The notes beneath the pieces were generated by a model, which ran no database searches, was not told the origin of the DNA, and was given only the letters and a program-made list of their open reading frames with translations. This document shows positions 1-64,000 of a stretch of 64,000 nucleotides of DNA, one piece after another (positions within the stretch are counted from its first letter, which is position 1; the number at the start of each line of letters is the position of its first letter). The position numbers were made by a program, and so were the translations under genes. Source of the DNA: Nanobdellota archaeon (GTDB taxonomy: Archaea; Nanobdellota; Nanobdellia; Pacearchaeales; GW2011-AR1); NCBI GenBank assembly GCA_038045945.1, contig JBBSXC010000004.1, forward strand, positions 160,001-224,000, written 5' to 3'.

Positions 1-922
1 GTAAGTATTTTAGAACTCTATTAAAATTATTCTCTAAGGATGCCTTGCTGGATTCTGAAAATACCGCTAAAAAAACTTGGTGAAGAGCTAGAACGCCTGA
101 CAGACCAAAAACTAGGGTGTAACCTGCACGATAAAAACCAACATATTCAGAACTGACAAATACTCCAAGCATTACAGTATCAATATACGAAAAGAAAACA
201 CCAGAAATACCCCCAATTGTCAGGTAACCGAGGAAAGAAAGTACCTCCCGCTTATTTATAATAATAGATGAATCATTTTTTGAGAATAAGAACGGAAGAA
301 ATTTTTTGTAATAATAGTAGCAATAAAAGGTTATTAGAAGCATCGAGATTATTAACACAATTATCACTCCCGAAACATAATAAGCCCTTATTGTCAAAGC
401 AAAGGCTACAAGTGAGAGAATTATTCTTGATAACTGAAAAATTATTTCCTTAGCGTTAAGATAGAATGTTTTATGGGAGATGTATAGTGCTGACTCAAAA
501 AAGGATTGAAGAGAGAAAAGAAAAACGTATAGTGAACAAAGAATCAAAGGAAAGAATAATGATGGTTTATCAAAAAAGTAATAGGCTAAAGGGTATGATA
601 AGATCAGTATCAAGGATGAAACTACAATAGTCAAAATTATTTTTAGCCTGAAAATATACTTAAAATATGACCTCGCTATCTTTTTATTGTTTAAATTTGA
701 TGAAACATACTTAATAAATGTCTGATTTATCCCTAAATCAGCGAAAGTCAAGAATATCAAAGCTACTGATGTAGCTAATGAATAAATGCCAAAACCTTCT
801 GGAAGAAGAAACCTAGCAATAATTATCGTAAATATTAATGCCCCAGCCCTACTGAGGATATTTGATGAAACACTCCAAAAAGATCCCTTGACCGTCTTAG
901 TGGTAATACTCTCTCTTTTCAT
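1..922 (-). CDS. Oligosaccharide flippase (Wzx/MOP family), partial, runs off the window edge
   Basis: Not in ORF track. Read manually from ATG at 922: MKRESITTKTVKGSFWSVSSNILSRAGALIFTIIIARFLLPEGFGIYSLA, typical Wzx N-terminus (ARxLxPExFGxY); hydrophobic; lies in a glycosylation cluster. Confidence 0.85.
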   Translation of the reverse strand, partial: MKRESITTKTVKGSFWSVSSNILSRAGALIFTIIIARFLLPEGFGIYSLATSVALIFLTFADLGINQTFIKYVSSNLNNKKIARSYFKYIFRLKIILTIVVSSLILILSYPLAYYFFDKPSLFFPLILCSLYVFLFSLQSFFESALYISHKTFYLNAKEIIFQLSRIILSLVAFALTIRAYYVSGVIIVLIISMLLITFYCYYYYKKFLPFLFSKNDSSIIINKREVLSFLGYLTIGGISGVFFSYIDTVMLGVFVSSEYVGFYRAGYTLVFGLSGVLALHQVFLAVFSESSKASLENNFNRVLKYL

Positions 923-953
923 AAGAAATAAATGACAAAACGTATTTAAATAA

Positions 954-2330
954 CTAATCAACAATACGATAAGCGTCAAATCTTTGTTTTAGAACTTCCC
1001 AATTAGAAGAATTCTCACCACTCTTGACGTGGTTATAAACTTGTAATGCCATATCCCATGATTGATCAGTGTTATTATAGTTGAATCTTCCAGGCCTGCC
1101 AATAACGTATAAACCTTTAATGGAATCGAAATATTTTAGTGTTGGATCTAAATTTTCTAAAAACCCCTTAAGATAAACTGGATAAACCCTAGGACCTGTT
1201 TTTATGAAGTGTTCTTCAATTTCGCTATCATCTTTGATTATACCAACTTTTTTTAGTTGATCAATTATTATGGAAACATTTTCTTTTGTAGGTTCCTTAG
1301 TTGTCTCAACCATGAGTCCAGTCTTGCCAGGAGGAGATGACTGCGGAGAGAAAGCTTTTTGTTCACTAACCCTATGGAAAAGGAACTTTTTTTCTGGGAA
1401 AAAAACCCAACAGTCGTTCAAGGCTCTTTCTTTATTAAGAATAATGTATAATACACTTACTGGCTGGTACTTAAGTTTTGAAGCAAAAACTTTAGCTTTT
1501 ACGTGCGCAGGGTCAGAATCTTTAATGATATTAATTAAGTAATCAGGAAAAATTGTCGATATTACGTAATCAGGCTTTATTCTAACACGACCAATTAGTA
1601 AAGACTCAATTTTTCTATCCTTAACCTTAATTTCACTAACAATTTTTTGCAAATAAATAATCCCACCATTATCCTCAATGGATTTCTTCAAGTTATCAGA
1701 TAACTGCTTCATGCCCTTAGGAGGATAATGAAAGAAGTTTACGGATATCCCTGAAGTGTCACCAGTTAAAGTCTTCTTTATTAATTCTGCAAGACTAGAA
1801 ACAGCAACTCTTCTAATTGCCAACTCTTTATCAAGATCAAAGCCCGGAGTATTCCAAACTTTTTCTGCGTAATCCTTAAATGATAAACTATAAAGAGTTT
1901 TACCAAAACGGTTTAACAAATAATTCTCATAAGAGTCATCAGGCATCTTACTAAGAGACTTTGTAAAAAGGTCTATACCTGCCTTAACAGCAATCAGTGG
2001 TATTCTCTTAGCAACTTGAGAAATTTTTAGTGGAAACTGAAAATAGTTATCCTTAAGATAAATCTTGTTTCTTTTCTCAACCCTTAGCAATGGAGTAACA
2101 TTATTCATTTCTTTAACAATCCCAGGAATCACCGTCGCTATCTTATGAGGCCCGAAATCAAAATGAAACCCCTTATAATCAAAACCATGAGCTAATCCGC
2201 CAACGAATGATTCTTTCTCAACAACAATAACCTCATATGATGGGTCTGCAGAAAAATAATAAGCTGAGGCTAACCCAGCAATTCCGGCACCAATAATTAC
2301 TACTTTCTTCTTTTTATTGATAATCTTCAT
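954..2330 (-). CDS. FAD-dependent oxidoreductase (protoporphyrinogen oxidase / UDP-galactopyranose mutase-like)
   Basis: N-terminal GAGIAGL Rossmann motif, E..VGG, FDFGPH, C-terminal GRPGRFNYNN; sugar-modification context. Confidence 0.8.
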   Translation of the reverse strand: MKIINKKKKVVIIGAGIAGLASAYYFSADPSYEVIVVEKESFVGGLAHGFDYKGFHFDFGPHKIATVIPGIVKEMNNVTPLLRVEKRNKIYLKDNYFQFPLKISQVAKRIPLIAVKAGIDLFTKSLSKMPDDSYENYLLNRFGKTLYSLSFKDYAEKVWNTPGFDLDKELAIRRVAVSSLAELIKKTLTGDTSGISVNFFHYPPKGMKQLSDNLKKSIEDNGGIIYLQKIVSEIKVKDRKIESLLIGRVRIKPDYVISTIFPDYLINIIKDSDPAHVKAKVFASKLKYQPVSVLYIILNKERALNDCWVFFPEKKFLFHRVSEQKAFSPQSSPPGKTGLMVETTKEPTKENVSIIIDQLKKVGIIKDDSEIEEHFIKTGPRVYPVYLKGFLENLDPTLKYFDSIKGLYVIGRPGRFNYNNTDQSWDMALQVYNHVKSGENSSNWEVLKQRFDAYRIVD

Positions 2331-3259
2331 TGTTTTCTTGCAAGCACTAAAGTCTGACCCATCCAGTAAGGAACCTGAACTTCATCTATACCTAAAGCAC
2401 TTGACATTTTTTTGAATGGAACAACCAATGATTTAACATAAGCTTGAGCTCTAGTTAAAATATATCCTAATCCCAGAGTTTGCCAATGTTTTTTGAACTT
2501 AAAAGCTGAAAAACCGTTCTTTTTAAGAATCATCTTAATAGTTCTTGGAGTAAAATAAAATATGTGGACTCTTAGAAGGAAAACCCACTTTTTTCCCATA
2601 AGTCTTGCAACAGCACTGTCAATATCAGGATAATTAATAACTAAGACCCCTCCTTTCTTAAGGATTCTATTACACTCCTTTAGTACTGCTGAAGGATCAG
2701 ATACATGTTCTAAAACATCCCAAAGTGTTACAACATCAAAATGGTTTGAAGGGAACTTGTTAGAGAATATGTCACCAGGTTTTACGTCAATACCATAATT
2801 TTTTTTAGCCCATTGACAAAGCCACTTGTTAGGTTCAACACCATAAACATCCCAAGACCTATCTTTAGCTACTTTTAAGAATGACGCTCCAGCAGTCCCA
2901 ATATCAAGAATTTTCCCTTTCTTAGAATAATCCTCAATAAGCTTTAGAGACTTATTAAAAGTCATCTCTCTACCTTTAACTTGAGAAACAAAAACTTCAT
3001 CCTTACCCTCAGAATAACCCTTAAGTATGATTCTAGGATTTAGCCTAGGATTAACATACTCTAAACCGCACTTTTTACACCTAACTATTCTATCACTACT
3101 AACAACATTACTTGAAGACTTATACTCAGACTTAGCAATATTATCTATTTCTCCACCCTCAGCACCAGATAATTCTCCTTCAAAGATTACCTTGTAATCA
3201 TTACTCCCGCAAATATTACAATTTATCGTTTCGAATAATTCTTCTTTCGCCTTAGCCAT
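2327..3259 (-). CDS. Class I SAM-dependent methyltransferase with N-terminal Zn ribbon
   Basis: CNICG...CKKCG; ILDIGTAG motif I; FDVVTLWDVLEH. Confidence 0.85.
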   Translation of the reverse strand: MAKAKEELFETINCNICGSNDYKVIFEGELSGAEGGEIDNIAKSEYKSSSNVVSSDRIVRCKKCGLEYVNPRLNPRIILKGYSEGKDEVFVSQVKGREMTFNKSLKLIEDYSKKGKILDIGTAGASFLKVAKDRSWDVYGVEPNKWLCQWAKKNYGIDVKPGDIFSNKFPSNHFDVVTLWDVLEHVSDPSAVLKECNRILKKGGVLVINYPDIDSAVARLMGKKWVFLLRVHIFYFTPRTIKMILKKNGFSAFKFKKHWQTLGLGYILTRAQAYVKSLVVPFKKMSSALGIDEVQVPYWMGQTLVLARKQ

Positions 3260-3323
3260 GATCGGGAGAGGAGAGACGTGTTTTTAAAGATTATTAGTGT
3301 CTCAAAAATTACAAAAAATTTTC

Positions 3324-4010
3324 TTAATCAACAAACCGATACTTTATCAAAGTCCAAATAGCTTCTATTCCATCACGGAACTTAATCTTCTTACCTTCTT
3401 TTAGAGTTCTAGGATAATAACTAATAGGCAGTTCAAGAATTTTCCAGCCAGCTTTAGAAACTTTTGCTGTTACTTCAGGACAAAACTCAAAACGTTTAGA
3501 CTTAAGATGTAAAGACTTAAGGACTGAAGTATCAAAAACTTTGTAGCATGTAGGCTCATCAGTTATTTTAGAAGAATAAAGAATATTAGCCATGTGAGTA
3601 AGTACTCTATTAGCAGCAAAATAAGGGTTTAGGATACCTGGACGCTTATCAGGAGTGGAAAATCTTGAGCCATAAACAACTTTTACCCTACCATCAATTA
3701 TGGGCTTAATGAGTCTTTTGTAATCCGCAGGGTCATACTCTAAATCAGCATCCTGAATGATTGTAATATCACCAGTAACATGTTTTATTCCAGTTCTTAT
3801 AGCAGAACTTTTACCCCTGTTCTTATCATGAAAAAATACTTTTATTTCAGTATCATTAATCTTTTCTAAAAATTCTCTAGTACCGTCTGTTGACCCATCA
3901 TCAATGATTATTATTTCTTTAGGAATCTTTACAGCCTTAACTTTCTTGATTATTTGCGAAATACTTCTGATTTCATTAAAAGCAGGTATTATTATTGATA
4001 ATTTATTCAT
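3324..4010 (-). CDS. GT2 glycosyltransferase (dolichol-phosphate sugar synthase-like)
   Basis: SIIIPAFNE, DDGSTDGT, QDADLEYDP motifs. Confidence 0.9.
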   Translation of the reverse strand: MNKLSIIIPAFNEIRSISQIIKKVKAVKIPKEIIIIDDGSTDGTREFLEKINDTEIKVFFHDKNRGKSSAIRTGIKHVTGDITIIQDADLEYDPADYKRLIKPIIDGRVKVVYGSRFSTPDKRPGILNPYFAANRVLTHMANILYSSKITDEPTCYKVFDTSVLKSLHLKSKRFEFCPEVTAKVSKAGWKILELPISYYPRTLKEGKKIKFRDGIEAIWTLIKYRFVD

Positions 4011-4046
4011 AATGTAGAATGTTAAAAGATTCTTTAAAAACTTTTG

Positions 4047-5840
4047 TTAATCACTCCTATAAACATGATAGAAGGGGTAAGCTATTAGCACCATTGAAGC
4101 AATTATTGACGCTATAAGAATAACCCAGGCACTACCATAAAGAAGACTGTTAAATAATCCGTTAACTTCATAATTATCATAAATTTGTTCTTTAGGAATG
4201 TAGTTCATAGGATAATAAAACCAAGTATGAGTTGAGTCGACCGACAAAATTATTCTTGGATCCATATCAACCACTGCCGAGTAAACTTTGAAAATTACTT
4301 GCCCAGGCCTTTCTTCAGCATTATACCCACCGGTAATACTCTTTTCCAGTTTCCCTTGAGATGCAAATAATGAAACTAAGGCCTCTGAAGAATCATTAAG
4401 CTCACCAGCACCGACAGTGCCCCAACCACAGTCATCAATAGCACACTCAACAAAATAAATTTTTGTAGGAACTTTTTGTCCGCCGCTAAGATTCTGGTTA
4501 AGTTGCATTAGTTGCGGGAAAAGTGATGCCTCAAGATAATGAAAATCGTTAAAAGCCCAAGCTACCCTGCCACGATAAACTCTTGAATCAACAACAACTA
4601 TAGAATTTTTATCAATGCTGTCAGAGGCGTAACTTCTAAGCCCAGACAGCCCTCCACGACTAGTAACATATGGCCAAAGCATGAATAATTGTGAAATAAT
4701 CAGTGCTAAAACTATTATAGTTAAAACTCTCTTTTTATTGATTAATAACCCTATTTTTTCTCCAATAAATACTAGTGCATAACCGCAGAATATTGCTAGG
4801 ACTGGCATGAGAGTGGTATAATGAGTTTGCAACCAGTTTGATAATATTAACAGAATAAACCCAGAGAAAAAATAAGCCACCAATATCCACCAATAATTTC
4901 TCTTATCTTTATTAATCATAAAAGACAATAATAACCCGATTATACCAAGAGAAATTATTAAAGGATCTAATTTGAATATCTCTGAAGAGACACTATGAAC
5001 CCCTTGGAAAAACTTGGGCAAGAAATGAGCCACATCGTTACTATAGCCCAACTGACCAGCATAATTCTCTCTAAGACTTGGAAAGAAGTATTGTGCAAAA
5101 TAAGTATCAACCATCCCCTTATCCTGATACCATAAATAGTTATGGATAAGTATTGGAGAATAAATAGCTAAGATTATCAAGCCAAAAAGAATAATTTTTT
5201 TTGTATTAGCCCAAAGAAGTTTTTTCTTCAACCCACCATTATAAAAAAGTATTGCTACAAAAAATGCTGGGACAAAGAATAGTGACAAAGTTTTTATTAA
5301 AGCAGCGATACCAATACAAATCGCCGATAAATAAGGATACTTTTTCTTTTCAGAGTCAATAATTAGAGAATAAAGAGCAACCACCAAAAAAAATGTTGCT
5401 GCTAAGTCCATTTCCGCTAAAGAATAACGAATGGTGAAAAAGGACATAGCCAGACTTAAAGATGATATTACAGCTACTTTCTTATTAAAAATCTTAACAG
5501 CTAGGAGATAAATCATGATTATTGTTAATGAACCAAAAAAAACTGATAAAAATCTTGATGAAAGAAGAGAAACCCCCATCAGAGAGTAAACAATGTCAGT
5601 AAGATATAACCAGACTGGAGCTTGGAGTATCGTACTTAAAAGTCCAGAATGTAGGAATCCTATAGCCCTAGGAGCATGAATCATCTCATCACCAAGAGGT
5701 GTGATACTGTTAGCCATCAAAACCCTTAATAGGAAACCTAATGGAACAATCCAAAGCAAGTGTTTCTTTAGGTCATTAGAGAATAAGAAGTCCACAAACC
5801 TGTCAGACAAACCCCTCTTAGTGCTATGTTCTCCTTCCAT
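4047..5840 (-). CDS. Membrane GT-C glycosyltransferase (ArnT/PMT_2, GT39/83-like)
   Basis: Polytopic membrane protein, DE motif after TM1 (LGDEMIH), P-x-W-x-Y loop, SRFLS; start set to ATG 5840. Confidence 0.75.
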   Translation of the reverse strand: MEGEHSTKRGLSDRFVDFLFSNDLKKHLLWIVPLGFLLRVLMANSITPLGDEMIHAPRAIGFLHSGLLSTILQAPVWLYLTDIVYSLMGVSLLSSRFLSVFFGSLTIIMIYLLAVKIFNKKVAVISSLSLAMSFFTIRYSLAEMDLAATFFLVVALYSLIIDSEKKKYPYLSAICIGIAALIKTLSLFFVPAFFVAILFYNGGLKKKLLWANTKKIILFGLIILAIYSPILIHNYLWYQDKGMVDTYFAQYFFPSLRENYAGQLGYSNDVAHFLPKFFQGVHSVSSEIFKLDPLIISLGIIGLLLSFMINKDKRNYWWILVAYFFSGFILLILSNWLQTHYTTLMPVLAIFCGYALVFIGEKIGLLINKKRVLTIIVLALIISQLFMLWPYVTSRGGLSGLRSYASDSIDKNSIVVVDSRVYRGRVAWAFNDFHYLEASLFPQLMQLNQNLSGGQKVPTKIYFVECAIDDCGWGTVGAGELNDSSEALVSLFASQGKLEKSITGGYNAEERPGQVIFKVYSAVVDMDPRIILSVDSTHTWFYYPMNYIPKEQIYDNYEVNGLFNSLLYGSAWVILIASIIASMVLIAYPFYHVYRSD

Positions 5841-5886
5841 GATTATTATATCCACAATTAGGATTATTTAAAATCTCGCAATTAGT

Positions 5887-7407
5887 TTATTTTGATTGAA
5901 TGTTTCTTAAGATATCAGCGAATGCAGGTCTTGTTATGAATATGCCAATACTTATACTTATTATTGTTGTGAAAGCAAAACCCTTCAGTAGTCCTGCGCC
6001 AGTCCAGAATAAAGGAATCATAGCAACAAGAATTGTTGAGAAAGCAGCAAATATTACGAACAAAGCACTTTTAATTTTGTCCTTAATACTTCTCTGAGTA
6101 TCACTGCTTGTTGATTCAGCAAGAATGATTATTTGGTCATTAACACCAGTGCCCATACCCGCTATTATACCAGCAATACTTGGAGCGTCAAGATTCCAAC
6201 CAAGGAAAGCAGCAACTCCCAGAGTTATGAAGGCTTCAGAGAACATAGTTAAGATAACTGATAAAGTAATCTTAATTTTTCTGTACTTAACAAAAATTAT
6301 TATTGAAACAATAGCAAAGACTAATAAGCCAAGAATCAGAATGTTCTTGGTAAACTCTTTACCCAGAGTTGGAGATAAAGTATCAAGCTTAACGATTTCT
6401 AACTTGTAAGGAAGACTACCAGTGATCATTATTGTCTGAAGCTTATTCATTGATGCAGTAGCATCGTTAAATGCCTCTTCTTGGGTTACACCAACACCAG
6501 AACCTTGAACACTAATCTCAGTAGTAACCTGACCCTTCAACCCCTCACTAATAAGTAAGGAATCAGTAACGATACCATCAACCAATAAATCAAGTTGTTT
6601 TTCTAAGTACCTGCCACCAATAGCAGTAGTGTTTAATTTTAGCTTAGAAGTAATATCAGCATGCCTTTGAGCGGCTTCTTGAGACAGATAAACAACGAAT
6701 GAGAATTGACAAAAATAAGTACTATCAGCCTGAGGAGAACAAGATCTGACCCCGGAACATGTAGCATCAAAACGGCAAACATCCGCTATGTCATCAGTAC
6801 CGCCAGTAAATACTGTCTGATTGCCAATTTTAGCCTCAAACTTTCCTTGTTTAGCGACGAGATCTCTAATATCAGCAGGAGTAGCACCAGCCACTTCAAT
6901 AAGCATAAACTTTTGACCAGATAAATCAGTAACAGGCCTTATAGAAATATCAGTTATGCCAAAAACGTTAAGTCTGTTACTAGTAACATCGATCAAGTCG
7001 TTAAGATCATTATCAGTAAGAACACCCTGAGGTCTAACTAACGCCCTAGCACCACCTTGTAAATCAAGGCCGGTCTTTAGTCTAGTTCTAGGCTTATTAC
7101 CAACAGTTATGTTAGGAGTAGAATCACTAAGAATTATGAATTCGCCACTATCAGTATTTATAACATACTTCTTTTCGACAGGCGAAGAAAGATCATTAAT
7201 GATTTTTGAGTAATCATCAAGGCTAGAAACTTCTAAACCGTTAAGCGAATTAATAATCATACCAGACCTTAAACCAGAAGTGTAAGCAGAAGAATTTTTT
7301 TCAACACTCTTAATGACTACACCAGGAGTTAATGAAGGATGAACAGCAACAAGCGCCACTAACAAGAAAATTATTAGTATCCAAACACGAAGACTAATCT
7401 TAAACAT
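5887..7407 (-). CDS. secD: Protein translocase subunit SecD (with PDZ-like insert)
   Basis: GLDLQGG motif, SPTLG, AGIIAGMGTGVNDQIII, LKGFA. Confidence 0.92.
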   Translation of the reverse strand: MFKISLRVWILIIFLLVALVAVHPSLTPGVVIKSVEKNSSAYTSGLRSGMIINSLNGLEVSSLDDYSKIINDLSSPVEKKYVINTDSGEFIILSDSTPNITVGNKPRTRLKTGLDLQGGARALVRPQGVLTDNDLNDLIDVTSNRLNVFGITDISIRPVTDLSGQKFMLIEVAGATPADIRDLVAKQGKFEAKIGNQTVFTGGTDDIADVCRFDATCSGVRSCSPQADSTYFCQFSFVVYLSQEAAQRHADITSKLKLNTTAIGGRYLEKQLDLLVDGIVTDSLLISEGLKGQVTTEISVQGSGVGVTQEEAFNDATASMNKLQTIMITGSLPYKLEIVKLDTLSPTLGKEFTKNILILGLLVFAIVSIIIFVKYRKIKITLSVILTMFSEAFITLGVAAFLGWNLDAPSIAGIIAGMGTGVNDQIIILAESTSSDTQRSIKDKIKSALFVIFAAFSTILVAMIPLFWTGAGLLKGFAFTTIISISIGIFITRPAFADILRNIQSK

Positions 7408-8567
7408 TAGTTTATACCCTTCCTTTTACAGTATAATTTAATTATTCCAGCATTAGTAAGCCATGTATTAATGATATCAGCAAATAACCCAATAGATATA
7501 ACTAAAAATATTTGTCTGAAAGAGTCAGGAAGACCAGTAACTAACAAAAATGCAGGCAGCACAGAAGCTAGAGCAGTAATAGTCATGAATAATCCAGTAT
7601 TAAAAGCGCCTTTAATTCTATGATTAACCGTCCCCTCTCTACTCCTTAAAACTCTATTAGTCAATAAGATGTCAGTATCAACGCTATAACCAATAATCAT
7701 TAAGAAAGCAACAAGACCAGCTGATGACAACTTAACACCCATTAAGTCAACAACAACAGTGACAAAAACTAAGTTTGAGAAAGCAGCAAAAACAACAGCA
7801 ATACTAGGAACACTATTAATTGAGTAAATAATAAGAAGTAATAACAAACTAACAAAAACCATAAAGTACAAAGGATAAAATAATGATGAAAGGAATAATA
7901 AGGCTGATAGTCCAAAGAAGATCTTGTTAATATTTTTCTCCTTACGTATGTTGATAAGTGAATAAATTATTGCTGCTGCACCAATAAGGATAACAAACCC
8001 AAATAAAAACCCGCTAGCAGGGAAAGTAAGCCTCACAGCAGATAATGATAAGAATACGCACAAGGACTTAACAAACTTACTTTCTCCAAAAATTATGAAT
8101 ACTACCAGCCCCATAAGTATGAACGATAACAAAATAACTTTTAGTAGTTCAGAATAAAAAGAAGAACTAATTGAAGGACCGTTAAATTCAGTACTAGAAT
8201 TATCAGAAGTTAAAACGATGCCTAAAGCATCTTCAACTAATGGCTTAAGAACATCAGGATCTAAAGATGACTCAACAACTAAAGCCAAATCAGTATTAGT
8301 GCTTAAGTCACTAAGGCGCTTAAAACCAACATCAGGAATAGCAGCCTTTAGTAATGATTCTGAAAGATCAAGATCATTAAGAACGGATTTTTCACTAATA
8401 GTAACAGTTGTCCCACCAGCCAGAGAAATATCCTTATAGATAAAGTCACCATTAACAGAATAAAAATTTCCTAGGTAGAATAAAGAAGCAATAACTAAGA
8501 CTACAGGAATTAGCAATAAAGCAATATAATACTTGTCATAAAACAAGCCAAATTTTGTTTTTTCCAT
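7407..8567 (-). CDS. secF: Protein translocase subunit SecF
   Basis: DISLAGG, GPSIS, LMIIGYSVDTDILL; directly upstream of secD. Confidence 0.9.
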   Translation of the reverse strand: MEKTKFGLFYDKYYIALLLIPVVLVIASLFYLGNFYSVNGDFIYKDISLAGGTTVTISEKSVLNDLDLSESLLKAAIPDVGFKRLSDLSTNTDLALVVESSLDPDVLKPLVEDALGIVLTSDNSSTEFNGPSISSSFYSELLKVILLSFILMGLVVFIIFGESKFVKSLCVFLSLSAVRLTFPASGFLFGFVILIGAAAIIYSLINIRKEKNINKIFFGLSALLFLSSLFYPLYFMVFVSLLLLLIIYSINSVPSIAVVFAAFSNLVFVTVVVDLMGVKLSSAGLVAFLMIIGYSVDTDILLTNRVLRSREGTVNHRIKGAFNTGLFMTITALASVLPAFLLVTGLPDSFRQIFLVISIGLFADIINTWLTNAGIIKLYCKRKGIN

Positions 8568-8577
8568 TGATTATTTA

Positions 8578-8648
8578 TGCACCCGCCGGGATTTGAACCC
8601 AGGTCGCGAACTTGGAAGGCTCGCATTCTGCCGCTGAACTACGGGTGC
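8578..8648 (-). tRNA. tRNA-Gly(TCC)
   Basis: Reverse complement GCACCCGTAGTTCAGCGGCAGAATGCGAGCCTTCCAAGTTCGCGACCTGGGTTCAAATCCCGGCGGGTGCA folds as a cloverleaf; loop CTTCCAA; no intron, no encoded CCA. Confidence 0.95.
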
Positions 8649-8705
8649 CCAATAGTATAAGAACATTACTAAAGGGTTTTAAAGGTTTCTTATTGAGAGT
8701 TAAAA

Positions 8706-8780
8706 CGCACCCGATAGGATTTGAACCTACGACCAACAGGTTAGGAACCTGCTACTCTATCCAGGCTGAGCTACGGGTGC
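8706..8780 (-). tRNA. tRNA-Arg(CCT)
   Basis: Cloverleaf; anticodon arm GCAGG-TTCCTAA-CCTGT; T loop GTTCAAATC. Confidence 0.95.
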
Positions 8781-8787
8781 AAACCGA

Positions 8788-8871
8788 TGCGGGATATAGG
8801 AATCGAACCTATGCAGGCACTAAGCCCCCGGCTTTTGAGACCGGTCCGTTTGACCGCTCCGGCAATCCCGC
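8788..8871 (-). tRNA. tRNA-Leu(CAA)
   Basis: Cloverleaf with long variable arm GGCTTAGTGCC; anticodon arm CCGGT-CTCAAAA-GCCGG. Confidence 0.95.
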
Positions 8872-8949
8872 CTATGATAAATAGTCGCGGTCAAACACAT
8901 TTAAAAATGTATAGAAAATGCTTTAAAGAAGAATAACAAGTTAAGTTAG

Positions 8950-9783
8950 ATGTCGACATTAGCAGATATAAGAACACTAATAAGATGCGAAAAGAACTGG
9001 CTAATAGCAAAAGTACCAATAAAAGAAAAATTGGCATTCCTAGGAAGACAAGCTTCAGGAATAATAAAAAATTCTAAAAAAATAAAATATTTAGGAAGAA
9101 CACTCCACTATGACAGAAAATGGGAACCCATACTCATAGCAGAATACCCAAATGAGATAGAGATGATAACAAAAAAATTAGACTTCAAAAAAATAAAAAA
9201 TGTTTTAGATATAGGAGCAAACGTAGGACAATGGGGAATAACACTAAAATCATACTTCCCAAACATAGAATTATACTCTTTTGAGCCAGTACCAGAAACC
9301 TTCTGGATACTAAAAGACAATTCTTCAAAAATAAAAAGTTGGGAAGTTTTCAATTACGGAATTAATGAAAAAGATAGCAACAAAAAAATAAGTTATGCGG
9401 TAGGAGCATCAGCAGAAGCAACGTATTTTAAAGAAAACATAAACCAAACACACATAAGAAAAAACGTTAAAGAAATAGATACTAAAACAATAAACCTTAA
9501 AGAAAAAAATAGAAAAAAACTCTCAATACCTAAAAACTTAAGCTTAGTAAAAATAGACGTTGAAGGATCAGAAATGGAAGTCCTAAAAGGACTAACAGAG
9601 ATAAATTATGACTACTTATACATTGAAACATCCATAGGAAGGAGAGGAAGTAGCATTAAAGAAGTAGTAAACTTTTTAGAAAAAAACAAGAAAAGTGTTA
9701 AGGTTTTATTCACTCACAGACCAGATAAACAAGCTAGTAGCGAGAACTCATTACTAGAAATAAAGAATAAAACAAACCTTTAA
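8950..9783 (+). CDS. FkbM family methyltransferase
   Basis: VLDIGANVG, YSFEP, VKIDVEGSE motifs. Confidence 0.9.
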   Translation: MSTLADIRTLIRCEKNWLIAKVPIKEKLAFLGRQASGIIKNSKKIKYLGRTLHYDRKWEPILIAEYPNEIEMITKKLDFKKIKNVLDIGANVGQWGITLKSYFPNIELYSFEPVPETFWILKDNSSKIKSWEVFNYGINEKDSNKKISYAVGASAEATYFKENINQTHIRKNVKEIDTKTINLKEKNRKKLSIPKNLSLVKIDVEGSEMEVLKGLTEINYDYLYIETSIGRRGSSIKEVVNFLEKNKKSVKVLFTHRPDKQASSENSLLEIKNKTNL

Positions 9784-9786
9784 ATA
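9779..9786 (+). promoter_or_regulatory. TATA box of 5S rRNA gene
   Basis: TTTAAATA about 25 bp upstream of the 5S 5' end. Confidence 0.55.
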
Positions 9787-9807
9787 CCGTTAATTCTGCA
9801 TATCTTT

Positions 9808-9921
9808 GAAGACGGCCATAGTGGTTTGGAAACTCCTGATCCCGTTCCGATCTCAGAAGATAAGCTTACCACGTCCGTAGTGTTAGTATCCCACAAGATG
9901 CGAAACTTGGATGCTGTCTTC
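9808..9921 (+). rRNA. rrf: 5S rRNA
   Basis: Terminal helix GAAGACGGC...GCTGTCTTC, CGGCCATAG 5' motif, loop C CCTGATCCCGTTCCGATCTCAGAAGATAAG, GCGAAAC; about 114 nt. Confidence 0.9.
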
Positions 9922-9991
9922 TTCATATTCACTTAATAAGAGATGATAACTTATTCTAAAAGTTTATAACAATAAAAGATCTATATCATTC

Positions 9992-10249
9992 ATGAGTAAG
10001 AATAGAGAACAAATAAAAAAACAAATTATTGAATTCTTCGCTAACATTAAAAGTAAAAGTCCTAAAAACGTGAAAAAGATTAAGACTCACGCAATGTCAA
10101 TAAACCTAAAATTAGGAAAAGAAAGAAAAAAGTTTTGCAAAAAATGTTACCACGTTTATGACAAAAAAGACAAAATTAGAATAACAAACAACACTAAAAA
10201 AGTAGTTTGTAATAATTGTGGGAAAATAAGTACTTGGAAAATAAAATAG
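9992..10249 (+). CDS. rnp4: Ribonuclease P protein component 4 (Rpp21/Rpr2), short form
   Basis: Basic protein, RKKFCKKC...VVCNNCG zinc ribbon. Confidence 0.75.
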   Translation: MSKNREQIKKQIIEFFANIKSKSPKNVKKIKTHAMSINLKLGKERKKFCKKCYHVYDKKDKIRITNNTKKVVCNNCGKISTWKIK

Positions 10250-10279
10250 TTTAAAAACTTCTAATTTGGTGATATATTT

Positions 10280-10831
10280 GTGATTAACAAAAAGGTAAAG
10301 TCATTACTTTTAGCAGACACAGCATGGCTCTTTGGCGAGGGAATGTTAGGGCCGCTTTTCGCAGTTTTTGCTCAAAAAATAGGGGGAGACGTATTAGAAA
10401 TAACTTGGGCTTGGGCAACATACCTAATAGTTGCAGGATTATTAATTGTCATAATAGGAAGAATCTCAGATCAAAAAGTAAACAAGAGAAAATTAGTCTT
10501 CTGGGGATACACACTTAATGCCGCACTAACATTCTGCTATTTATTGGTTAATGGACCTCTAGCGCTACTAGGATTACAAATAGGTTTAGGGGTAGCCGCA
10601 GCTATGGCCACACCAACATGGGACGCATTATACTCAGAATATGGAAACAAAAAGAAGTATGGACTAGAGTGGGGATTATCAGATGGATTTGGAGAAATAT
10701 TTGGTGGTTTAGCAATAATAGCTGGAGGAATAATAGTAAGCTACTTTTCCTTCAACACACTATTCATAATAATGGGGATAGTGCAAATAGTAGCAGTAAT
10801 TTTATTATTACCGATAATAAAGAAAAAATAA
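10280..10831 (+). CDS. Half-size MFS transporter (about 6 TM)
   Basis: MFS motif A-like GRISDQKVNKRK after TM2; six hydrophobic segments; only 183 aa. Confidence 0.75.
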   Translation: MINKKVKSLLLADTAWLFGEGMLGPLFAVFAQKIGGDVLEITWAWATYLIVAGLLIVIIGRISDQKVNKRKLVFWGYTLNAALTFCYLLVNGPLALLGLQIGLGVAAAMATPTWDALYSEYGNKKKYGLEWGLSDGFGEIFGGLAIIAGGIIVSYFSFNTLFIIMGIVQIVAVILLLPIIKKK

Positions 10832-11029
10832 TTATGATTTTTTGAACTTTCCAACTTCTTGAATTAGGTCAACTTGCCCCATGAATGCTGACCTGCAACA
10901 ATACCTACTAAGACCTAAACTGTCAAGAACTGATTCAGCAGATTCTCCATTAGAAGTCCTTTTCCTGAATTCTTCATATAGCTGAGCTATAGGCTTACCA
11001 CATGAAAAGCAGCGCATAGGTATAATCAT
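10832..11029 (-). CDS. rpoN: RNA polymerase subunit Rpo10 (N)
   Basis: MIIPMRCFSCGK...RYCCR signature. Confidence 0.97.
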   Translation of the reverse strand: MIIPMRCFSCGKPIAQLYEEFRKRTSNGESAESVLDSLGLSRYCCRSAFMGQVDLIQEVGKFKKS

Positions 11030-11081
11030 AATAATCAGACCAAAGAAGCGTTTTTAAAGCTTTCTGCCGTTTAATAATAAC

Positions 11082-11774
11082 ATGACAGAAACAGTAATAA
11101 AACTAAAAGGAGTGACTAAGTATTACCGAATGGGAGAAACGGTCGTTAAAGCTATTGATGGAATAGACCTAGAAGTAAAGAAAGGAGACTTCGTAGCAAT
11201 AATGGGGCCTAGTGGAAGCGGGAAAAGCACAGCTATGAACCTAGTAGGAAGTTTAGACCTAGCAACAGGCGGAACAATACAATTAGACGGAGTAAACATA
11301 AACAACCTAAGTGAATCAGACTTAGCACAAATAAGGGGAAGAAGAATAGGATTCATATTCCAACAATTCAACCTAGTACCAAATTTAACAGCAAAAGAAA
11401 ATATTATTCTACCAATGATATTCCAAGAAAAAAGCAAAGCAGAAAGAGAAAAAAAGGCTAAAGAATTACTAAAACTAGTAGACTTAGAAAACAGAGAAGA
11501 CCACTACCCAAACCAACTGTCAGGAGGACAACAACAAAGAGTAGCAATAGCAAGATCATTAGCAAACGACCCAGAAGTAATATTAGCCGACGAACCAACA
11601 GGGAACCTAGACACAAAAAACGGAGAAAAAATAATGAATTTCTTAGAAAAATTACACAAATCAGGAAAGACAATAATAATGGTAACACACGACCCACACC
11701 TAGCAGGTCAGCACGCAAAAACAGTATACTGGGTCAAAGATGGAAAGATAGAAAAAGTAACAAGAAAAAAGTAA
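11082..11774 (+). CDS. ABC transporter ATP-binding protein (LolD/MacB-type)
   Basis: GPSGSGKS, LSGGQQQR, ILADEPTGNLD, VTHD; no permease adjacent. Confidence 0.93.
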   Translation: MTETVIKLKGVTKYYRMGETVVKAIDGIDLEVKKGDFVAIMGPSGSGKSTAMNLVGSLDLATGGTIQLDGVNINNLSESDLAQIRGRRIGFIFQQFNLVPNLTAKENIILPMIFQEKSKAEREKKAKELLKLVDLENREDHYPNQLSGGQQQRVAIARSLANDPEVILADEPTGNLDTKNGEKIMNFLEKLHKSGKTIIMVTHDPHLAGQHAKTVYWVKDGKIEKVTRKK

Positions 11775-11835
11775 GAAGACGAGAATAACACTAAAGTAGA
11801 GAAAACTTTAAAAGAGGCAATTAATTACGACCGTA

Positions 11836-12030
11836 ATGAAGAAGTGTGTTTATTGCAAAACAGAGTTAAAAGAAGATGTAGTTCTTGAAGTATGCATAAA
11901 CTGCGGTCGAGGAATATGGGGAGAAAAAATGTTTAACACAATAGTGAAAAGCATGGAAGACGCAGACAGCAGAGGAAGTCTAATGCAAGGAAGCGTAGGA
12001 TCAGACAACCAAGGGAAAAAGGCAATTTAA
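11836..12030 (+). CDS. Small zinc-finger protein, hypothetical
   Basis: CVYC...CINC; TATA-like TTTAAAA upstream. Confidence 0.65.
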   Translation: MKKCVYCKTELKEDVVLEVCINCGRGIWGEKMFNTIVKSMEDADSRGSLMQGSVGSDNQGKKAI

Positions 12031-12189
12031 AAACAAAGATAATTCTTTTAAACAAAAAAAAGAGGAATATCCCAAAAAGAGGGGTAGAGGTAACGATGTG
12101 TCTGAAGAAAAATCAGAGATTCACCACATAACAAAGCTTAAAAAGCCTGCTTGAGAAATAATTTTGAATACTCAGGAAAAATAAGAAAA

Positions 12190-12441
12190 ATGATAAAAAG
12201 AAAACAAGTAAAACAACGAGGAAAAATAAGACTTAGCGAATACTTCAAAAATTTGAAGGATGGAGAAAGAGTAGCAATAGTCAGAGAACTATCAGAAAAC
12301 CCAAAATTCCCATACCAATTACAAGGAAGAAGCGGAGTAATAGCAGGAAAAAGAGGAGGAGCATACATAGTAAAAATTATGGATTTTGACCAAGAAAAAA
12401 CACACATAATCCAAGCAATACACCTAAAAAAATTAAAATGA
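12190..12441 (+). CDS. rpl21e: 50S ribosomal protein L21e
   Basis: GERVAI..., GRSGVIAGKRGGAYIV, IHLKKL; ATG 12190 preferred over upstream TTG; precedes rpoF-DUF655 as in other archaea. Confidence 0.92.
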   Translation: MIKRKQVKQRGKIRLSEYFKNLKDGERVAIVRELSENPKFPYQLQGRSGVIAGKRGGAYIVKIMDFDQEKTHIIQAIHLKKLK

Positions 12442-12743
12442 TAATAGAACTAAAACCACTTTCACTAACAGAATCTGAAGAATTAATAGATGATTCACAA
12501 GAAGATAAAAAAGAAATAAAAGCATTCATAAAAAAATTCAGCAAGATTAGCGAAAAAGACGCAAAAAAGTTAAGAGAAGAATTAGAATCATTAGAATCAA
12601 TGAGAGTTAAATCAGAACACATAGCAAAAATCGTAGATATACTACCAGAAGATGCTGAAGACGTAGCAAAAATATTTGTCGATACAAACTTAAACAAAGA
12701 AGAAACAGAGGGGATTCTTGAACTTGTCAAGAAATACAATTAA
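12438..12743 (+). CDS. rpoF: RNA polymerase subunit Rpo4 (F)
   Basis: KIVDILPEDAEDV HRDC-like motif; conserved rpl21e-rpoF-DUF655 order. Confidence 0.88.
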   Translation: MIIELKPLSLTESEELIDDSQEDKKEIKAFIKKFSKISEKDAKKLREELESLESMRVKSEHIAKIVDILPEDAEDVAKIFVDTNLNKEETEGILELVKKYN

Positions 12744-12748
12744 CAACA

Positions 12749-13285
12749 ATGGAACGAGAAGAACACGCAATTATTTTAGATTATCTACCATACGGTTATC
12801 CCCTGGAGAATAAAAGAATGCCATTAGCACAAGCAATCGGATCAACAGGATTCACACTACTAGAATTAATACCAAGAAAAGGAATGAGCTTAGAACTAAA
12901 AGAAAAGGTATATATAGGCTCAGGGAAGAGAGATAAAATATATTATATTCTGGGAAAACTTCCAGGAGAAAAATTAACAGAAACTGCAAAGGCAAACCTT
13001 AACGATTTTATCGCGCAAGCAGTTGCAGAGAACGAAAAAGGGTTTGTTGAGTTTTTCAACAAAGCAGAAGCGATAAACACAAGACTACACCAAATAGAAC
13101 TACTGCCAGGGTTCGGGAAAAAACACATGACTGAAATACTAAAAGCAAGAGAGGTAAAACCCTTCGAAAGCTTTAGCGACATAAGAGAAAGAATACCATC
13201 AGTACCAAACCCAACAAAAGCAATAGAGAAAAGAATGCTAAGCGAATTAACAGAAAACGAAAGACACAAACTTTTCGTTAAATAA
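12749..13285 (+). CDS. DUF655 family RNA-binding protein
   Basis: ILDYLPYG, FTLLE, RLHQIELLPGFGKK helix-hairpin-helix. Confidence 0.9.
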   Translation: MEREEHAIILDYLPYGYPLENKRMPLAQAIGSTGFTLLELIPRKGMSLELKEKVYIGSGKRDKIYYILGKLPGEKLTETAKANLNDFIAQAVAENEKGFVEFFNKAEAINTRLHQIELLPGFGKKHMTEILKAREVKPFESFSDIRERIPSVPNPTKAIEKRMLSELTENERHKLFVK

Positions 13286-13289
13286 AAAA

Positions 13290-13814
13290 ATGGAAAATCC
13301 AAAAATACAACAACAAAAAGCAGAAAAAGTATCAGCAAGGCCAGAACCAGAAGTAACAGAAGCACTGATAAGAATAATGGACAGGGACGTAAAAGCCGGA
13401 AGAAAAGTTGTAGCAGGACTAATGAGGATCAAAGGAATATCATGGGCAATGTCAAACGGAATAATGATATCACTAAAAATAAGCCCAACAAAAAGAATAG
13501 GAGAATTAACAAAAGACGAAATTAAAAAAATAGAAGAATTCATAAGAAACCCAAAATTACCATCATTCTTACTAAACAGAAGAAAAGACGTAGACTCAGG
13601 AGAAGATCTACACCTAACAGGATCAGACTTAGACCTAAGAAAAGAATTCGACATAAAACTACTGAAAAAAATAAGAAGTTACAGAGGACTAAGACACGCA
13701 CTTGGACTACCAACAAGAGGACAAAAAACAAGAAGCCACTTCAGAGAAAATAAAAAATCAAGATTAACTGTAGGCGTAGGCGGAAAGAAACCTGCAGCAA
13801 GCGGAGGTAAATAA
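13290..13814 (+). CDS. rps13: 30S ribosomal protein S13
   Basis: LLNRRKD, SYRGLRH..GLPTRGQKTRS. Confidence 0.97.
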   Translation: MENPKIQQQKAEKVSARPEPEVTEALIRIMDRDVKAGRKVVAGLMRIKGISWAMSNGIMISLKISPTKRIGELTKDEIKKIEEFIRNPKLPSFLLNRRKDVDSGEDLHLTGSDLDLRKEFDIKLLKKIRSYRGLRHALGLPTRGQKTRSHFRENKKSRLTVGVGGKKPAASGGK

Positions 13815-14317
13815 TGGCCTGGACAAGAAAACACAAAAGATACTCAAGACCAAGAAAACCATTCGATAAGCAAAGAATAGAAGAAGAAAACAAAATAGCA
13901 GAAGAATTCGGACTAAAAAACAAGAGAGAAATATGGAAAGCAGAAGCAGCAGTAGGAAGACTGCGAAGAAGAGCAAAAAAACTAATAACAGCAAGCGCAG
14001 AAAAACAAGGAGAATTATTCAACAAACTAAAAGAAATGGGACTAAAAGTAACATCAATACCAGAGGTATTAGCATTACAAAAAAGCGACTGGATGCAAAG
14101 AAGACTACAAACAATAGTAATGAAGAAAAAATTAGCAAAAACACCAAAACAAGCAAGACAAATGATAGCACATAAATTAGTAATGATTGACGGAAACATA
14201 GTGAACCAACCATCATACATAGTAACAGTAGAAGAAGAAAACAAAATAAGCCTTAGAGAAGCAAAAGCAAAAAAGGAAACAAAAACACCAAAAGAAGAGG
14301 TAAAACAAAATGAGTAA
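13814..14317 (+). CDS. rps4: 30S ribosomal protein S4
   Basis: FGLKNKREIW, RRLQTIV, QARQMIAH. Confidence 0.97.
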   Translation: MAWTRKHKRYSRPRKPFDKQRIEEENKIAEEFGLKNKREIWKAEAAVGRLRRRAKKLITASAEKQGELFNKLKEMGLKVTSIPEVLALQKSDWMQRRLQTIVMKKKLAKTPKQARQMIAHKLVMIDGNIVNQPSYIVTVEEENKISLREAKAKKETKTPKEEVKQNE

Positions 14318-14696
14318 AGAAGAAACACAAACAGGAATACTGCACATATTCACAAGCTTTAACAACACGATAGTGCACTTAACAGACCTGTCAGGACACA
14401 CAATAGCAAGAATATCAGGCGGAATGATAACAAAACAAGACAGACTAAAAGCAAACCCAACAGTAGCAATGTTCATAGCAAAGAAAATATCAGAAGCAGC
14501 TAACGAAATAAACATGAAAGACCTATATGTAAGAATAAGAGCTAAAACAGGACAAGACACACCAGGACCTGGAGCACACGCAGTAATAAAATCATTATCA
14601 AGAGACGGATTCAAAATAATAAGCATATCAGATGTAACAAGAGTACCAAGAGGAGGACCTAAGGTTAAGGGAGGAAAGAGAGGTAGAAGAGTATAA
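14310..14696 (+). CDS. rps11: 30S ribosomal protein S11
   Basis: SFNNTIVHLTDLSG, PGPGA, DVT..P, GGKRGRRV. Confidence 0.97.
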   Translation: MSKEETQTGILHIFTSFNNTIVHLTDLSGHTIARISGGMITKQDRLKANPTVAMFIAKKISEAANEINMKDLYVRIRAKTGQDTPGPGAHAVIKSLSRDGFKIISISDVTRVPRGGPKVKGGKRGRRV

Positions 14697-14727
14697 GCTT
14701 AAAAACCGATAAAATAATAAAAACACT

Positions 14728-15465
14728 ATGATGATTCACAAAAAAACAAAAGATAAAATAGTATTTTCAGCAGAAATAAACGACTCATTAGCAAACGCTA
14801 TAAGAAGATCAGTTCAAGAAGTACCAATATTAGCAGTTGACGAACTAGAAATATTCAAGAATGACTCAGTATTATACGACGAAATAATAGCTCACAGAAT
14901 AGGACTAACACCGCTAAAGAACGAACTATCAGGAAAAGACAAAAAGAAAGGAGAAGAATACGAAGTAAAACTAAAATTAACAAAGAAAGGCCCAGGAACA
15001 GTTTATTCTGGAGACTTAACAGGCGATGCAGAAGTAGTATTCAAAGAAATGCCAATAACAGTTCTAAAGAAAGGACAAGAAATAGAACTAGTAGCAACAG
15101 CAAAAATAGGCCAGGGAATAGCACACGTAAAACACACGCCAGGACTTGTACACTATAGAGAATTTTATGAAGCAACACCAAAGAAAGGCAAGAATCTTGA
15201 CAAAGAATTCATAAGCGAATTCCCAAGCTTGATGATAAGCCTCAACGAAGAAGGAAACGAAGCAGAATTCGAAAGACATAAACTGCAAAGTGGAAAAATG
15301 TTCGGGGAAGCATTCAAATTATACAAAGATGACATAACAACAAGTAAAGCAAACGGTCTAATGTTCTTCGTAGAATCATTCGGACAAATAGACGCAGAAA
15401 AAATAATTATCGAAGCTGTAGAGGCACTAAAAATTAATCTTAATCAATTCAAAGAAGAAAATTAA
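14728..15465 (+). CDS. rpoD: RNA polymerase subunit Rpo3 (D), without Fe-S cysteines
   Basis: LANAIRR, NDSVLYDEIIAHRIGL, FFVESFGQ. Confidence 0.95.
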   Translation: MMIHKKTKDKIVFSAEINDSLANAIRRSVQEVPILAVDELEIFKNDSVLYDEIIAHRIGLTPLKNELSGKDKKKGEEYEVKLKLTKKGPGTVYSGDLTGDAEVVFKEMPITVLKKGQEIELVATAKIGQGIAHVKHTPGLVHYREFYEATPKKGKNLDKEFISEFPSLMISLNEEGNEAEFERHKLQSGKMFGEAFKLYKDDITTSKANGLMFFVESFGQIDAEKIIIEAVEALKINLNQFKEEN

Positions 15466-15504
15466 GTTTTTAAAGTGAGGACCTCACTTTAATACCGTGA
15501 AGGC

Positions 15505-15588
15505 GCGGGATTGCCGGAGCGGTCAAACGGGTGTGGTTAAGGACCACATGGCTTAGTGCCTGCATAGGTTCGATCCCTATATCCCGCA
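15505..15588 (+). tRNA. tRNA-Leu(AAG)
   Basis: Body nearly identical to tRNA-Leu(CAA) at 8788; anticodon stem TGTGG/CCACA encloses TTAAGGA, giving U33-A34A35G36-G37. Confidence 0.92.
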
Positions 15589-15607
15589 TCACAAAAGTGA
15601 AAGAAAA

Positions 15608-15985
15608 ATGAGTATATCAAAAAGAACAATAAAAGCAAGGACAACACAGAAAACGAATTCTGAACTAGTTGATACTATACACGCAGCAAGAAAGAATTCG
15701 GTTTGGGTTGAAAAAGGAATAGCAAGATACTTATCAGGATCAACAAGAGTTATGCCAGAAGTAAACTTAAACATGCTAGAAAAAAACTGCGAAGCAGGAG
15801 ACATAGCGATAGTCCCAGGAAAGATATTAGGAACAGGAAGCATAAACAAAAAAATAAAGGTTTGCGCATTCAAATTCTCAAAACAAGCAATGGAAAAACT
15901 AAAAGCAAAAAAGTGCGAAACAGGAAGCATAATGGACGAAATAAAAAATAATCCTAAAGCAACAGGAGTAAAAATAATAATATGA
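15608..15985 (+). CDS. rpl18e: 50S ribosomal protein L18e
   Basis: EVNL, IVPGKILGTG, AFKFS..A, NPK.TGVKII. Confidence 0.95.
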   Translation: MSISKRTIKARTTQKTNSELVDTIHAARKNSVWVEKGIARYLSGSTRVMPEVNLNMLEKNCEAGDIAIVPGKILGTGSINKKIKVCAFKFSKQAMEKLKAKKCETGSIMDEIKNNPKATGVKIII

Positions 15986-16398
15986 ACACACAAACACTAA
16001 CAATCGATGCAGAAAACGCCGTTGCTGGAAGACTAGCAAGCTTCATAGCTAAACAATTATTATTAGGCAAAACAGTAAACGTTGTTAACTGTGAAAAAGC
16101 AATAATCATAGGAAGACCAGCAGACATAACAGGAAAATATTTAGCACTAAGAAGAAAAGGTGGTAGTGCAATGAAAGGGCCTCTTTTCCCATCAACACCT
16201 GAAAGAATAATGAAAAGAATAATCACAGGAATGCTACCTCACAAAAAAGGAAGAGGAGAAGACGCAGAAAAAAGAATTAAGTGTTACGAAGGAATACCAG
16301 AAACACTAAAAGACCAAAAACTAATAAAATCAAGCAGAGAATCAGTACCGATAAAGTCAATAACAATAAAAGAATTATCAATAAAAATAAAACATTAA
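15982..16398 (+). CDS. rpl13: 50S ribosomal protein L13
   Basis: IDAENAVAGRLAS, GPLFP, GMLPHK..RG. Confidence 0.96.
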   Translation: MNTQTLTIDAENAVAGRLASFIAKQLLLGKTVNVVNCEKAIIIGRPADITGKYLALRRKGGSAMKGPLFPSTPERIMKRIITGMLPHKKGRGEDAEKRIKCYEGIPETLKDQKLIKSSRESVPIKSITIKELSIKIKH

Positions 16399-16402
16399 AC
16401 AC

Positions 16403-16807
16403 ATGAAAGCAGAAATAGTAACATCAGGAAAAAGAAAAGCATCAAAAGCAAGCGCAGCAATAATAGCAGGAAGCGGAAAAATAACAGTTAACGGAAAACC
16501 TTACGCAAGACTATCAATATTTCGAAGACTAAGCATTGAAGAACCAATAAACATCGCCAGAGAAGTATTAGGAAACACAGACTTCGACATCTGGGTAACT
16601 ATGCATGGCGGAGGAAAAGAAGGACAAGTTGAGGCTGCTAGACTAGCAATCGCAAGAGCAATAGTTAAATTCTCAAAATCAGACACACTAAAAAAGACTT
16701 TTTCATTATACGATAAGTCATTAATGATCGCTGATGTAAGAAGAAAAGAAGCATACAAACCTGGAGATTCTAAAGCAAGAAGCAAGAGACAGAAATCATA
16801 CAGATAA
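16403..16807 (+). CDS. rps9: 30S ribosomal protein S9
   Basis: GKRK, GGG..GQ.EA, D.RRKE..KPG...AR...QKSYR. Confidence 0.97.
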   Translation: MKAEIVTSGKRKASKASAAIIAGSGKITVNGKPYARLSIFRRLSIEEPINIAREVLGNTDFDIWVTMHGGGKEGQVEAARLAIARAIVKFSKSDTLKKTFSLYDKSLMIADVRRKEAYKPGDSKARSKRQKSYR

Positions 16808-16828
16808 GAATACAAAAAAAAAGATTTT

Positions 16829-17668
16829 TTATTCAGACATTATTCTATCAAGTGGTGAACCAACTTTCTTTAACTGCTCACTAGAAACATGTGTGTATAT
16901 TTGAGTTGTCGATAAGTCACTATGACCTAATAATTCTTGTATTATTCTAATATCAACACCAGACTCTAAAAGATGAGTAGCAAAAGAGTGACGAAGAGTG
17001 TGACAATGAACACTCTTATTAATAAGAGCTCTAGCAGCAGTTTGCCGAACAATTTTTTGCAAGTTTTGGGAGGTAATAGAACCACCGCTCCTGCCGCTAA
17101 ATAAGAGTTCACTACCAGAAGAAGTTTGAAGAGCAACCTGTTTTTTTAGATCATTAACTAAATAATTAGGTATATTAAAAATTCTGTCCTTATTACCCTT
17201 AGCTTTCTTAATACGACCAATCTTTTCATCAAAGTGTAAACTACTACACTTAAGATTAATTAGTTCGGATATCCTCATACCCGACGCGTAAAGCAGACTA
17301 ATAATAAGCTTACTCTTAGGAGTTTTAGAATTAGCTATGAGCCGTAAAACTTCTTCTCTAGTTAAAACATCGGGAAGTTTCCTTTCCTTCTTAGGCCTCT
17401 TAATACCAACAGTAGGATCAACAGAAAAAACACTTGAGTAAGAAAACCTTATAGCAGCCAAAAAAAGAATTACTGAACTACCAGACTTATCAGAATAATT
17501 CTCAGACAAAAAAAGTTTTATGTCATCAAGACTTATATCCTTAGGATCTTTATTAGAAAAATCTAATAATTCCCTATTAGCAGATAAATAATTCCTTATA
17601 GTGTATGGACTATTCTTAGAAATTTTTAGTTCTACCTCGACTTTTTTAAGAAAATCCTCTTTATTCAT
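16829..17668 (-). CDS. xerA: XerA/XerD-like tyrosine recombinase
   Basis: SGMRISE (catalytic R), KGNKDR, HTLRHSFATH, LGH...TTQIY; 279 aa with SAM-like N-terminal domain. Confidence 0.9.
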   Translation of the reverse strand: MNKEDFLKKVEVELKISKNSPYTIRNYLSANRELLDFSNKDPKDISLDDIKLFLSENYSDKSGSSVILFLAAIRFSYSSVFSVDPTVGIKRPKKERKLPDVLTREEVLRLIANSKTPKSKLIISLLYASGMRISELINLKCSSLHFDEKIGRIKKAKGNKDRIFNIPNYLVNDLKKQVALQTSSGSELLFSGRSGGSITSQNLQKIVRQTAARALINKSVHCHTLRHSFATHLLESGVDIRIIQELLGHSDLSTTQIYTHVSSEQLKKVGSPLDRIMSE

Positions 17669-17715
17669 AAGACAGATTGTACAAACTCGTTTATAATTCT
17701 ATCTTAGGGAAAAAA

Positions 17716-18531
17716 TTATTTTTTCCCACCAAGAGGTATCTCAAAACCTATCGACAACATCGAACCATCTGACAGGTCAGCATAAGTAAAACTTTGAGAC
17801 TTTGACAGGTAAGCCAAGTAATTATTGCTGTTAACCTCATTACCAGTTATCTCAGATAATGAATTATTATCTAATCTTAAAAAAAACTTTACTGGAACAC
17901 CACCGATCATTCTCTTTTTAGTGCTTAACTCCCCACCAATATTGTTTATGCCATCAGGGCCACCACTAAGATGAAGGCTATACTTTAATTTTTTAAGACC
18001 ATCATAACCAACAACATCTCCAAGGTCCCCTTTACCATAATTTTTTACTTTGTGGGTTACACCATAATAAAAGTCAGCTATCCCTGAAAGCCCTGGAAGA
18101 ATACTATCAGCCATTAACCTTATAGCCACTTCTTTTGATTCGCTAGAACCCGGCTGCTCCCCCTCACCCAAGTGCTGTGTTGCCTCATCAGACACCCTTC
18201 TTGCCCTAGAAGCATCTATTTTACTTGGAAGGTTATTGTTGTAATCAGAAACAGACAAACTTGCTGAGCTTACAATAAAACAGTTAGCTAGCAAAGGATT
18301 ATCACCAGGATTATAATTTATCATCTCATAATTGTCTCCTTCCCCAGATTTTTCATCTTTACGCTCTTTAGGCTTGCTATTAAGACTATCTGAAAGCTCC
18401 CCCATCATCGCTTTTGTTTGCCTTTGTTCTGTCAACTCATAATAAACGTTTTTAACATCCCCTGTGGATATACAGCTTGCTCCAGACAAGGATAGTAACG
18501 TTAGCAGTGAAGGCATAATTTTTCTCTTCAT
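17716..18531 (-). CDS. Hypothetical lipoprotein-like protein
   Basis: MKRK + hydrophobic stretch + LSGASC lipobox-like motif; no recognised family. Confidence 0.55.
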   Translation of the reverse strand: MKRKIMPSLLTLLSLSGASCISTGDVKNVYYELTEQRQTKAMMGELSDSLNSKPKERKDEKSGEGDNYEMINYNPGDNPLLANCFIVSSASLSVSDYNNNLPSKIDASRARRVSDEATQHLGEGEQPGSSESKEVAIRLMADSILPGLSGIADFYYGVTHKVKNYGKGDLGDVVGYDGLKKLKYSLHLSGGPDGINNIGGELSTKKRMIGGVPVKFFLRLDNNSLSEITGNEVNSNNYLAYLSKSQSFTYADLSDGSMLSIGFEIPLGGKK

Positions 18532-18630
18532 CCTTTCGGATTAATATTCCCTAGTATTAAAACCTTATTGACTGATGACTGGTAACAGATTAACCTTTTA
18601 TATAACTTGTAGCTTTTAACATTTACCTAA

Positions 18631-18702
18631 GGGCTTATAGTATAGTGGCTAGTACGCATCGTTCGCAACGATGAGACTCGAGTTCAATTCTCGATAAGTC
18701 CA
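18631..18702 (+). tRNA. tRNA-Ala(CGC)
   Basis: GGGCTTA/TAAGTCC acceptor stem with G3:U70; anticodon arm CATCG-TTCGCAA-CGATG. Confidence 0.95.
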
Positions 18703-18709
18703 TAAATTT

Positions 18710-19015
18710 TTATCCAGTTGAAAGGCGAGGCGATGTATGATTCCTCTCGCTAGAATATTTTGTTGCCTCTTCTTCAAGATCACTCATAAGAACAACCCTG
18801 CCCTCAGTTATATTAATCAGTTCTATTAAGCATACATCGGACCCAGGATTTTCTATTTCCAACCTTTTAGACCCTAGAGGACACTTATTTTTTGATGCGT
18901 CTATATCGCTTCCAGCTACAAATTCCAAGTATTTTGGAACCCTCTCATCACCACTAATCAATAAATAATTAGCCCTGTAGAAATCCAAAACACGATGCAT
19001 CGGAATAGCCATCAC
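18710..19015 (-). CDS. Hypothetical protein
   Basis: ORF filling the gap with TATA-like TTTATA upstream on minus strand; no family recognised. Confidence 0.45.
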   Translation of the reverse strand: MMAIPMHRVLDFYRANYLLISGDERVPKYLEFVAGSDIDASKNKCPLGSKRLEIENPGSDVCLIELINITEGRVVLMSDLEEEATKYSSERNHTSPRLSTG

Positions 19016-19087
19016 TTAATGTAACAAACAATGCATATAAATTTTCCTAAAGAAAAGCTTTAAATGGTTATTAGAGGTAGTTTCATT

Positions 19088-20863
19088 ATGAGTAAAGAAG
19101 TTAAGAATGATAAGAAATATTTAGACGACTTAAGACATAGTTGTGCTCATTTATTAGCAGCAGCAGTTTTAGAATTATATCCTGATGCGAAAAGAACTAT
19201 TGGCCCACCAATTGAAGAGGGATTCTATTTCGATTTTGATTTTGGACAGACAACAATAAAGGAAGAAGACTTGCCAAAAATCGAGAAGAAAATGGGAGAA
19301 ATCCTTAAAGGTTGGAAGTCTTTCGAAAAAAAAGAAGTAACACCAGCAGAAGCAAAAAAAGAATACAAGAATAACGAGTACAAAATTGAACTAATAGATG
19401 AATTCTCAAAAGACTCTAAAAAATTAACATTTTACAAAAGTGGAAACTACACAGACCTTTGTAAAGGAGGACACGTAGATAATCCGTCAAAAGAAATTGT
19501 TGCTTTCAAACTCCTAAAAATCGCTGGGGCGTACTGGAGAGGTAATGAAAAAAATAAGATGCTAACAAGAATTTATGGTACTTGTTTTGGAAGCCAAAAA
19601 GAATTAGAAGAATACGTTAATAGGTTATCAGAAGCAGAAAAAAGAGACCATAGAAAAATAGGCAAAGAATTAGGACTCTTCACATTTTCGGAACATATCG
19701 GAAGCGGGCTACCACTGTACACACCAGACGGGGCATCGATCAGACTAGCAATCACTAACTATGTAGAGTCAATGCAAACAGCTAAAGACTACACACAGGT
19801 ATGGACTCCACAAATAGCTAAAGCCAAACTTTTTCAAATATCAGGACATTATGATAAGTACAAAGACTCAATGTTTAGAGTAGTAAGCAATTATTCTAAT
19901 GAAGAATTCTTCCTAAAACCAATGAACTGTCCGCAACATACACAAATATACGCATCAGAACCACACAGCTACAGAGACTTACCATTAAGATTCGCAGATT
20001 TCGCAATGCTTTACAGAGACGAAAAACCAGGAGAACTAAGCGGATTATCAAGAGTTAGAGCATTCTCACAAGATGACTGTCACATATTCTGCACAGAAGA
20101 ACAAGTTGACGAAGAAATAGACAAAGCATTAGAAATGACTAAAGAAATAATGAAGACGTTCGGACTAAAATACAAGTACAGATTATCAACAAGAGACCTT
20201 AGTCAGCCAGAGAAATATTTAGGAGAACCAAAAACTTGGGACAAAGTAGAAAAATGGGCTGAGAAAATAATGAAAAGAAACAAGATAGAATACTTCGACG
20301 GTCCGGGAGAGGCAGCATTCTACGCACCTAAAATGGACTTAATAGCTACAGATGCATTAGGAAGAGAATGGCAACTATCAACAATACAAATAGACTTTGT
20401 TATGCCAGAAAGATTCAAACTAGAATACGCAGCACAAGATGGAACTGTAAAAAGGCCAGTGATGCTCCACAGAGCAATAGTAGGTTCCCCAGAGAGGTTC
20501 ATGATGATACTAATAGAACACTTCGCAGGATCATTCCCAGTATGGCTTTCACCAACACAAATAATAGTTTTACCAATAAGCGAGAAGTTTAATAGTTCAG
20601 CAGAAAAAACTAAAGAGAAACTAAAAGCACTAATGCCAGGAATAAAAGTTAAGATTGATTCAGCTAACGAATCACTACAAAAGAAAATTAGAAATGCGCA
20701 ACTAAAAAAGATCCCTTACATGCTAGTTGTCGGAGAAAGAGAAGAAAAAGCAGGAACAGCTGCCGTACGTTTAAGAACAGGAGAACAATTAGGAGAACTA
20801 AAACTTGAAAAAATAGCAGAAAGAGTTAAAGAAAAAATATCTAGCAAGAGTCTTGAATTATAA
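19088..20863 (+). CDS. thrS: Threonine--tRNA ligase, bacterial type
   Basis: RHSCAHLL and DLCKGGH editing motifs, RDHRKIG, KPMNCP, RVRAFSQDD, WQLSTIQ, HRA..GS.ER. Confidence 0.96.
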   Translation: MSKEVKNDKKYLDDLRHSCAHLLAAAVLELYPDAKRTIGPPIEEGFYFDFDFGQTTIKEEDLPKIEKKMGEILKGWKSFEKKEVTPAEAKKEYKNNEYKIELIDEFSKDSKKLTFYKSGNYTDLCKGGHVDNPSKEIVAFKLLKIAGAYWRGNEKNKMLTRIYGTCFGSQKELEEYVNRLSEAEKRDHRKIGKELGLFTFSEHIGSGLPLYTPDGASIRLAITNYVESMQTAKDYTQVWTPQIAKAKLFQISGHYDKYKDSMFRVVSNYSNEEFFLKPMNCPQHTQIYASEPHSYRDLPLRFADFAMLYRDEKPGELSGLSRVRAFSQDDCHIFCTEEQVDEEIDKALEMTKEIMKTFGLKYKYRLSTRDLSQPEKYLGEPKTWDKVEKWAEKIMKRNKIEYFDGPGEAAFYAPKMDLIATDALGREWQLSTIQIDFVMPERFKLEYAAQDGTVKRPVMLHRAIVGSPERFMMILIEHFAGSFPVWLSPTQIIVLPISEKFNSSAEKTKEKLKALMPGIKVKIDSANESLQKKIRNAQLKKIPYMLVVGEREEKAGTAAVRLRTGEQLGELKLEKIAERVKEKISSKSLEL

Positions 20864-20897
20864 TAAAACTTAAAAGCATTGAAAGACCCATAACAAC

Positions 20898-21146
20898 ATG
20901 AAAAATTATGAAAGTAATTGTGGCAAAGTAACGAAAAAACCTGCGGTAAGAGATGTTCAACCAGGAAGCATGATTACGCCAGAACAGTTTTATTGTGCTC
21001 ATGCAACAGGAAATTATTTAGATGAAGGAAGTATAAGATGCAATATAGATGACTCTCGATGCCCCATTTATGACAAGTTAGCCGAAGTTATAAGATCCGA
21101 GAGAAGATTACCAAAATGGGCGGGTAATTTGGAAGAAGTAGCATAA
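20898..21146 (+). CDS. Hypothetical small Cys-containing protein
   Basis: ORF with upstream TTAAAA box; four cysteines; no family recognised. Confidence 0.5.
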   Translation: MKNYESNCGKVTKKPAVRDVQPGSMITPEQFYCAHATGNYLDEGSIRCNIDDSRCPIYDKLAEVIRSERRLPKWAGNLEEVA

Positions 21147-21152
21147 AAATAA

Positions 21153-22130
21153 TTATTCACTTTCTAACTCTATACCTCTCAAAAAGTAAAATCCGTAAAC
21201 AAACAACAAAGCTAGTGAGATGAAGGGGTGAAGAATCCAGGCAAGGTCAGGCTTTCTAAAAAATCCAGCAGTTGAGTCTTTTATGGGCAAAATGATTGTT
21301 ATTATGTATAATCCTAAGAGTAACATTTTTGATTTACTAACACCGTAAGTTGAGTATCTTCCTATTTCCATGTTGCTTCTTCTTTTAACACGTCTAAGCT
21401 TCTTACGGAAAAAAGTCTTAAGACTACCATCTTGTTTGTGAACAATTCCTTGTTTAACTTTAGCAATATGATCATAACCTAAGTTTACTAAGTCTCTAAG
21501 AAAGACTGTGTGGTTTAAAGGATTATTTTTTACTTTGTAGAACAATTCTTTGCGAAAGAAGAATCCGTTTGATCCGCCAGCAGGAACAAAACCCTTCTTG
21601 TAAACAACCTCATAATAATCCCCCTTATCAGCGATTGATTTTTTGTTTCCTACAATTTTACCGTTAAAGTAGCACATTCGGTCATTTGCGCCCAGATAAC
21701 TTGCTATCGGGTCGTCACCACCAATGAGGGCATTATAACGAGTGATTATGTCATCGCCTTTCCTAACCTCAAAATATAACGTATCAGAAAAAGAAATTTT
21801 TTTATCATTAAATGGAGTTACCATTTTTTTAAGCCAACCCTTATCACTTGGTAAAAAGTTATCTGCATCAATAAAACCGATTATTTCTCCTTTAGCGTAC
21901 TTAGTTATTGCTAAGGGTTTTGCTTTTTCTTCTATACGGCCAGGATTCTTTATTAGTTTAAATTGAGGGTACTTCTTGATAATTTTTATTGTTGAGTCTG
22001 TTGATCCACCATCAGCAATTATTACTTGAAAAAGTTTCTTGGGATAATCTTGGTTAGCTATTGATTTTAAACATTCGTTAAGTGTTGACTCATTATTATA
22101 CGTTGGTAGCACAATAGTTACAGACTTCAT
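21153..22130 (-). CDS. GT2 glycosyltransferase with C-terminal TM helices
   Basis: IVLPTYN, DGGSTDST, FIDAD. Confidence 0.88.
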   Translation of the reverse strand: MKSVTIVLPTYNNESTLNECLKSIANQDYPKKLFQVIIADGGSTDSTIKIIKKYPQFKLIKNPGRIEEKAKPLAITKYAKGEIIGFIDADNFLPSDKGWLKKMVTPFNDKKISFSDTLYFEVRKGDDIITRYNALIGGDDPIASYLGANDRMCYFNGKIVGNKKSIADKGDYYEVVYKKGFVPAGGSNGFFFRKELFYKVKNNPLNHTVFLRDLVNLGYDHIAKVKQGIVHKQDGSLKTFFRKKLRRVKRRSNMEIGRYSTYGVSKSKMLLLGLYIITIILPIKDSTAGFFRKPDLAWILHPFISLALLFVYGFYFLRGIELESE

Positions 22131-22186
22131 AAAATCGTAATGATCACAGAAGTTTATAAATTAATTCTTCTTCTTAAAGAAAATAA

Positions 22187-22831
22187 TTATTTCTTGTACA
22201 AACTTCTCTTAAACTTAGGATAAACAATAGACCAGGTAGTAAACAAGATAATAATTAATAATGAAGCACCAATTAATTGGTATTTGAAATCTAAAGAACC
22301 AATATAAGAAATTAGTAAGGCATGAGGGATAATACTAATCGCTGTGGCTAATGCATACTCACTAAAGGGAATCTTACTAAATAAACCAAAGGCGTAAGAA
22401 AGAATATCAAGAGGGAGTAAAATTCTTATTACCACAATACTCCAAAAACGATTCTTGTTAGAAATAAGAGATTCTAAACGTTTAACCTCCATAACCGGAG
22501 CAAAACGGGCGACAACGCGAGAACCAAACTTACGAGCAATAATAAAAGCTAATAAAGCCCCAGCAAACCAACCAATAAAAGTAAGAACAGAAGCTAAAGG
22601 CCAGCCCCATAGGTTAGAAGCAAGAGGAATAAGGGGAAAAGTGTTAATTGGAGCGAATAGTGAAGCAAGAAATTCTATAACAGCATAAGTAACCATGCTA
22701 GAAACATTATCGCCCAAATACCCTTCAAAAAAAGAAATATTTTTCTGAATAAAATAAGAAGAAACTAAAAAGATTATGATAACCAGAACCAAAGAATATA
22801 TCGTTTTAGCGTCACTCTTACTAATCTTCAT
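22187..22831 (-). CDS. VTT/DedA (TVP38/TMEM64) family membrane protein
   Basis: GALLAFIIARKFG, RIL.P.D.LSY..G pattern. Confidence 0.85.
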   Translation of the reverse strand: MKISKSDAKTIYSLVLVIIIFLVSSYFIQKNISFFEGYLGDNVSSMVTYAVIEFLASLFAPINTFPLIPLASNLWGWPLASVLTFIGWFAGALLAFIIARKFGSRVVARFAPVMEVKRLESLISNKNRFWSIVVIRILLPLDILSYAFGLFSKIPFSEYALATAISIIPHALLISYIGSLDFKYQLIGASLLIIILFTTWSIVYPKFKRSLYKK

Positions 22832-22949
22832 AATATTATGATGAAAAATGAACTAAATATACTTAGCTGTATAAAAAAAGACTAACTGGAAGCAACATTA
22901 AAAACCATAAACGTTATATAGCGATAAGGGACTTGATAAAAAATGAACA

Positions 22950-23693
22950 ATGGTTGAAGAACTAATAAAAAACTTTGATAAATTGTTAACAGATAACCAA
23001 ACGATTGTCATGTCTGTTAGTTGCATAGTCGAGTATAGCGGTAGAGCCGAAAGCGAACTGGAAAAAGGAGATAGAATAATAATCATAAAGTCAGATAACG
23101 CACTCCTAGTTCATCAGCCTGCTGGCAACAACCCTGTTAACCATATGAGAAGTGGAGGAAAACACAAAATAGTAACATCAGACTTGGACGAAGGAGAAAA
23201 ATTCCGGATTATTAGCGAACACACAAAACACAAAGAACACCTAAAAATAAAAGTTTTTGACCTATACTTCTACAAATCACAAAAACTCACAGATAACGAA
23301 CAAATAATGACTAAAGGAACAGAGTTTGATATGAGTGAAATGCTATACACCAACCCTAAAATGATAAGTGATGATTTCAAACCATTAAGTCGAGAAGAAC
23401 ACACAAAGTACGGATTCATTGACGTATTCGGCTACGATAAAAACAACAAACTAATAATTGTTGAGTGTAAAAGAACAAAAGCAGACCTTCACGCAGTCAC
23501 TCAACTAAGACGTTACGTAGAAAAAATCAAAGAAAACAAAGGAGTAACAAACGTTGGAGGAATTGTCGCAAGCCCAGAAATAAGTGATAACGCTAAAAAA
23601 ATGCTTGAAGACTGGGGATTCACATGGAAACAAATAAGCCCACCAAGAAACAAAGAAGAAAGAGACAAGAAGCAACAAAAACTAGGGTTCTAG
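22950..23693 (+). CDS. nucS: Mismatch-specific endonuclease NucS/EndoMS
   Basis: Y.GRA.S.L..GDRIIIIK.D...LVH, G.ID....D......VE.KR, QL.RY. Confidence 0.95.
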   Translation: MVEELIKNFDKLLTDNQTIVMSVSCIVEYSGRAESELEKGDRIIIIKSDNALLVHQPAGNNPVNHMRSGGKHKIVTSDLDEGEKFRIISEHTKHKEHLKIKVFDLYFYKSQKLTDNEQIMTKGTEFDMSEMLYTNPKMISDDFKPLSREEHTKYGFIDVFGYDKNNKLIIVECKRTKADLHAVTQLRRYVEKIKENKGVTNVGGIVASPEISDNAKKMLEDWGFTWKQISPPRNKEERDKKQQKLGF

Positions 23694-23707
23694 CTTGTAC
23701 AAACTCT

Positions 23708-24493
23708 CTATTTTATCATGTCACTAAAACTCTTGTGAACTAAGTTACCTTTTCCGTCATCAACATATTTTTCTTTCACTAAGTGATCACAAAGCACTTT
23801 AGGGTTGCAAAAAGGAACAAAACCAGCATTAAATGCTTGGTCAATAAAGAAACGGTCATCATCAGCGCCGCCATTACTACTAAACTTACCGTAACGAAGA
23901 TCTAAAAAAACATCACGAGAAATAAGCATACAACCAGCAGAAGGAAGATTAACCTCCAGAACAGCACCAGAATCAATCTCTTCAGGAGTAATATGTCTAC
24001 GCAAATCGCTACGAGAAAGAGAAGAATAAGAAGGAATTTTTTGCAATTCAGAAAATTCTTCAACAGTTAAGAGTTTCCAAGCAACAGGAAGCCACTTCTT
24101 TTGACCAGAAACAACAAAAAAATTGTAATACAAACCACTAACAATATCCTTATCACAAGCAAGAAGTTCTTGAATAACATTCTTAGGAGGGATGACATCG
24201 CTATCAAGCATCAAAACATGAGAATAATCCTTAGCAATAGCATACTCAAGAATCAAGTTACGACTACTAATAAGACGAAAAACAGACTTTTCTTCATCAC
24301 TATGATCATGAATAACAGTAATATCCCAAATTTTTCGGAGTTCATTAAAATAATCAAGATTACGAGAATTATCAACAATTAAGACATCATACCCAGGATA
24401 ATCAAGACTTTTAATCCTATCAAAAAATTCTTTTTCACAATATTTCATACCATCAAAAGTAGGAGCAGCAACCAAGACCTTAGGACGAATCAT
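23708..24493 (-). CDS. GT2-like glycosyltransferase
   Basis: LIVDNS, SRN, LMLDSDV, IVSGLY, AGCMLISR, DD..F. Confidence 0.8.
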   Translation of the reverse strand: MIRPKVLVAAPTFDGMKYCEKEFFDRIKSLDYPGYDVLIVDNSRNLDYFNELRKIWDITVIHDHSDEEKSVFRLISSRNLILEYAIAKDYSHVLMLDSDVIPPKNVIQELLACDKDIVSGLYYNFFVVSGQKKWLPVAWKLLTVEEFSELQKIPSYSSLSRSDLRRHITPEEIDSGAVLEVNLPSAGCMLISRDVFLDLRYGKFSSNGGADDDRFFIDQAFNAGFVPFCNPKVLCDHLVKEKYVDDGKGNLVHKSFSDMIK

Positions 24494-24548
24494 AAGAATA
24501 AGTAGCAAGAAGAAGTTTTTAAGAATATGGAATGTACAAACTCATCGA

Positions 24549-25067
24549 TTAGCCTTTAGAAGTAGGGGTGTCATCAACCTTTTCAGAAAAATTTTTTGTT
24601 ATAATTTCAGGTAGTCTATATCCAGCCTTTTCAAGATTATTTCTAACCTCTTTATAGAATTGTAAATTGTGAATCATGGCATGACAGTTAGGACAAAGAG
24701 GAGCAAAGTTTGAGGGATCATTATTCTTATGATTTAAATCTAAGTGATGAAGATGAACAACCTTAGTAAAACCACAAGAAGCACAGACTTTAGTTCTTTC
24801 GAGATACTCCCTATAATCCAAATTAAATTCTCTTTTAACCTTTCTAACCTTCTCGTATTCTAATCTAAAAATAGTATTATAACAGCCACCACAATACCCC
24901 TTTCCTTTCTGAGGCAAAGTTCTTTCACACCTCAAACACCTAATTTTAGGCTCATCCCACAATAATTTTTAGTAGCACCACTTACAAATATTTTTCTCAA
25001 GTCTTTTATTAAAACCTAGGTCATTCTTAGTTTTATTACAATTTTCACAAACACCCACTTTAGACAT
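24549..25067 (-). pseudogene. Zn-finger HNH endonuclease with in-frame TAA
   Basis: From ATG 25067: MSKVGVCENC...ICKWCY*KLLWDEPKIRCLRC...CGGC...CASCG...HLHHLDLNHKNN...LCPNCH; TAA at 24969-24971 is in frame with the ORF-track fragment 24549..24962. Confidence 0.75.
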
Positions 25068-25075
25068 AAAGTTGT

Positions 25076-25112
25076 TAGGTACCTAGAATATATAAATCTT
25101 TTGGTACCTAAA
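25076..25112. promoter_or_regulatory. Paired palindromic operators in divergent HNH/AbrB promoter
   Basis: TAGGTACCTA (25076-25085) and TTGGTACCTA (25101-25110) interleaved with TATA-like boxes. Confidence 0.55.
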
Positions 25113-25143
25113 GGTTTTAATATAGCGAACGCATTACTTAACT

Positions 25144-25320
25144 GTGAAACTACAAAAACAAAAGACAGGAGAAGGAGACAGAGGACCCTATTACAAGTAC
25201 GTATTAGTATTACCTCAAGTCAAGATCGAATCGGCAGGATTCAAAGAAGGAGAAGAATTAGAAGCAGAAGTAAAGGGTAACCAAATAATAATAAAAAAAT
25301 TAGAAAAGAAAACTAATTGA
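25144..25320 (+). CDS. AbrB/MazE/SpoVT-family DNA-binding protein (58 aa)
   Basis: Not in ORF track. GTG start: MKLQKQKTGEGDRGPYYKYVLVLPQVKIESAGFKEGEELEAEVKGNQIIIKKLEKKTN; LP....E..G...G.EL.......I.I pattern. Confidence 0.8.
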   Translation: MKLQKQKTGEGDRGPYYKYVLVLPQVKIESAGFKEGEELEAEVKGNQIIIKKLEKKTN

Positions 25321-25373
25321 TTGTACAAACTCATTAAAAGGAAAGGTTTTTTAGCAAGAGACTAGTAAGATAG

Positions 25374-25718
25374 ATGATGGACAAAGTTAATGATTGGGGT
25401 TTTGACTTCTGGTTGCACTTGATAATAATAACCGCTTTTTGGGTTTCGCCATTATTCTTGAGTTGGTGGATAATACTTATAATGACAGGAGGATATTATC
25501 TTCAACTGTTGATTTTTGGAGATTGTATACTAAGCAAAAAACAGTTTAGGACCAAGAAGAGAAGCGTAACATTTTATTGGTATTACGGAAGGAAGTTATT
25601 TCCCGAGCTAGACATGATGAAAGTGAGGTTTTGTGCAGATTGGGTGTTCCCATACATAATTTTAGGGGTAGCAATAATTACACAGACTATTTTTGGGTAC
25701 AGACCACTAATTTTTTGA
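25374..25718 (+). CDS. Small membrane protein (DUF2784-like)
   Basis: Three hydrophobic segments, FWLH...FGDCIL motif; atypical codon use. Confidence 0.6.
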   Translation: MMDKVNDWGFDFWLHLIIITAFWVSPLFLSWWIILIMTGGYYLQLLIFGDCILSKKQFRTKKRSVTFYWYYGRKLFPELDMMKVRFCADWVFPYIILGVAIITQTIFGYRPLIF

Positions 25719-25740
25719 CCTTAGTATATAATAAGACGTA

Positions 25741-26162
25741 TGCAAGAAGTTTTAAGCGAAGATTGAAGGTTTTAGCACGACTAAAGGTTTAAAAGACAAG
25801 AAAGCTATTAAGAGATATGAAAGAGAGAAGTAAACTGATATTAGGATTTATAGGGCTATTCTCAATAACAGGGATAACTGCGTTCTTAACAAAGCAGGGT
25901 ATAGAAGCCCTAGTAATGATAAAAGACACCCTAAACCACGCATTGTAAGGCTAATTCTTAAAAGGCCAGGTAATTCTAACCAAAATAATGAAAATAGGCC
26001 CATAAAGAGGGCTTTTAGGCACCTAAAAAGGCTGCCCAATGTACCTTGTGCAAACTTATGAGGAGATTTTAGGCATATTTTAAGGATTTTTAGACAAATT
26101 TTTCTAATTTCCAATAAAAACTATGCTTGCAGGAAGTTTTAAGCAAAGATTAAAAGATTTAG
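25741..26162 (+). repeat. Imperfect 35-bp direct repeat pair (25741-25775, 26128-26162)
   Basis: TGCAAGAAGTTTTAAGCGAAGATTGAAGGTTTTAG vs TGCAGGAAGTTTTAAGCAAAGATTAAAAGATTTAG, 30/35 identical by manual alignment. Confidence 0.7.
25817..25948 (+). CDS. Small single-TM protein (43 aa)
   Basis: Not in ORF track. MKERSKLILGFIGLFSITGITAFLTKQGIEALVMIKDTLNHAL; TTTAAAA about 25 bp upstream. Confidence 0.5.
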   Translation: MKERSKLILGFIGLFSITGITAFLTKQGIEALVMIKDTLNHAL

Positions 26163-26476
26163 AAAGGAAATTTTAGTCGTTTTTCTTGAATAAAGTTAAG
26201 GGTTTGAGAAGCAGATGAATCAAAATATCCGCCTTGCAAAGAGCCAAGAAGATCTGACCCAACACCATAGTCAATTGTAAAAAATCTAAAGGCACCCTCA
26301 ACAGCAGGTTGAAATTTATCCCTTGGAGAACTAATGGAAGATAAATCGTCAATAGAAGATTGTACAAACCTGCGCAAAATCACCTGTTCAGACAGAGTAA
26401 GGTCAAGACCAAGATAACATAGAATCATCTTGCGAGATAAGATAAATTCATCCTGAACATCATAAGCTCCAACCAT
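26159..26476 (-). CDS. Hypothetical protein
   Basis: ORF with T/G-ending codons typical of minus-strand genes here; no family recognised. Confidence 0.5.
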   Translation of the reverse strand: MVGAYDVQDEFILSRKMILCYLGLDLTLSEQVILRRFVQSSIDDLSSISSPRDKFQPAVEGAFRFFTIDYGVGSDLLGSLQGGYFDSSASQTLNFIQEKRLKFPF

Positions 26477-26635
26477 GAAAAGTAAACTAAAGCAAGCCTA
26501 TTAATAGTTTACTAATCCTAAAACTCCCAGTTACGAGACCTAAAACACACTTTTCCTCACGCAAAAAGATTCAATCTAAAACTAAAACTTCTTGCGAAAG
26601 CTAATAAAGAAAAATTAAAGAAAAAATGTCCCAAA

Positions 26636-26773
26636 TTAAGGAACGAAGCTAAGAATTCCAGCAATGATTAGGTAAACTCCAACAGCCCACCTTAAAAGAC
26701 CAGGCACAGCTAGGACTAAAATACCCACCAATATAGCTAAAATTCCTGAAATTGTTAAACCAATAGATGCCAT
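26636..26773 (-). CDS. DUF3096-like small membrane protein (45 aa)
   Basis: Not in ORF track. MASIGLTISGILAILVGILVLAVPGLLRWAVGVYLIIAGILSFVP; SD GGAGGT upstream. Confidence 0.8.
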   Translation of the reverse strand: MASIGLTISGILAILVGILVLAVPGLLRWAVGVYLIIAGILSFVP

Positions 26774-26889
26774 TTTTTTTGACCTCCAAGAAACAAAAAG
26801 CCAAGAACCAATAAAAAACTAAGTAGTATATTTCTCGACTAAAAACCCTAAAATCGTAAAAATAAAAATAAAAGAATGTTAGAGGGTAA

Positions 26890-27030
26890 CTAGTTCCCCA
26901 AGAAACTAATAAGCCCTATAGCAATCAAGTAAAGGCCAAGAGCCCACCTGAGAAGCTTAGGAACAAAGATAACCAGAAGACCAGCAACGATAGCCAGAAT
27001 TCCAGAGATTGCAAGACTAATAGCAACCAT
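26890..27030 (-). CDS. DUF3096-like small membrane protein (46 aa), paralog
   Basis: Not in ORF track. MVAISLAISGILAIVAGLLVIFVPKLLRWALGLYLIAIGLISFLGN; shares ISGILAI..G...P.LLRWA.G.YLI..G. Confidence 0.8.
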   Translation of the reverse strand: MVAISLAISGILAIVAGLLVIFVPKLLRWALGLYLIAIGLISFLGN

Positions 27031-27031
27031 C

Positions 27032-27211
27032 TTATTTATACGAATAATTCCTAACTAGCTTACTAACACCAATAGCTAAGAACGAAAGAGCAACGACCCA
27101 ATCAACCCATAGAGCTGTAAAGACACTAAGGGCAGAAGAAAGGTAAGCACCCATTCTTAACGTTAATAAAAGTCCAATAAGTGTAACGAGCCAAGCAGTA
27201 AGTTTTGCCAT
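27032..27211 (-). CDS. Small two-TM protein (59 aa)
   Basis: Not in ORF track. MAKLTAWLVTLIGLLL...WVVALSFLAIGVSKLVRNYSYK; GGGGG SD; stop 1 nt before the next ATG. Confidence 0.7.
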   Translation of the reverse strand: MAKLTAWLVTLIGLLLTLRMGAYLSSALSVFTALWVDWVVALSFLAIGVSKLVRNYSYK

Positions 27212-27385
27212 AATTATAACCCCCTTTAGAAAATAGAAAGGAAACGAAATTATATAAACCTATCGTGAAAGGGTAAAGATATGACGATAAAGTATGAGAA
27301 ATCCATTAAAACGAAGATGGCCAAAAGATTAAAAATTACTAACGCAAACTACCTAAAAATTTAACAACATCTGCAAGACCTATCG

Positions 27386-27492
27386 AGGCTGTTTAAGGGT
27401 GTTTAGAGGTGTTTAAACAGCTGTTTGTTGGAATAAAATACAGTTTAGAGGTGTTTAAACAGCTGTTTGTTGGATTCATTCCAACAGATAAT
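27386..27492. repeat. Non-coding iteron-like repeat hub
   Basis: TGTTTA at 27390/27400/27410 (10-bp phase); exact 32-bp direct repeat GTTTAGAGGTGTTTAAACAGCTGTTTGTTGGA at 27401-27432 and 27443-27474; inverted repeat TGTTGGA-N5-TCCAACA at 27468-27486. Confidence 0.9.
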
Positions 27493-27611
27493 TAGCATTC
27501 ACAGAGACGAGAGACAAAATAAGAAAATAAAAGTTAAGAAAGAGCATTTCTGCCGTCGAGAAAGAATCTACTCAGAAAACATTTAAATAGTCTTTTTTGC
27601 AATAAAATAAC

Positions 27612-28235
27612 ATGTTTGATTGGATTTTTGGAAAGAAAAAAGAGGTAGAAAAGGTTAGGACAGACACAAAGAAAGCCTTTGAAGGGGTAAAGGAAGATAT
27701 AAGCAGCATTTCTAAATGGCTTGAACACCTTAAACAGGCAGACGAACAAGGAAAAAAGCGTTTTGATGATATAGATGAGAGATTATCCTCGATAGAATCA
27801 GACTTAAACACTATAAAAAATTTTGCGCTAGGTGGAAAAAACAAACAGCCGTTTAAACAGCAAACAGCTGTTCAAGGCAAACAAACAGTTGTTTATGGTG
27901 TTCAAACAGGTGTTCAAACAGGTGTTCAAACAGGTGAAAGTAGCGAATTATTGGTAAGGAACTTATCAGTTATGGAAAGGGCATTAGTATATGTTTTAAT
28001 GAATAGTGAAATGAAACTGAGCTATGATGACCTGGGAGCGATGCTTGGAAAGACGAGAGCAACTATCAGAGGCCAAATAAACAGCATAAAGCAGAAAAGT
28101 GAGGGAGTATTAGAGGAGATTATAGAGAAAAATGGTAAAAAAAGAGTGTTTATACCTGAGGAAGTAAAGGAAATACTGCTCAAAGACGCAAAAGTGAGAG
28201 TTAAGAAGGACAAAAAAGAGAAGAAAAATGAGTAA
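27612..28235 (+). CDS. Coiled-coil / repeat linker / winged-helix DNA-binding protein (gene A)
   Basis: N-terminal heptads; linker KQTAVQ...GVQTGVQTGVQTG; C-terminal LSVMERALVYVL...LSYDDLGAMLGKTRATIRGQINSIK helix-turn-helix plus wing. Confidence 0.75.
   Translation: MFDWIFGKKKEVEKVRTDTKKAFEGVKEDISSISKWLEHLKQADEQGKKRFDDIDERLSSIESDLNTIKNFALGGKNKQPFKQQTAVQGKQTVVYGVQTGVQTGVQTGESSELLVRNLSVMERALVYVLMNSEMKLSYDDLGAMLGKTRATIRGQINSIKQKSEGVLEEIIEKNGKKRVFIPEEVKEILLKDAKVRVKKDKKEKKNE
27840..27936 (+). repeat. Intragenic repeats in gene A
   Basis: AACAAACAGCCGTTTAAACA (19/20 to reverse complement of hub repeat core), AAACAGCTGTT, AAACAGTTGTTT, then GGTGTTCAAACA x3.3 (27897-27936). Confidence 0.9.
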
Positions 28236-28505
28236 AATGAGCTTAAAAAGATCATAAAGTGAGAGTTAATACGTAAGACATGCTAAAAACATCATGTCTA
28301 GCAGGATGAGAGAAAAAAGATACGTAAAAAGTAAGAGTTGAGCAAAAAATACAGCAAAAAGAGAGAGTAAAGATAAAAAGCCTTAAAAATAACTCTATAA
28401 GGCCTATAAAAACAGAAAGTAGCTATAGCGCTACCATGTTAATCGTTATACAGAATAAAGGAAATTTTAGATTTTTAGTCCTTAAAAGGGTTAAAAATAA
28501 GGTTT

Positions 28506-29333
28506 TTAGAGCTCAATAAGCTTTAAAATGGTGTCTAAGGTAGCTATCTTTTTGAGATCTGGAGATATCCTGAGAATAACTTTCTTATTATTTATCTTTT
28601 CTTTGTCTATGGGTATACCTTTAGCGACGATCTTCCCTATATAGTCCCTTATAGAGCTCTCAGAAAGACCTAATCTTACGGCTATAAGCCTATAATCCGC
28701 ATCTTCGCCCTTTTCCTCCAAGGAATAGAGTAAAGAGAAGACTTGAAACTCCATTGGTGTTAATTGTTTAAACTTGCGCCTAATTTCCTTCTTAATACCG
28801 TCGAGAGTGTCAAGAACCCTCAAGGCTTCATCAAAGTCGTTTGCTTTACTAGTTTGAGAGTTAAGAGAGTATGAAGAGGGTAAAACCAGGCTGGGATTGT
28901 CTGTTGGTCTGTCTGTTGGTCTGTCTGTTGGAACCCCCCTATTTCCACTGGAAATAGCCATATTTTGACCTTTTAGAGCCTCTAAAGAGGGCATATGTGT
29001 TGGAGTTTGTGGTTGAAATGTTGCATTTTGAAGGTTATCTGTTGGATTATGTGTTGGAACGACTGCTACAGGGGGCAAAGGGGCTGTTTTTGCTTCTTGA
29101 GAAACGTTTTTCATCTCTTTTATTGCGCGATCTATTGACTCACTAATGCTTTTTTCAGTGTGGTCTAACTTTTCAGAGAATAATTCTTTTATGTGAGCTA
29201 TAGAAAAAGCTATTTTATCATCAGTTGATATCCTTAAAGAGTTAATCTCTGCGTTTAGTGCGTAAAATTCTTTTGACAGTTGGGTAATATCATCTCTTAC
29301 TTTATCAAACGCCTCTTTGATTCTCGGATCCAT
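28506..29333 (-). CDS. Coiled-coil / repeat linker / winged-helix DNA-binding protein (gene B)
   Basis: N-terminal heptads (EAFDKVRDDI, cf. gene A KAFEGVKEDI); linker ISSGNRGVPTDRPTDRPTD; C-terminal LTPMEFQVFSLLY...DYRLIAVRLGLSESSIRDYIGKIVAKG HTH plus wing. Confidence 0.8.
   Translation of the reverse strand: MDPRIKEAFDKVRDDITQLSKEFYALNAEINSLRISTDDKIAFSIAHIKELFSEKLDHTEKSISESIDRAIKEMKNVSQEAKTAPLPPVAVVPTHNPTDNLQNATFQPQTPTHMPSLEALKGQNMAISSGNRGVPTDRPTDRPTDNPSLVLPSSYSLNSQTSKANDFDEALRVLDTLDGIKKEIRRKFKQLTPMEFQVFSLLYSLEEKGEDADYRLIAVRLGLSESSIRDYIGKIVAKGIPIDKEKINNKKVILRISPDLKKIATLDTILKLIEL
28898..28931 (-). repeat. 12-bp tandem repeat inside gene B
   Basis: TGTCTGTTGGTC x2.8 on + strand; further TGTTGGA copies at 28995-29004, 29035-29046, 29047-29058. 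Confidence 0.9.
28934..28957 (-). promoter_or_regulatory. ORB-like element with G-string inside gene B
   Basis: Minus strand CTATTTCCAGTGGAAATAGGGGGG: 9-bp perfect dyad containing TTCCAGTGGAAA followed by G6. Confidence 0.7.
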
Positions 29334-29387
29334 AATTACTAGTCATTATAAAACGTTAATAAAGATTTGTGGTCTAGAGAAAAGTAT

Positions 29388-29660
29388 TTATGAAGAAACA
29401 TTCTTGTAAGCTTTATGGGCTTTAGACGTCAGCGACCACCTTATTCTACGTATATACACATCACCGTCTGAATTCTTTCTTATCGGTCTCACTAAACCCT
29501 TATTTTCAAGCTCGATTAGCAAGGACTTAATAAACTCTTCATCTCTAGCTTCTTCACGACTTATCTGAGCAGTAAACATCGCTTGAGGATATTTGTGGAA
29601 CAACAACGAAAGAATGTTAGACATAATCTTATCCCTCTTTTCTTTAGAAAGCTTACTCAT
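29388..29660 (-). CDS. Small winged-helix protein (gene C)
   Basis: From ATG 29660 MSKLSKEKRDKIMSNILSLL...FTAQISREEARDEEFIKSLLIELENKGLV...RRIRWSL. Confidence 0.7.
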   Translation of the reverse strand: MSKLSKEKRDKIMSNILSLLFHKYPQAMFTAQISREEARDEEFIKSLLIELENKGLVRPIRKNSDGDVYIRRIRWSLTSKAHKAYKNVSS

Positions 29661-29730
29661 AAAAAGAAGAAAGAATGGGGTATTTTTATACCTTGTGATA
29701 AGAAAAAGACAAATACTTAGCAAAAAATTA

Positions 29731-30246
29731 TTATTCTCTCTTATTAATAACCAAGCCAAGGGTGTTAGAGACCTTCTGGGCTAACTGTCCCCCAGATTCG
29801 GAGAACTTCCAATAAAATAGAACGGGCTTTTCATTTGTTCGCACCATGAATTTTCTTAGTGAAGAGATACTAGCCTTGAGAGCTAAGCCCTTACCTCTAA
29901 AAGGTCCCTTAATTACTGCAACACACATGTAAACAGAATCGTAACTTATACGACTACTTTTTATCAGTTCAAGAAGCTCAGATTCTGTAATAAAATTATT
30001 ACAGAACCGTTCCATGAGTTCTAATGAGCAAGGAAACATATTTACACAACCAATAACTACCCCATCACTCTTAATAATATTAAAAAGTTCAGGAGCATTC
30101 TTTGAAGACCAACTGTCTTTTCCAGGATGAGTCTGAGCTTGATAAGGGTCAGCAGCAGTATTAAAGTACTCTTTGATAAGTGACCGGGCGGAGTCCTGAT
30201 CTTTTATAGAAAGAGCATCATTAGAATCCGAAGAGAAAGTGATCAT
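29731..30246 (-). CDS. Hypothetical protein, GNAT-like
   Basis: VYMCVAVIKGPFRGKGLA resembles the acetyl-CoA-binding motif A. Confidence 0.5.
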   Translation of the reverse strand: MITFSSDSNDALSIKDQDSARSLIKEYFNTAADPYQAQTHPGKDSWSSKNAPELFNIIKSDGVVIGCVNMFPCSLELMERFCNNFITESELLELIKSSRISYDSVYMCVAVIKGPFRGKGLALKASISSLRKFMVRTNEKPVLFYWKFSESGGQLAQKVSNTLGLVINKRE

Positions 30247-30278
30247 TACACAAGAACCAAAGCCATTTTATTTAAACC

Positions 30279-30857
30279 TTACTTTTTTTGCTGTTTATTA
30301 GGATTATTGTTGTGCTTGTTAGGATTTTGATTACTACTCTGTTTGTTTTGAGATTGGCCATTGTTCTGCTTATTAGAATTTTGGTTATTGTTCTGCTTAT
30401 TAGAGTTAGGGGTCTGACTAGCAGAAGGTTGATTACTGGAAACTACAGCCTCATCTACCTGACCTCTAAACTGAGGAATTTGAATATGCTTAGGAAGATT
30501 AAAGTCCTCTTCAAATTGCATAGCCTTAACAGTGCAACGAGCCATAATAAAGTTAAATAAAGGAACCCTAACAAGATCAGGAATTTTCTTATCATTCCAA
30601 CGCTTAAGAATATCAGCAGCTGACTTCTTATCAAGAGCAACAAGAATGTTACCATTAAAAGAAATCTTAGCTATATCCTTATCATAAGAAATTCTAAACT
30701 CAAAACTGAAATTAAGAGCCTCTTCATCTTTAATAAAATCAACCTTGATTTGCTGAATATCCTTAATGTTGATACCATTACTAACATTAAAGTTAGCATT
30801 AGGCTCGGAAAGCTTCTCAGCAAACTGCTTGGTTAAACCAAAACTAATAACTCTCAT
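30279..30857 (-). CDS. Conserved archaeal protein (SecB-like fold suspected) with N/Q-rich repeat tail
   Basis: Beta-rich N-terminal part (F.F.F.ISY....AKI.F.G), helix, LP.HIQIP; tail NSNKQNNNQ-type nonamers. Confidence 0.6.
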   Translation of the reverse strand: MRVISFGLTKQFAEKLSEPNANFNVSNGINIKDIQQIKVDFIKDEEALNFSFEFRISYDKDIAKISFNGNILVALDKKSAADILKRWNDKKIPDLVRVPLFNFIMARCTVKAMQFEEDFNLPKHIQIPQFRGQVDEAVVSSNQPSASQTPNSNKQNNNQNSNKQNNGQSQNKQSSNQNPNKHNNNPNKQQKK

Positions 30858-31033
30858 AAAAGAAAGTAGAAAAGTTGCTTTTTAAACTTTCGGATTCCAC
30901 AGTATATGAATCAAAAAGTATCAAAGCCCAAAAAGAGCAAAAGATTGGAAAAATTAGGAATAAACCTTAAACTAGTTAGAAAACAAAGGGAGAACCTAAT
31001 GAGAAGTACAAATAAAGATTTTAATCAGCATAA

Positions 31034-31294
31034 CTAAATTAAGTCTTCTTCAGAAACAACAACAAAATCGCCAACAGCAATAATGGAGTTGTAAGGAACT
31101 AAGGCTTCCTTAAGTTGAGTTGACTCAAGATTAAGATTCTTAATGTAAGGAGTAGGATCTTTAACAACAAGATGTATTAATTCACCAGTTCTTGTTTCAA
31201 AGGTAATATCCTTAACCATACCAAGCCTCTTACCCTCTTTTGTCACAATCAGTTTACCAAGAATGGCACTGAAAGGTTTCTTATCAATTGTCAT
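31034..31294 (-). CDS. PRC-barrel domain protein (CdpB-like)
   Basis: ILGK.IVT..G..LG.V.DI.F...TG.L, VPY..I.AVGDFVVV. Confidence 0.88.
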   Translation of the reverse strand: MTIDKKPFSAILGKLIVTKEGKRLGMVKDITFETRTGELIHLVVKDPTPYIKNLNLESTQLKEALVPYNSIIAVGDFVVVSEEDLI

Positions 31295-31643
31295 GAAGAG
31301 TACAAATAAAAATTCTTTATAAACTTTTCTACAGTGGATAGATATAATAAACTAAGACAAATCATCGAGTAATAATACAAAAAATCATTGAAAACCAACG
31401 ATAATAAGACATATTTAGCATTCAATGAAAAAACAAAAATAATAACTTTCTAATTTATGAGTAATAATATAACAGTTAAAGAATTAAGAAAGAAAAACAG
31501 ACTAAAATATACAATTAAGAGAAGAAACAAGAGCAAAACATAAAAATAATAAGATTATTATCACTACAATAAGGAAAAGTAGTACCTAAATACTGGTTTT
31601 AGGGCTTAAAGATCCTAAAATTAAGAAGAATAAGACTTATTAG

Positions 31644-31923
31644 ACCCCCACTCCTACGTTTCTTGTGGAAACATTTAAAAAAGAAAAATATTTTATTGGT
31701 TTCTTATTATTCATTTATAAATATTTATATTATATAATATATATAATATAATACTATTAATTACAAAGGTTCTTTTCATATGATTTTTACTCATTAATTC
31801 TCCATAGGAAAATAAGGTTAGCTTTATTTGTTCTTTTTATCGAATACAAACACAAAAACATGAGGTTTTCGATGATAAATTTTGCTACTAGAGAGTTTCC
31901 ATAGGAAATGATGGTGTGAGGGT
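31644..31923. other. Candidate replication origin (oriC): inverted ORBs flanking AT-rich DUE
   Basis: 29-bp imperfect inverted repeat: revcomp(31644-31672) GTTTCCACAAGAAACGTAGGAGTGGGGGT vs 31895-31923 GTTTCCATAGGAAATGATGGTGTGAGGGT (22/29); third copy TCCATAGGAAA at 31801; 41-nt pure A/T run 31713-31753; directly upstream of cdc6. Confidence 0.85.
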
Positions 31924-31992
31924 TATAGTGCTTTTAAGTATCTAAAGTTTTATAAAAGAAATAAAATGATAATATTATAGGTGATAAAAAAG

Positions 31993-33222
31993 ATGGTTGA
32001 AGAACAAAAAGTAGAAGGAAAAATTAACTCAATATTTGACTCATTTACAAAAGAAAGCATATTCAAAAACAAGAGCTTTCTACAAATAAAACATCTGCCT
32101 GAAGATATACTCCATCGAGACGAACAATTACAACAAGTCGCTAGTATCCTAGCACCCGCACTTAGAGGTGAAAGAACAAGTAACCTATTCGTTTATGGAC
32201 AAACAGGCACAGGAAAGACTATTTGCGTCAAGTATATCAGAGACCAATTACTAAAAAAAGCTCAAAGCACAGGAGCACCACTAAGAATTGAATATCTTAA
32301 CTGTAAACTAAAAAAGGTTGCTGATACAGAATACAGGATTTTAGCAGAACTAATAAAAAAATTAGGAGGAGAAGTACCATCAACAGGCCTACCCACAGAC
32401 CAGGTCTATAATAAATTCATTGAGATAATAGAATCAAAAAAACAAACATTCCTACTAATACTTGATGAAATAGACCAAGCGGTTAAAAAGATCTCAAGCG
32501 ACTTCCTATATAACCTAACACGTCTCAACTCAGAACTAGAACAAACAACCGTAAGCATAATAGGTATAAGCAATGACCTAAAATTCTTAGACCTAATCGA
32601 TCCAAGAGTAAGAAGCAGCTTATCAGAAGAAGAAATAATCTTTGCACCTTACAATGCACTACAATTACAAGACATACTAAAACAAAGAGCTGACTCATCA
32701 TTCAAACCAGGAGTACTAAAAGAAGGAGTAATCGCTAAATGCGCAGCTTACGCCGCAAGAGAACACGGAGACGCAAGAAGAGCATTAGACCTATTAAGAA
32801 TATCAGGAGAAATAGCTGAAAGGATGACAGAAGGAACAATAGAAATCAAACACATCGATATGGCAAACGAAAAAATTGATAGGGATAAAATATTAGATAT
32901 AATATCAGCAGCACCAAAACAATTCCAAATAGTATTATTAGCATCAATTGACCTAATAAGCAAAAATAAAGAACAAAACACAAAAATCTTCACTGGAGAT
33001 ATATACTCATTATACCAGGACTTATGTTCTAAGAGCAGAAACGAGATACTAACACAAAGGAGGGTTAGCGACCTAATAGGAGAATTTGATATGTTAGGAC
33101 TAATAAACGCAAGAGTTGTAAGCAACGGAAGACATGGAAGAACAAGAGAAATAAAACTCCTTATACCAGACCAAATATTACCGAGAGCTAGAGAAATAAT
33201 ACAAAATAATTTGAACTTCTAA
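31993..33222 (+). CDS. cdc6: Orc1/Cdc6 replication initiator
   Basis: Walker A GQTGTGKT, Walker B LILDEID, DPRVRSSL, GDARRALDLLR, C-terminal wH; SD AGGTGA before ATG 31993. Confidence 0.97.
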   Translation: MVEEQKVEGKINSIFDSFTKESIFKNKSFLQIKHLPEDILHRDEQLQQVASILAPALRGERTSNLFVYGQTGTGKTICVKYIRDQLLKKAQSTGAPLRIEYLNCKLKKVADTEYRILAELIKKLGGEVPSTGLPTDQVYNKFIEIIESKKQTFLLILDEIDQAVKKISSDFLYNLTRLNSELEQTTVSIIGISNDLKFLDLIDPRVRSSLSEEEIIFAPYNALQLQDILKQRADSSFKPGVLKEGVIAKCAAYAAREHGDARRALDLLRISGEIAERMTEGTIEIKHIDMANEKIDRDKILDIISAAPKQFQIVLLASIDLISKNKEQNTKIFTGDIYSLYQDLCSKSRNEILTQRRVSDLIGEFDMLGLINARVVSNGRHGRTREIKLLIPDQILPRAREIIQNNLNF

Positions 33223-33226
33223 AAAA

Positions 33227-34807
33227 ATGAATAGAGAAATACTAAAATTTTGTTTAGAAAAAGGGTGCTTAATAGATAAAGAAGCATGCGAAATACTAGA
33301 AAACTTTGAAAATATAGAAATAGCTAAAAAAATCATTATTTCACTAACAGACATACTAAAACAAAAAATAATAACTAAATCAAACATAATAAGCCACTCA
33401 AAACAGATAGAAACATTTGTAGAACAACTAGGAGAAAGAACAACCATAGAAAAAATTAAGATAAGCCTAGGAATAAACATTGAATTATCAAAAGAAACAG
33501 TAGAAAAAACATCAGAATTGGAAACGATTAAGAAAGAATCTAAAGTCAGAGTACTAACAAGCCATTCAGCACTTGAAGAAAAAGTGGAAGTTGAAGACTT
33601 CATCAAACACTTCAAAGCAAGATACGGGGCAATAAGAAACATATTACAACAAAGAACAGAACTAGAAAACCTAACCTCAATAAACAAATTAGGTAACAAA
33701 AGACAAAACGTATCAATAATTGGAATGATTTATGACAAAAGACTAACAAAGAACAAAAACCTAATAATAGAAGTAGAAGACCTAACAGGAAGAATAAGCG
33801 TACTAATAAACAAAGACAAAGAAGACCTTAACGAAATAGCAAAAAGAATGCTACCAGATGACATCATAGGAATAAAAGGCGTTGGTGACAAAGAATTCTT
33901 ATTCGCTAACGGAATAATATACCCAGACTCATTCCTAGAAGAAAAACACAGAATAGAAGAAGACGAATCAATAGCATTCATATCAGATGTACATGTAGGA
34001 AGTAAACTATTCCTAAAAGAAAAACTACTAAAATTCATAGAATGGCTTAACGGAAACTTAGGCGGAGAAGAAGAAAGAGAAGAAGCACTAAAAATAAAAT
34101 ACTTGTTTGTAGTAGGAGACACCATTGACGGAGTAGGAGTATACCCAGGACAAGAAAAATTGTTAGAATTAGTAAACATTGAAGACCAATACAAAGAACT
34201 AGCAAGATACCTAAAAATGATAAGAAAAGACATAACAATAATACTCTCACCAGGACAACATGACTGCGTAAGGGTAGCAGAACCACAACCACCAGTAGGA
34301 AAAGACTATGGATACGCACTACACGAAATAGAAAACCTAATACTAGTAAGCAACCCAGCACTAATAGAAGTAGGATTCAAAAAAGACGAAAAAACAAAAC
34401 TTGAAAAAAGGGGCTTCCGAGTACTGATGTACCACGGAGCAAGCTTCCACCTAATAATTAACGAAATAGACGAACTAAGAATGTCAAAAGCACACGACTC
34501 ACCAACAAAAATAATAAAATTCTTACTAAAAAGAAGACACCTATCACCAGTACACTCATTCAACCCATACATACCAAACCCAGAAAAAGACCCAATGGTA
34601 ATAGACATAGTACCAGACATAGTAGCAACAGGAGACTTGCACAAATCAGACATAGACATATACCAAAACATACTAATGATAGCATCAAGCTGCTGGCAAT
34701 CAACAACACCCTTCGAAGAAAAAGTAGGAAACCACCCAGACCCATGCAAAGTACCAGTATTCAACATGAAAACAAGGAGGCTAAAAGTCCTAGACTTCGC
34801 AAACTAA
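33227..34807 (+). CDS. polB: DNA polymerase D small subunit DP1
   Basis: OB fold (EVEDLTG); phosphoesterase motifs SDVHVGS, GD..DGVGVYPGQ, PGQHD, YHG, RRHLSP, SCWQ.TT. Confidence 0.95.
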   Translation: MNREILKFCLEKGCLIDKEACEILENFENIEIAKKIIISLTDILKQKIITKSNIISHSKQIETFVEQLGERTTIEKIKISLGINIELSKETVEKTSELETIKKESKVRVLTSHSALEEKVEVEDFIKHFKARYGAIRNILQQRTELENLTSINKLGNKRQNVSIIGMIYDKRLTKNKNLIIEVEDLTGRISVLINKDKEDLNEIAKRMLPDDIIGIKGVGDKEFLFANGIIYPDSFLEEKHRIEEDESIAFISDVHVGSKLFLKEKLLKFIEWLNGNLGGEEEREEALKIKYLFVVGDTIDGVGVYPGQEKLLELVNIEDQYKELARYLKMIRKDITIILSPGQHDCVRVAEPQPPVGKDYGYALHEIENLILVSNPALIEVGFKKDEKTKLEKRGFRVLMYHGASFHLIINEIDELRMSKAHDSPTKIIKFLLKRRHLSPVHSFNPYIPNPEKDPMVIDIVPDIVATGDLHKSDIDIYQNILMIASSCWQSTTPFEEKVGNHPDPCKVPVFNMKTRRLKVLDFAN

Positions 34808-34811
34808 AAAA

Positions 34812-37800
34812 ATGAACTCAGAAGAATACTTTAACAAAATACAAGAAGGAGTTGACGGACTATATACTATAGCAAGAGAAGCAAGAGCGAAAGGACTCGA
34901 CCCTTCACGCGACGTAGAAATAAAACTAGCAACAACACTAGGAGCAAAAGCCGTAGGGCTAATATCAACAATATATCCACAAATGGACAAAGTAGAAATA
35001 ATAGACAGGATACTAGAACTAGAAAGGGAGTATGGACAATTAGCGCCTGAAGTATCATTTAAAATAGCTGAAGAAGTAGCAAAACAAAAATTTTGTGAAT
35101 ACAAAAACCAACTAGAAGCAATAGACGCAGGAATAAGACTAGGATTCGCATACAACACACTAGGAGTAGTAAGCAGCCCAATAGAAGGATACACGACACT
35201 AAAAACAAACAAAAATGAAGACGGAGGAGAATACTTTGTACCATACTTTTCAGGACCAATAAGAAGCGCAGGAACAACAGCAAGCTGCATGGTACTAATA
35301 CTAATAGACTTCCTAAGAGAATCATTCGGATACGCAAAATACAAACCAACAGAAAAAGAAATAAAAAGAGTCGTAACAGAACTATATGATTATCACGAAA
35401 GAGTAAACAATCTACAATACTTACCAACAGAAGAAGAAGCAGAATTCTTAGGAAGAAACATGCCAATACAAGTATCAGGAGAACCAACAGAAAAAAGAGA
35501 AGTATCAAACTTCAAAGACCTAGAAAGAATAGAAACAAACTTCATAAGAGGAGGATTCTGCCTAATAATGGGAGAAGGACTAGCACAAAAAGCACAAAAA
35601 GGACTAAGAATCTTAAGAAAACTTCAAACAAGCGGATTCAAAATAAGCGACTGGGAGTTCTTAGAAGAATACGTAGCACTACACAAAAAAAGAGACGAAG
35701 GAAAAAAGTTAGACTCATCACCAACATACATGAAAGACTTAGTAGCAGGAAGACCAATATTCGGACACCCATCAAGAAGCGGATCATTCAGATTCAGATA
35801 CGGAAGAAGCAGATCAGGAGGATTCTCAGCAACAAGCATACACCCAGCAACAATGGCAATAAGTGGAGGATTCATAGCAACAGGAACACAAGTAAAAGTA
35901 GAAAAACCAACAAAAGGGTGCATAACAACAGTATGTGACACTATTGACGGACCAATAGTAAAAATGAAGAACGGAGACCTAAAAAAAGTAAGAAGCGCTG
36001 AAGAAGCAAAAAGTCTATACAAAGACGTAGAAGAAATAGTATACTTCGGAGACATATTATTCTCATTCGGAGACGTACTAAACAGAAACTCACAATTACT
36101 AAAAGCAGGATACGTAGAAGAATGGTGGGAGTTAGAACTAAAAAAAGCATCAGGAGAAACAAAAATGGATGGACTACAATTTCCAAGAACAATAAAACTT
36201 GAAGAAGCAATAAAAATAAGCGAGAAGTACAACATACCACTACACCCAGAATACATCTATTACTGGACACAGATAGACTACAACGCACTATGCTCATTAC
36301 TATACTGGCTAGAAAACAGCCGCCTTCAAGGAAAAATAATCTTACCATACAACAAAGAAGAAAAAGAACAATTCAAAGAGGGAAAAAGAGCACTAGAACT
36401 ATTAGGGGTGCCACATGAAGTAGCAGTAGAGAACGTAGTGCTAAGAGAAGAAGAAAGCAAAGCATTACTATTCAACCTAGGAATACTACCAGACGTATTT
36501 CTCAACGAAAACTACAAACTAAGAGAAGACATAGCACAACTTAAACTAAAAATAAACACCTCAATGACTGTTCTAGAAATAATAAACAAGTTATCATTCG
36601 TAACAATAAAAGACAAAGCAGGAACATTCATAGGATCAAGAATGGGAAGACCAGAAAAAGCAAAACTAAGAAAACTAGTAGGAAGCCCAAGTGTACTATT
36701 CCCAGTAGGAGAAGAGGGAGGAAGATTTAGAAGCGTGAACGAAGCAGGAGAAAAAGGAACAATAAAAGGAGACTTCCCGATACACTACTGTAAAGAATGT
36801 CAAAGAGACACAATATACCCTACTTGCGAAATATGCAAAAACGAAACGGAAAAAAGATACTACTGCATAGACTGCAAAGAAATAATACAAGGAAAAGAAT
36901 GCACAAAAGAAGAACACAAAAGAGTAGTATCACACTCAAACAGAAGAATTGACAGCAAACACTACATACAATCAGCAGCAAAAACACTAGGAATACCAGT
37001 TCGCGACCTACCACCACTAATAAAAGGAGTAAGGGGAACAAGCAACAAAGAACACGTAATAGAAAACTTAAGCAAGGGAATACTGCGAGCAAAACATGGA
37101 CTATGCGTAAACAAAGACGGAACAATAAGGTACGATGCTATAGAAATACCAATAACGCACTTCAAGCCCAAAGAAATAGGAACAACAAAAGAAAAACTAC
37201 TAGAATTAGGATACAACCAAGACGTGAACGGGCAAGAATTAACAAACGATGAACAAGTATTAGAACTAAAACCACATGATATAATACTGCCGTCATGCCC
37301 AGAAGCAAAAGACGAAAAATCAGCTGACGTATTCTTCTCAGTAACAAAATTCTTAGACGAAACACTAGAAAAAATGTATAAGCTGCCAAAATTTTATAAC
37401 CTAACAAAAAAAGAAGAATTAGTAGGGCACTTAGTAACATGCATGAGCCCACACAACTGCGCAGGAGTAGTAGGAAGAATAATAGGGTTCTCAAAAACAC
37501 AAGGATTACTAGCTTCCCCCTACATACACGCAGCAATGAGAAGAGACTGTGACGGAGACGAAGCAGCAGTAATGATGCTACTTGACGTACTACTAAACTT
37601 TTCAAGAGGATTTTTACCAGCACACAGAGGAGGAACACAAGACGCACCACTAGTACTAAACAGCCGCCTAAGAGCAGGAGAAGTAGACGACCAAATATTA
37701 GACTTAGAATTAGTAAACGAACACCCACTAACACTTTACGAACTATCAGAAAAAGGATCACACTCATCAGAAATAAAAATAAGAACAGTAAGAGAAGCAC

Positions 37801-38297
37801 TAAAAAAAGGAGAAGACCCGTTCACAAATATAGGGTACACGCACGCAACAGACAACATAAACGCAGGAGTAACAAACTCATCATACAAATTCCTGCCAAC
37901 AATGCATGACAAAGTAGAAAAACAAATGGAACTAGACACAAAACTAAGATCAGTAGACGAAAGCGACGTAGCAAGACTAATAATAGAAAGACACTTCATA
38001 AGAGACATAAGAGGAAACCTAAGAAAATTCTCACAACAAAGCTTCAGATGCGTAGGGTGCAACGAAATACACCGCAGACCACCAATGAGCGGAAAATGCG
38101 TAAAGTGCGAAGGAAAAATAATATTCACAATATCATACGGAAGCATAATAAAATACTTAGAACCAGCAATAACGCTAGCAACAACATACAACGTAAGCCC
38201 ATACCTAAAACAAAGCTTACTATTAGCAAGAAGCTACATAGAAAGCATATTCGGAAAAGAAAAACACAAACAAGTAGAACTAAAAAAGTGGTTTTGA
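34812..38297 (+). CDS. polC: DNA polymerase D large subunit DP2 (no intein)
   Basis: GPIRSAG.TA, FRFRYGRSR, RMGRPEKA, RRDCDGDE catalytic motif, C-terminal Zn fingers. Confidence 0.97.
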   Translation: MNSEEYFNKIQEGVDGLYTIAREARAKGLDPSRDVEIKLATTLGAKAVGLISTIYPQMDKVEIIDRILELEREYGQLAPEVSFKIAEEVAKQKFCEYKNQLEAIDAGIRLGFAYNTLGVVSSPIEGYTTLKTNKNEDGGEYFVPYFSGPIRSAGTTASCMVLILIDFLRESFGYAKYKPTEKEIKRVVTELYDYHERVNNLQYLPTEEEAEFLGRNMPIQVSGEPTEKREVSNFKDLERIETNFIRGGFCLIMGEGLAQKAQKGLRILRKLQTSGFKISDWEFLEEYVALHKKRDEGKKLDSSPTYMKDLVAGRPIFGHPSRSGSFRFRYGRSRSGGFSATSIHPATMAISGGFIATGTQVKVEKPTKGCITTVCDTIDGPIVKMKNGDLKKVRSAEEAKSLYKDVEEIVYFGDILFSFGDVLNRNSQLLKAGYVEEWWELELKKASGETKMDGLQFPRTIKLEEAIKISEKYNIPLHPEYIYYWTQIDYNALCSLLYWLENSRLQGKIILPYNKEEKEQFKEGKRALELLGVPHEVAVENVVLREEESKALLFNLGILPDVFLNENYKLREDIAQLKLKINTSMTVLEIINKLSFVTIKDKAGTFIGSRMGRPEKAKLRKLVGSPSVLFPVGEEGGRFRSVNEAGEKGTIKGDFPIHYCKECQRDTIYPTCEICKNETEKRYYCIDCKEIIQGKECTKEEHKRVVSHSNRRIDSKHYIQSAAKTLGIPVRDLPPLIKGVRGTSNKEHVIENLSKGILRAKHGLCVNKDGTIRYDAIEIPITHFKPKEIGTTKEKLLELGYNQDVNGQELTNDEQVLELKPHDIILPSCPEAKDEKSADVFFSVTKFLDETLEKMYKLPKFYNLTKKEELVGHLVTCMSPHNCAGVVGRIIGFSKTQGLLASPYIHAAMRRDCDGDEAAVMMLLDVLLNFSRGFLPAHRGGTQDAPLVLNSRLRAGEVDDQILDLELVNEHPLTLYELSEKGSHSSEIKIRTVREALKKGEDPFTNIGYTHATDNINAGVTNSSYKFLPTMHDKVEKQMELDTKLRSVDESDVARLIIERHFIRDIRGNLRKFSQQSFRCVGCNEIHRRPPMSGKCVKCEGKIIFTISYGSIIKYLEPAITLATTYNVSPYLKQSLLLARSYIESIFGKEKHKQVELKKWF

Positions 38298-38315
38298 ACT
38301 TGCTAGATGTTTTTC

Positions 38316-39194
38316 TTACTTATTTTTAAAATAAAAGAATGCACAAATTAATCCTGCAAGAAATAACGATATGCTTAAAATGTTAGAAGATGATTGAGTA
38401 ACACCTGAAATAACATTTCCTGTAATATTGGATGAAAGAAAGATAAGAGAAACAAGAAAAAGAGTTAATGACGCAGTCGAAAGAGTTGTTTCGAGCTTAC
38501 TTTTTGACTTCTTTGGTAATGGGTGTGACCGGCTGTATGAATCAATAGTCCTTCCTTTTTCGTCAAGCTGTCGATAAGCTAACCAATGGTTCCACGCATA
38601 TTGTTGTATCCTATTCCGTATTTCATCCCGGGAGAACCCGTAATGAGCGTTCCCAAATTCGGAAGGATTATCCTTTCTCCATTGATTATCTGAATAAATT
38701 CTATTTGCCCATTCTTTTTTATCATACTTATTTAATGGTCTAGTCCATTTAGTTTTCCTGAGTACAAAATATCCTCTAAGTTTTCCAGTTTTTGGGTCTC
38801 TAGCTGCTATAGTTGTTGACTTTTGTTTATCATTTAACAAAAATAAATCTATGTCTGTCCAACTAGGTAACCTTTTACGTTCTTCTATCTCAACAGACTG
38901 TTCTTCTTCTCTTGCTTCATCTTCAAAAAATTTAAAAGGAAGAATTTTAGCTAAGTAAGTCGCTACCTTTGAAAGCGGTTTTGGTGATGGGTGGGTATGA
39001 ATTTCTCTATAACCCCCGACTCCTGGGAACCTTTGCTGATCGATAAAGTCTGGTTGCTTAAATCTTACGGAACCTTCATTTCTTTCTTCACTAACATCAT
39101 ATGGTTCCTCGCCAGGATACTTTCGATAAGCTGCTTCTAAATCCGGTCTTGTAGTTGATTCTATAACCTCTTTTGAGTTTCTTCCCTTTTTCAT
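38316..39194 (-). CDS. JAB/MPN+-like domain protein with C-terminal two-TM 'ITGNVI' module
   Basis: EIHTHP...LPSWTD motif; C-terminal LIFLSSNITGNVIS...LFLAGLICAFFYFKNK. Confidence 0.55.
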   Translation of the reverse strand: MKKGRNSKEVIESTTRPDLEAAYRKYPGEEPYDVSEERNEGSVRFKQPDFIDQQRFPGVGGYREIHTHPSPKPLSKVATYLAKILPFKFFEDEAREEEQSVEIEERKRLPSWTDIDLFLLNDKQKSTTIAARDPKTGKLRGYFVLRKTKWTRPLNKYDKKEWANRIYSDNQWRKDNPSEFGNAHYGFSRDEIRNRIQQYAWNHWLAYRQLDEKGRTIDSYSRSHPLPKKSKSKLETTLSTASLTLFLVSLIFLSSNITGNVISGVTQSSSNILSISLFLAGLICAFFYFKNK

Positions 39195-39228
39195 ATCTTA
39201 ATAATTGTTAATTAACTTATATTACTTT

Positions 39229-40437
39229 CTAAAAGGGCAAATAAAAAATTATAGTTGGTATCAAGAGGCAGCCCATCAAGTTAGTCCTTCTAACACCAAG
39301 ACTAATAGTTAATAATCCTAAAAGCGAAGAAACAGAAAAAACTAACAAACCTAAAAAACCACAAAAAAATAAAACAAGAAAAACGATAAGAGCCAAAACA
39401 AGTAAAGAAACAAGCTTATAGTTAACAACACTAATAATAGAAGAAATTTTCTTACTAACAAAAATACCAACAAAGAAACAAATAATACCAGCAATTAAAG
39501 AAACAAACAAAACAACATAAATATCATTTAAAGAAAAAGAAGGAACCAAAGAAAGAATAACTGCGGCAGCACCAGTACGAGCTTTAGAAATAGCAGCAAT
39601 AGCAACAAATGAAAGGCCGAGAACTAAAACATTAACGCCACCAATAAGCCTCATAAAATCCTCACGATTATCATCAATAAAAGAGGAACCAATAACAGCA
39701 GCCTGACCAGAACCTAGTCCAGGCAAGAAACTAACAAGAGGAGAAGAAATAAGCAAAATCTCAAAATGCTTAACAAAAGAATCCCAAGAAAAACCAAAAA
39801 ATTTATCTAAACCAACAATGGTTTGTTTAGGAACAAAATTATCCTCAAACAAACTAAAAATAATAGAAGAACCACCAAAAAGTCCGCCGAGCAAAGGAAG
39901 AAGAGGCTCAGAAAGACCGAGGTTTAAAGAAGAAAAACCAAGAAAACCAGAAAGAAGAAAAACAAAAAAAGCAAAAAACCACTTACCCTGAGAAAAAATA
40001 AGAAAAAGCGAAGAAGAAATAAGAACAAGCCACATAACGGGAGAAAGATAAAGATAAATTTTAGGAATAACAAAAAATAACGGAAGAGCAATAAGAACAA
40101 AACACAAAAGACCAAAAACACACCCTTGCAAAAAATAAACAGAAGCAGAAAAACCCTCACCCTTAAGAAGAAAATGGTGTCCTGGAATTATCGAAACAGA
40201 AGAATCATCATTAGGACAACCAAGAAATATGCCTGGGATACCATCAAGAAAAGTATGAGCAATAGACAAAGAAACAACAAAAACAATAACCTGATAAGAA
40301 GAAAAAATCTCAGGAGAAAAAATTACTCCAGACAAAAGAATACTACCAACAAGATTAATATGAATTCCAGGAATCAAGCCAGTAAAACAACCAATAAATA
40401 AACCTAAGAAAAAAGCAATCACCAAAGAAAAAATCAT
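39229..40437 (-). CDS. Tripartite tricarboxylate transporter TctA-like (DUF112) membrane protein
   Basis: TGLIPGIHIN, HTFLD.IP.IFLG.P, PGH..L..GEG, LPGLGSGQAA, RRTNLMG.LL.P. Confidence 0.85.
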   Translation of the reverse strand: MIFSLVIAFFLGLFIGCFTGLIPGIHINLVGSILLSGVIFSPEIFSSYQVIVFVVSLSIAHTFLDGIPGIFLGCPNDDSSVSIIPGHHFLLKGEGFSASVYFLQGCVFGLLCFVLIALPLFFVIPKIYLYLSPVMWLVLISSSLFLIFSQGKWFFAFFVFLLSGFLGFSSLNLGLSEPLLPLLGGLFGGSSIIFSLFEDNFVPKQTIVGLDKFFGFSWDSFVKHFEILLISSPLVSFLPGLGSGQAAVIGSSFIDDNREDFMRLIGGVNVLVLGLSFVAIAAISKARTGAAAVILSLVPSFSLNDIYVVLFVSLIAGIICFFVGIFVSKKISSIISVVNYKLVSLLVLALIVFLVLFFCGFLGLLVFSVSSLLGLLTISLGVRRTNLMGCLLIPTIIFYLPF

Positions 40438-40727
40438 TGTTTAATAACCAACTTTTCAACAATTGAACGATTATTATAATAACTAAAAAACAAAGAAACA
40501 TTCCTACCAACAAACACGCTAAGACCGCTATCACAGGAATAACAAGTAAAGACAAGGCTCTTATTACCATTAACTAAAATCTTAATTGTTTGGTAATCAT
40601 CATGAAAAGAAAAATTACTAAAACGACCATTAACAAATAATCCATCATGATAATAATCACTAAGAAAAATAATAACTATAATACCAATAAGAGAGCCAAG
40701 AAACAATAAAGCGTTAAGCCTAGGCAT
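40434..40727 (-). CDS. Small membrane-anchored protein, possible OB fold
   Basis: N-terminal TM followed by beta-rich segment; overlaps start of next gene. Confidence 0.55.
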   Translation of the reverse strand: MPRLNALLFLGSLIGIIVIIFLSDYYHDGLFVNGRFSNFSFHDDYQTIKILVNGNKSLVFTCYSCDSGLSVFVGRNVSLFFSYYNNRSIVEKLVIKQ

Positions 40728-40761
40728 AAAAATAATAACTCAACTAATAAATAAATCTTTT

Positions 40762-41673
40762 CTACTTAGTCTTAAACTCGACAACGTCCAAATCCTTAAG
40801 AACATGCTTAAGGCCAACCTTTTGCCCACCAAACTTACTACTAGGACCCCAAATATGAATCTCCTTAATATTATCGGACATACCATGATAAATCCTCTCA
40901 GCAAGATGACCAACAGTAGAACCAGGCTTCATAATAGTAGCATCAACACTCCTCTCCTTCTTAGGCTCCTTAGTAAAAACCCTCATAATACTAAACTTAC
41001 TCAAAATCCTCTTCTTTAACTCCTCAAGATTAGTTGTATTCTTAGAAGAAAACTTGATAAAGTCCTGCTTACTCATCATAAACTTAGCCTCAGTCTTCCT
41101 AGCAACATCAAAATCCATCAAGTCAGACTTATTCCAAACAATAAGCCTCTTACCAGTAGTCCTCTCAAGATAAGGAGAAATCCTGGAAAGATCATCATAA
41201 TTATTAACAACAACAAGAACAAGATCAGCAGAATTAACCAAACCCTTATCAAAAAAATCACTATTAACAGCAGGAAGATCAATAACCTGAGTAACAATAC
41301 CACCATAACTCATAGCACCAATAACAGGCATAACAGTACTATACTCGTACTCGGCAACAAGAGAAGAAGCATTAGTCAAACAATTAAGTATAGAAGACTT
41401 ACCAGAATTAGTAAAACCAACAAGAACAGCCTGAGGCCCATCCTTCCTAATAGCCTTAAGAGTAGACTTACCAACACTCTTAGACTTCTCTTTTTTATCA
41501 CGAAGCTTAATAAGACGAGTCTTAAGCTCAGCAACCATCTTCTCAGAAGACTTATGCTTAGGAGCATACTTAATCATCTCTTGTAAGAAAAAAATCTTTT
41601 CATCAACATCCTTAGCATTAAGATAATTACCCTGAGCCTTACCATACTCAGGACCAGCATTAGTCGAAGCCAT
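40762..41673 (-). CDS. DRG/OBG-family GTPase with TGS domain
   Basis: PKHKSSE, G1 GFTNSGKS, YEYST, DLP, NKSD, TGS (WGPSSKF.GQKVGL.H.L.D.DVVE). Confidence 0.9.
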   Translation of the reverse strand: MASTNAGPEYGKAQGNYLNAKDVDEKIFFLQEMIKYAPKHKSSEKMVAELKTRLIKLRDKKEKSKSVGKSTLKAIRKDGPQAVLVGFTNSGKSSILNCLTNASSLVAEYEYSTVMPVIGAMSYGGIVTQVIDLPAVNSDFFDKGLVNSADLVLVVVNNYDDLSRISPYLERTTGKRLIVWNKSDLMDFDVARKTEAKFMMSKQDFIKFSSKNTTNLEELKKRILSKFSIMRVFTKEPKKERSVDATIMKPGSTVGHLAERIYHGMSDNIKEIHIWGPSSKFGGQKVGLKHVLKDLDVVEFKTK

Positions 41674-41725
41674 AATGATAAACACAATCAAACATATTTA
41701 AAAGTAGGTATGATGAAATAATATA

Positions 41726-42394
41726 ATGAAAATAGGAATACTATACTCTGGAGGAAAAGACTCAAACTACGCAGCAATAATAGCAAAAAGGTACGGGCAT
41801 GAAATAACATGCCTAATAACAATAGAGTCAGAAAACAAAGAAAGCTACATGTTCCAAACACCATCAATAACACAAACAAAAAAACAGGCAGAAGCAATGG
41901 GAATACCAATAGTAACAGTAAAAACAAAAGGAGTAAAAGAAGAAGAACTAGTAGACCTTAATAAAGCAATAAAAACAGCAATAAAAAAATACGAAATAGA
42001 GGGAGTAGCAACAGGAGCAATAGAAAGTGTGTATCAAGCATCAAGAATACAAAAAATTTGCGAAAAAAGAAAAATATGGTGCTTTAACCCTTTATGGCAA
42101 AAAAACCAAGAAGAATTATTAGAAGAAATAATAAAAGAAAAAATAGAAGCAATAATAGTAGGAGTATCGGCAGAAGGACTAAACAAAGACTGGTTAGGAA
42201 GAAAAATAGACAAAAAAATGATAGAAGAAATAAAAATACTAAACAAAAAAAGCGGAATAAACCACGCATTTGAGGGAGGAGAAGCAGAAACATTAGTACT
42301 ACAGTCCCCACTATTCAAAAAAAAGCTAGAGGTAAAAGACAAAAAAATCCTTGGAGAAGGAAACAACTGGAGAATGGAAGCAGAACTAGAATAA
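41726..42394 (+). CDS. dph6: Diphthine--ammonia ligase
   Basis: PP-loop SGGKDS, SYMFQ, TGAI.S.YQ, PLWQ, EGGEAET. Confidence 0.92.
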   Translation: MKIGILYSGGKDSNYAAIIAKRYGHEITCLITIESENKESYMFQTPSITQTKKQAEAMGIPIVTVKTKGVKEEELVDLNKAIKTAIKKYEIEGVATGAIESVYQASRIQKICEKRKIWCFNPLWQKNQEELLEEIIKEKIEAIIVGVSAEGLNKDWLGRKIDKKMIEEIKILNKKSGINHAFEGGEAETLVLQSPLFKKKLEVKDKKILGEGNNWRMEAELE

Positions 42395-42398
42395 AAAA

Positions 42399-42962
42399 AT
42401 GAATAAAGAAAAAATACTACTGATTAGCACATGCAAAGAAAAAATAAGTGAACTAGAATTCGTAAAACCAATATCGCAAATAATAAAAGAAGAAGGAAAA
42501 GACTCCGATGTAGAGAGCTATAAAGAAGTAAACGCACTAGTGGCAAACAAATACAAAATAATAATAATTTGTGGAACAGCAATAGCAGACTTTGACTACA
42601 ACAATCACCTAATAAACTTCAAATGGATAAAAAATTATTCTGGAAAAGTATTGGGGATATGCTCAGGAATGCAAATAATAACGAAAGTTTACGGAGAAGA
42701 AGTAAGCACAGAGGGATTGCCAAAAATAGGGATGAAAAAAATAATCATAAAAACGCCAATATTAGGGTTAGAGGGAAGTAAAGAAGTCTACGAATTACAT
42801 AAAGGGATGTGCAAAACACCAAAAGAATTCACAAGCTACACTAGCGGAGAAGAAGCAGAAATAATAAAACACAAAGAAAAAGAAACCTACGGAGTAATAT
42901 TCCACCCAGAAGTAAGAAACAAAGAAATAATAAAGAAATTTCTAGAGTTAGGAGAAAAATAA
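42399..42962 (+). CDS. Class I glutamine amidotransferase (stand-alone)
   Basis: Nucleophile elbow LGICSGMQ and FHPE. Confidence 0.85.
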   Translation: MNKEKILLISTCKEKISELEFVKPISQIIKEEGKDSDVESYKEVNALVANKYKIIIICGTAIADFDYNNHLINFKWIKNYSGKVLGICSGMQIITKVYGEEVSTEGLPKIGMKKIIIKTPILGLEGSKEVYELHKGMCKTPKEFTSYTSGEEAEIIKHKEKETYGVIFHPEVRNKEIIKKFLELGEK

Positions 42963-42963
42963 A

Positions 42964-43767
42964 ATGAAACTAGTAGACGTACACGCACACTTAACATTTG
43001 AAAGATTTGAAGAAGACTTAGAGGAAGTAATAGAGAGAGCAAGAAAAGGTGGATTCAAAATAATAATTGCATCGGGGGTAGGAAAGAAGAGTAATCGGGA
43101 AGTATTAAAATTATCAAAAAAATACTCTGACATAATAAAAGCAAGCTTCGGAATATACCCTGTAGACGCAGTAGCAGAAATGCTGACAGAAGCCAAAGAT
43201 GACGTAACACGAGATTTAGAAATCTTTAATGTAGAAGAAGAATTAGAATGGATTAAAAAAAACAAAGAAGAATGCGTAGCGATAGGAGAGGTAGGACTAG
43301 ACTACAAAATGGTATTGCCAGAAGAAGCAAGAAAAAAACAAAAAGAGATATTCAGAAAAGTAATAGATTTAGCAAAATTGATAAAGAAACCACTAGTAAT
43401 ACACTCAAGAAACGCAGAATCAGACGTTTTAGAAATATTAAAAGAAGAAAATTTCAAAAACGCTGATTTACACTGCTTTAGCGGAAATAAAAACCTCATA
43501 AAAAAGGGCGTGGGACAAGGATTATACTTTAGCATACCAGCAGTAATAACAAGACTAGAACACTTCAAAATGCTAGTAGAAATAGTCCCATTAACACAGA
43601 TACTAACAGAAACAGACGCACCATACTTATCAGCAGAGTTAGGAAAAAGAAGCGAACCCATAGACGTAAAACACACAATAAGAGAAATAGCAAAAATAAA
43701 GAAACTAAGCGAAGAAGAAGTATCAGAACAAATATACCAAAACGCCAAAAACTTGCTAAAAATTTGA
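42964..43767 (+). CDS. tatD: TatD family nuclease
   Basis: DVHAHL, IGEVGLD, IHSR, HCF, TETDAPY. Confidence 0.93.
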   Translation: MKLVDVHAHLTFERFEEDLEEVIERARKGGFKIIIASGVGKKSNREVLKLSKKYSDIIKASFGIYPVDAVAEMLTEAKDDVTRDLEIFNVEEELEWIKKNKEECVAIGEVGLDYKMVLPEEARKKQKEIFRKVIDLAKLIKKPLVIHSRNAESDVLEILKEENFKNADLHCFSGNKNLIKKGVGQGLYFSIPAVITRLEHFKMLVEIVPLTQILTETDAPYLSAELGKRSEPIDVKHTIREIAKIKKLSEEEVSEQIYQNAKNLLKI

Positions 43768-43839
43768 TTAATAACTATAAAACAAAGAATTAAAAGGACT
43801 AATAATCTGGGAAATAAGGAGAAAAGAACAAAAATAAAA

Positions 43840-44376
43840 ATGAGATTATTCATAGCAATATTCCTGCCAGAAGACGTAAAGAAAGAAATAAAAAACACTC
43901 AAGAAAAAGTAAGAAAACTAGAATTAATGAATGCAAGATACGCAGAAACAGACAACTTACACCTAACACTAAAATTTTTAGGAGAAGTAACAACACAAAA
44001 AGCAGATGAAATAAGCAAAAAATTATCAAAAATAAAAGAAGAATCATTCGAAACAACAATCTCCCAAGCAGGAATATTCACACCAAGCGAACCAAAAATA
44101 TTGTGGTTAGAAATGAGCGGAGCAGAAAAACTACAAAAAAAGATAGATGAAACAATGGAAGAAGAAGGATTCAAAAAAGAACCACGATTCATGAGCCACA
44201 TAACAATAGCAAGAATAAAACAAATGAACAAAACATACGTGATGAAACTACTAGACGAAATGAACAAAAAAGAAAAAGAAGAAAAATTCAAAATAAAAAA
44301 GTTTTCATTAGTAGAGTCAGAACTAACACCAAGCGGGCCAAAATACAAAGTGATAAAAGACTACAAACTAGAATAA
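43840..44376 (+). CDS. thpR: RNA 2',3'-cyclic phosphodiesterase (2H family)
   Basis: MRLFIAI, HLTLKFLG, HITIAR, S.LTP.GP.Y. Confidence 0.93.
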   Translation: MRLFIAIFLPEDVKKEIKNTQEKVRKLELMNARYAETDNLHLTLKFLGEVTTQKADEISKKLSKIKEESFETTISQAGIFTPSEPKILWLEMSGAEKLQKKIDETMEEEGFKKEPRFMSHITIARIKQMNKTYVMKLLDEMNKKEKEEKFKIKKFSLVESELTPSGPKYKVIKDYKLE

Positions 44377-45945
44377 TTATTCCTTGTCATCATCAAAATC
44401 GCCTAAAACCTTTTGCTCCTTACTGTCAATTTCATCCCTGAGCTTAAAATCCTTACTGATACTATCAATCGCAGAATACATCTTCTTTTCCTTGTGAAAA
44501 GCAGCCCAAAAATAGATTTCATCACGGGTCTTCTGAGTAACTAAAGTAACAACCTTACCAGGCTTGAGCCTAGCAGTACGACCACCACGCTGAATCTTAC
44601 GAATAGCACTAGGAATGGGCTCATAAAAAACAACTAAAGAAACCTCAGGAAGATCCAAACCCTCCTCGCCAATAGAAGTAGCACAAAGAACATTAACACT
44701 ACCAGAACGAAAGTCATTAAGAAGTTCAGACTGCTCGCGCTGAGAAAGACCAGTATCACCCTTCTTCAATTGACCGACAAAAACACGAGAATTAACGCCT
44801 GGCAAAGAATTAAGAGACTTACAAATAGCAGTAGCGGTAGAACGAAACTGAGTAAAAATTATAGCTCTGCGCTTATCACCAATTGATTCATCCTTAATAA
44901 TACCCTTAACAACAGCCAACTTAGGGTGCTCAATATTATCACCAATGAGCTTAAGCAAAAAATCATTAGCCAAAAGAAAATCCTTATTAGCAACCAACGT
45001 CTGAACAGACTTACTCTTCTTACTAGCAGCCTGATCAAACAAATCCTTAAAGTAATCGGCAGTTGAAGAAAGAGTCTGAGTCTCAATCAACTCAATAGCA
45101 TGAGAAACCTTCAAGGCCTGAGCACAAGCAGAAGAACCAGCCATAGAATTAAAATTTTTGTTACCAGCAATAATGCCCTTGATTAGACGAGCCTGAAGCT
45201 CCAAAAGAGATTTCTTACCGCCAGGACCAAACAAGAGTTTCCTACTCTTAAGCTCAAAAACCTTCTTATCATAAATACCTTTTAAGAGATCACGAACACG
45301 AGAAAGAACGGGAGGATAATCAACCTTAACAACCTCCACCTCTAACTCCTGCAAATACTCCTTAACATCATCACTATCTCTAGTTCTAACCTCCAAAGCC
45401 TCAATACCCAAATTATCACAGATCTCCTTAATCTTAGCCTTATCAGAACCTGGAGAAGCAGTCATACCAAGAACACGGGGATTAGAAGCAACCTCCAAAT
45501 AATGATGAGCAACATAATTATAATCATAATTTTTCAAACAACGATGAGCCTCATCCTCAACAAGCAAACAAACAGAAGACAAATCATAAAGATTCTTCTT
45601 AAGATCATTAGCAATACATTGAGGGGTAGAAAAAATTATGTCGGCCCTCTGCCAAAGCTTTTTACGAGTTTGAGCTTCCACACCTCCAGTGAAAATCTCT
45701 ATAGTAGCAAAAAGCTCAGTTAAATGCTTGCGAAAATAACTCATTTGTTGCTCAGCCAAAGGCTTAGTGGGAGCAAGAAACAAAACTTTACCAGAAGGAA
45801 AACTCTTAAGCCTGTCAACAGCAAGCATTAAAGCAATAAGAGTCTTACCAACACCCGTGGGAAGAACAACCAAACAATTCTTATCCCTACAAGTAAGAAA
45901 AATTTCTTCCTGGTACTTACGAGGAGAAATACCAACAATGGTCAT
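44377..45945 (-). CDS. Hef/FANCM-like SF2 helicase, no fused ERCC4 nuclease
   Basis: PRKYQ, LPTGVGKT, DEAH, TASPG, TSIGEEGLD, IQRGGRTAR; start set to ATG 45945. Confidence 0.9.
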   Translation of the reverse strand: MTIVGISPRKYQEEIFLTCRDKNCLVVLPTGVGKTLIALMLAVDRLKSFPSGKVLFLAPTKPLAEQQMSYFRKHLTELFATIEIFTGGVEAQTRKKLWQRADIIFSTPQCIANDLKKNLYDLSSVCLLVEDEAHRCLKNYDYNYVAHHYLEVASNPRVLGMTASPGSDKAKIKEICDNLGIEALEVRTRDSDDVKEYLQELEVEVVKVDYPPVLSRVRDLLKGIYDKKVFELKSRKLLFGPGGKKSLLELQARLIKGIIAGNKNFNSMAGSSACAQALKVSHAIELIETQTLSSTADYFKDLFDQAASKKSKSVQTLVANKDFLLANDFLLKLIGDNIEHPKLAVVKGIIKDESIGDKRRAIIFTQFRSTATAICKSLNSLPGVNSRVFVGQLKKGDTGLSQREQSELLNDFRSGSVNVLCATSIGEEGLDLPEVSLVVFYEPIPSAIRKIQRGGRTARLKPGKVVTLVTQKTRDEIYFWAAFHKEKKMYSAIDSISKDFKLRDEIDSKEQKVLGDFDDDKE

Positions 45946-45967
45946 GAATGAGAAAAGAAAGAGAGGA

Positions 45968-46495
45968 TTATAAAGAAAGTGGTGATAAAACTTTTTGTTC
46001 ATCAATCTTATCATAGATATACTGAGAGAAGAAACCATCATACTTTTTTTGCAGAAACTTATTTTTCCAATCATTTCCTGTAACTAATCCTCTGCATTTG
46101 GGACTCTGGCAGGAACAGACAAAACTATAATCTGTACTTTCGGACATGGCATAATCAAAAGTAATCTCCTCACCAACTGGGATATCCCTCATTGCTACAA
46201 ACTGCATCTTATTCTTAATACCGCAGTTAGGATCACAAGAGTGATTAACATGTCCAAATCTCTTTTCGTTATCATTATTAACTGTGACTAAAAACGAATC
46301 TTTCCCAATCTGAAGCATATGATCAAACCCTGTAGAATACTTTTTGTCAGCTTCAGCTTTACTAATAATTATTTGTGGTGCAGAAGAGAAATCAATTATT
46401 ACTTCTCCTCTCATTATCGGTTTTATAGCAAACGATCCATAACCTGAAATTAAACTTAAACCACTATTAATACTGTTAGAAAAATACGCTCTCAT
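45968..46495 (-). CDS. SET-domain methyltransferase with post-SET
   Basis: G.G.FA, NHSCDPN, GEEITFDY, CSC....CRG. Confidence 0.9.
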   Translation of the reverse strand: MRAYFSNSINSGLSLISGYGSFAIKPIMRGEVIIDFSSAPQIIISKAEADKKYSTGFDHMLQIGKDSFLVTVNNDNEKRFGHVNHSCDPNCGIKNKMQFVAMRDIPVGEEITFDYAMSESTDYSFVCSCQSPKCRGLVTGNDWKNKFLQKKYDGFFSQYIYDKIDEQKVLSPLSL

Positions 46496-46496
46496 A

Positions 46497-47159
46497 TTAT
46501 ACCAAAAAGAAACTATAAGCCAAAGCTACCAAAACAACACCAGACAAAACCATCCACAAAGAACGATTACCAAAAAATAATTTTGTACCATCAAGCTGAC
46601 CAAAAGGAATCATATTAAAAAAAGAAAACTGGATAGCAATCCTAGAAACCAAAGGAAGATTAAGAATATAAGCAAAAAAAGCAATAAGCAAACAAGAAAA
46701 AACGCCAGCCGCAGAAACAAAAGCAGAATCACGATCAGAAATATTAGTAAAAGAAAGAAGACCATCCTTACGAACCTGCTTATACTTACGAGGCTTAAGA
46801 TCACTCTGCAAAGAAGCATACCAAGGAATAGTACCAAGACTTAAAACAAGAACAACAATAGGAAGAATAATACCCAAAGGAACCTCATTATTAAAATACT
46901 GGTGAGCCCTAAAACCATAACGCTTAAGACTCCAAATCCTAGATTCCTCATCAACACTGAAATAATAACCAGTAAGCTTCTTAGCAAGAAGATAAACAAA
47001 AAGTATGAGGCCAAAAACAATAAGCATAATAAAAAAACCAAAAAAAGTCAAAGACTGAAACTCGACGACAGAACCAACAAAACTAAGAACTATCCAAGCA
47101 CTAATAACCTGACCAAGCTCTTTAAAAGTTTCCATTTTTTTAATAATCACACCACTCAA
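46497..47159 (-). CDS. Degenerate M50/site-2 protease-like membrane protein
   Basis: VSAAG, FNMIPFGQLDG retained; HExxH position reads VYLLAK. Confidence 0.65.
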   Translation of the reverse strand: MSGVIIKKMETFKELGQVISAWIVLSFVGSVVEFQSLTFFGFFIMLIVFGLILFVYLLAKKLTGYYFSVDEESRIWSLKRYGFRAHQYFNNEVPLGIILPIVVLVLSLGTIPWYASLQSDLKPRKYKQVRKDGLLSFTNISDRDSAFVSAAGVFSCLLIAFFAYILNLPLVSRIAIQFSFFNMIPFGQLDGTKLFFGNRSLWMVLSGVVLVALAYSFFLV

Positions 47160-47212
47160 ACAGTTACGATAGTATAGAAAAGTATATAAATAATGTGCTT
47201 TTGTCTCATCTC

Positions 47213-47500
47213 ATGTTAAAAGTAAAAAAGATTAGTGAAATTTTAGGAAAAAAAGTATTCACCGACACTGGAGACTTCTTCGGAGAAGTTGAAGAAGTAA
47301 ACATTGTGGAGAACAAAATAGACGGTTGGAGAATAAGAGTAGCTGGAGAGTTTGGAGGATTCTTGGGAGGAGCAAGAGGAGTAATAATACCCCACCAATT
47401 CGTAAGAGCAATAGGAACAATAATGTTAGTAGCAAGAAGTTCGCTGCCAAACAATGAGTCTATGGAAGAATCAATGCCATCTGAAGAAGAGGCAATGTAA
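47213..47500 (+). CDS. PRC-barrel domain protein (CdpB-like)
   Basis: ISEILGKKVFTDTGDFFGEV, IIPHQFVRAIG. Confidence 0.85.
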   Translation: MLKVKKISEILGKKVFTDTGDFFGEVEEVNIVENKIDGWRIRVAGEFGGFLGGARGVIIPHQFVRAIGTIMLVARSSLPNNESMEESMPSEEEAM

Positions 47501-47527
47501 AAAATCCTAAAAAAAGAATAAAAAGCT

Positions 47528-48019
47528 ATGGTAACAACTTTCTTTTCATCACCATTCCTAGTACAGGTCTTACTACCATTCGTAATACTATTCCTGGTAA
47601 TATACGCAATACTACAAAAAACAAAAATTCTTAGCGGAGACAACAAAACACTAAACGTGGTAATATCACTAGCATTATCAATAATAGCAGTATCATTTGC
47701 GTACCCAACTGACATAATAACAAGAATAATACCATTATTCGCAGTAACAATAGTAATAGTATTAGTACTAATGATAATATTCGCATTCGCAGAAGGAAAA
47801 GACAAATTCGAACTAAACAACGGAATAAAATACGCAATTTGGGGAATAGCAGGATTTGCAATACTAGCAATGGTTATATGGGCAAGCGGAATATGGACTT
47901 ACCTAACAAACAAAACACATTCAAACTTACTATGGAACATAATATTCTTCATAATAATAATAGCAGTAATAATAGTAGCATCAATAGGCGGAAGTAGCGG
48001 CGGAGACAAGAAAAAATAA
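47528..48019 (+). CDS. Conserved membrane protein
   Basis: LLPFVILFLVIYAILQKTKIL; five TMs; paralog of next gene. Confidence 0.7.
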   Translation: MVTTFFSSPFLVQVLLPFVILFLVIYAILQKTKILSGDNKTLNVVISLALSIIAVSFAYPTDIITRIIPLFAVTIVIVLVLMIIFAFAEGKDKFELNNGIKYAIWGIAGFAILAMVIWASGIWTYLTNKTHSNLLWNIIFFIIIIAVIIVASIGGSSGGDKKK

Positions 48020-48100
48020 CTCAAAAATTCTCAAAGGACAATATTTTAAGATAAACCAGTTTAACAAAAGATATATAAATAACCCGTCCGTTTTTTTAGA

Positions 48101-48640
48101 ATGGGATTATTAGAGGGATTCGCAACATACGACGCTGGAATAACAAAAGTTTTAGCTGATTGGGAAAAAATGGGTGTTTTCGCATATGTACTACCATTCA
48201 TACTAATATTTGCAGTAACATACGCAATTCTAGAAAAGATACCAGTATTCAAAGGCAAAAAGGGAATAAACCTTGTAGTATCATTAGCAATAGGACTACT
48301 ATCGTTACAAATGAACTTTGTAGCAGTATTCTTCAGAGAAATATTCCCAAGAGCAGGAATAGGGCTATCAGTACTGCTCGTATCATTAATATTATGCGGA
48401 GCATTCATAGACTGGGAAGGAAAAAAACACCAATGGATATTCTTCGGAGTAGGAGCAGTAACATTCTTATTCATAATAGCTAACGCATTCTCAGCATACT
48501 CAGGATACACCACAAACTGGTGGGAAGATTACGGAAGCGCAATAGTAATACTAATACTAGTAATAACACTAATAGTATTATCAATGACTATGGGAAGCTT
48601 CTCATACTTAGGAAGATCAACAAGAATACAAAGAAAGTAA
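48101..48640 (+). CDS. Conserved membrane protein, paralog
   Basis: VLPFILIFAVTYAILEKIPVF...INLVVSLAIGL. Confidence 0.7.
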   Translation: MGLLEGFATYDAGITKVLADWEKMGVFAYVLPFILIFAVTYAILEKIPVFKGKKGINLVVSLAIGLLSLQMNFVAVFFREIFPRAGIGLSVLLVSLILCGAFIDWEGKKHQWIFFGVGAVTFLFIIANAFSAYSGYTTNWWEDYGSAIVILILVITLIVLSMTMGSFSYLGRSTRIQRK

Positions 48641-48758
48641 AAAAAATATTCTCAGAACCGCATAAAAAGAAAAAGAACAATAATTATCCTACGAGCTAAT
48701 AATACTTATAAACCAACAATTAATCAGTAAAACAGAGGAAGAAAGAACAATAACCATT

Positions 48759-48908
48759 ATGGACCTAACAAAAAAGTGCGAGAAGTGCAAAGGATTCAAA
48801 AGAATAAAAAAAGCGGACGGAACAATACAACCATGCTGGGACTGCCTAATGAGCGGAGAAATGGACCAACACTCAAAAGACGTAAAAGACTCAGGACTAA
48901 AAGTATAA
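48759..48908 (+). CDS. Small zinc-finger protein (49 aa)
   Basis: Not in ORF track. MDLTKKCEKCKGFKRIKKADGTIQPCWDCLMSGEMDQHSKDVKDSGLKV; A/C-ending codons match + strand genes. Confidence 0.7.
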   Translation: MDLTKKCEKCKGFKRIKKADGTIQPCWDCLMSGEMDQHSKDVKDSGLKV

Positions 48909-48924
48909 AAAAACTAAAAACTAA

Positions 48925-49656
48925 TTATTTCTTAACCTTCTTCTTACTCTTCTTCCTTCTAGGCTTAACAACACGACCATTACCAATACTCCTAGACAAA
49001 GGCTCAATAATCTTAGAAAAAGAATTCTGAGTAGACTGTAAATCACTACCCAAATCCTGAATGTTCTGACCATACTCACCAATCTTACGAATAATAGAAT
49101 CCTGCAAAGTATCAATAATAGACTCTATACGCTTAATCCTTTCCTTAAGAAGAATAATCTTATTATCCGTATCAGACTTAAAATCATCAATCTTAGACAA
49201 CTCAGACTTAATCTTAACAATCTTTTGATCAAACACTTGCTCAGCAATCTCGGAAAAAGCCTCAGAGCCTTGAGGTTGAGAATAAGAATACTGGGGGTAG
49301 TTATCACTAGTAACCACAGGAGAAGAATAGGGCTCATAATAATTCTGATCGGCACTCTGCTGATAAGGAGAATCCTGGGGTGGCTGGAAATTAGGAGAAG
49401 GGGTAGGAGGAGAAAAATTAGAGGGGGCAGGCGCTGGAGGAGCAGAATTATTCATAATACTCTGCTGCATATTAGAATCACTAGAAGGATCACCATGGGG
49501 ATTATACTCCTGAGAAACAGCACTCTTAACCTGAAACTGAGAAAGAGCATCCTCAATCTCACGAGGCATAAAACCCTGATTCCTCAAATCAGTAACGATT
49601 TGAGAATCGGACCTACCAGCAGACTTGAGATCCTCAACCTGTTTAATAAGAGACAT
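48925..49656 (-). CDS. Hypothetical protein: helical N-terminus, Pro/Ser/Gln linker, coiled coil
   Basis: GRSDSQIVTDLRNQGF...IEDAL; low-complexity middle; heptads. Confidence 0.7.
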   Translation of the reverse strand: MSLIKQVEDLKSAGRSDSQIVTDLRNQGFMPREIEDALSQFQVKSAVSQEYNPHGDPSSDSNMQQSIMNNSAPPAPAPSNFSPPTPSPNFQPPQDSPYQQSADQNYYEPYSSPVVTSDNYPQYSYSQPQGSEAFSEIAEQVFDQKIVKIKSELSKIDDFKSDTDNKIILLKERIKRIESIIDTLQDSIIRKIGEYGQNIQDLGSDLQSTQNSFSKIIEPLSRSIGNGRVVKPRRKKSKKKVKK

Positions 49657-50012
49657 TAGAGTTTAGACTCCTGAATAATTCTTTTAACATCATCAACTGT
49701 AGTAAGCTTCAAAGGCTCAAACATACGAGCCTGACGCTGCAAAATCTCCAAATCAGCCTTACGAGCACGAGACTCAACATCCTCAGAAATCCTCCTAACA
49801 GAACCGGTCAACTTATCAACATCATCCCTAACAGCATCAAGAACAGACTTCATAGAAGAAACACCATGGGAAATCTCGGAACGAAAATCAACCAAGTTCT
49901 CACCAATTAAAAGAATCCTTTCTTTGAGAAGCTTATGCTTCTCCTCAAGATCCCTAAGCTTAGCAATAGGAGAGAATTCATCCTGAGAAACAAAACCTTG
50001 TTGTTCAACCAT
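49656..50012 (-). CDS. Coiled-coil hypothetical protein
   Basis: Heptad pattern; translationally coupled to 48925 gene; divergent from pilus ATPase. Confidence 0.7.
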   Translation of the reverse strand: MVEQQGFVSQDEFSPIAKLRDLEEKHKLLKERILLIGENLVDFRSEISHGVSSMKSVLDAVRDDVDKLTGSVRRISEDVESRARKADLEILQRQARMFEPLKLTTVDDVKRIIQESKL

Positions 50013-50171
50013 CTTTATATTATTAAGAATAGGATGATGAGTTTAAAATACTTACTGTCATAAGCAACGACAAAACAAGGTATAGAAAGAGTTTTTAATA
50101 ACACAAAACATCAAAACAATGAGCAACGAAACAAAGAAATTTGTTTAAGCAAAAAAAGAAGGAAAAAAATA

Positions 50172-52478
50172 ATGTTATTCAAAAAAGAGACACAACAATA
50201 CGGATACGAAATTATCAGAGAAAGCGGACAAGACATAATGTACATCAACTTCCTAAAAGTACCATTCGTGCCATCGATAGCAGAACAAGGACAAATAATG
50301 GCAAGAATAATAGACTACCTAATAGAAAACCCGAACACATCAAGAATAGTACTAGTACAACAAAGAAACTACAGCCACTCATTCTCACAAGTAAGCCTAC
50401 TAACAGAAATAGCAAGCTTATACAACACACTAATACAACAAGTAGGGCTACTAAGAGTCGACCCCAGAACACAAAACATTTGCAGAGAATGCACAGAAAG
50501 AAGAAACAAAAACATGACATACTTCCTAAGCATACTAAAACAAGACCCAATAGCAGCATACTACGAAATAAAAAGATTCAGAAACGAAGAAGAAGGAAAA
50601 ATAAATGTATCAGAACAAAAATGCAGAACGATAATAAACGACAACATAAGAGTAATAGAAAGAACAACAATGCTACTAGAATCAACAAGCATATACAAAA
50701 AACTAGAATCATCACTACCATATTACAAATTCGGTGAAAGAGAAATATACAACAATGTTCTACAACCAGACGTAGTACCAAACTTTACATTCACAAGACT
50801 CCTTGCATCACTACCAACAGACGCAGAAATAGTAAAACAATACCAAATAGCAGAAGGAAGCGACGAAAGCACAGTAACAATAATGAAAAAGAAAGACGAC
50901 CTAAAATACTTCTACCACCTAATGCCGCCAGAATACTCGTTAAGTGAAGACCATTACTACCTGCTAAACCTAGCAAGAAACGTACTAGTAGAACACGCAC
51001 CAAAAAACGAAGAATTCACAGACCCAGAAAGAACAAGACACGTATTCATAAACGTAAGCAAAGATCTCCTAAGAGAATTAGCCGCAAACAAAGGAGTAGC
51101 AATAAGCTACCAAGACCTAGAAAAATTAGCAAACATACTAGTGAGACACACAATAGGATTCGGAATACTAGAAGTATTACTACAAGACGAAAACATACAA
51201 GACATGATGCTAAACGCACCAGCAAGCATAAACCAAATATTCATAAAACACGGAGAATTCGACGAATGCGTAACAAACATAATACCAAGCCAAGAAGACG
51301 TACAATCGTGGGCAGCAAAATTCAGAATACTATCAGGAAGACCACTAGACGAAGCAAACCCGGTACTAGACACAAACTTGGAACTCGGAAGAATGAGTGC
51401 GAGAGTAGCAATAATACAACAGCCACTATCGCCAAACGGATTAGCATACGCATTTCGAAGACACAGAGACAACCCATGGACACTACCACTATTCATAAAA
51501 AACAAAATGTTAAGCCCACTAGCAGCAGGACTACTATCATTCCTAATAGATGGAGCAAGAACATTCCTAGTAGCAGGAACAAGAAGCAGCGGAAAAACAT
51601 CACTACTAGGAGCACTAATGCTAGAGATAATGCCCAAGTACAGAGTAATAGTACTAGAAGACACACTAGAACTACCAGTAGAGGCACTAAGAGAAATAGG
51701 GTACGATATTCTAAGAATGAAAGTAAGAAGCGCACTACTAGAAAAAACAAGCGAAGTAGCAGCAGACGAAGGAATAAGAACCTCGCTTAGACTAGGAGAC
51801 TCATCACTTATAGTTGGAGAAGTAAGAAGCATAGAAGCAAGAGCACTATACGAAGCAATGAGAGTAGGAGCACTAGCAAACGTAGTAGCTGGAACAATAC
51901 ACGGAGCATCACCATATGGAGTATTCGACAGAGTAGTAAACGACCTAGAAGTACCAGCAACAAGCTTCAAAGCAACAGACCTAATAATAATAGCAAACCC
52001 AGTAAGAAGCGCAGACGGACAAAAAAGCTACAGACGCATGATACAACTAACAGAAGTAAGAAAGGGATGGAGTAAAGATCCTGAAGAAGAACACGGATTC
52101 GTAGACCTACTAAGATACAACGTAGAAAAAGACATGCTAGAACCAACAGACGAACTAATAAACGGAGACAGCGAAGTAATAAAAGCAATAGCAGCAAACG
52201 TAAAAGGGTGGGCGGGAAACTGGGACGCAGTATGGGACAACATCCAACTAAGAGCAAAAATAAAAGAAGAAATAGTAAAACAAGCAGAAAAAAACAAAAC
52301 ACCAGAATTATTAGAAGCAAAATTCAACAGCTTAAGCAACTCAGCATTCTACAAAATAAGCGAAAAAGTAACAAAACAAGAAGGACTACCAAAAAGCGAA
52401 ATAGTATTCCCGCAATGGGAAGAATGGCTAAAACAAAAAATAAAAGAAATAAAAAGCGGGAAGAATAAAGAAGATTAG
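50172..52478 (+). CDS. Type IV pilus / type II secretion ATPase (VirB11/TadA family)
   Basis: Walker A GTRSSGKT, LEDTLEL, SLRLG....IVGEVRS.EA, GTIHG. Confidence 0.93.
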   Translation: MLFKKETQQYGYEIIRESGQDIMYINFLKVPFVPSIAEQGQIMARIIDYLIENPNTSRIVLVQQRNYSHSFSQVSLLTEIASLYNTLIQQVGLLRVDPRTQNICRECTERRNKNMTYFLSILKQDPIAAYYEIKRFRNEEEGKINVSEQKCRTIINDNIRVIERTTMLLESTSIYKKLESSLPYYKFGEREIYNNVLQPDVVPNFTFTRLLASLPTDAEIVKQYQIAEGSDESTVTIMKKKDDLKYFYHLMPPEYSLSEDHYYLLNLARNVLVEHAPKNEEFTDPERTRHVFINVSKDLLRELAANKGVAISYQDLEKLANILVRHTIGFGILEVLLQDENIQDMMLNAPASINQIFIKHGEFDECVTNIIPSQEDVQSWAAKFRILSGRPLDEANPVLDTNLELGRMSARVAIIQQPLSPNGLAYAFRRHRDNPWTLPLFIKNKMLSPLAAGLLSFLIDGARTFLVAGTRSSGKTSLLGALMLEIMPKYRVIVLEDTLELPVEALREIGYDILRMKVRSALLEKTSEVAADEGIRTSLRLGDSSLIVGEVRSIEARALYEAMRVGALANVVAGTIHGASPYGVFDRVVNDLEVPATSFKATDLIIIANPVRSADGQKSYRRMIQLTEVRKGWSKDPEEEHGFVDLLRYNVEKDMLEPTDELINGDSEVIKAIAANVKGWAGNWDAVWDNIQLRAKIKEEIVKQAEKNKTPELLEAKFNSLSNSAFYKISEKVTKQEGLPKSEIVFPQWEEWLKQKIKEIKSGKNKED

Positions 52479-52616
52479 ACTTTTATTTTTTGTTTTAGAT
52501 AGAAATTTAATTATCTGCTAATCAACCCATTCTAAATAATGTTGCCTTGATCTTTTGTGGACTAGGTTTTTCTTTATGGCACATATAACGGTAGTATCTG
52601 TATTCACAACTACACC

Positions 52617-52853
52617 TCATCTTTCTTCACTTCTTTTTTCAAGATAAGCCGCAACTCCAAAAGCCGTAAGGCTAATACCTAAAACTACGGCTGTTGGGCC
52701 TAAAAGTTCCGGATCATAAACTTTTGCGCCCTGTTCGTTTGGACCAATAAAATCGCCAACACCCTTAAGCAGGCCATAATAAGTTCCAGCCATAACTGAC
52801 CCGCCAAATAGCAAGGCTAAGTCTAGCTTTGAGAGTCTTCTTCTTTCATTCAT
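52617..52853 (-). CDS. Small two-TM protein
   Basis: SD GGAGGT upstream; two hydrophobic segments. Confidence 0.6.
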   Translation of the reverse strand: MNERRRLSKLDLALLFGGSVMAGTYYGLLKGVGDFIGPNEQGAKVYDPELLGPTAVVLGISLTAFGVAAYLEKRSEER

Positions 52854-52915
52854 TTTTTACCTCCAAAATATTTATTCATTACTACCATGTACTCCTCAAA
52901 GCCTTTTGAATCTAA

Positions 52916-52936
52916 GTTGTTATTAAACATAACAAC
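52916..52936. promoter_or_regulatory. Inverted repeat, candidate TrmB operator
   Basis: GTTGTTAT-N5-ATAACAAC in the divergent intergenic region. Confidence 0.5.
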
Positions 52937-52966
52937 AATTAAAAAGCTAAAAATCAATGTTTTCAT

Positions 52967-53695
52967 ATGGATATTTATGAACAGTTAGGAGAAGCTGGCC
53001 TAACAGGTAATGAATCAAAAGTTTACAAGGAATTATTGGTAAGGGGTCAGTCTTCAGCAAATAGGATAGCAAAACAACTATCAATGGATAGAACACTAAG
53101 CTATACTGTACTAAACCACCTAATAGAAAAGGGATTGGTGAGTTATACTGTAAAAGAAGGTAAAAAATTCTTTGAAGCATCAAATCCCAAAAATCTCTTA
53201 AACCAAGTAAAGAAAAAAGAGCTAATAATAGGAGAATTAATAAAAGAGTTAAGTAAAATAAAAAAAAATTCTAATTCGCCTTTAGAAATTAATGTGTATG
53301 AAGGAAGAGAGGGACTAAGGAGTTGGTTCAACTTCGTTCTAGATAAGAGTAAAGAGTTCTTATCATTTGGAGCAACTGGAAAAGCATTTTATGAACTTTA
53401 TGAAATGCCTGCACTAACAAAAAACGTAAAAAAGATGAAGCTAAAAGTAAGAATCGTAGGCAACAAGGAACATCAAAAAACAGAAGCATTCAATGTGCCT
53501 CATGTAGAATATAGGTATTTAGACGTTAAGTCAGAGGCAACAACATCGATATTTGGAGAATACATTTCAATACATCTCATAAAAGAAAAACCATTCATAA
53601 TACTAATAAAAAATAAGGAAATAGCAGAAAGTTACAAGAACTATTTTGAGGTCTTATGGTCCAGCGCTAAGAAATATAAAGTGGGGAAAGCATAA
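52967..53695 (+). CDS. TrmB-family transcriptional regulator
   Basis: GLTGNESKVY..LL, Y.VL..L.EKGLV wHTH, VYEG.EG, A.SY..YFE.LW. Confidence 0.9.
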   Translation: MDIYEQLGEAGLTGNESKVYKELLVRGQSSANRIAKQLSMDRTLSYTVLNHLIEKGLVSYTVKEGKKFFEASNPKNLLNQVKKKELIIGELIKELSKIKKNSNSPLEINVYEGREGLRSWFNFVLDKSKEFLSFGATGKAFYELYEMPALTKNVKKMKLKVRIVGNKEHQKTEAFNVPHVEYRYLDVKSEATTSIFGEYISIHLIKEKPFIILIKNKEIAESYKNYFEVLWSSAKKYKVGKA

Positions 53696-53720
53696 AATAT
53701 GGTCGTAAAGAGGTGTGAAA

Positions 53721-55883
53721 ATGGCGTATAATGATGATGAAACAAGAAGAATAATAGAAAAGTATGAAAGAAAACTAGGAAACCAAATAAACCTAAGCAA
53801 CACAAGAACAAATTCTGGAATAGGGGGAGTAGATATGTCACGAGAATACTCACAATTCAAAGAAGAAATGATACCTCAAATATCAAGATACGAAAGACTA
53901 TGCAAAAGCCTAGGAAGCATAATAACAGTAAAAGTATCAAGCAAAGACGAAGGAAAAATACAAAGATCACTAGACATAGCACACCTAGAAATAACGCCGG
54001 GAGAATCATTTGGTCTGGCAATAATGGCATTACTAATAGTAATGATACTAGGAATAATAAGCGCGACAATAATATACCTACTAACAAACGAAATATCACT
54101 ATCATTTATTTTCTTATCATTCCTAACAGCAATATTTTTGTTCTATTACTATTACTCAACACCAGAAAGATTAGCAAACAAATGGAGACTGAAAGCAAGC
54201 AGCCAAATGGTACCATGCATGCTATACGTAGTAGCATACATGAAACACACAAGCAACTTAGAAAGAGCAATACAATTTGTAAGCCAAAACCTACCAGCAC
54301 CACTATCACTAGACTTCAAAAAAGTATTCTACGATGTAGAAACAGGAAGATACTCGAGCATAAAGGAAAGCCTAGACCATTACTTAGAAACATGGAGAGA
54401 TTACAGCATAGAATTCGTAGAAAGCTTCCACTTAGTAGAAAGCAGCTTGTACGAACCAGATGAATCGGAAAGACTCAGAATACTAGAAAGATCACTGCAG
54501 GTAATACTAGATGGAGTATACGAAAAAATGTTAAAGTTCAGCCATGAAGTAAGAAGCCCATTAACAAACCTATACATGCTAGGAATAGTACTACCAACAC
54601 TAGGGCTAGCACTACTGCCACTGGCAAGCGCACTACTAGGAGGAATAGTAAAATGGTACCACATAGTACTATTATTCAACATAATAATACCATTAGGAGT
54701 ATTTTATCTGTCAAGCCAAATAATGCTAAAAAGGCCAGGAGGATACGGAGAAACAGACACACTAGAAAAAAATCCTTATTACCCAGAATACAAATCAACA
54801 AGTCATTATTGGAAAGCACTAATAATAGTACTACCACTAATAATACTAGGACTATCACCACTGTTCATAACACAAATAATAGGACAAGACCCGAAAATGA
54901 CAGACCTAGGACTAAGCATATTCGGACCAGTAAAAGTTTTTGATTACCAAACAGCAGCAAACGGAAAAGTGACAGGGCCATTTGGGCTAGGGGCACTAAT
55001 ACTAAGCTTATTCTTACCATTAGGAATAGCAATGTTTTTCGCAATAGCATACAAAGCAAAAACAAAAAATTTGATACAGGCACGCGAAAAATCAAAAAGT
55101 TTAGAAGAAGAATTCGCAAGTTCACTATTCCAACTAGGAAACAGAATAGGTGACGGAACACCAGCAGAATTAGCATTCGGAAAAGTAGCAGAATCATCAA
55201 AAGGACAAATAACAGCAGAATTCTTCAACGTAGTAAACATAAACATAAAACAAGTAGGAATGAGCCTAGAAGAAGCAATATTCAATAATTCAAGAGGAGC
55301 AATAATATACTACCCATCAAACCTGATAGCAACAAGCATGAGAATCCTCACAGAAAGCGTAAAGAAAGGCCTGGCTGTAGCTGCAAGAAGCCTAATGAGC
55401 ATAAGCGAATACATAAAAAACATACACAAAATAAACGAAAGACTAAGAGATTTATTAGCAGAAGTAGTATCAGACATGAAAAGCAACATGACATTCCTAG
55501 CACCACTACTATCGGGAATAGTACTTGGGCTAGCATTCATGATAACAGCAATACTATCAAGACTAGAACTACTATTCCAAGCAGGAGGAGACCAAGCGAT
55601 AGAAGGATTCGGAAATTTGTCATCAATACTAACAATATTCGACCTAAAATCAATGATACCACCATACTTCCTACAAGCATCAATAGGAATATACATAATA
55701 GAAATAGCATTCATACTAACAAACGCGCTAGTAACAGTAGACTCTGGAGAAGACGAACTAAAAAAAACAAACGAGCTAGGAAAAAACCTAAAAACAGGAA
55801 TAATACTATACATAATAGTAGCACTAATATCAACAGTAACACTAGCAATACTAGCATCAGTAGCTTTGAAAGGTGTAGGTTAG
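53721..55883 (+). CDS. Type IV pilus platform membrane protein (TadB/TadC, T2SS-F-like, double domain)
   Basis: Two repeats of cytoplasmic helical domain plus TMs (SNLERAI; QLGNRIGDGTPAELA); SD GAGGTG; follows ATPase. Confidence 0.8.
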   Translation: MAYNDDETRRIIEKYERKLGNQINLSNTRTNSGIGGVDMSREYSQFKEEMIPQISRYERLCKSLGSIITVKVSSKDEGKIQRSLDIAHLEITPGESFGLAIMALLIVMILGIISATIIYLLTNEISLSFIFLSFLTAIFLFYYYYSTPERLANKWRLKASSQMVPCMLYVVAYMKHTSNLERAIQFVSQNLPAPLSLDFKKVFYDVETGRYSSIKESLDHYLETWRDYSIEFVESFHLVESSLYEPDESERLRILERSLQVILDGVYEKMLKFSHEVRSPLTNLYMLGIVLPTLGLALLPLASALLGGIVKWYHIVLLFNIIIPLGVFYLSSQIMLKRPGGYGETDTLEKNPYYPEYKSTSHYWKALIIVLPLIILGLSPLFITQIIGQDPKMTDLGLSIFGPVKVFDYQTAANGKVTGPFGLGALILSLFLPLGIAMFFAIAYKAKTKNLIQAREKSKSLEEEFASSLFQLGNRIGDGTPAELAFGKVAESSKGQITAEFFNVVNINIKQVGMSLEEAIFNNSRGAIIYYPSNLIATSMRILTESVKKGLAVAARSLMSISEYIKNIHKINERLRDLLAEVVSDMKSNMTFLAPLLSGIVLGLAFMITAILSRLELLFQAGGDQAIEGFGNLSSILTIFDLKSMIPPYFLQASIGIYIIEIAFILTNALVTVDSGEDELKKTNELGKNLKTGIILYIIVALISTVTLAILASVALKGVG

Positions 55884-56022
55884 TGTTAAAATCATAAATC
55901 GTGTCAGCATGAAACAGCAACAACACTAAAAAGGAACAGTTTAAGAAATAATAGCTCCTAAAGAGTAGGTAATAAAGAAGAAATATTTATAAAGAAGAAT
56001 AAACACTCTAAAATAGAAGAAG

Positions 56023-59000
56023 ATGGTGAATCTAGAGAGGAATAATTATATTCTGATAATAACAATGCTACTAATGTTCCCATTAGTAAACGCGTTTGAT
56101 GCAAATTTCTCAAGCTCATCACCGTTCTTAGACTTATCACAAAACAACACGATAAATATAACAATAGGGGCAATGTCAAACAACATAACAGAAATAGAAT
56201 TCCGATATCAAACAAATCTTGCAGGTTCACCACTACCAGACTTATTCATAAATTCCAGCAACGGAACAAGCGCAACAAGCATAAACTTTTCAGATAACAC
56301 AAACTATTCTGCAACAATAACAAGAACATACTTACTAAACTTCACAAATTCTAGCGGTACACCAATAATAAATAACGGAACAACAAAAAACTTCTGGATT
56401 AGCGTTGCGGCAAGAAGAATGGACTCTGGAACGGGAGCATTATTATCATTACAAATAAAAACAAAAGACCTTAACGGGAATATAAACACCACAACAATAA
56501 GTTTTTTCCCATCATTCGCATTTACAGGGTACGTACTAAACGAAACAGCATGTGTGAGCTGCGGACAAAACGGAACAAACGTAAGCATTTACGGAGCATC
56601 ACAAACACAAAACGGCCCACCATCAAGCACACTACTAGCTTCAACAATGACAAACGCAAGTGGATACTTCAGAATAGCAAGAGTTAATGCCTCATCATCA
56701 TTTGGTGGATTCCAACTAAAAATGGTCTATTACAACGCAACAGGGACAGCAACAAAAACGGGAATGATAATGCCACAATTTCCATCATTCATGTATTACG
56801 GCGCAGGAGGAGATGGGGAGTTTGACATGTCACTAAACGGAGCAACATTCTACCTACAACAAGCATTCACAATTAACCTATCAGCAAATAACGGAACAAC
56901 ACCAGTAAGTTTCGGATACGAAATAGTGGACCAAGCATTAGGATTCCCAATAGAAAGCTCATCACAACAAAAAACGAATAATGTCCAAGTAGTAGTGCCA
57001 GCAAGCAGAGGATACACAATATCATTTTTCAGAATGCCAGCATTCCCAGGAAGCTCAATAGGGTACTCTAACGACCCTGCGTGCTTTGGAACAGACTTCA
57101 TGAATGACTCATTATGCCCCGCACCACCAAAAACTTATGCCATATCAGCAGCAAATGCGGTTGGAGGAAACGTATCAATAATTAACCAAAGCTTAATAAT
57201 AAGAAAAGTAAACCTGATAGGATGCTTAAACCCTGCTAGCGGAGTAAACAGTTCACCAGTGAACGTGACAGCAATAAATATTAAGATGTTACCATGGACG
57301 ACGAGCGCAGGAAGTTTTGTTCCACCAACAAGGGGAGATGACGGAAGAATTAATCTAACACAAAGCATCAATTACACAACAACCGGATGCCCATTCGCAT
57401 TCTATAACATATCAGTACTAAACCAAACAGGGTACATGCTAGAATTCTACGCTAAGAACGGGAGTGTAGAATCAGACAATCCAGGATCAGCAAACAACTT
57501 AGCATCATTCATTAACCTAACCTCAAACGACGAATTAAGAATGAATGGAACACTATACAAACTAGCAGGAACATACAGAACAACAAACCAGACAGGACTA
57601 GCAATAAACACCTCATCAATAAAAATAAATGTGATAAACTCCAGCGGAGGAGCAGTAACTACAAGCATTAACGCAAACATAAAAGTAAGACATACAGCAT
57701 CAGGAATAGGAACAGTATTCTACATGATCGACACATCAAGCATAAGCAACGGATCATTCTACCTGCCAATATTCAACAACTCAAACTACGCTAAAGCAAT
57801 GATATTCTCACAAAACGGACCACCAAAAGAAATAAGTTTAAACTTGAGCGCAACAGAAATAAACATAACAATGACATCAATGAGCATGGACAAAGGATTC
57901 AAAAAATTTAACTCCACAGGGGGATTAGACTCAACAAACACTACCAGTATACCAATAAGAATGAGATTCTTAAGAAACACCCCTGAATGTGGAATGGCAG
58001 ATGCGCCAAGCACATGCGTAATAACAGAAATGAACGCAAGCTCATTCAACCCACTAAAAGCATTACTAGCAGGAAAAGTTAACATGGAATTAAAAATAAC
58101 AAGCACTAATGTAACACTAATATACAAAGACTATGACATGATGAGCGCTAAACAACCACCAATGGAATCAGTAATGGGAGACAGCGCAGACGCAAGAGGA
58201 ACAACAAGTGGAAGTACAGCAGTAAGAGACACATGGAACTTTGGTTCTTTCGCGCCTGCAGACTCATACTCAAACGTAACAGTAATAATACCATACTCAG
58301 ACACCACAACAGCATCAGGATACATCAATGACTCAGCACAAGTAAACGTATCAATACCAGTACTATATGATGAGAACAACAGAGTAACATGGAATAAGAG
58401 CATGGGGAGTGATTACGTAAACTTATCAGATGACTTTTCTGCATACAACAGCACTTATTACAGGGGGCTAATGAACACTAGCGGAGTAATATGCCAAAGC
58501 GGAGGATTTAATGAAACATGCTTCAAGAACACAACAGGAAACTACCTAGCATTAAACATACCGCACTTCTCAACAATAGGAGCACAAATATCAGGAGCAG
58601 CAACAACAGCCAGCAGTGATTCAAGCAGCTCAGGAAGCGGCGGTGGAGGCGGCGGAGGAGGAAACGGATACCACACATACTCAATAACACAATACCAACT
58701 AGACTCAGGATACAACAAAGTATTATACGCTTACGACAAAATAAGAATGAACATTTCAGGACAATACCACAACGTAATGCTAATAAGCATAAGCTCTAGC
58801 GGAGCAACAATAAATGTATCAAGCACACCACAACAAAAAGTTTTCGCAATAGGAGAAAAAAGCAGTTTTGACGTAACAGACGACGGAAAAAAAGACATAG
58901 AAGTAAAACTAGAAAAAATAAATAGTACAAGCGGATGGGCAAACGTGACAGTAACAAGAATAACCACAACAAACAATTCTATAGTGCCACAAAACCAAAC

Positions 59001-59226
59001 AAACAATAATGCACAAATACCCCAACAACCTGCTAGTAAAGGAGTAGGGGCAGGAACATTAAGCGAAGAAAAAATAATTTCTTCATCAACATGGTGGACT
59101 ATAGGAATAATAGTAACAATAATAGTATTAGCAATAATTGTAGCATTACTAATAACAAAGTACCAACAATACAAAGAAAACAAAAACTCAAGAAAAGTAA
59201 GAGTTTACGGAAATCTAGCAAAATAA
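56023..59226 (+). CDS. Large secreted, C-terminally anchored surface glycoprotein
   Basis: Signal peptide (PLVNA), very many N-x-S/T sequons, HFS motif then SSSSGSGGGGGGGG linker, C-terminal TM with basic tail. Confidence 0.8.
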   Translation: MVNLERNNYILIITMLLMFPLVNAFDANFSSSSPFLDLSQNNTINITIGAMSNNITEIEFRYQTNLAGSPLPDLFINSSNGTSATSINFSDNTNYSATITRTYLLNFTNSSGTPIINNGTTKNFWISVAARRMDSGTGALLSLQIKTKDLNGNINTTTISFFPSFAFTGYVLNETACVSCGQNGTNVSIYGASQTQNGPPSSTLLASTMTNASGYFRIARVNASSSFGGFQLKMVYYNATGTATKTGMIMPQFPSFMYYGAGGDGEFDMSLNGATFYLQQAFTINLSANNGTTPVSFGYEIVDQALGFPIESSSQQKTNNVQVVVPASRGYTISFFRMPAFPGSSIGYSNDPACFGTDFMNDSLCPAPPKTYAISAANAVGGNVSIINQSLIIRKVNLIGCLNPASGVNSSPVNVTAINIKMLPWTTSAGSFVPPTRGDDGRINLTQSINYTTTGCPFAFYNISVLNQTGYMLEFYAKNGSVESDNPGSANNLASFINLTSNDELRMNGTLYKLAGTYRTTNQTGLAINTSSIKINVINSSGGAVTTSINANIKVRHTASGIGTVFYMIDTSSISNGSFYLPIFNNSNYAKAMIFSQNGPPKEISLNLSATEINITMTSMSMDKGFKKFNSTGGLDSTNTTSIPIRMRFLRNTPECGMADAPSTCVITEMNASSFNPLKALLAGKVNMELKITSTNVTLIYKDYDMMSAKQPPMESVMGDSADARGTTSGSTAVRDTWNFGSFAPADSYSNVTVIIPYSDTTTASGYINDSAQVNVSIPVLYDENNRVTWNKSMGSDYVNLSDDFSAYNSTYYRGLMNTSGVICQSGGFNETCFKNTTGNYLALNIPHFSTIGAQISGAATTASSDSSSSGSGGGGGGGGNGYHTYSITQYQLDSGYNKVLYAYDKIRMNISGQYHNVMLISISSSGATINVSSTPQQKVFAIGEKSSFDVTDDGKKDIEVKLEKINSTSGWANVTVTRITTTNNSIVPQNQTNNNAQIPQQPASKGVGAGTLSEEKIISSSTWWTIGIIVTIIVLAIIVALLITKYQQYKENKNSRKVRVYGNLAK

Positions 59227-59282
59227 AGAAAGAAAAGCATTCGAGAAGTCAGTTTTAAATAGTTACTAAATCTAAAGAAAAC

Positions 59283-59438
59283 ATGAAAGAAAAAAGGGGA
59301 CAAGAGACAAGCACACTAATACCATGGATAATAGCAGTAGCCATTTTAGGGCTAGTTATTGCTGGAACTATAATAATAAATCGTAGTGGATCTTCTGCTA
59401 TTGATGTTATTAAGTCGATGCTTGGAAGAGGTTCTTAG
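59283..59438 (+). CDS. Small class III signal-peptide (pilin-like) protein, 51 aa
   Basis: Not in ORF track. MKEKRG/QETSTLIPWIIAVAILGLVIAG. Confidence 0.8.
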   Translation: MKEKRGQETSTLIPWIIAVAILGLVIAGTIIINRSGSSAIDVIKSMLGRGS

Positions 59439-60422
59439 ATGATTCGACACAAGGGCGGTCAGAGTGTAACAAGTTCTAAGCTAACTATCTGGGTAATCGC
59501 AGCAATAGTTTTGGTGATAGTTCTTGGGGGAATAATGAAGTTTGGAATACTGGAAAAAATTTATGGGATTTTCCCAGACTATACTGTTGATGATGCAAAT
59601 AATCTAATAAAATCTCAGGAAGACGCCGTGCCTATTCAAGAAAAGACTTCTGGTGACTGGGCTTCAATAAACGGGCGGATAGAGGACAAGGGGCATCTAC
59701 CTATTATTGGTTTAGAATTTGATATGGCTACAGGTATCTTAGAGTATGGAGACATAGCAGATAATGCTGTGTTCCGATGGAATCCTGATTTTATGGGAGA
59801 CCTCAGTATGCGGGGAAGAGTCCAAGTATACTTAAGATCAAACTTTAAAAAAGTTGATGCAGGAGGATATAGGCTCAGTCCAACATCTTACAAAGAAGGT
59901 TATGCTGACCTCCACGAAACTTCAAGAGATTATATCAACAAAATTATGAATTCAGACTCAGAAGAAGAAATGTTTGAGAATATTTACCAAGTAACAAAGA
60001 ACGAACCAGAACACATTAAAGTAATGCTACACTCAATTTACGGGGAATATTCAAGGCCTGCAAGAGAAATCTCTCTGCCAGAGTCTTACCAAAAACTTTT
60101 AACTCTAAGTCATAAAAACTACGTTGATGACGTTGATACTAACACCGAAGATGGAAAAATGATAACGGGTTATGAGCGGGTAGTCATATATCCTAATATG
60201 GTGCTTGAAGAAACGTTATTTGAAAAAAATAGTTGGGAAAAAACTAAATACCAAAATTTATACTTTTATTCTAAAGAAATAGACGCCTGGAATGGTAAAG
60301 AAAAGGTTTCTGTCTACCTGCTAAATAATAAAATCGCCAAGATAATAAGAGAATCTGCTGAAGGAAAATCCGAATCAATAGATTTCCATTATCTGATGAT
60401 AGAGAAAAATGATAAAAACTAA
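59439..60422 (+). CDS. Pilin-like protein
   Basis: MIRHKGG/QSV + hydrophobic helix. Confidence 0.7.
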   Translation: MIRHKGGQSVTSSKLTIWVIAAIVLVIVLGGIMKFGILEKIYGIFPDYTVDDANNLIKSQEDAVPIQEKTSGDWASINGRIEDKGHLPIIGLEFDMATGILEYGDIADNAVFRWNPDFMGDLSMRGRVQVYLRSNFKKVDAGGYRLSPTSYKEGYADLHETSRDYINKIMNSDSEEEMFENIYQVTKNEPEHIKVMLHSIYGEYSRPAREISLPESYQKLLTLSHKNYVDDVDTNTEDGKMITGYERVVIYPNMVLEETLFEKNSWEKTKYQNLYFYSKEIDAWNGKEKVSVYLLNNKIAKIIRESAEGKSESIDFHYLMIEKNDKN

Positions 60423-60936
60423 CAAAAAAGGATTTGAACTACTAGGTGGAAAGACTGTGGGAATAATAATCGGCCTTTTATGTTTAATAGTCTTATTAAC
60501 TCTCGGAGCAAAAATAGCGGGCGTTAGATCCCAAGCAGAGACAAAAGAAAGAGCTCAAGGGATGATGAATGAAATAGTTAGCATAATGGAAAAACTAAAT
60601 GAAGGACAAAGTCAAGAATATTTCATAACTGCTGTTCATGAATGGTATTTAGTAAGGAATTTTGATGTCTACCCGAGATCATGTAACGGAGATTATGAAT
60701 GTTTTTGTTTATGCCCTGATGAAAGCTATGAATCTTGTTTCAGTTATGATATATGCAAAGCTCCATACTACATAACTCTAAAAAAACTTCCAAGTGATTC
60801 GGGCTCGGCTCGCACTCTTGAGTTACATTCCCCAGTCAAGGGGTCTGATGAGTTAAAACAGAGCCTTGTGATAACAAAAAACTCTGACGGCTATTTAATC
60901 ACTTATAAACCTCTGCTACAAAAAGTTTCAACATGA
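60409..60936 (+). CDS. Pilin-like protein with Cys-rich domain
   Basis: NKKG/FEL + hydrophobic helix; C.....CFCLC.......C.....C. Confidence 0.8.
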   Translation: MIKTNKKGFELLGGKTVGIIIGLLCLIVLLTLGAKIAGVRSQAETKERAQGMMNEIVSIMEKLNEGQSQEYFITAVHEWYLVRNFDVYPRSCNGDYECFCLCPDESYESCFSYDICKAPYYITLKKLPSDSGSARTLELHSPVKGSDELKQSLVITKNSDGYLITYKPLLQKVST

Positions 60937-61052
60937 GAAAAAAAGGAGAAGGAGACATGAGTCCAATTATAAAAATATTACTCTTGATAGCATTTGCTCT
61001 ACTAGCCGGGGGAGCAGTCTATGTTTTAGTAACAAAAATAATTGGAGAATGA
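60933..61052 (+). CDS. Minimal pilin-like peptide, 39 aa
   Basis: Not in ORF track. MRKKG/EGDMSPIIKILLLIAFALLAGGAVYVLVTKIIGE; overlaps previous stop (ATGA). Confidence 0.75.
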   Translation: MRKKGEGDMSPIIKILLLIAFALLAGGAVYVLVTKIIGE

Positions 61053-61081
61053 TATTTAAAGTTAGAAAAACAAGAGAAATA

Positions 61082-62137
61082 ATGGAAAGTAAAAAAGGGG
61101 AGCTTACATCAGGGCAAATAATAGTTGTGATAATATTAGTTCTAAGCTTTGCAGCAGTGCTATTCTTCTACAATCTTTTAGACTTTGATAAACAAGTAGA
61201 CCGAGACGTTTGTGAAGCTACAATAGCTGCAAGAGGGGCGGCGAGATATGATGAAATATTTGAGTTGGGCCCTACAAGTATACCTCTGAAATGTAAAACC
61301 GAAAAGTATTGTATCTCGGATAGTGAAAATCTTGATGGAAAATGCGCTGGTTTGCCTCAAACAGAAGACAATCCTGTAAAAGCACAGGTCCTAAAAAAAG
61401 AAGGATCAACGCTGAGAGAGGTGAGGGAAGAGTACCTTGATTTCTTATCAGAGCAGTTATACAGCTGTAACCAACTTTTGGGAGAGGGTGAAATAAACTT
61501 CCTGCCTACAAAATCTTGGGACAAAAGTTATTGCTTAATATGTTCAAGAATAGAAGTGGATGAGAAATACAGAGACGAAATAGGAAAAGTTACTTATTTA
61601 GAATTATATAAACATATGGAAGAAAAGATGGCGCTTGATGGAAAATCATACTTAGAACATCTGGGGATGATAGAAGCAGAAAAAGCATTGAGCAACATAC
61701 TTGAAAGCATAAAGAAAACAGCTGAAGACAGCGACGATAAACAATTTGCAAGTACAATGCAACGAACAACTTTAAACAACTGGTATCTACCAGAAGGACA
61801 ATTTGCAATAATATCGATGATGCATATAGATGGAAACTTAGAAGAAGTTGTATCTGGTGTCGGTACTGGAATAGCTGTGGGGGGCGTGATAATTGCAGGC
61901 GTATTCTCTGGCGGGGCAACTTGGGCAGCATTACCATTCCTTATAGGGGGAACAGTTGTAGGAGTAGGGGCGGGAGCAACAGCTGGAGGATTTGTTTATG
62001 CATTAGGGTCAAGAAATAATGACTTTGAAAAAGGCGACCAAGAAGGAGAATATTTCTATTTACCGCCAACAATACACAGCTATGACTCAAAAACAATCAA
62101 TGCTCTAGGATGCAACAGCTTTGAAACAGCACCATAG
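61082..62137 (+). CDS. Pilin-like protein with glycine-zipper hydrophobic hairpin
   Basis: MESKKG/ELT + hydrophobic helix; Cys-rich body; GVGTGIAVGGVIIAGVFSGGA...GGTVVGVGAGATAGG. Confidence 0.8.
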   Translation: MESKKGELTSGQIIVVIILVLSFAAVLFFYNLLDFDKQVDRDVCEATIAARGAARYDEIFELGPTSIPLKCKTEKYCISDSENLDGKCAGLPQTEDNPVKAQVLKKEGSTLREVREEYLDFLSEQLYSCNQLLGEGEINFLPTKSWDKSYCLICSRIEVDEKYRDEIGKVTYLELYKHMEEKMALDGKSYLEHLGMIEAEKALSNILESIKKTAEDSDDKQFASTMQRTTLNNWYLPEGQFAIISMMHIDGNLEEVVSGVGTGIAVGGVIIAGVFSGGATWAALPFLIGGTVVGVGAGATAGGFVYALGSRNNDFEKGDQEGEYFYLPPTIHSYDSKTINALGCNSFETAP

Positions 62138-62154
62138 GGGGTGGTTATATAAAC

Positions 62155-62577
62155 ATGCTATGCAAAAATAAAAAGGGGACAGAAAACTTACAATATCTTG
62201 TTATATACCTAATACTAACGATAGCTTTCTTCGCAGCAATGTTCATATTTGTCTATAGCTCCTCCTCAGGCCTTTCCTTTAAAGAAAAAGCCTACGCAAG
62301 ACAAATAGCACTGATTATAGATTCAATGGAGCCTGGAACAACAGTAACATTAAACTTAGATTACATGAGAATAATAGCTAAAGAGAGTGAATACAGGGGT
62401 CCAGTCGTGTCTTTTATACAAAACAAAGATGGAATAAACGAAATAATAGTCCAGCTATCACAAAGTAATGGGCATTCATACAGATACTTTACGAGAATAG
62501 AACAACCTCTATTCAATGACGCCGGAAACATTGTGGAAATAAAAACTAAAAACAAAATTATCGAGGCACGATCATAA
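62155..62577 (+). CDS. Pilin-like protein
   Basis: KNKKG/TEN + hydrophobic helix; YARQIALIID. Confidence 0.8.
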   Translation: MLCKNKKGTENLQYLVIYLILTIAFFAAMFIFVYSSSSGLSFKEKAYARQIALIIDSMEPGTTVTLNLDYMRIIAKESEYRGPVVSFIQNKDGINEIIVQLSQSNGHSYRYFTRIEQPLFNDAGNIVEIKTKNKIIEARS

Positions 62578-62578
62578 A

Positions 62579-63094
62579 ATGTTAAATCTATCAAATAAAC
62601 GAGGTGAAGAAATAATATTTTTCTGGTTTTTCATAATATTCCTAGCTGTTGGAGTAACTTTTGGAGCAACAATCTCAGTTTTCAACTCATCAAAAACAGA
62701 CATAAGACTACTAGAATCAGAAATATTAGCACAGAAGGTTGCTAACTGTTTAATACGAGATAATGCCTTAGATTTAAATCTGTTAAGGAGCAAGGAAGAA
62801 TTTATGGAACTGTGTGGCCTAGAAGAAAAAATAATTGATAAATCAGGGCATTTTTACATAAACCTCACCATAACAAGAATAGAAGACCTTGAAAGCAAAA
62901 AAGTATTCAAAAATCTAGACTTAGGAAATAATGACTTAGTAATGCAATGCTCACTAAAAGAAGCATCTGACTCTGACGAGTCCATTAATCTGGGAATATG
63001 CTCTTATAGGAGAGTTTATGTAAACTTCTTAACAAATAATAAAAAAGAGCACGGGGTACTAGAAATAACTACTGGGGCTAACACAAAACTATGA
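62579..63094 (+). CDS. Pilin-like protein
   Basis: NKRG/EEI + hydrophobic helix; DIRLLESEIL...NCL. Confidence 0.8.
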   Translation: MLNLSNKRGEEIIFFWFFIIFLAVGVTFGATISVFNSSKTDIRLLESEILAQKVANCLIRDNALDLNLLRSKEEFMELCGLEEKIIDKSGHFYINLTITRIEDLESKKVFKNLDLGNNDLVMQCSLKEASDSDESINLGICSYRRVYVNFLTNNKKEHGVLEITTGANTKL

Positions 63095-63492
63095 TTAACA
63101 AAAAAGCAGAAATCGGAGCAACAATAGCTTGGATACCAGCAATCTTTGTAATAGCAATTATAATCTCAGTATACGTCGTGTTAGCAACGGGTGAACGAGC
63201 AAAATTAGGACAAGTACAATACGAACTCTTAACATCTTCTGAAAATCTAAAAGACACAGTAATACTACAATCACTGAGCACGTTAATCATTAATGGAAAA
63301 CTGTTCGATGCTGAATTAATAAAAAAGATCTGCAAAAATTATGATCTAAGATTCTTAGAGCTCGGAAAAGACTATTCTCAAGATGCAGAAAACCAAAGGC
63401 TTGATATGAACCTAAAAAGAAAAATAGACCTGGTCTATTATGGTTCTGGCGAACAGAAGAGGGTTGTCTTCAGGGAGGGAATTAGATGTTAG
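63091..63492 (+). CDS. Pilin-like protein
   Basis: NKKA/EIGATIAWIPA + hydrophobic helix. Confidence 0.8.
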   Translation: MINKKAEIGATIAWIPAIFVIAIIISVYVVLATGERAKLGQVQYELLTSSENLKDTVILQSLSTLIINGKLFDAELIKKICKNYDLRFLELGKDYSQDAENQRLDMNLKRKIDLVYYGSGEQKRVVFREGIRC

Positions 63493-63971
63493 TAAAAGCC
63501 GTTCATAATAAGCGTGGTTCAATATCGATACCTGTAGTCGTAATCGTATTCTTAATTCTAACACTCGCTGCGTATTCGCTGATGGTTTTTGGAAAAGAAA
63601 GAGAAGACTCCCAAACCTCTATCAGTCCGGGATTATTTTTGAGGGAAACTTATGTTAAAGAACAAGCGATAAGGCTATACGTAGACGGCGTTACTACCGA
63701 ATCAATAAGAATTTCAACAAAAGATAAAGAGTTGGATTTAGACCAATTTAAAAAAAGCTTTTTGGAAAAAATCAGAGAAGGATACTCAACATATCCTGAG
63801 ATGCAACAGTTGGAAGGTCAATTATCAAAAATAAGCTATAGTGAAAAAAGGTTAAAAGAAAACTTCGTAGTTTTACTAGCATCAACCTCCAGAATGCGTT
63901 ACAATGGCGAAAACTACCGAGTTGCAGAAGCAAAACACCAATTTTTAATAGACAGAGAATACTCATCATAA
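63486..63971 (+). CDS. Pilin-like protein
   Basis: NKRG/SIS + hydrophobic helix. Confidence 0.78.
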   Translation: MLVKAVHNKRGSISIPVVVIVFLILTLAAYSLMVFGKEREDSQTSISPGLFLRETYVKEQAIRLYVDGVTTESIRISTKDKELDLDQFKKSFLEKIREGYSTYPEMQQLEGQLSKISYSEKRLKENFVVLLASTSRMRYNGENYRVAEAKHQFLIDREYSS

Positions 63972-64000
63972 AATTTTAGAAACCTTTATAAATAAGCAGA

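Follow-up and report, generated by a model that had tools for sequence, protein, structure and literature searches.

A conserved origin recognition box inside a coding sequence near the origin of a Nanobdellota archaeon: a probable auxiliary Orc1/Cdc6 site

An origin recognition box (ORB) with its G-string lies inside the coding sequence of an uncharacterised gene, here called gene B, in the neighbourhood of orc1/cdc6 in a Nanobdellota archaeon (assembly GCA_038045945.1). This box, ORB_B, is under selection at the DNA level across the class, and it is probably an auxiliary, distal Orc1/Cdc6 site of the chromosomal origin (oriC). The window is a stretch of 64,000 nucleotides of contig JBBSXC010000004.1, and all positions refer to it. 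We know of no experimental study of DPANN origins, and our literature search found no paper connecting origin recognition boxes with Pacearchaeota, Woesearchaeota, Nanoarchaeota or Nanobdellota.

Results

The minus strand from 28957 to 28898 reads exactly as the original prediction had quoted it, is in frame within gene B and encodes ISSGNRGVPTDRPTDRPTD. That prediction described a textbook ORB with a G-string hidden in a coding sequence, and the dyad core with six G residues is indeed present at 28957-28934 (minus strand). The six G residues stand directly at 28939-28934 and are part of ORB_B. Past the G-string, positions 28932-28898 read TCCAACAGACAGA, then CCAACAGACAGA and CCAACAGACA. ORB_B also shares the spacing TTTCCA-NN-GGAAAT with the ORB upstream of cdc6 (31895-31908), as had been claimed. 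The perfect 9-bp dyad (Table 1) is a local embellishment; arms of 9 bp occur in just 3 of 136 distinct homologous sites, and most sites have arms of 4 to 7 bp.

Table 1. Features of the gene A-gene B-cdc6 region (positions in the window)
Feature	Position	Strand	Remarks
Gene A	27612..28235	+	Convergent to gene B, same architecture
Gene B, 275 aa	28506..29333	-	N-terminal long helix 3-81, disordered linker 82-165, helix and MarR-like winged helix 166-256
TCCAACA box right after the G-string, then about 2.8 tandem 12-nt units (CCAACAGACAGA)	28898..28932	-	Units encode PTDR repeats; repeat family D1
ORB_B core TCCAGTGGAAATAGGGGGGT (dyad and G-string)	28933..28952	-	Encodes S-S-G-N-R-G-V in the gene B linker
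Perfect 9-bp dyad CTATTTCCA-G-TGGAAATAG, one central G	28939..28957	-	Extends the conserved 5- to 7-bp dyad locally
Three more TCCAACA boxes (29058, 29046, 29004), upstream of ORB_B	28994..29058	- (coding strand)	Repeat families D1, D6
ORB-a of oriC, TCCACAAGAAACGTAGGAGT then GGGGG	31650..31669	-	Oriented as ORB_B; position and orientation kept in relatives
AT-rich presumed unwinding element between inverted ORBs	31676..31795	.	26% G+C in 31001-32000
Degenerate ORB-b TCCATAGGAAAATAAGGTTA	31801..31820	+	3 mismatches to pattern; read by eye; its place is that of the ORB-b class in relatives
ORB adjoining cdc6 start, TCCATAGGAAATGATGGTGT	31898..31917	+	Inverted relative to ORB-a and ORB_B
orc1/cdc6 gene	31981..33222	+	Cdc6_lid 8.5e-25, Cdc6_C 5.8e-23

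The original prediction also proposed a genome scan for other ORB matches to gauge chance occurrence. When both strands of the whole 847,022-base genome were searched, the exact 12-mer TTCCAGTGGAAA occurred once, at ORB_B. The 20-nt pattern TCCANNGGAAAYNNNGGGGT beat its reversed control, with 1, 2, and 4 genome matches at 0, 1, and 2 mismatches, respectively, compared to 0, 0, and 0. Three of the four matches at up to two mismatches, including ORB_B and ORB-a, fall within 3 kb of one another around oriC. The 12-mer core alone at two mismatches showed no enrichment in the window (9 found vs. 6.4 expected). In the habitat metagenome, contigs from other organisms match 28919-28954 only, and the summed contig depth rises 5- to 10-fold over 28915-28955 only.

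ORB_B reads TTCCAGTGGAAAT-AGG-GGGGT. Table 2 of PMC4153887 gives the Methanomassiliicoccales ORB consensus as GTTCCAGTGGAAATGG-AGGGGTA and the Archaea ORB consensus as CTTCCAGTGGAAACGAAAGGGGT, and ORB_B agrees with these tabulated sequences in both letters and spacing. Three nucleotides separate GGAAAT from GGGGT, as in the Methanomassiliicoccales consensus of that source, and the idea that the G-string was wrongly spaced was dropped on this comparison. ORB_B further resembles archaeal oriC1 ORBs such as Sulfolobus ORB1-3, which have the dyad TTCCAnTGGAAA and a G-string at consensus spacing (as described in PMC12141716 and PMC4153887). In systems of that type one monomer occupies each box with a defined polarity, according to PMC12141716. 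From its sequence identity to known ORBs, those at the origin of this genome included, we infer that ORB_B is likely bound by Orc1/Cdc6.

Homologues of gene B are present in 35 of 41 relatives and in 131 of 201 class genomes. Among 76 untruncated gene B loci, taken from different genomes of many families, TCCAnnGGAAAYnnnGGGGT always stood in one reading frame and was exact in 65, had one mismatch in 9 and two mismatches in 2. A second sample, which overlaps the first and like it draws on related and hence non-independent genomes, had a forward ORB at up to one mismatch in 78 of 80 loci. The remaining two loci (L112 and L139) carry a good ORB copy that is inverted and about 60 nt downstream; thus the orientation of ORB_B is not absolute. 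Gene B of this genome has one full ORB, and a second copy was found in 8 of 35 loci.

The homologues could have kept only the peptide, with scrambled codons, but the silent-position test proposed with the original prediction showed that the DNA is kept, silent sites included. The ORB_B serine was TCC in 32 of 32 cases (background 0.17), the glycines were GGA in 32 of 32 and GGG in 32 of 32 (background 0.25 for GGG), and valine was GTT in 31 of 31; codons of invariant winged-helix residues in gene B scatter normally. Pairs with the same residue used an identical codon in 95.4% of cases at the ORB codons and 99.6% at the next three codons, compared to 42.8% in the winged helix and 52.1% in the N-terminal helix. 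ORB_B is invariant although gene B proteins drop to 27-35% identity. Since homologues keep it nearly letter for letter, silent sites included, it is almost certain that selection at ORB_B acts on the DNA itself and not on the protein.

Conservation at the mRNA level, as a hairpin or small RNA, or of the peptide S-x-G-N-x-G-V only, is largely refuted by these data and has almost no chance of being correct. Folding of the dyad in the transcript is conceivable, and S, G, N and G of the peptide do not vary. However, no Rfam match was found in 27000-33000 at permissive thresholds, and there was no covariation, the pairs outside the invariant core pairing exactly as the column make-up predicts. Additional ORB copies lie 43 nt upstream in a different reading frame in three genomes (G018, G017, and G004) and on the opposite strand within the same ORF in five genomes. 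The amino acids encoded at the degenerate DNA positions differ among homologues (S/T/I/N/K at one, R/E/D/Q/K/G at the other) and range between opposite charges. Synonymous sites are frozen, whereas conserved winged-helix residues use many codons.

In this genome, the inverted pair flanking the AT-rich element consists of ORB-a and ORB-b. All relatives examined carry, in a fixed position upstream of cdc6, a complete array of inverted ORBs whose centre is AT-rich. Of 163 pattern matches (47 loci, 808 kb), 153 occupy conserved positions in the stretch from the cdc6 start to ORB_B. The chromosomal origin would be this inverted array around the AT-rich element, directly upstream of cdc6, with ORB_B auxiliary to it. 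GC skew did not clearly mark the origin in the window, and long ORFs to its left and right show a weak strand bias.

ORB_B is outside the intergenic origin itself, at a distance of 2.7 kb to ORB-a and 3.0 kb to the cdc6 start. It is single, oriented like ORB-a, and not a member of an inverted pair around an AT-rich element. The original prediction saw no AT-rich stretch beside it, in agreement with a G+C content of 36% in 28001-29000 vs. 26% in 31001-32000. Canonical ORBs, as the sources cited here present them, are intergenic and form inverted pairs around an AT-rich unwinding element; unlike these, ORB_B lies within a gene, lacks an adjacent unwinding element and is 1.2-15 kb outside the pair.

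It had been suggested that ORB_B might be a separate single-ORB, unidirectional origin loading one helicase. In most of these genomes, no other site matches the ORB consensus as well as ORB_B does, and some relatives have two linker ORBs, direct or inverted. Nevertheless, the suggestion is extremely unlikely, because an AT-rich unwinding element is absent beside ORB_B and the complete inverted array upstream of cdc6 was found in every relative examined. Nor does the sequence that follows the G-string show consistent AT-richness, as (ACAG)n contains 50% A+T. Where a pair is inverted after the ORB, its G-strings point towards each other, which is the opposite of the oriC arrangement, and a complete canonical origin is 1.2-2.7 kb away.

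Gene B is upstream of cdc6 and divergent from it in all 24 relatives with both genes on the same contig (1.65-14.6 kb away) and in all 47 loci of an overlapping sample (1.68-9.6 kb, 41 of these at up to 3.2 kb), both counts covering its own order and cases in which the two genes were seen together. The distance is usually about 2 kb. This linkage could reflect inherited synteny rather than function.

The position of the box within gene B allows another explanation, in which the ORB serves regulation and not the origin. Orc1 on ORB_B would be a transcription roadblock, placed after the dimerisation helix and before the DNA-binding domain, and full-length gene B would be made mainly when the outgoing fork sweeps Orc1 off. 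The ORB is always in the linker between the N-terminal helix and the winged helix, and gene B is always transcribed away from the nearby origin, co-directional with the outgoing fork. In one relative (G196), gene B is not divergent-upstream and the dyad has decayed, with two mismatches in GGAAAT. Cdc6 binding at the Pyrococcus oriC is constitutive in the account of PMC1904270. We consider such replication-coupled control of gene B unlikely, however, as G196 is a single case and the flanking boxes and repeats are left unexplained. In addition, regulatory sites of archaeal repressors normally overlap promoters.

Searches of Pfam, NCBIfam and PDB sequences with gene B gave sub-threshold HTH or coiled-coil matches only, and a fold search gave MarR-like matches for the C-terminal domain only (best E 3.6e-4). 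ORB_B is overprinted on codons of the disordered linker, which probably tolerates it because the linker residues are otherwise free; the DNA element dictates the peptide S-x-G-N-x-G-V.

The 12-bp iterons that the original prediction placed next to the ORB are real as tandem 12-nt units in this genome, but the unit is not conserved in relatives. Their tract at that place consists of (ACAG)n, (AATC)n, (ATTC)n, (CAAA)n, (CACT)n or 10- to 12-nt units, so that the unit after the ORB differs among lineages in sequence and period (4, 8, 10, 11, and 12 nt). With both sequence and period variable, the idea of iterons as conserved initiator-bound repeats was rejected. A phase-variable contingency locus would show a long, pure tetranucleotide run in a reading frame, with unit numbers that vary within populations. 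In relatives, (ACAG)n reaches about 10 units, and no tetranucleotide run of at least 4 units was found anywhere in this genome. The repeat tract had no indels in metagenome contigs, which cannot reveal rare variants. Within the order, both ORB flanks carry a conserved array of 7-nt boxes on the same strand, T[CT]C[AG]ACA, with 2.97 boxes per locus within 150 nt upstream of the ORB vs. a background of 0.06. Only the TCCAACA form of these boxes shares TTCC with mini-ORBs. The adjoining tandem repeats and the boxes are not accounted for by an Orc1 site.

Gene A faces gene B convergently in 77 of 80 loci. Its linker contains three 12-nt units, GGTGTTCAAACA (27897-27936), and the palindrome ACA-SS-TGT in this linker is kept at the DNA level. 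The palindrome persists in lineages with (CAAA)n, (AATC)n or (CACT)n as gene B repeats, and no co-variation of gene A palindromes with gene B repeats was seen.

These palindromes in the gene A linker suggest that self-encoded binding sites are a trait of the gene A/B pair, which bears on whether the dyad might be the operator of the dimeric MarR-like product of gene B or gene A itself, the likeness to ORBs being due to convergence or to competition with Orc1. MarR dimers read palindromes, the C-terminal domain of gene B could in principle read the dyad, and the site is within the protein's own gene. We regard this as very unlikely. The element is asymmetric and has its G-string at consensus spacing, as expected of a monomeric, polar Orc1 site; the identical motif flanks the AT-rich element upstream of cdc6; and it stays invariant while the gene B proteins diverge. 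It also equals the consensus from archaea of other phyla tabulated in PMC4153887. Nothing was found in favour of the original prediction that Orc1 and the winged-helix protein occupy the site together.

Discussion

In the explanation that we prefer, ORB_B is an auxiliary site of oriC, on which one Orc1/Cdc6 monomer would most likely sit with the same fixed polarity as on ORB-a and with the G-string pointing away from the origin. The distance between ORB_B and oriC varies from 1.65 to about 15 kb, which argues against a geometry-dependent role in origin melting. By analogy with the second Thermococcales ORB cluster in dp1, ORB_B may tentatively be regarded as part of a higher-order origin complex or as an initiator reservoir.

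Isolated ORBs away from orc1/cdc6 are listed for Methanomassiliicoccales in Table 2 of PMC4153887, and like ORB_B they are consensus ORBs without an ORB partner. In contrast to ORB_B, which is origin-linked and class-wide, they lie hundreds of kb from the origin and are described as downstream of genes, and their conservation is not reported there.

The closest parallel that we discuss is the ORB/mini-ORB cluster in dp1 (PolD small subunit) of Pyrococcus and Thermococcus, whose boxes also lie inside a coding gene flanking oriC and are conserved across related genera (PMC1904270). According to that source, the intragenic ORB cluster of Pyrococcus lies about 1.5 kb from oriC and is occupied by Cdc6/Orc1 in vivo as well as in vitro, and a single full ORB is bound with high affinity. 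Looping between the dp1 cluster, which is conserved across the order, and the intergenic ORBs was proposed for Thermococcales (Matsunaga et al. 2007, PMC1904270). In the same report, a lone 13-bp mini-ORB outside the Pyrococcus oriC was not bound in vivo; thus the presence of a motif alone is no proof of occupancy. Beyond PMC1904270, we found nothing useful in the literature on Orc1 ChIP sites outside archaeal origins. Unlike Thermococcales dp1, which is downstream of cdc6, the host here is the coiled-coil/MarR-like winged-helix gene B, on the other side of oriC and upstream of cdc6. It usually has one full ORB, a predicted Orc1 site, where dp1 has a cluster of one ORB with several mini-ORBs, and this ORB is in a disordered linker whose peptide it dictates, with same-strand boxes and short tandem repeats on its flanks. 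In the window, the 12-nt ORB core did not match anywhere in dp1 (33227-34807) when up to two mismatches were allowed. Because only 10 of the 163 matches in the 47 loci are outside the cdc6-to-ORB_B stretch, no consistent dp1 cluster was seen.

Bacterial bipartite origins and parS in spo0J are similar in that initiator or partition-protein sites in or around origin-side genes act at a distance. In bacteria, parS is found inside spo0J/parB near oriC. Bacillus subtilis has DnaA-box clusters on both sides of dnaA (cited in PMC1904270). DnaA boxes and parS belong to other proteins and another domain of life, and the analogy is one of logic only.

ORB_B is a sharply defined predicted initiator site that is conserved class-wide and lies outside the intergenic origin. 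It gives wider scope to the finding in Thermococcales that flanking genes can hide Orc1/Cdc6 sites, and it is an unusually clean case of dual coding, in which a cis-acting DNA signal dictates the sequence of a disordered linker. This matters for annotation, because conserved linker "peptide motifs" may really be DNA sites, and for origin-finding tools that scan intergenic DNA only. The proteins of gene A and gene B, uncharacterised and predicted to bind DNA, are candidate origin-associated factors. A wider and rather unlikely reading is that the linkers of these two convergent origin-side genes are translated regulatory DNA. The Orc1 box of gene B in its oriented T[CT]C[AG]ACA array and the 12-nt-phased ACA-SS-TGT array of gene A, along with the purine-rich spacer that separates them, would make up a nucleoprotein centre close to the origin, with Orc1 and both coiled-coil MarR-like proteins on sites in their own genes. 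If this were true, initiator occupancy or passage of the first fork would be coupled to the making of proteins that organise, license or segregate the origin.

Results

Re-reading the window bore out exactly the sequence originally given for minus strand 28957..28898, which codes for ISSGNRGVPTDRPTDRPTD in the frame of gene B, a coiled-coil/MarR-like winged-helix protein. The coordinates of this origin recognition box (ORB_B), of the origin (oriC) and of the neighbouring gene A are listed in the table. In the 847,022-base genome, ORB_B is the only place with an exact copy of the core TTCCAGTGGAAA. Across the whole genome, the 20-nt pattern TCCANNGGAAAYNNNGGGGT has 1, 2 and 4 matches at 0, 1 and 2 mismatches, respectively, while its reversed control has none genome-wide at 0-2 mismatches. 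ORB_B, the origin box ORB-a and the cdc6-proximal ORB account for three of the four matches with up to two mismatches. The bare 12-mer at 2 mismatches shows no enrichment in the window (9 observed vs. 6.4 expected), and weight is therefore placed on the exact match and the G-string. In sequence and spacing, ORB_B equals the consensus tabulated for Methanomassiliicoccales (GTTCCAGTGGAAATGG-AGGGGTA) and for Archaea (CTTCCAGTGGAAACGAAAGGGGT) in Table 2 of PMC4153887.

Features of gene B, gene A and the origin in the window, and the common ORB array of 47 loci
Feature	Position	Strand	Remark
Perfect 9-bp dyad, central G	28957-28939	-	sequence
Run of six G	28939-28934	-	sequence
TCCAACAGACAGA, then more 12-nt units	28932-28898	-	sequence
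Gene B, 275 aa ORF holding ORB_B in frame	28506..29333	-	ORF reading
T[CT]C[AG]ACA boxes	29058, 29046, 29004, 28932, 28920, 28908	-	gene B coding strand
Gene A linker, tandem 12-nt units	27835-27936	+	palindrome ACA-SS-TGT every 12 nt
ORB-a	31650-31669	-	origin feature
Degenerate ORB	31801-31820		origin feature
Good ORB, cdc6-proximal	31898-31917	+	origin feature
AT-rich stretch	between origin ORBs		26% G+C over 31001-32000
orc1/cdc6 gene	31981..33222		Pfam Cdc6_lid + Cdc6_C
Array: 1-2 boxes	~+5 to +200 from cdc6 start	cdc6 strand	
Array: AT-rich stretch	between cdc6-strand boxes and opposite-strand box		
Array: one box	~+280 to +630 from cdc6 start	opposite strand	
Array: ORB_B	farther out	same orientation as +280 to +630 box	

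The segment upstream of orc1/cdc6 (31300-31980) looks like a classical archaeal origin, and the next gene after cdc6 encodes the PolD small subunit. Four small minus-strand genes (29388-31294) separate gene B from oriC. The one adjoining oriC encodes a PRC-barrel protein and another an HTH_69 winged helix; the remaining two products have no family, and one of them has an N/Q-rich tail. Because most relatives have only ~1 kb here, part of this segment looks like an insertion in the genome of the window.

Searches of family and structure-database sequences found no curated family that fits gene B. An AlphaFold2 model built from 32 homologues has a long helix (residues 3-81), a structureless low-confidence part (82-165, pLDDT ~50) and a helix plus winged helix (166-256); the ORB codons, residues 127-135, fall within the disordered part. 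By Foldseek, the C-terminal domain resembles MarR-family regulators (best E 3.6e-4), with a low whole-chain TM because this domain alone aligns.

Gene B homologues were found in 35 of 41 related genomes, and a gene B profile had matches in 131 of 201 class genomes with a completeness of 90% or more; of the 151 lying outside the window's order, 83 had a match. Conservation was examined in gene B loci from 78 different genomes (35 + 23 + 20): all carriers among the 41 relatives, 23 more genomes from the 30 best-scoring profile places (the remainder duplicated genomes already in the sample), and 20 of the 83 out-of-order genomes, hand-picked for good, mostly full-length matches. Two loci cut by contig ends were left out. 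The 20-nt pattern was exact in 65 of the remaining 76, with one mismatch in 9 and two mismatches in 2 (G147 and G196). The reading frame of ORB_B is constant across homologues, giving x-S-x-G-N-x-G-V.

The original prediction had named retention at silent positions as its check, and a codon alignment of 32 sequences confirmed that synonymous ORB codons are kept. Ser is TCC in 32/32 (background use 0.17), the first Gly GGA in 32/32, the second Gly GGG in 32/32 (background 0.25) and Val GTT in 31/31; Thr is ACA in 28/28 and Asp GAC in 23/23. Invariant residues of the winged helix have mixed codons (top codon 12/32 for Leu223 and 14/32 for Arg229). Pairs with the same residue used the same codon in 95.4% of cases at the five ORB codons and 99.6% at the three codons after the ORB, vs. 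42.8% in the winged helix and 52.1% in the N-terminal helix. Where the DNA is degenerate the encoded residues are free, being S/T/I/N/K at one position and R/E/D/Q/K/G at the other.

Some linkers carry two ORBs (L002, L014, L035 and L019, L025, L031-L033, L112, L139). A second direct copy lies exactly 43 nt upstream, in another frame of the same gene B ORF, in three genomes, and five genomes have an inverted copy inside the ORF; the copies of inverted pairs are 57-75 nt apart. In L112 and L139 the forward ORB is degenerate and the intact copy is the inverted one, ~60 nt downstream. Frozen synonymous codons, variable residues and copies in the other frame or strand therefore exclude conservation of the peptide only; the peptide at ORB_B is dictated by the DNA. 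A reading at the RNA level is likewise poorly supported. Rfam has no match at the locus. Among 136 distinct sites, pairing of dyad positions beyond the invariant core is no more frequent than expected from column make-up, and 9-bp dyad arms are found in just 3 of these 136. Judged by sequence comparison, an ORB-shaped element in gene B is under constraint at the level of DNA, and its identity as an ORB is strongly supported.

The polarity and frame of ORB_B are fixed, and it is linked to oriC. With at most one mismatch, the pattern was found in 33 of the 41 related genomes at about two matches each, one in gene B and the other usually immediately upstream of cdc6; the reversed pattern gave one match in total over the 41. 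Both genes are on one contig in 24 genomes, and in every case gene B is divergent from cdc6, placed 1.65-14.6 kb upstream on the other strand. A further 80 loci from Candidatus Pacearchaeota, Woesearchaeota and Nanoarchaeota, which overlap with the other genome samples, included 47 with ORB and cdc6 together; gene B was divergent-upstream in 47/47, and the distance between ORB_B and the start of cdc6 was 1.68-9.6 kb (≤3.2 kb in 41). In 4 of the 80 loci, cdc6 was absent from the full 10-kb upstream flank. Measured from the cdc6 start, the ORBs of the 47 loci form a fixed array (see table), and 153 of 163 pattern matches (≤2 mismatches, 808 kb) fall between the cdc6 start and ORB_B. The linkage extends to other orders (4.6 kb in G270, 5.9 kb in G309, 8 kb in G063 and 14 kb in G298). 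Only in G196 (L068, G196:C1:286000-287800), a single case, was gene B seen in another arrangement, following cdc6 in the same orientation 14.5 kb downstream; here the dyad has decayed (AGCAAT in place of GGAAAT) and the G-string is retained.

The 12-bp iterons of the original prediction did not hold up as a conserved unit after the G-string, since sequence and period differ among lineages. In the window's family, most tracts are (ACAG)n microsatellites or 12-nt derivatives of these; order-level relatives carry 11-nt units, which are read in all three frames, and in other orders the repeat is (AATC)n, (ATTC)n, (CAAA)n, (CACT)n or has a unit of 10-12 nt. Tandem periodicity is typically 0.7-1.0 in the 90 nt downstream of the ORB vs. 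0.45-0.6 upstream. The genome of the window has no tetranucleotide run of at least 4 units, and its sole exact tandem repeat (at least 3 units, period 10-12 nt) is in gene A.

Immediately after GGGGT, members of the order share a conserved 7-nt box, T[CT]C[AG]ACA. The 27-nt pattern of ORB plus box was present in 44 of 47 genomes of the family, in all 5 genomes from elsewhere in the order, and in none of 248 genomes of other orders; the reversed control gave 0. The box also recurs in the 150 nt upstream of the ORB (2.97 per locus vs. a background of 0.06), 321 times on the coding strand vs. 6 on the other, with 280 of the 321 sharing a single frame. The commonest forms are TCCAACA (214) and TTCGACA (85), with far fewer copies of the intermediates TTCAACA (19) and TCCGACA (3). 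These boxes may be sites for a binding protein, half sites of mini-ORB type, or the result of slippage that the linker tolerates; TTCC is common to mini-ORBs and boxes in the TCCAACA form only.

In 77 of 80 loci the convergent neighbour of gene B is gene A (27612-28235 on the plus strand in the window). The peptide of the gene A linker is VQTxVQTx, where x is A, G, P or R through GCT, GGT, CCT and CGT, codons that span all four S-S dinucleotides; CAA is the invariable codon for Gln and ACA that for Thr. This is a second DNA-level element inside a linker, one that other orders retain as well. The spacer between the two 3' ends (28236-28505) is purine-rich on the plus strand and has AGAGAGAGTAAAGATAA repeats; a AAAGTGAGAGTTAA repeat occurs at 28182-28204 and 28247-28269.

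Contigs of four metagenome runs (X1-X4) from one study were aligned to 28300-29500; the window may have come from the two best-matching runs, which do not count as independent evidence. In the four runs, summed contig depth rose 5- to 10-fold over 28915-28955 only, and many short contigs matched just 28919-28954 and diverged on both sides. A 36-nt identity island common to co-occurring relatives would give this pattern. Habitat contigs also end or start at 28925-28954. Depth is multiplied and assembly graphs break at the ORB because several co-occurring genomes have the 36-nt element, and such breaks may be why gene B of some relatives is at contig ends.

Discussion

An initiator box within a gene beside oriC is of a kind already known. 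The closest precedent is the Pyrococcus intragenic ORB cluster beside oriC, which Cdc6/Orc1 is reported to bind in vivo as well as in vitro and which is conserved in Thermococcales (PMC1904270). There, a single full ORB gave high-affinity binding and a lone mini-ORB elsewhere was unoccupied; the authors proposed looping and likened the arrangement to the two DnaA-box clusters around Bacillus subtilis dnaA (PMC1904270). Unlike that cluster, ORB_B has another host gene, on the opposite side of oriC; it is one full ORB, which dictates the peptide of the disordered linker that contains it; its conservation spans a class; and it is surrounded by variable tandem repeats and an array of boxes with a common orientation. 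Our literature search found no paper on origin recognition boxes in Pacearchaeota, Woesearchaeota, Nanoarchaeota or Nanobdellota, and no description of such an element in work on DPANN replication origins and Orc1. In the accessible part of a Nanobdellota preprint (10.64898/2026.05.13.725050), ORB, 'origin recognition' and oriC do not appear.

Orc1/Cdc6 is the probable ligand of ORB_B, because the site is identical both to the consensus across Archaea and to the origin boxes of the same genome, and because it has the asymmetry typical of a monomeric, polar Orc1/Cdc6 site (PMC12141716). The co-occupancy by the winged-helix protein and the one-helicase origin that had been proposed are not supported. 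A role that depends on strict geometry fits poorly with the variable distance of ORB_B (1.65-15 kb) and with the two inverted cases. Alternatively, ORB_B may be a putative initiator reservoir, a boundary, or a replication-coupled roadblock to gene B transcription. We suggest that ORB_B would act as an auxiliary initiator site.
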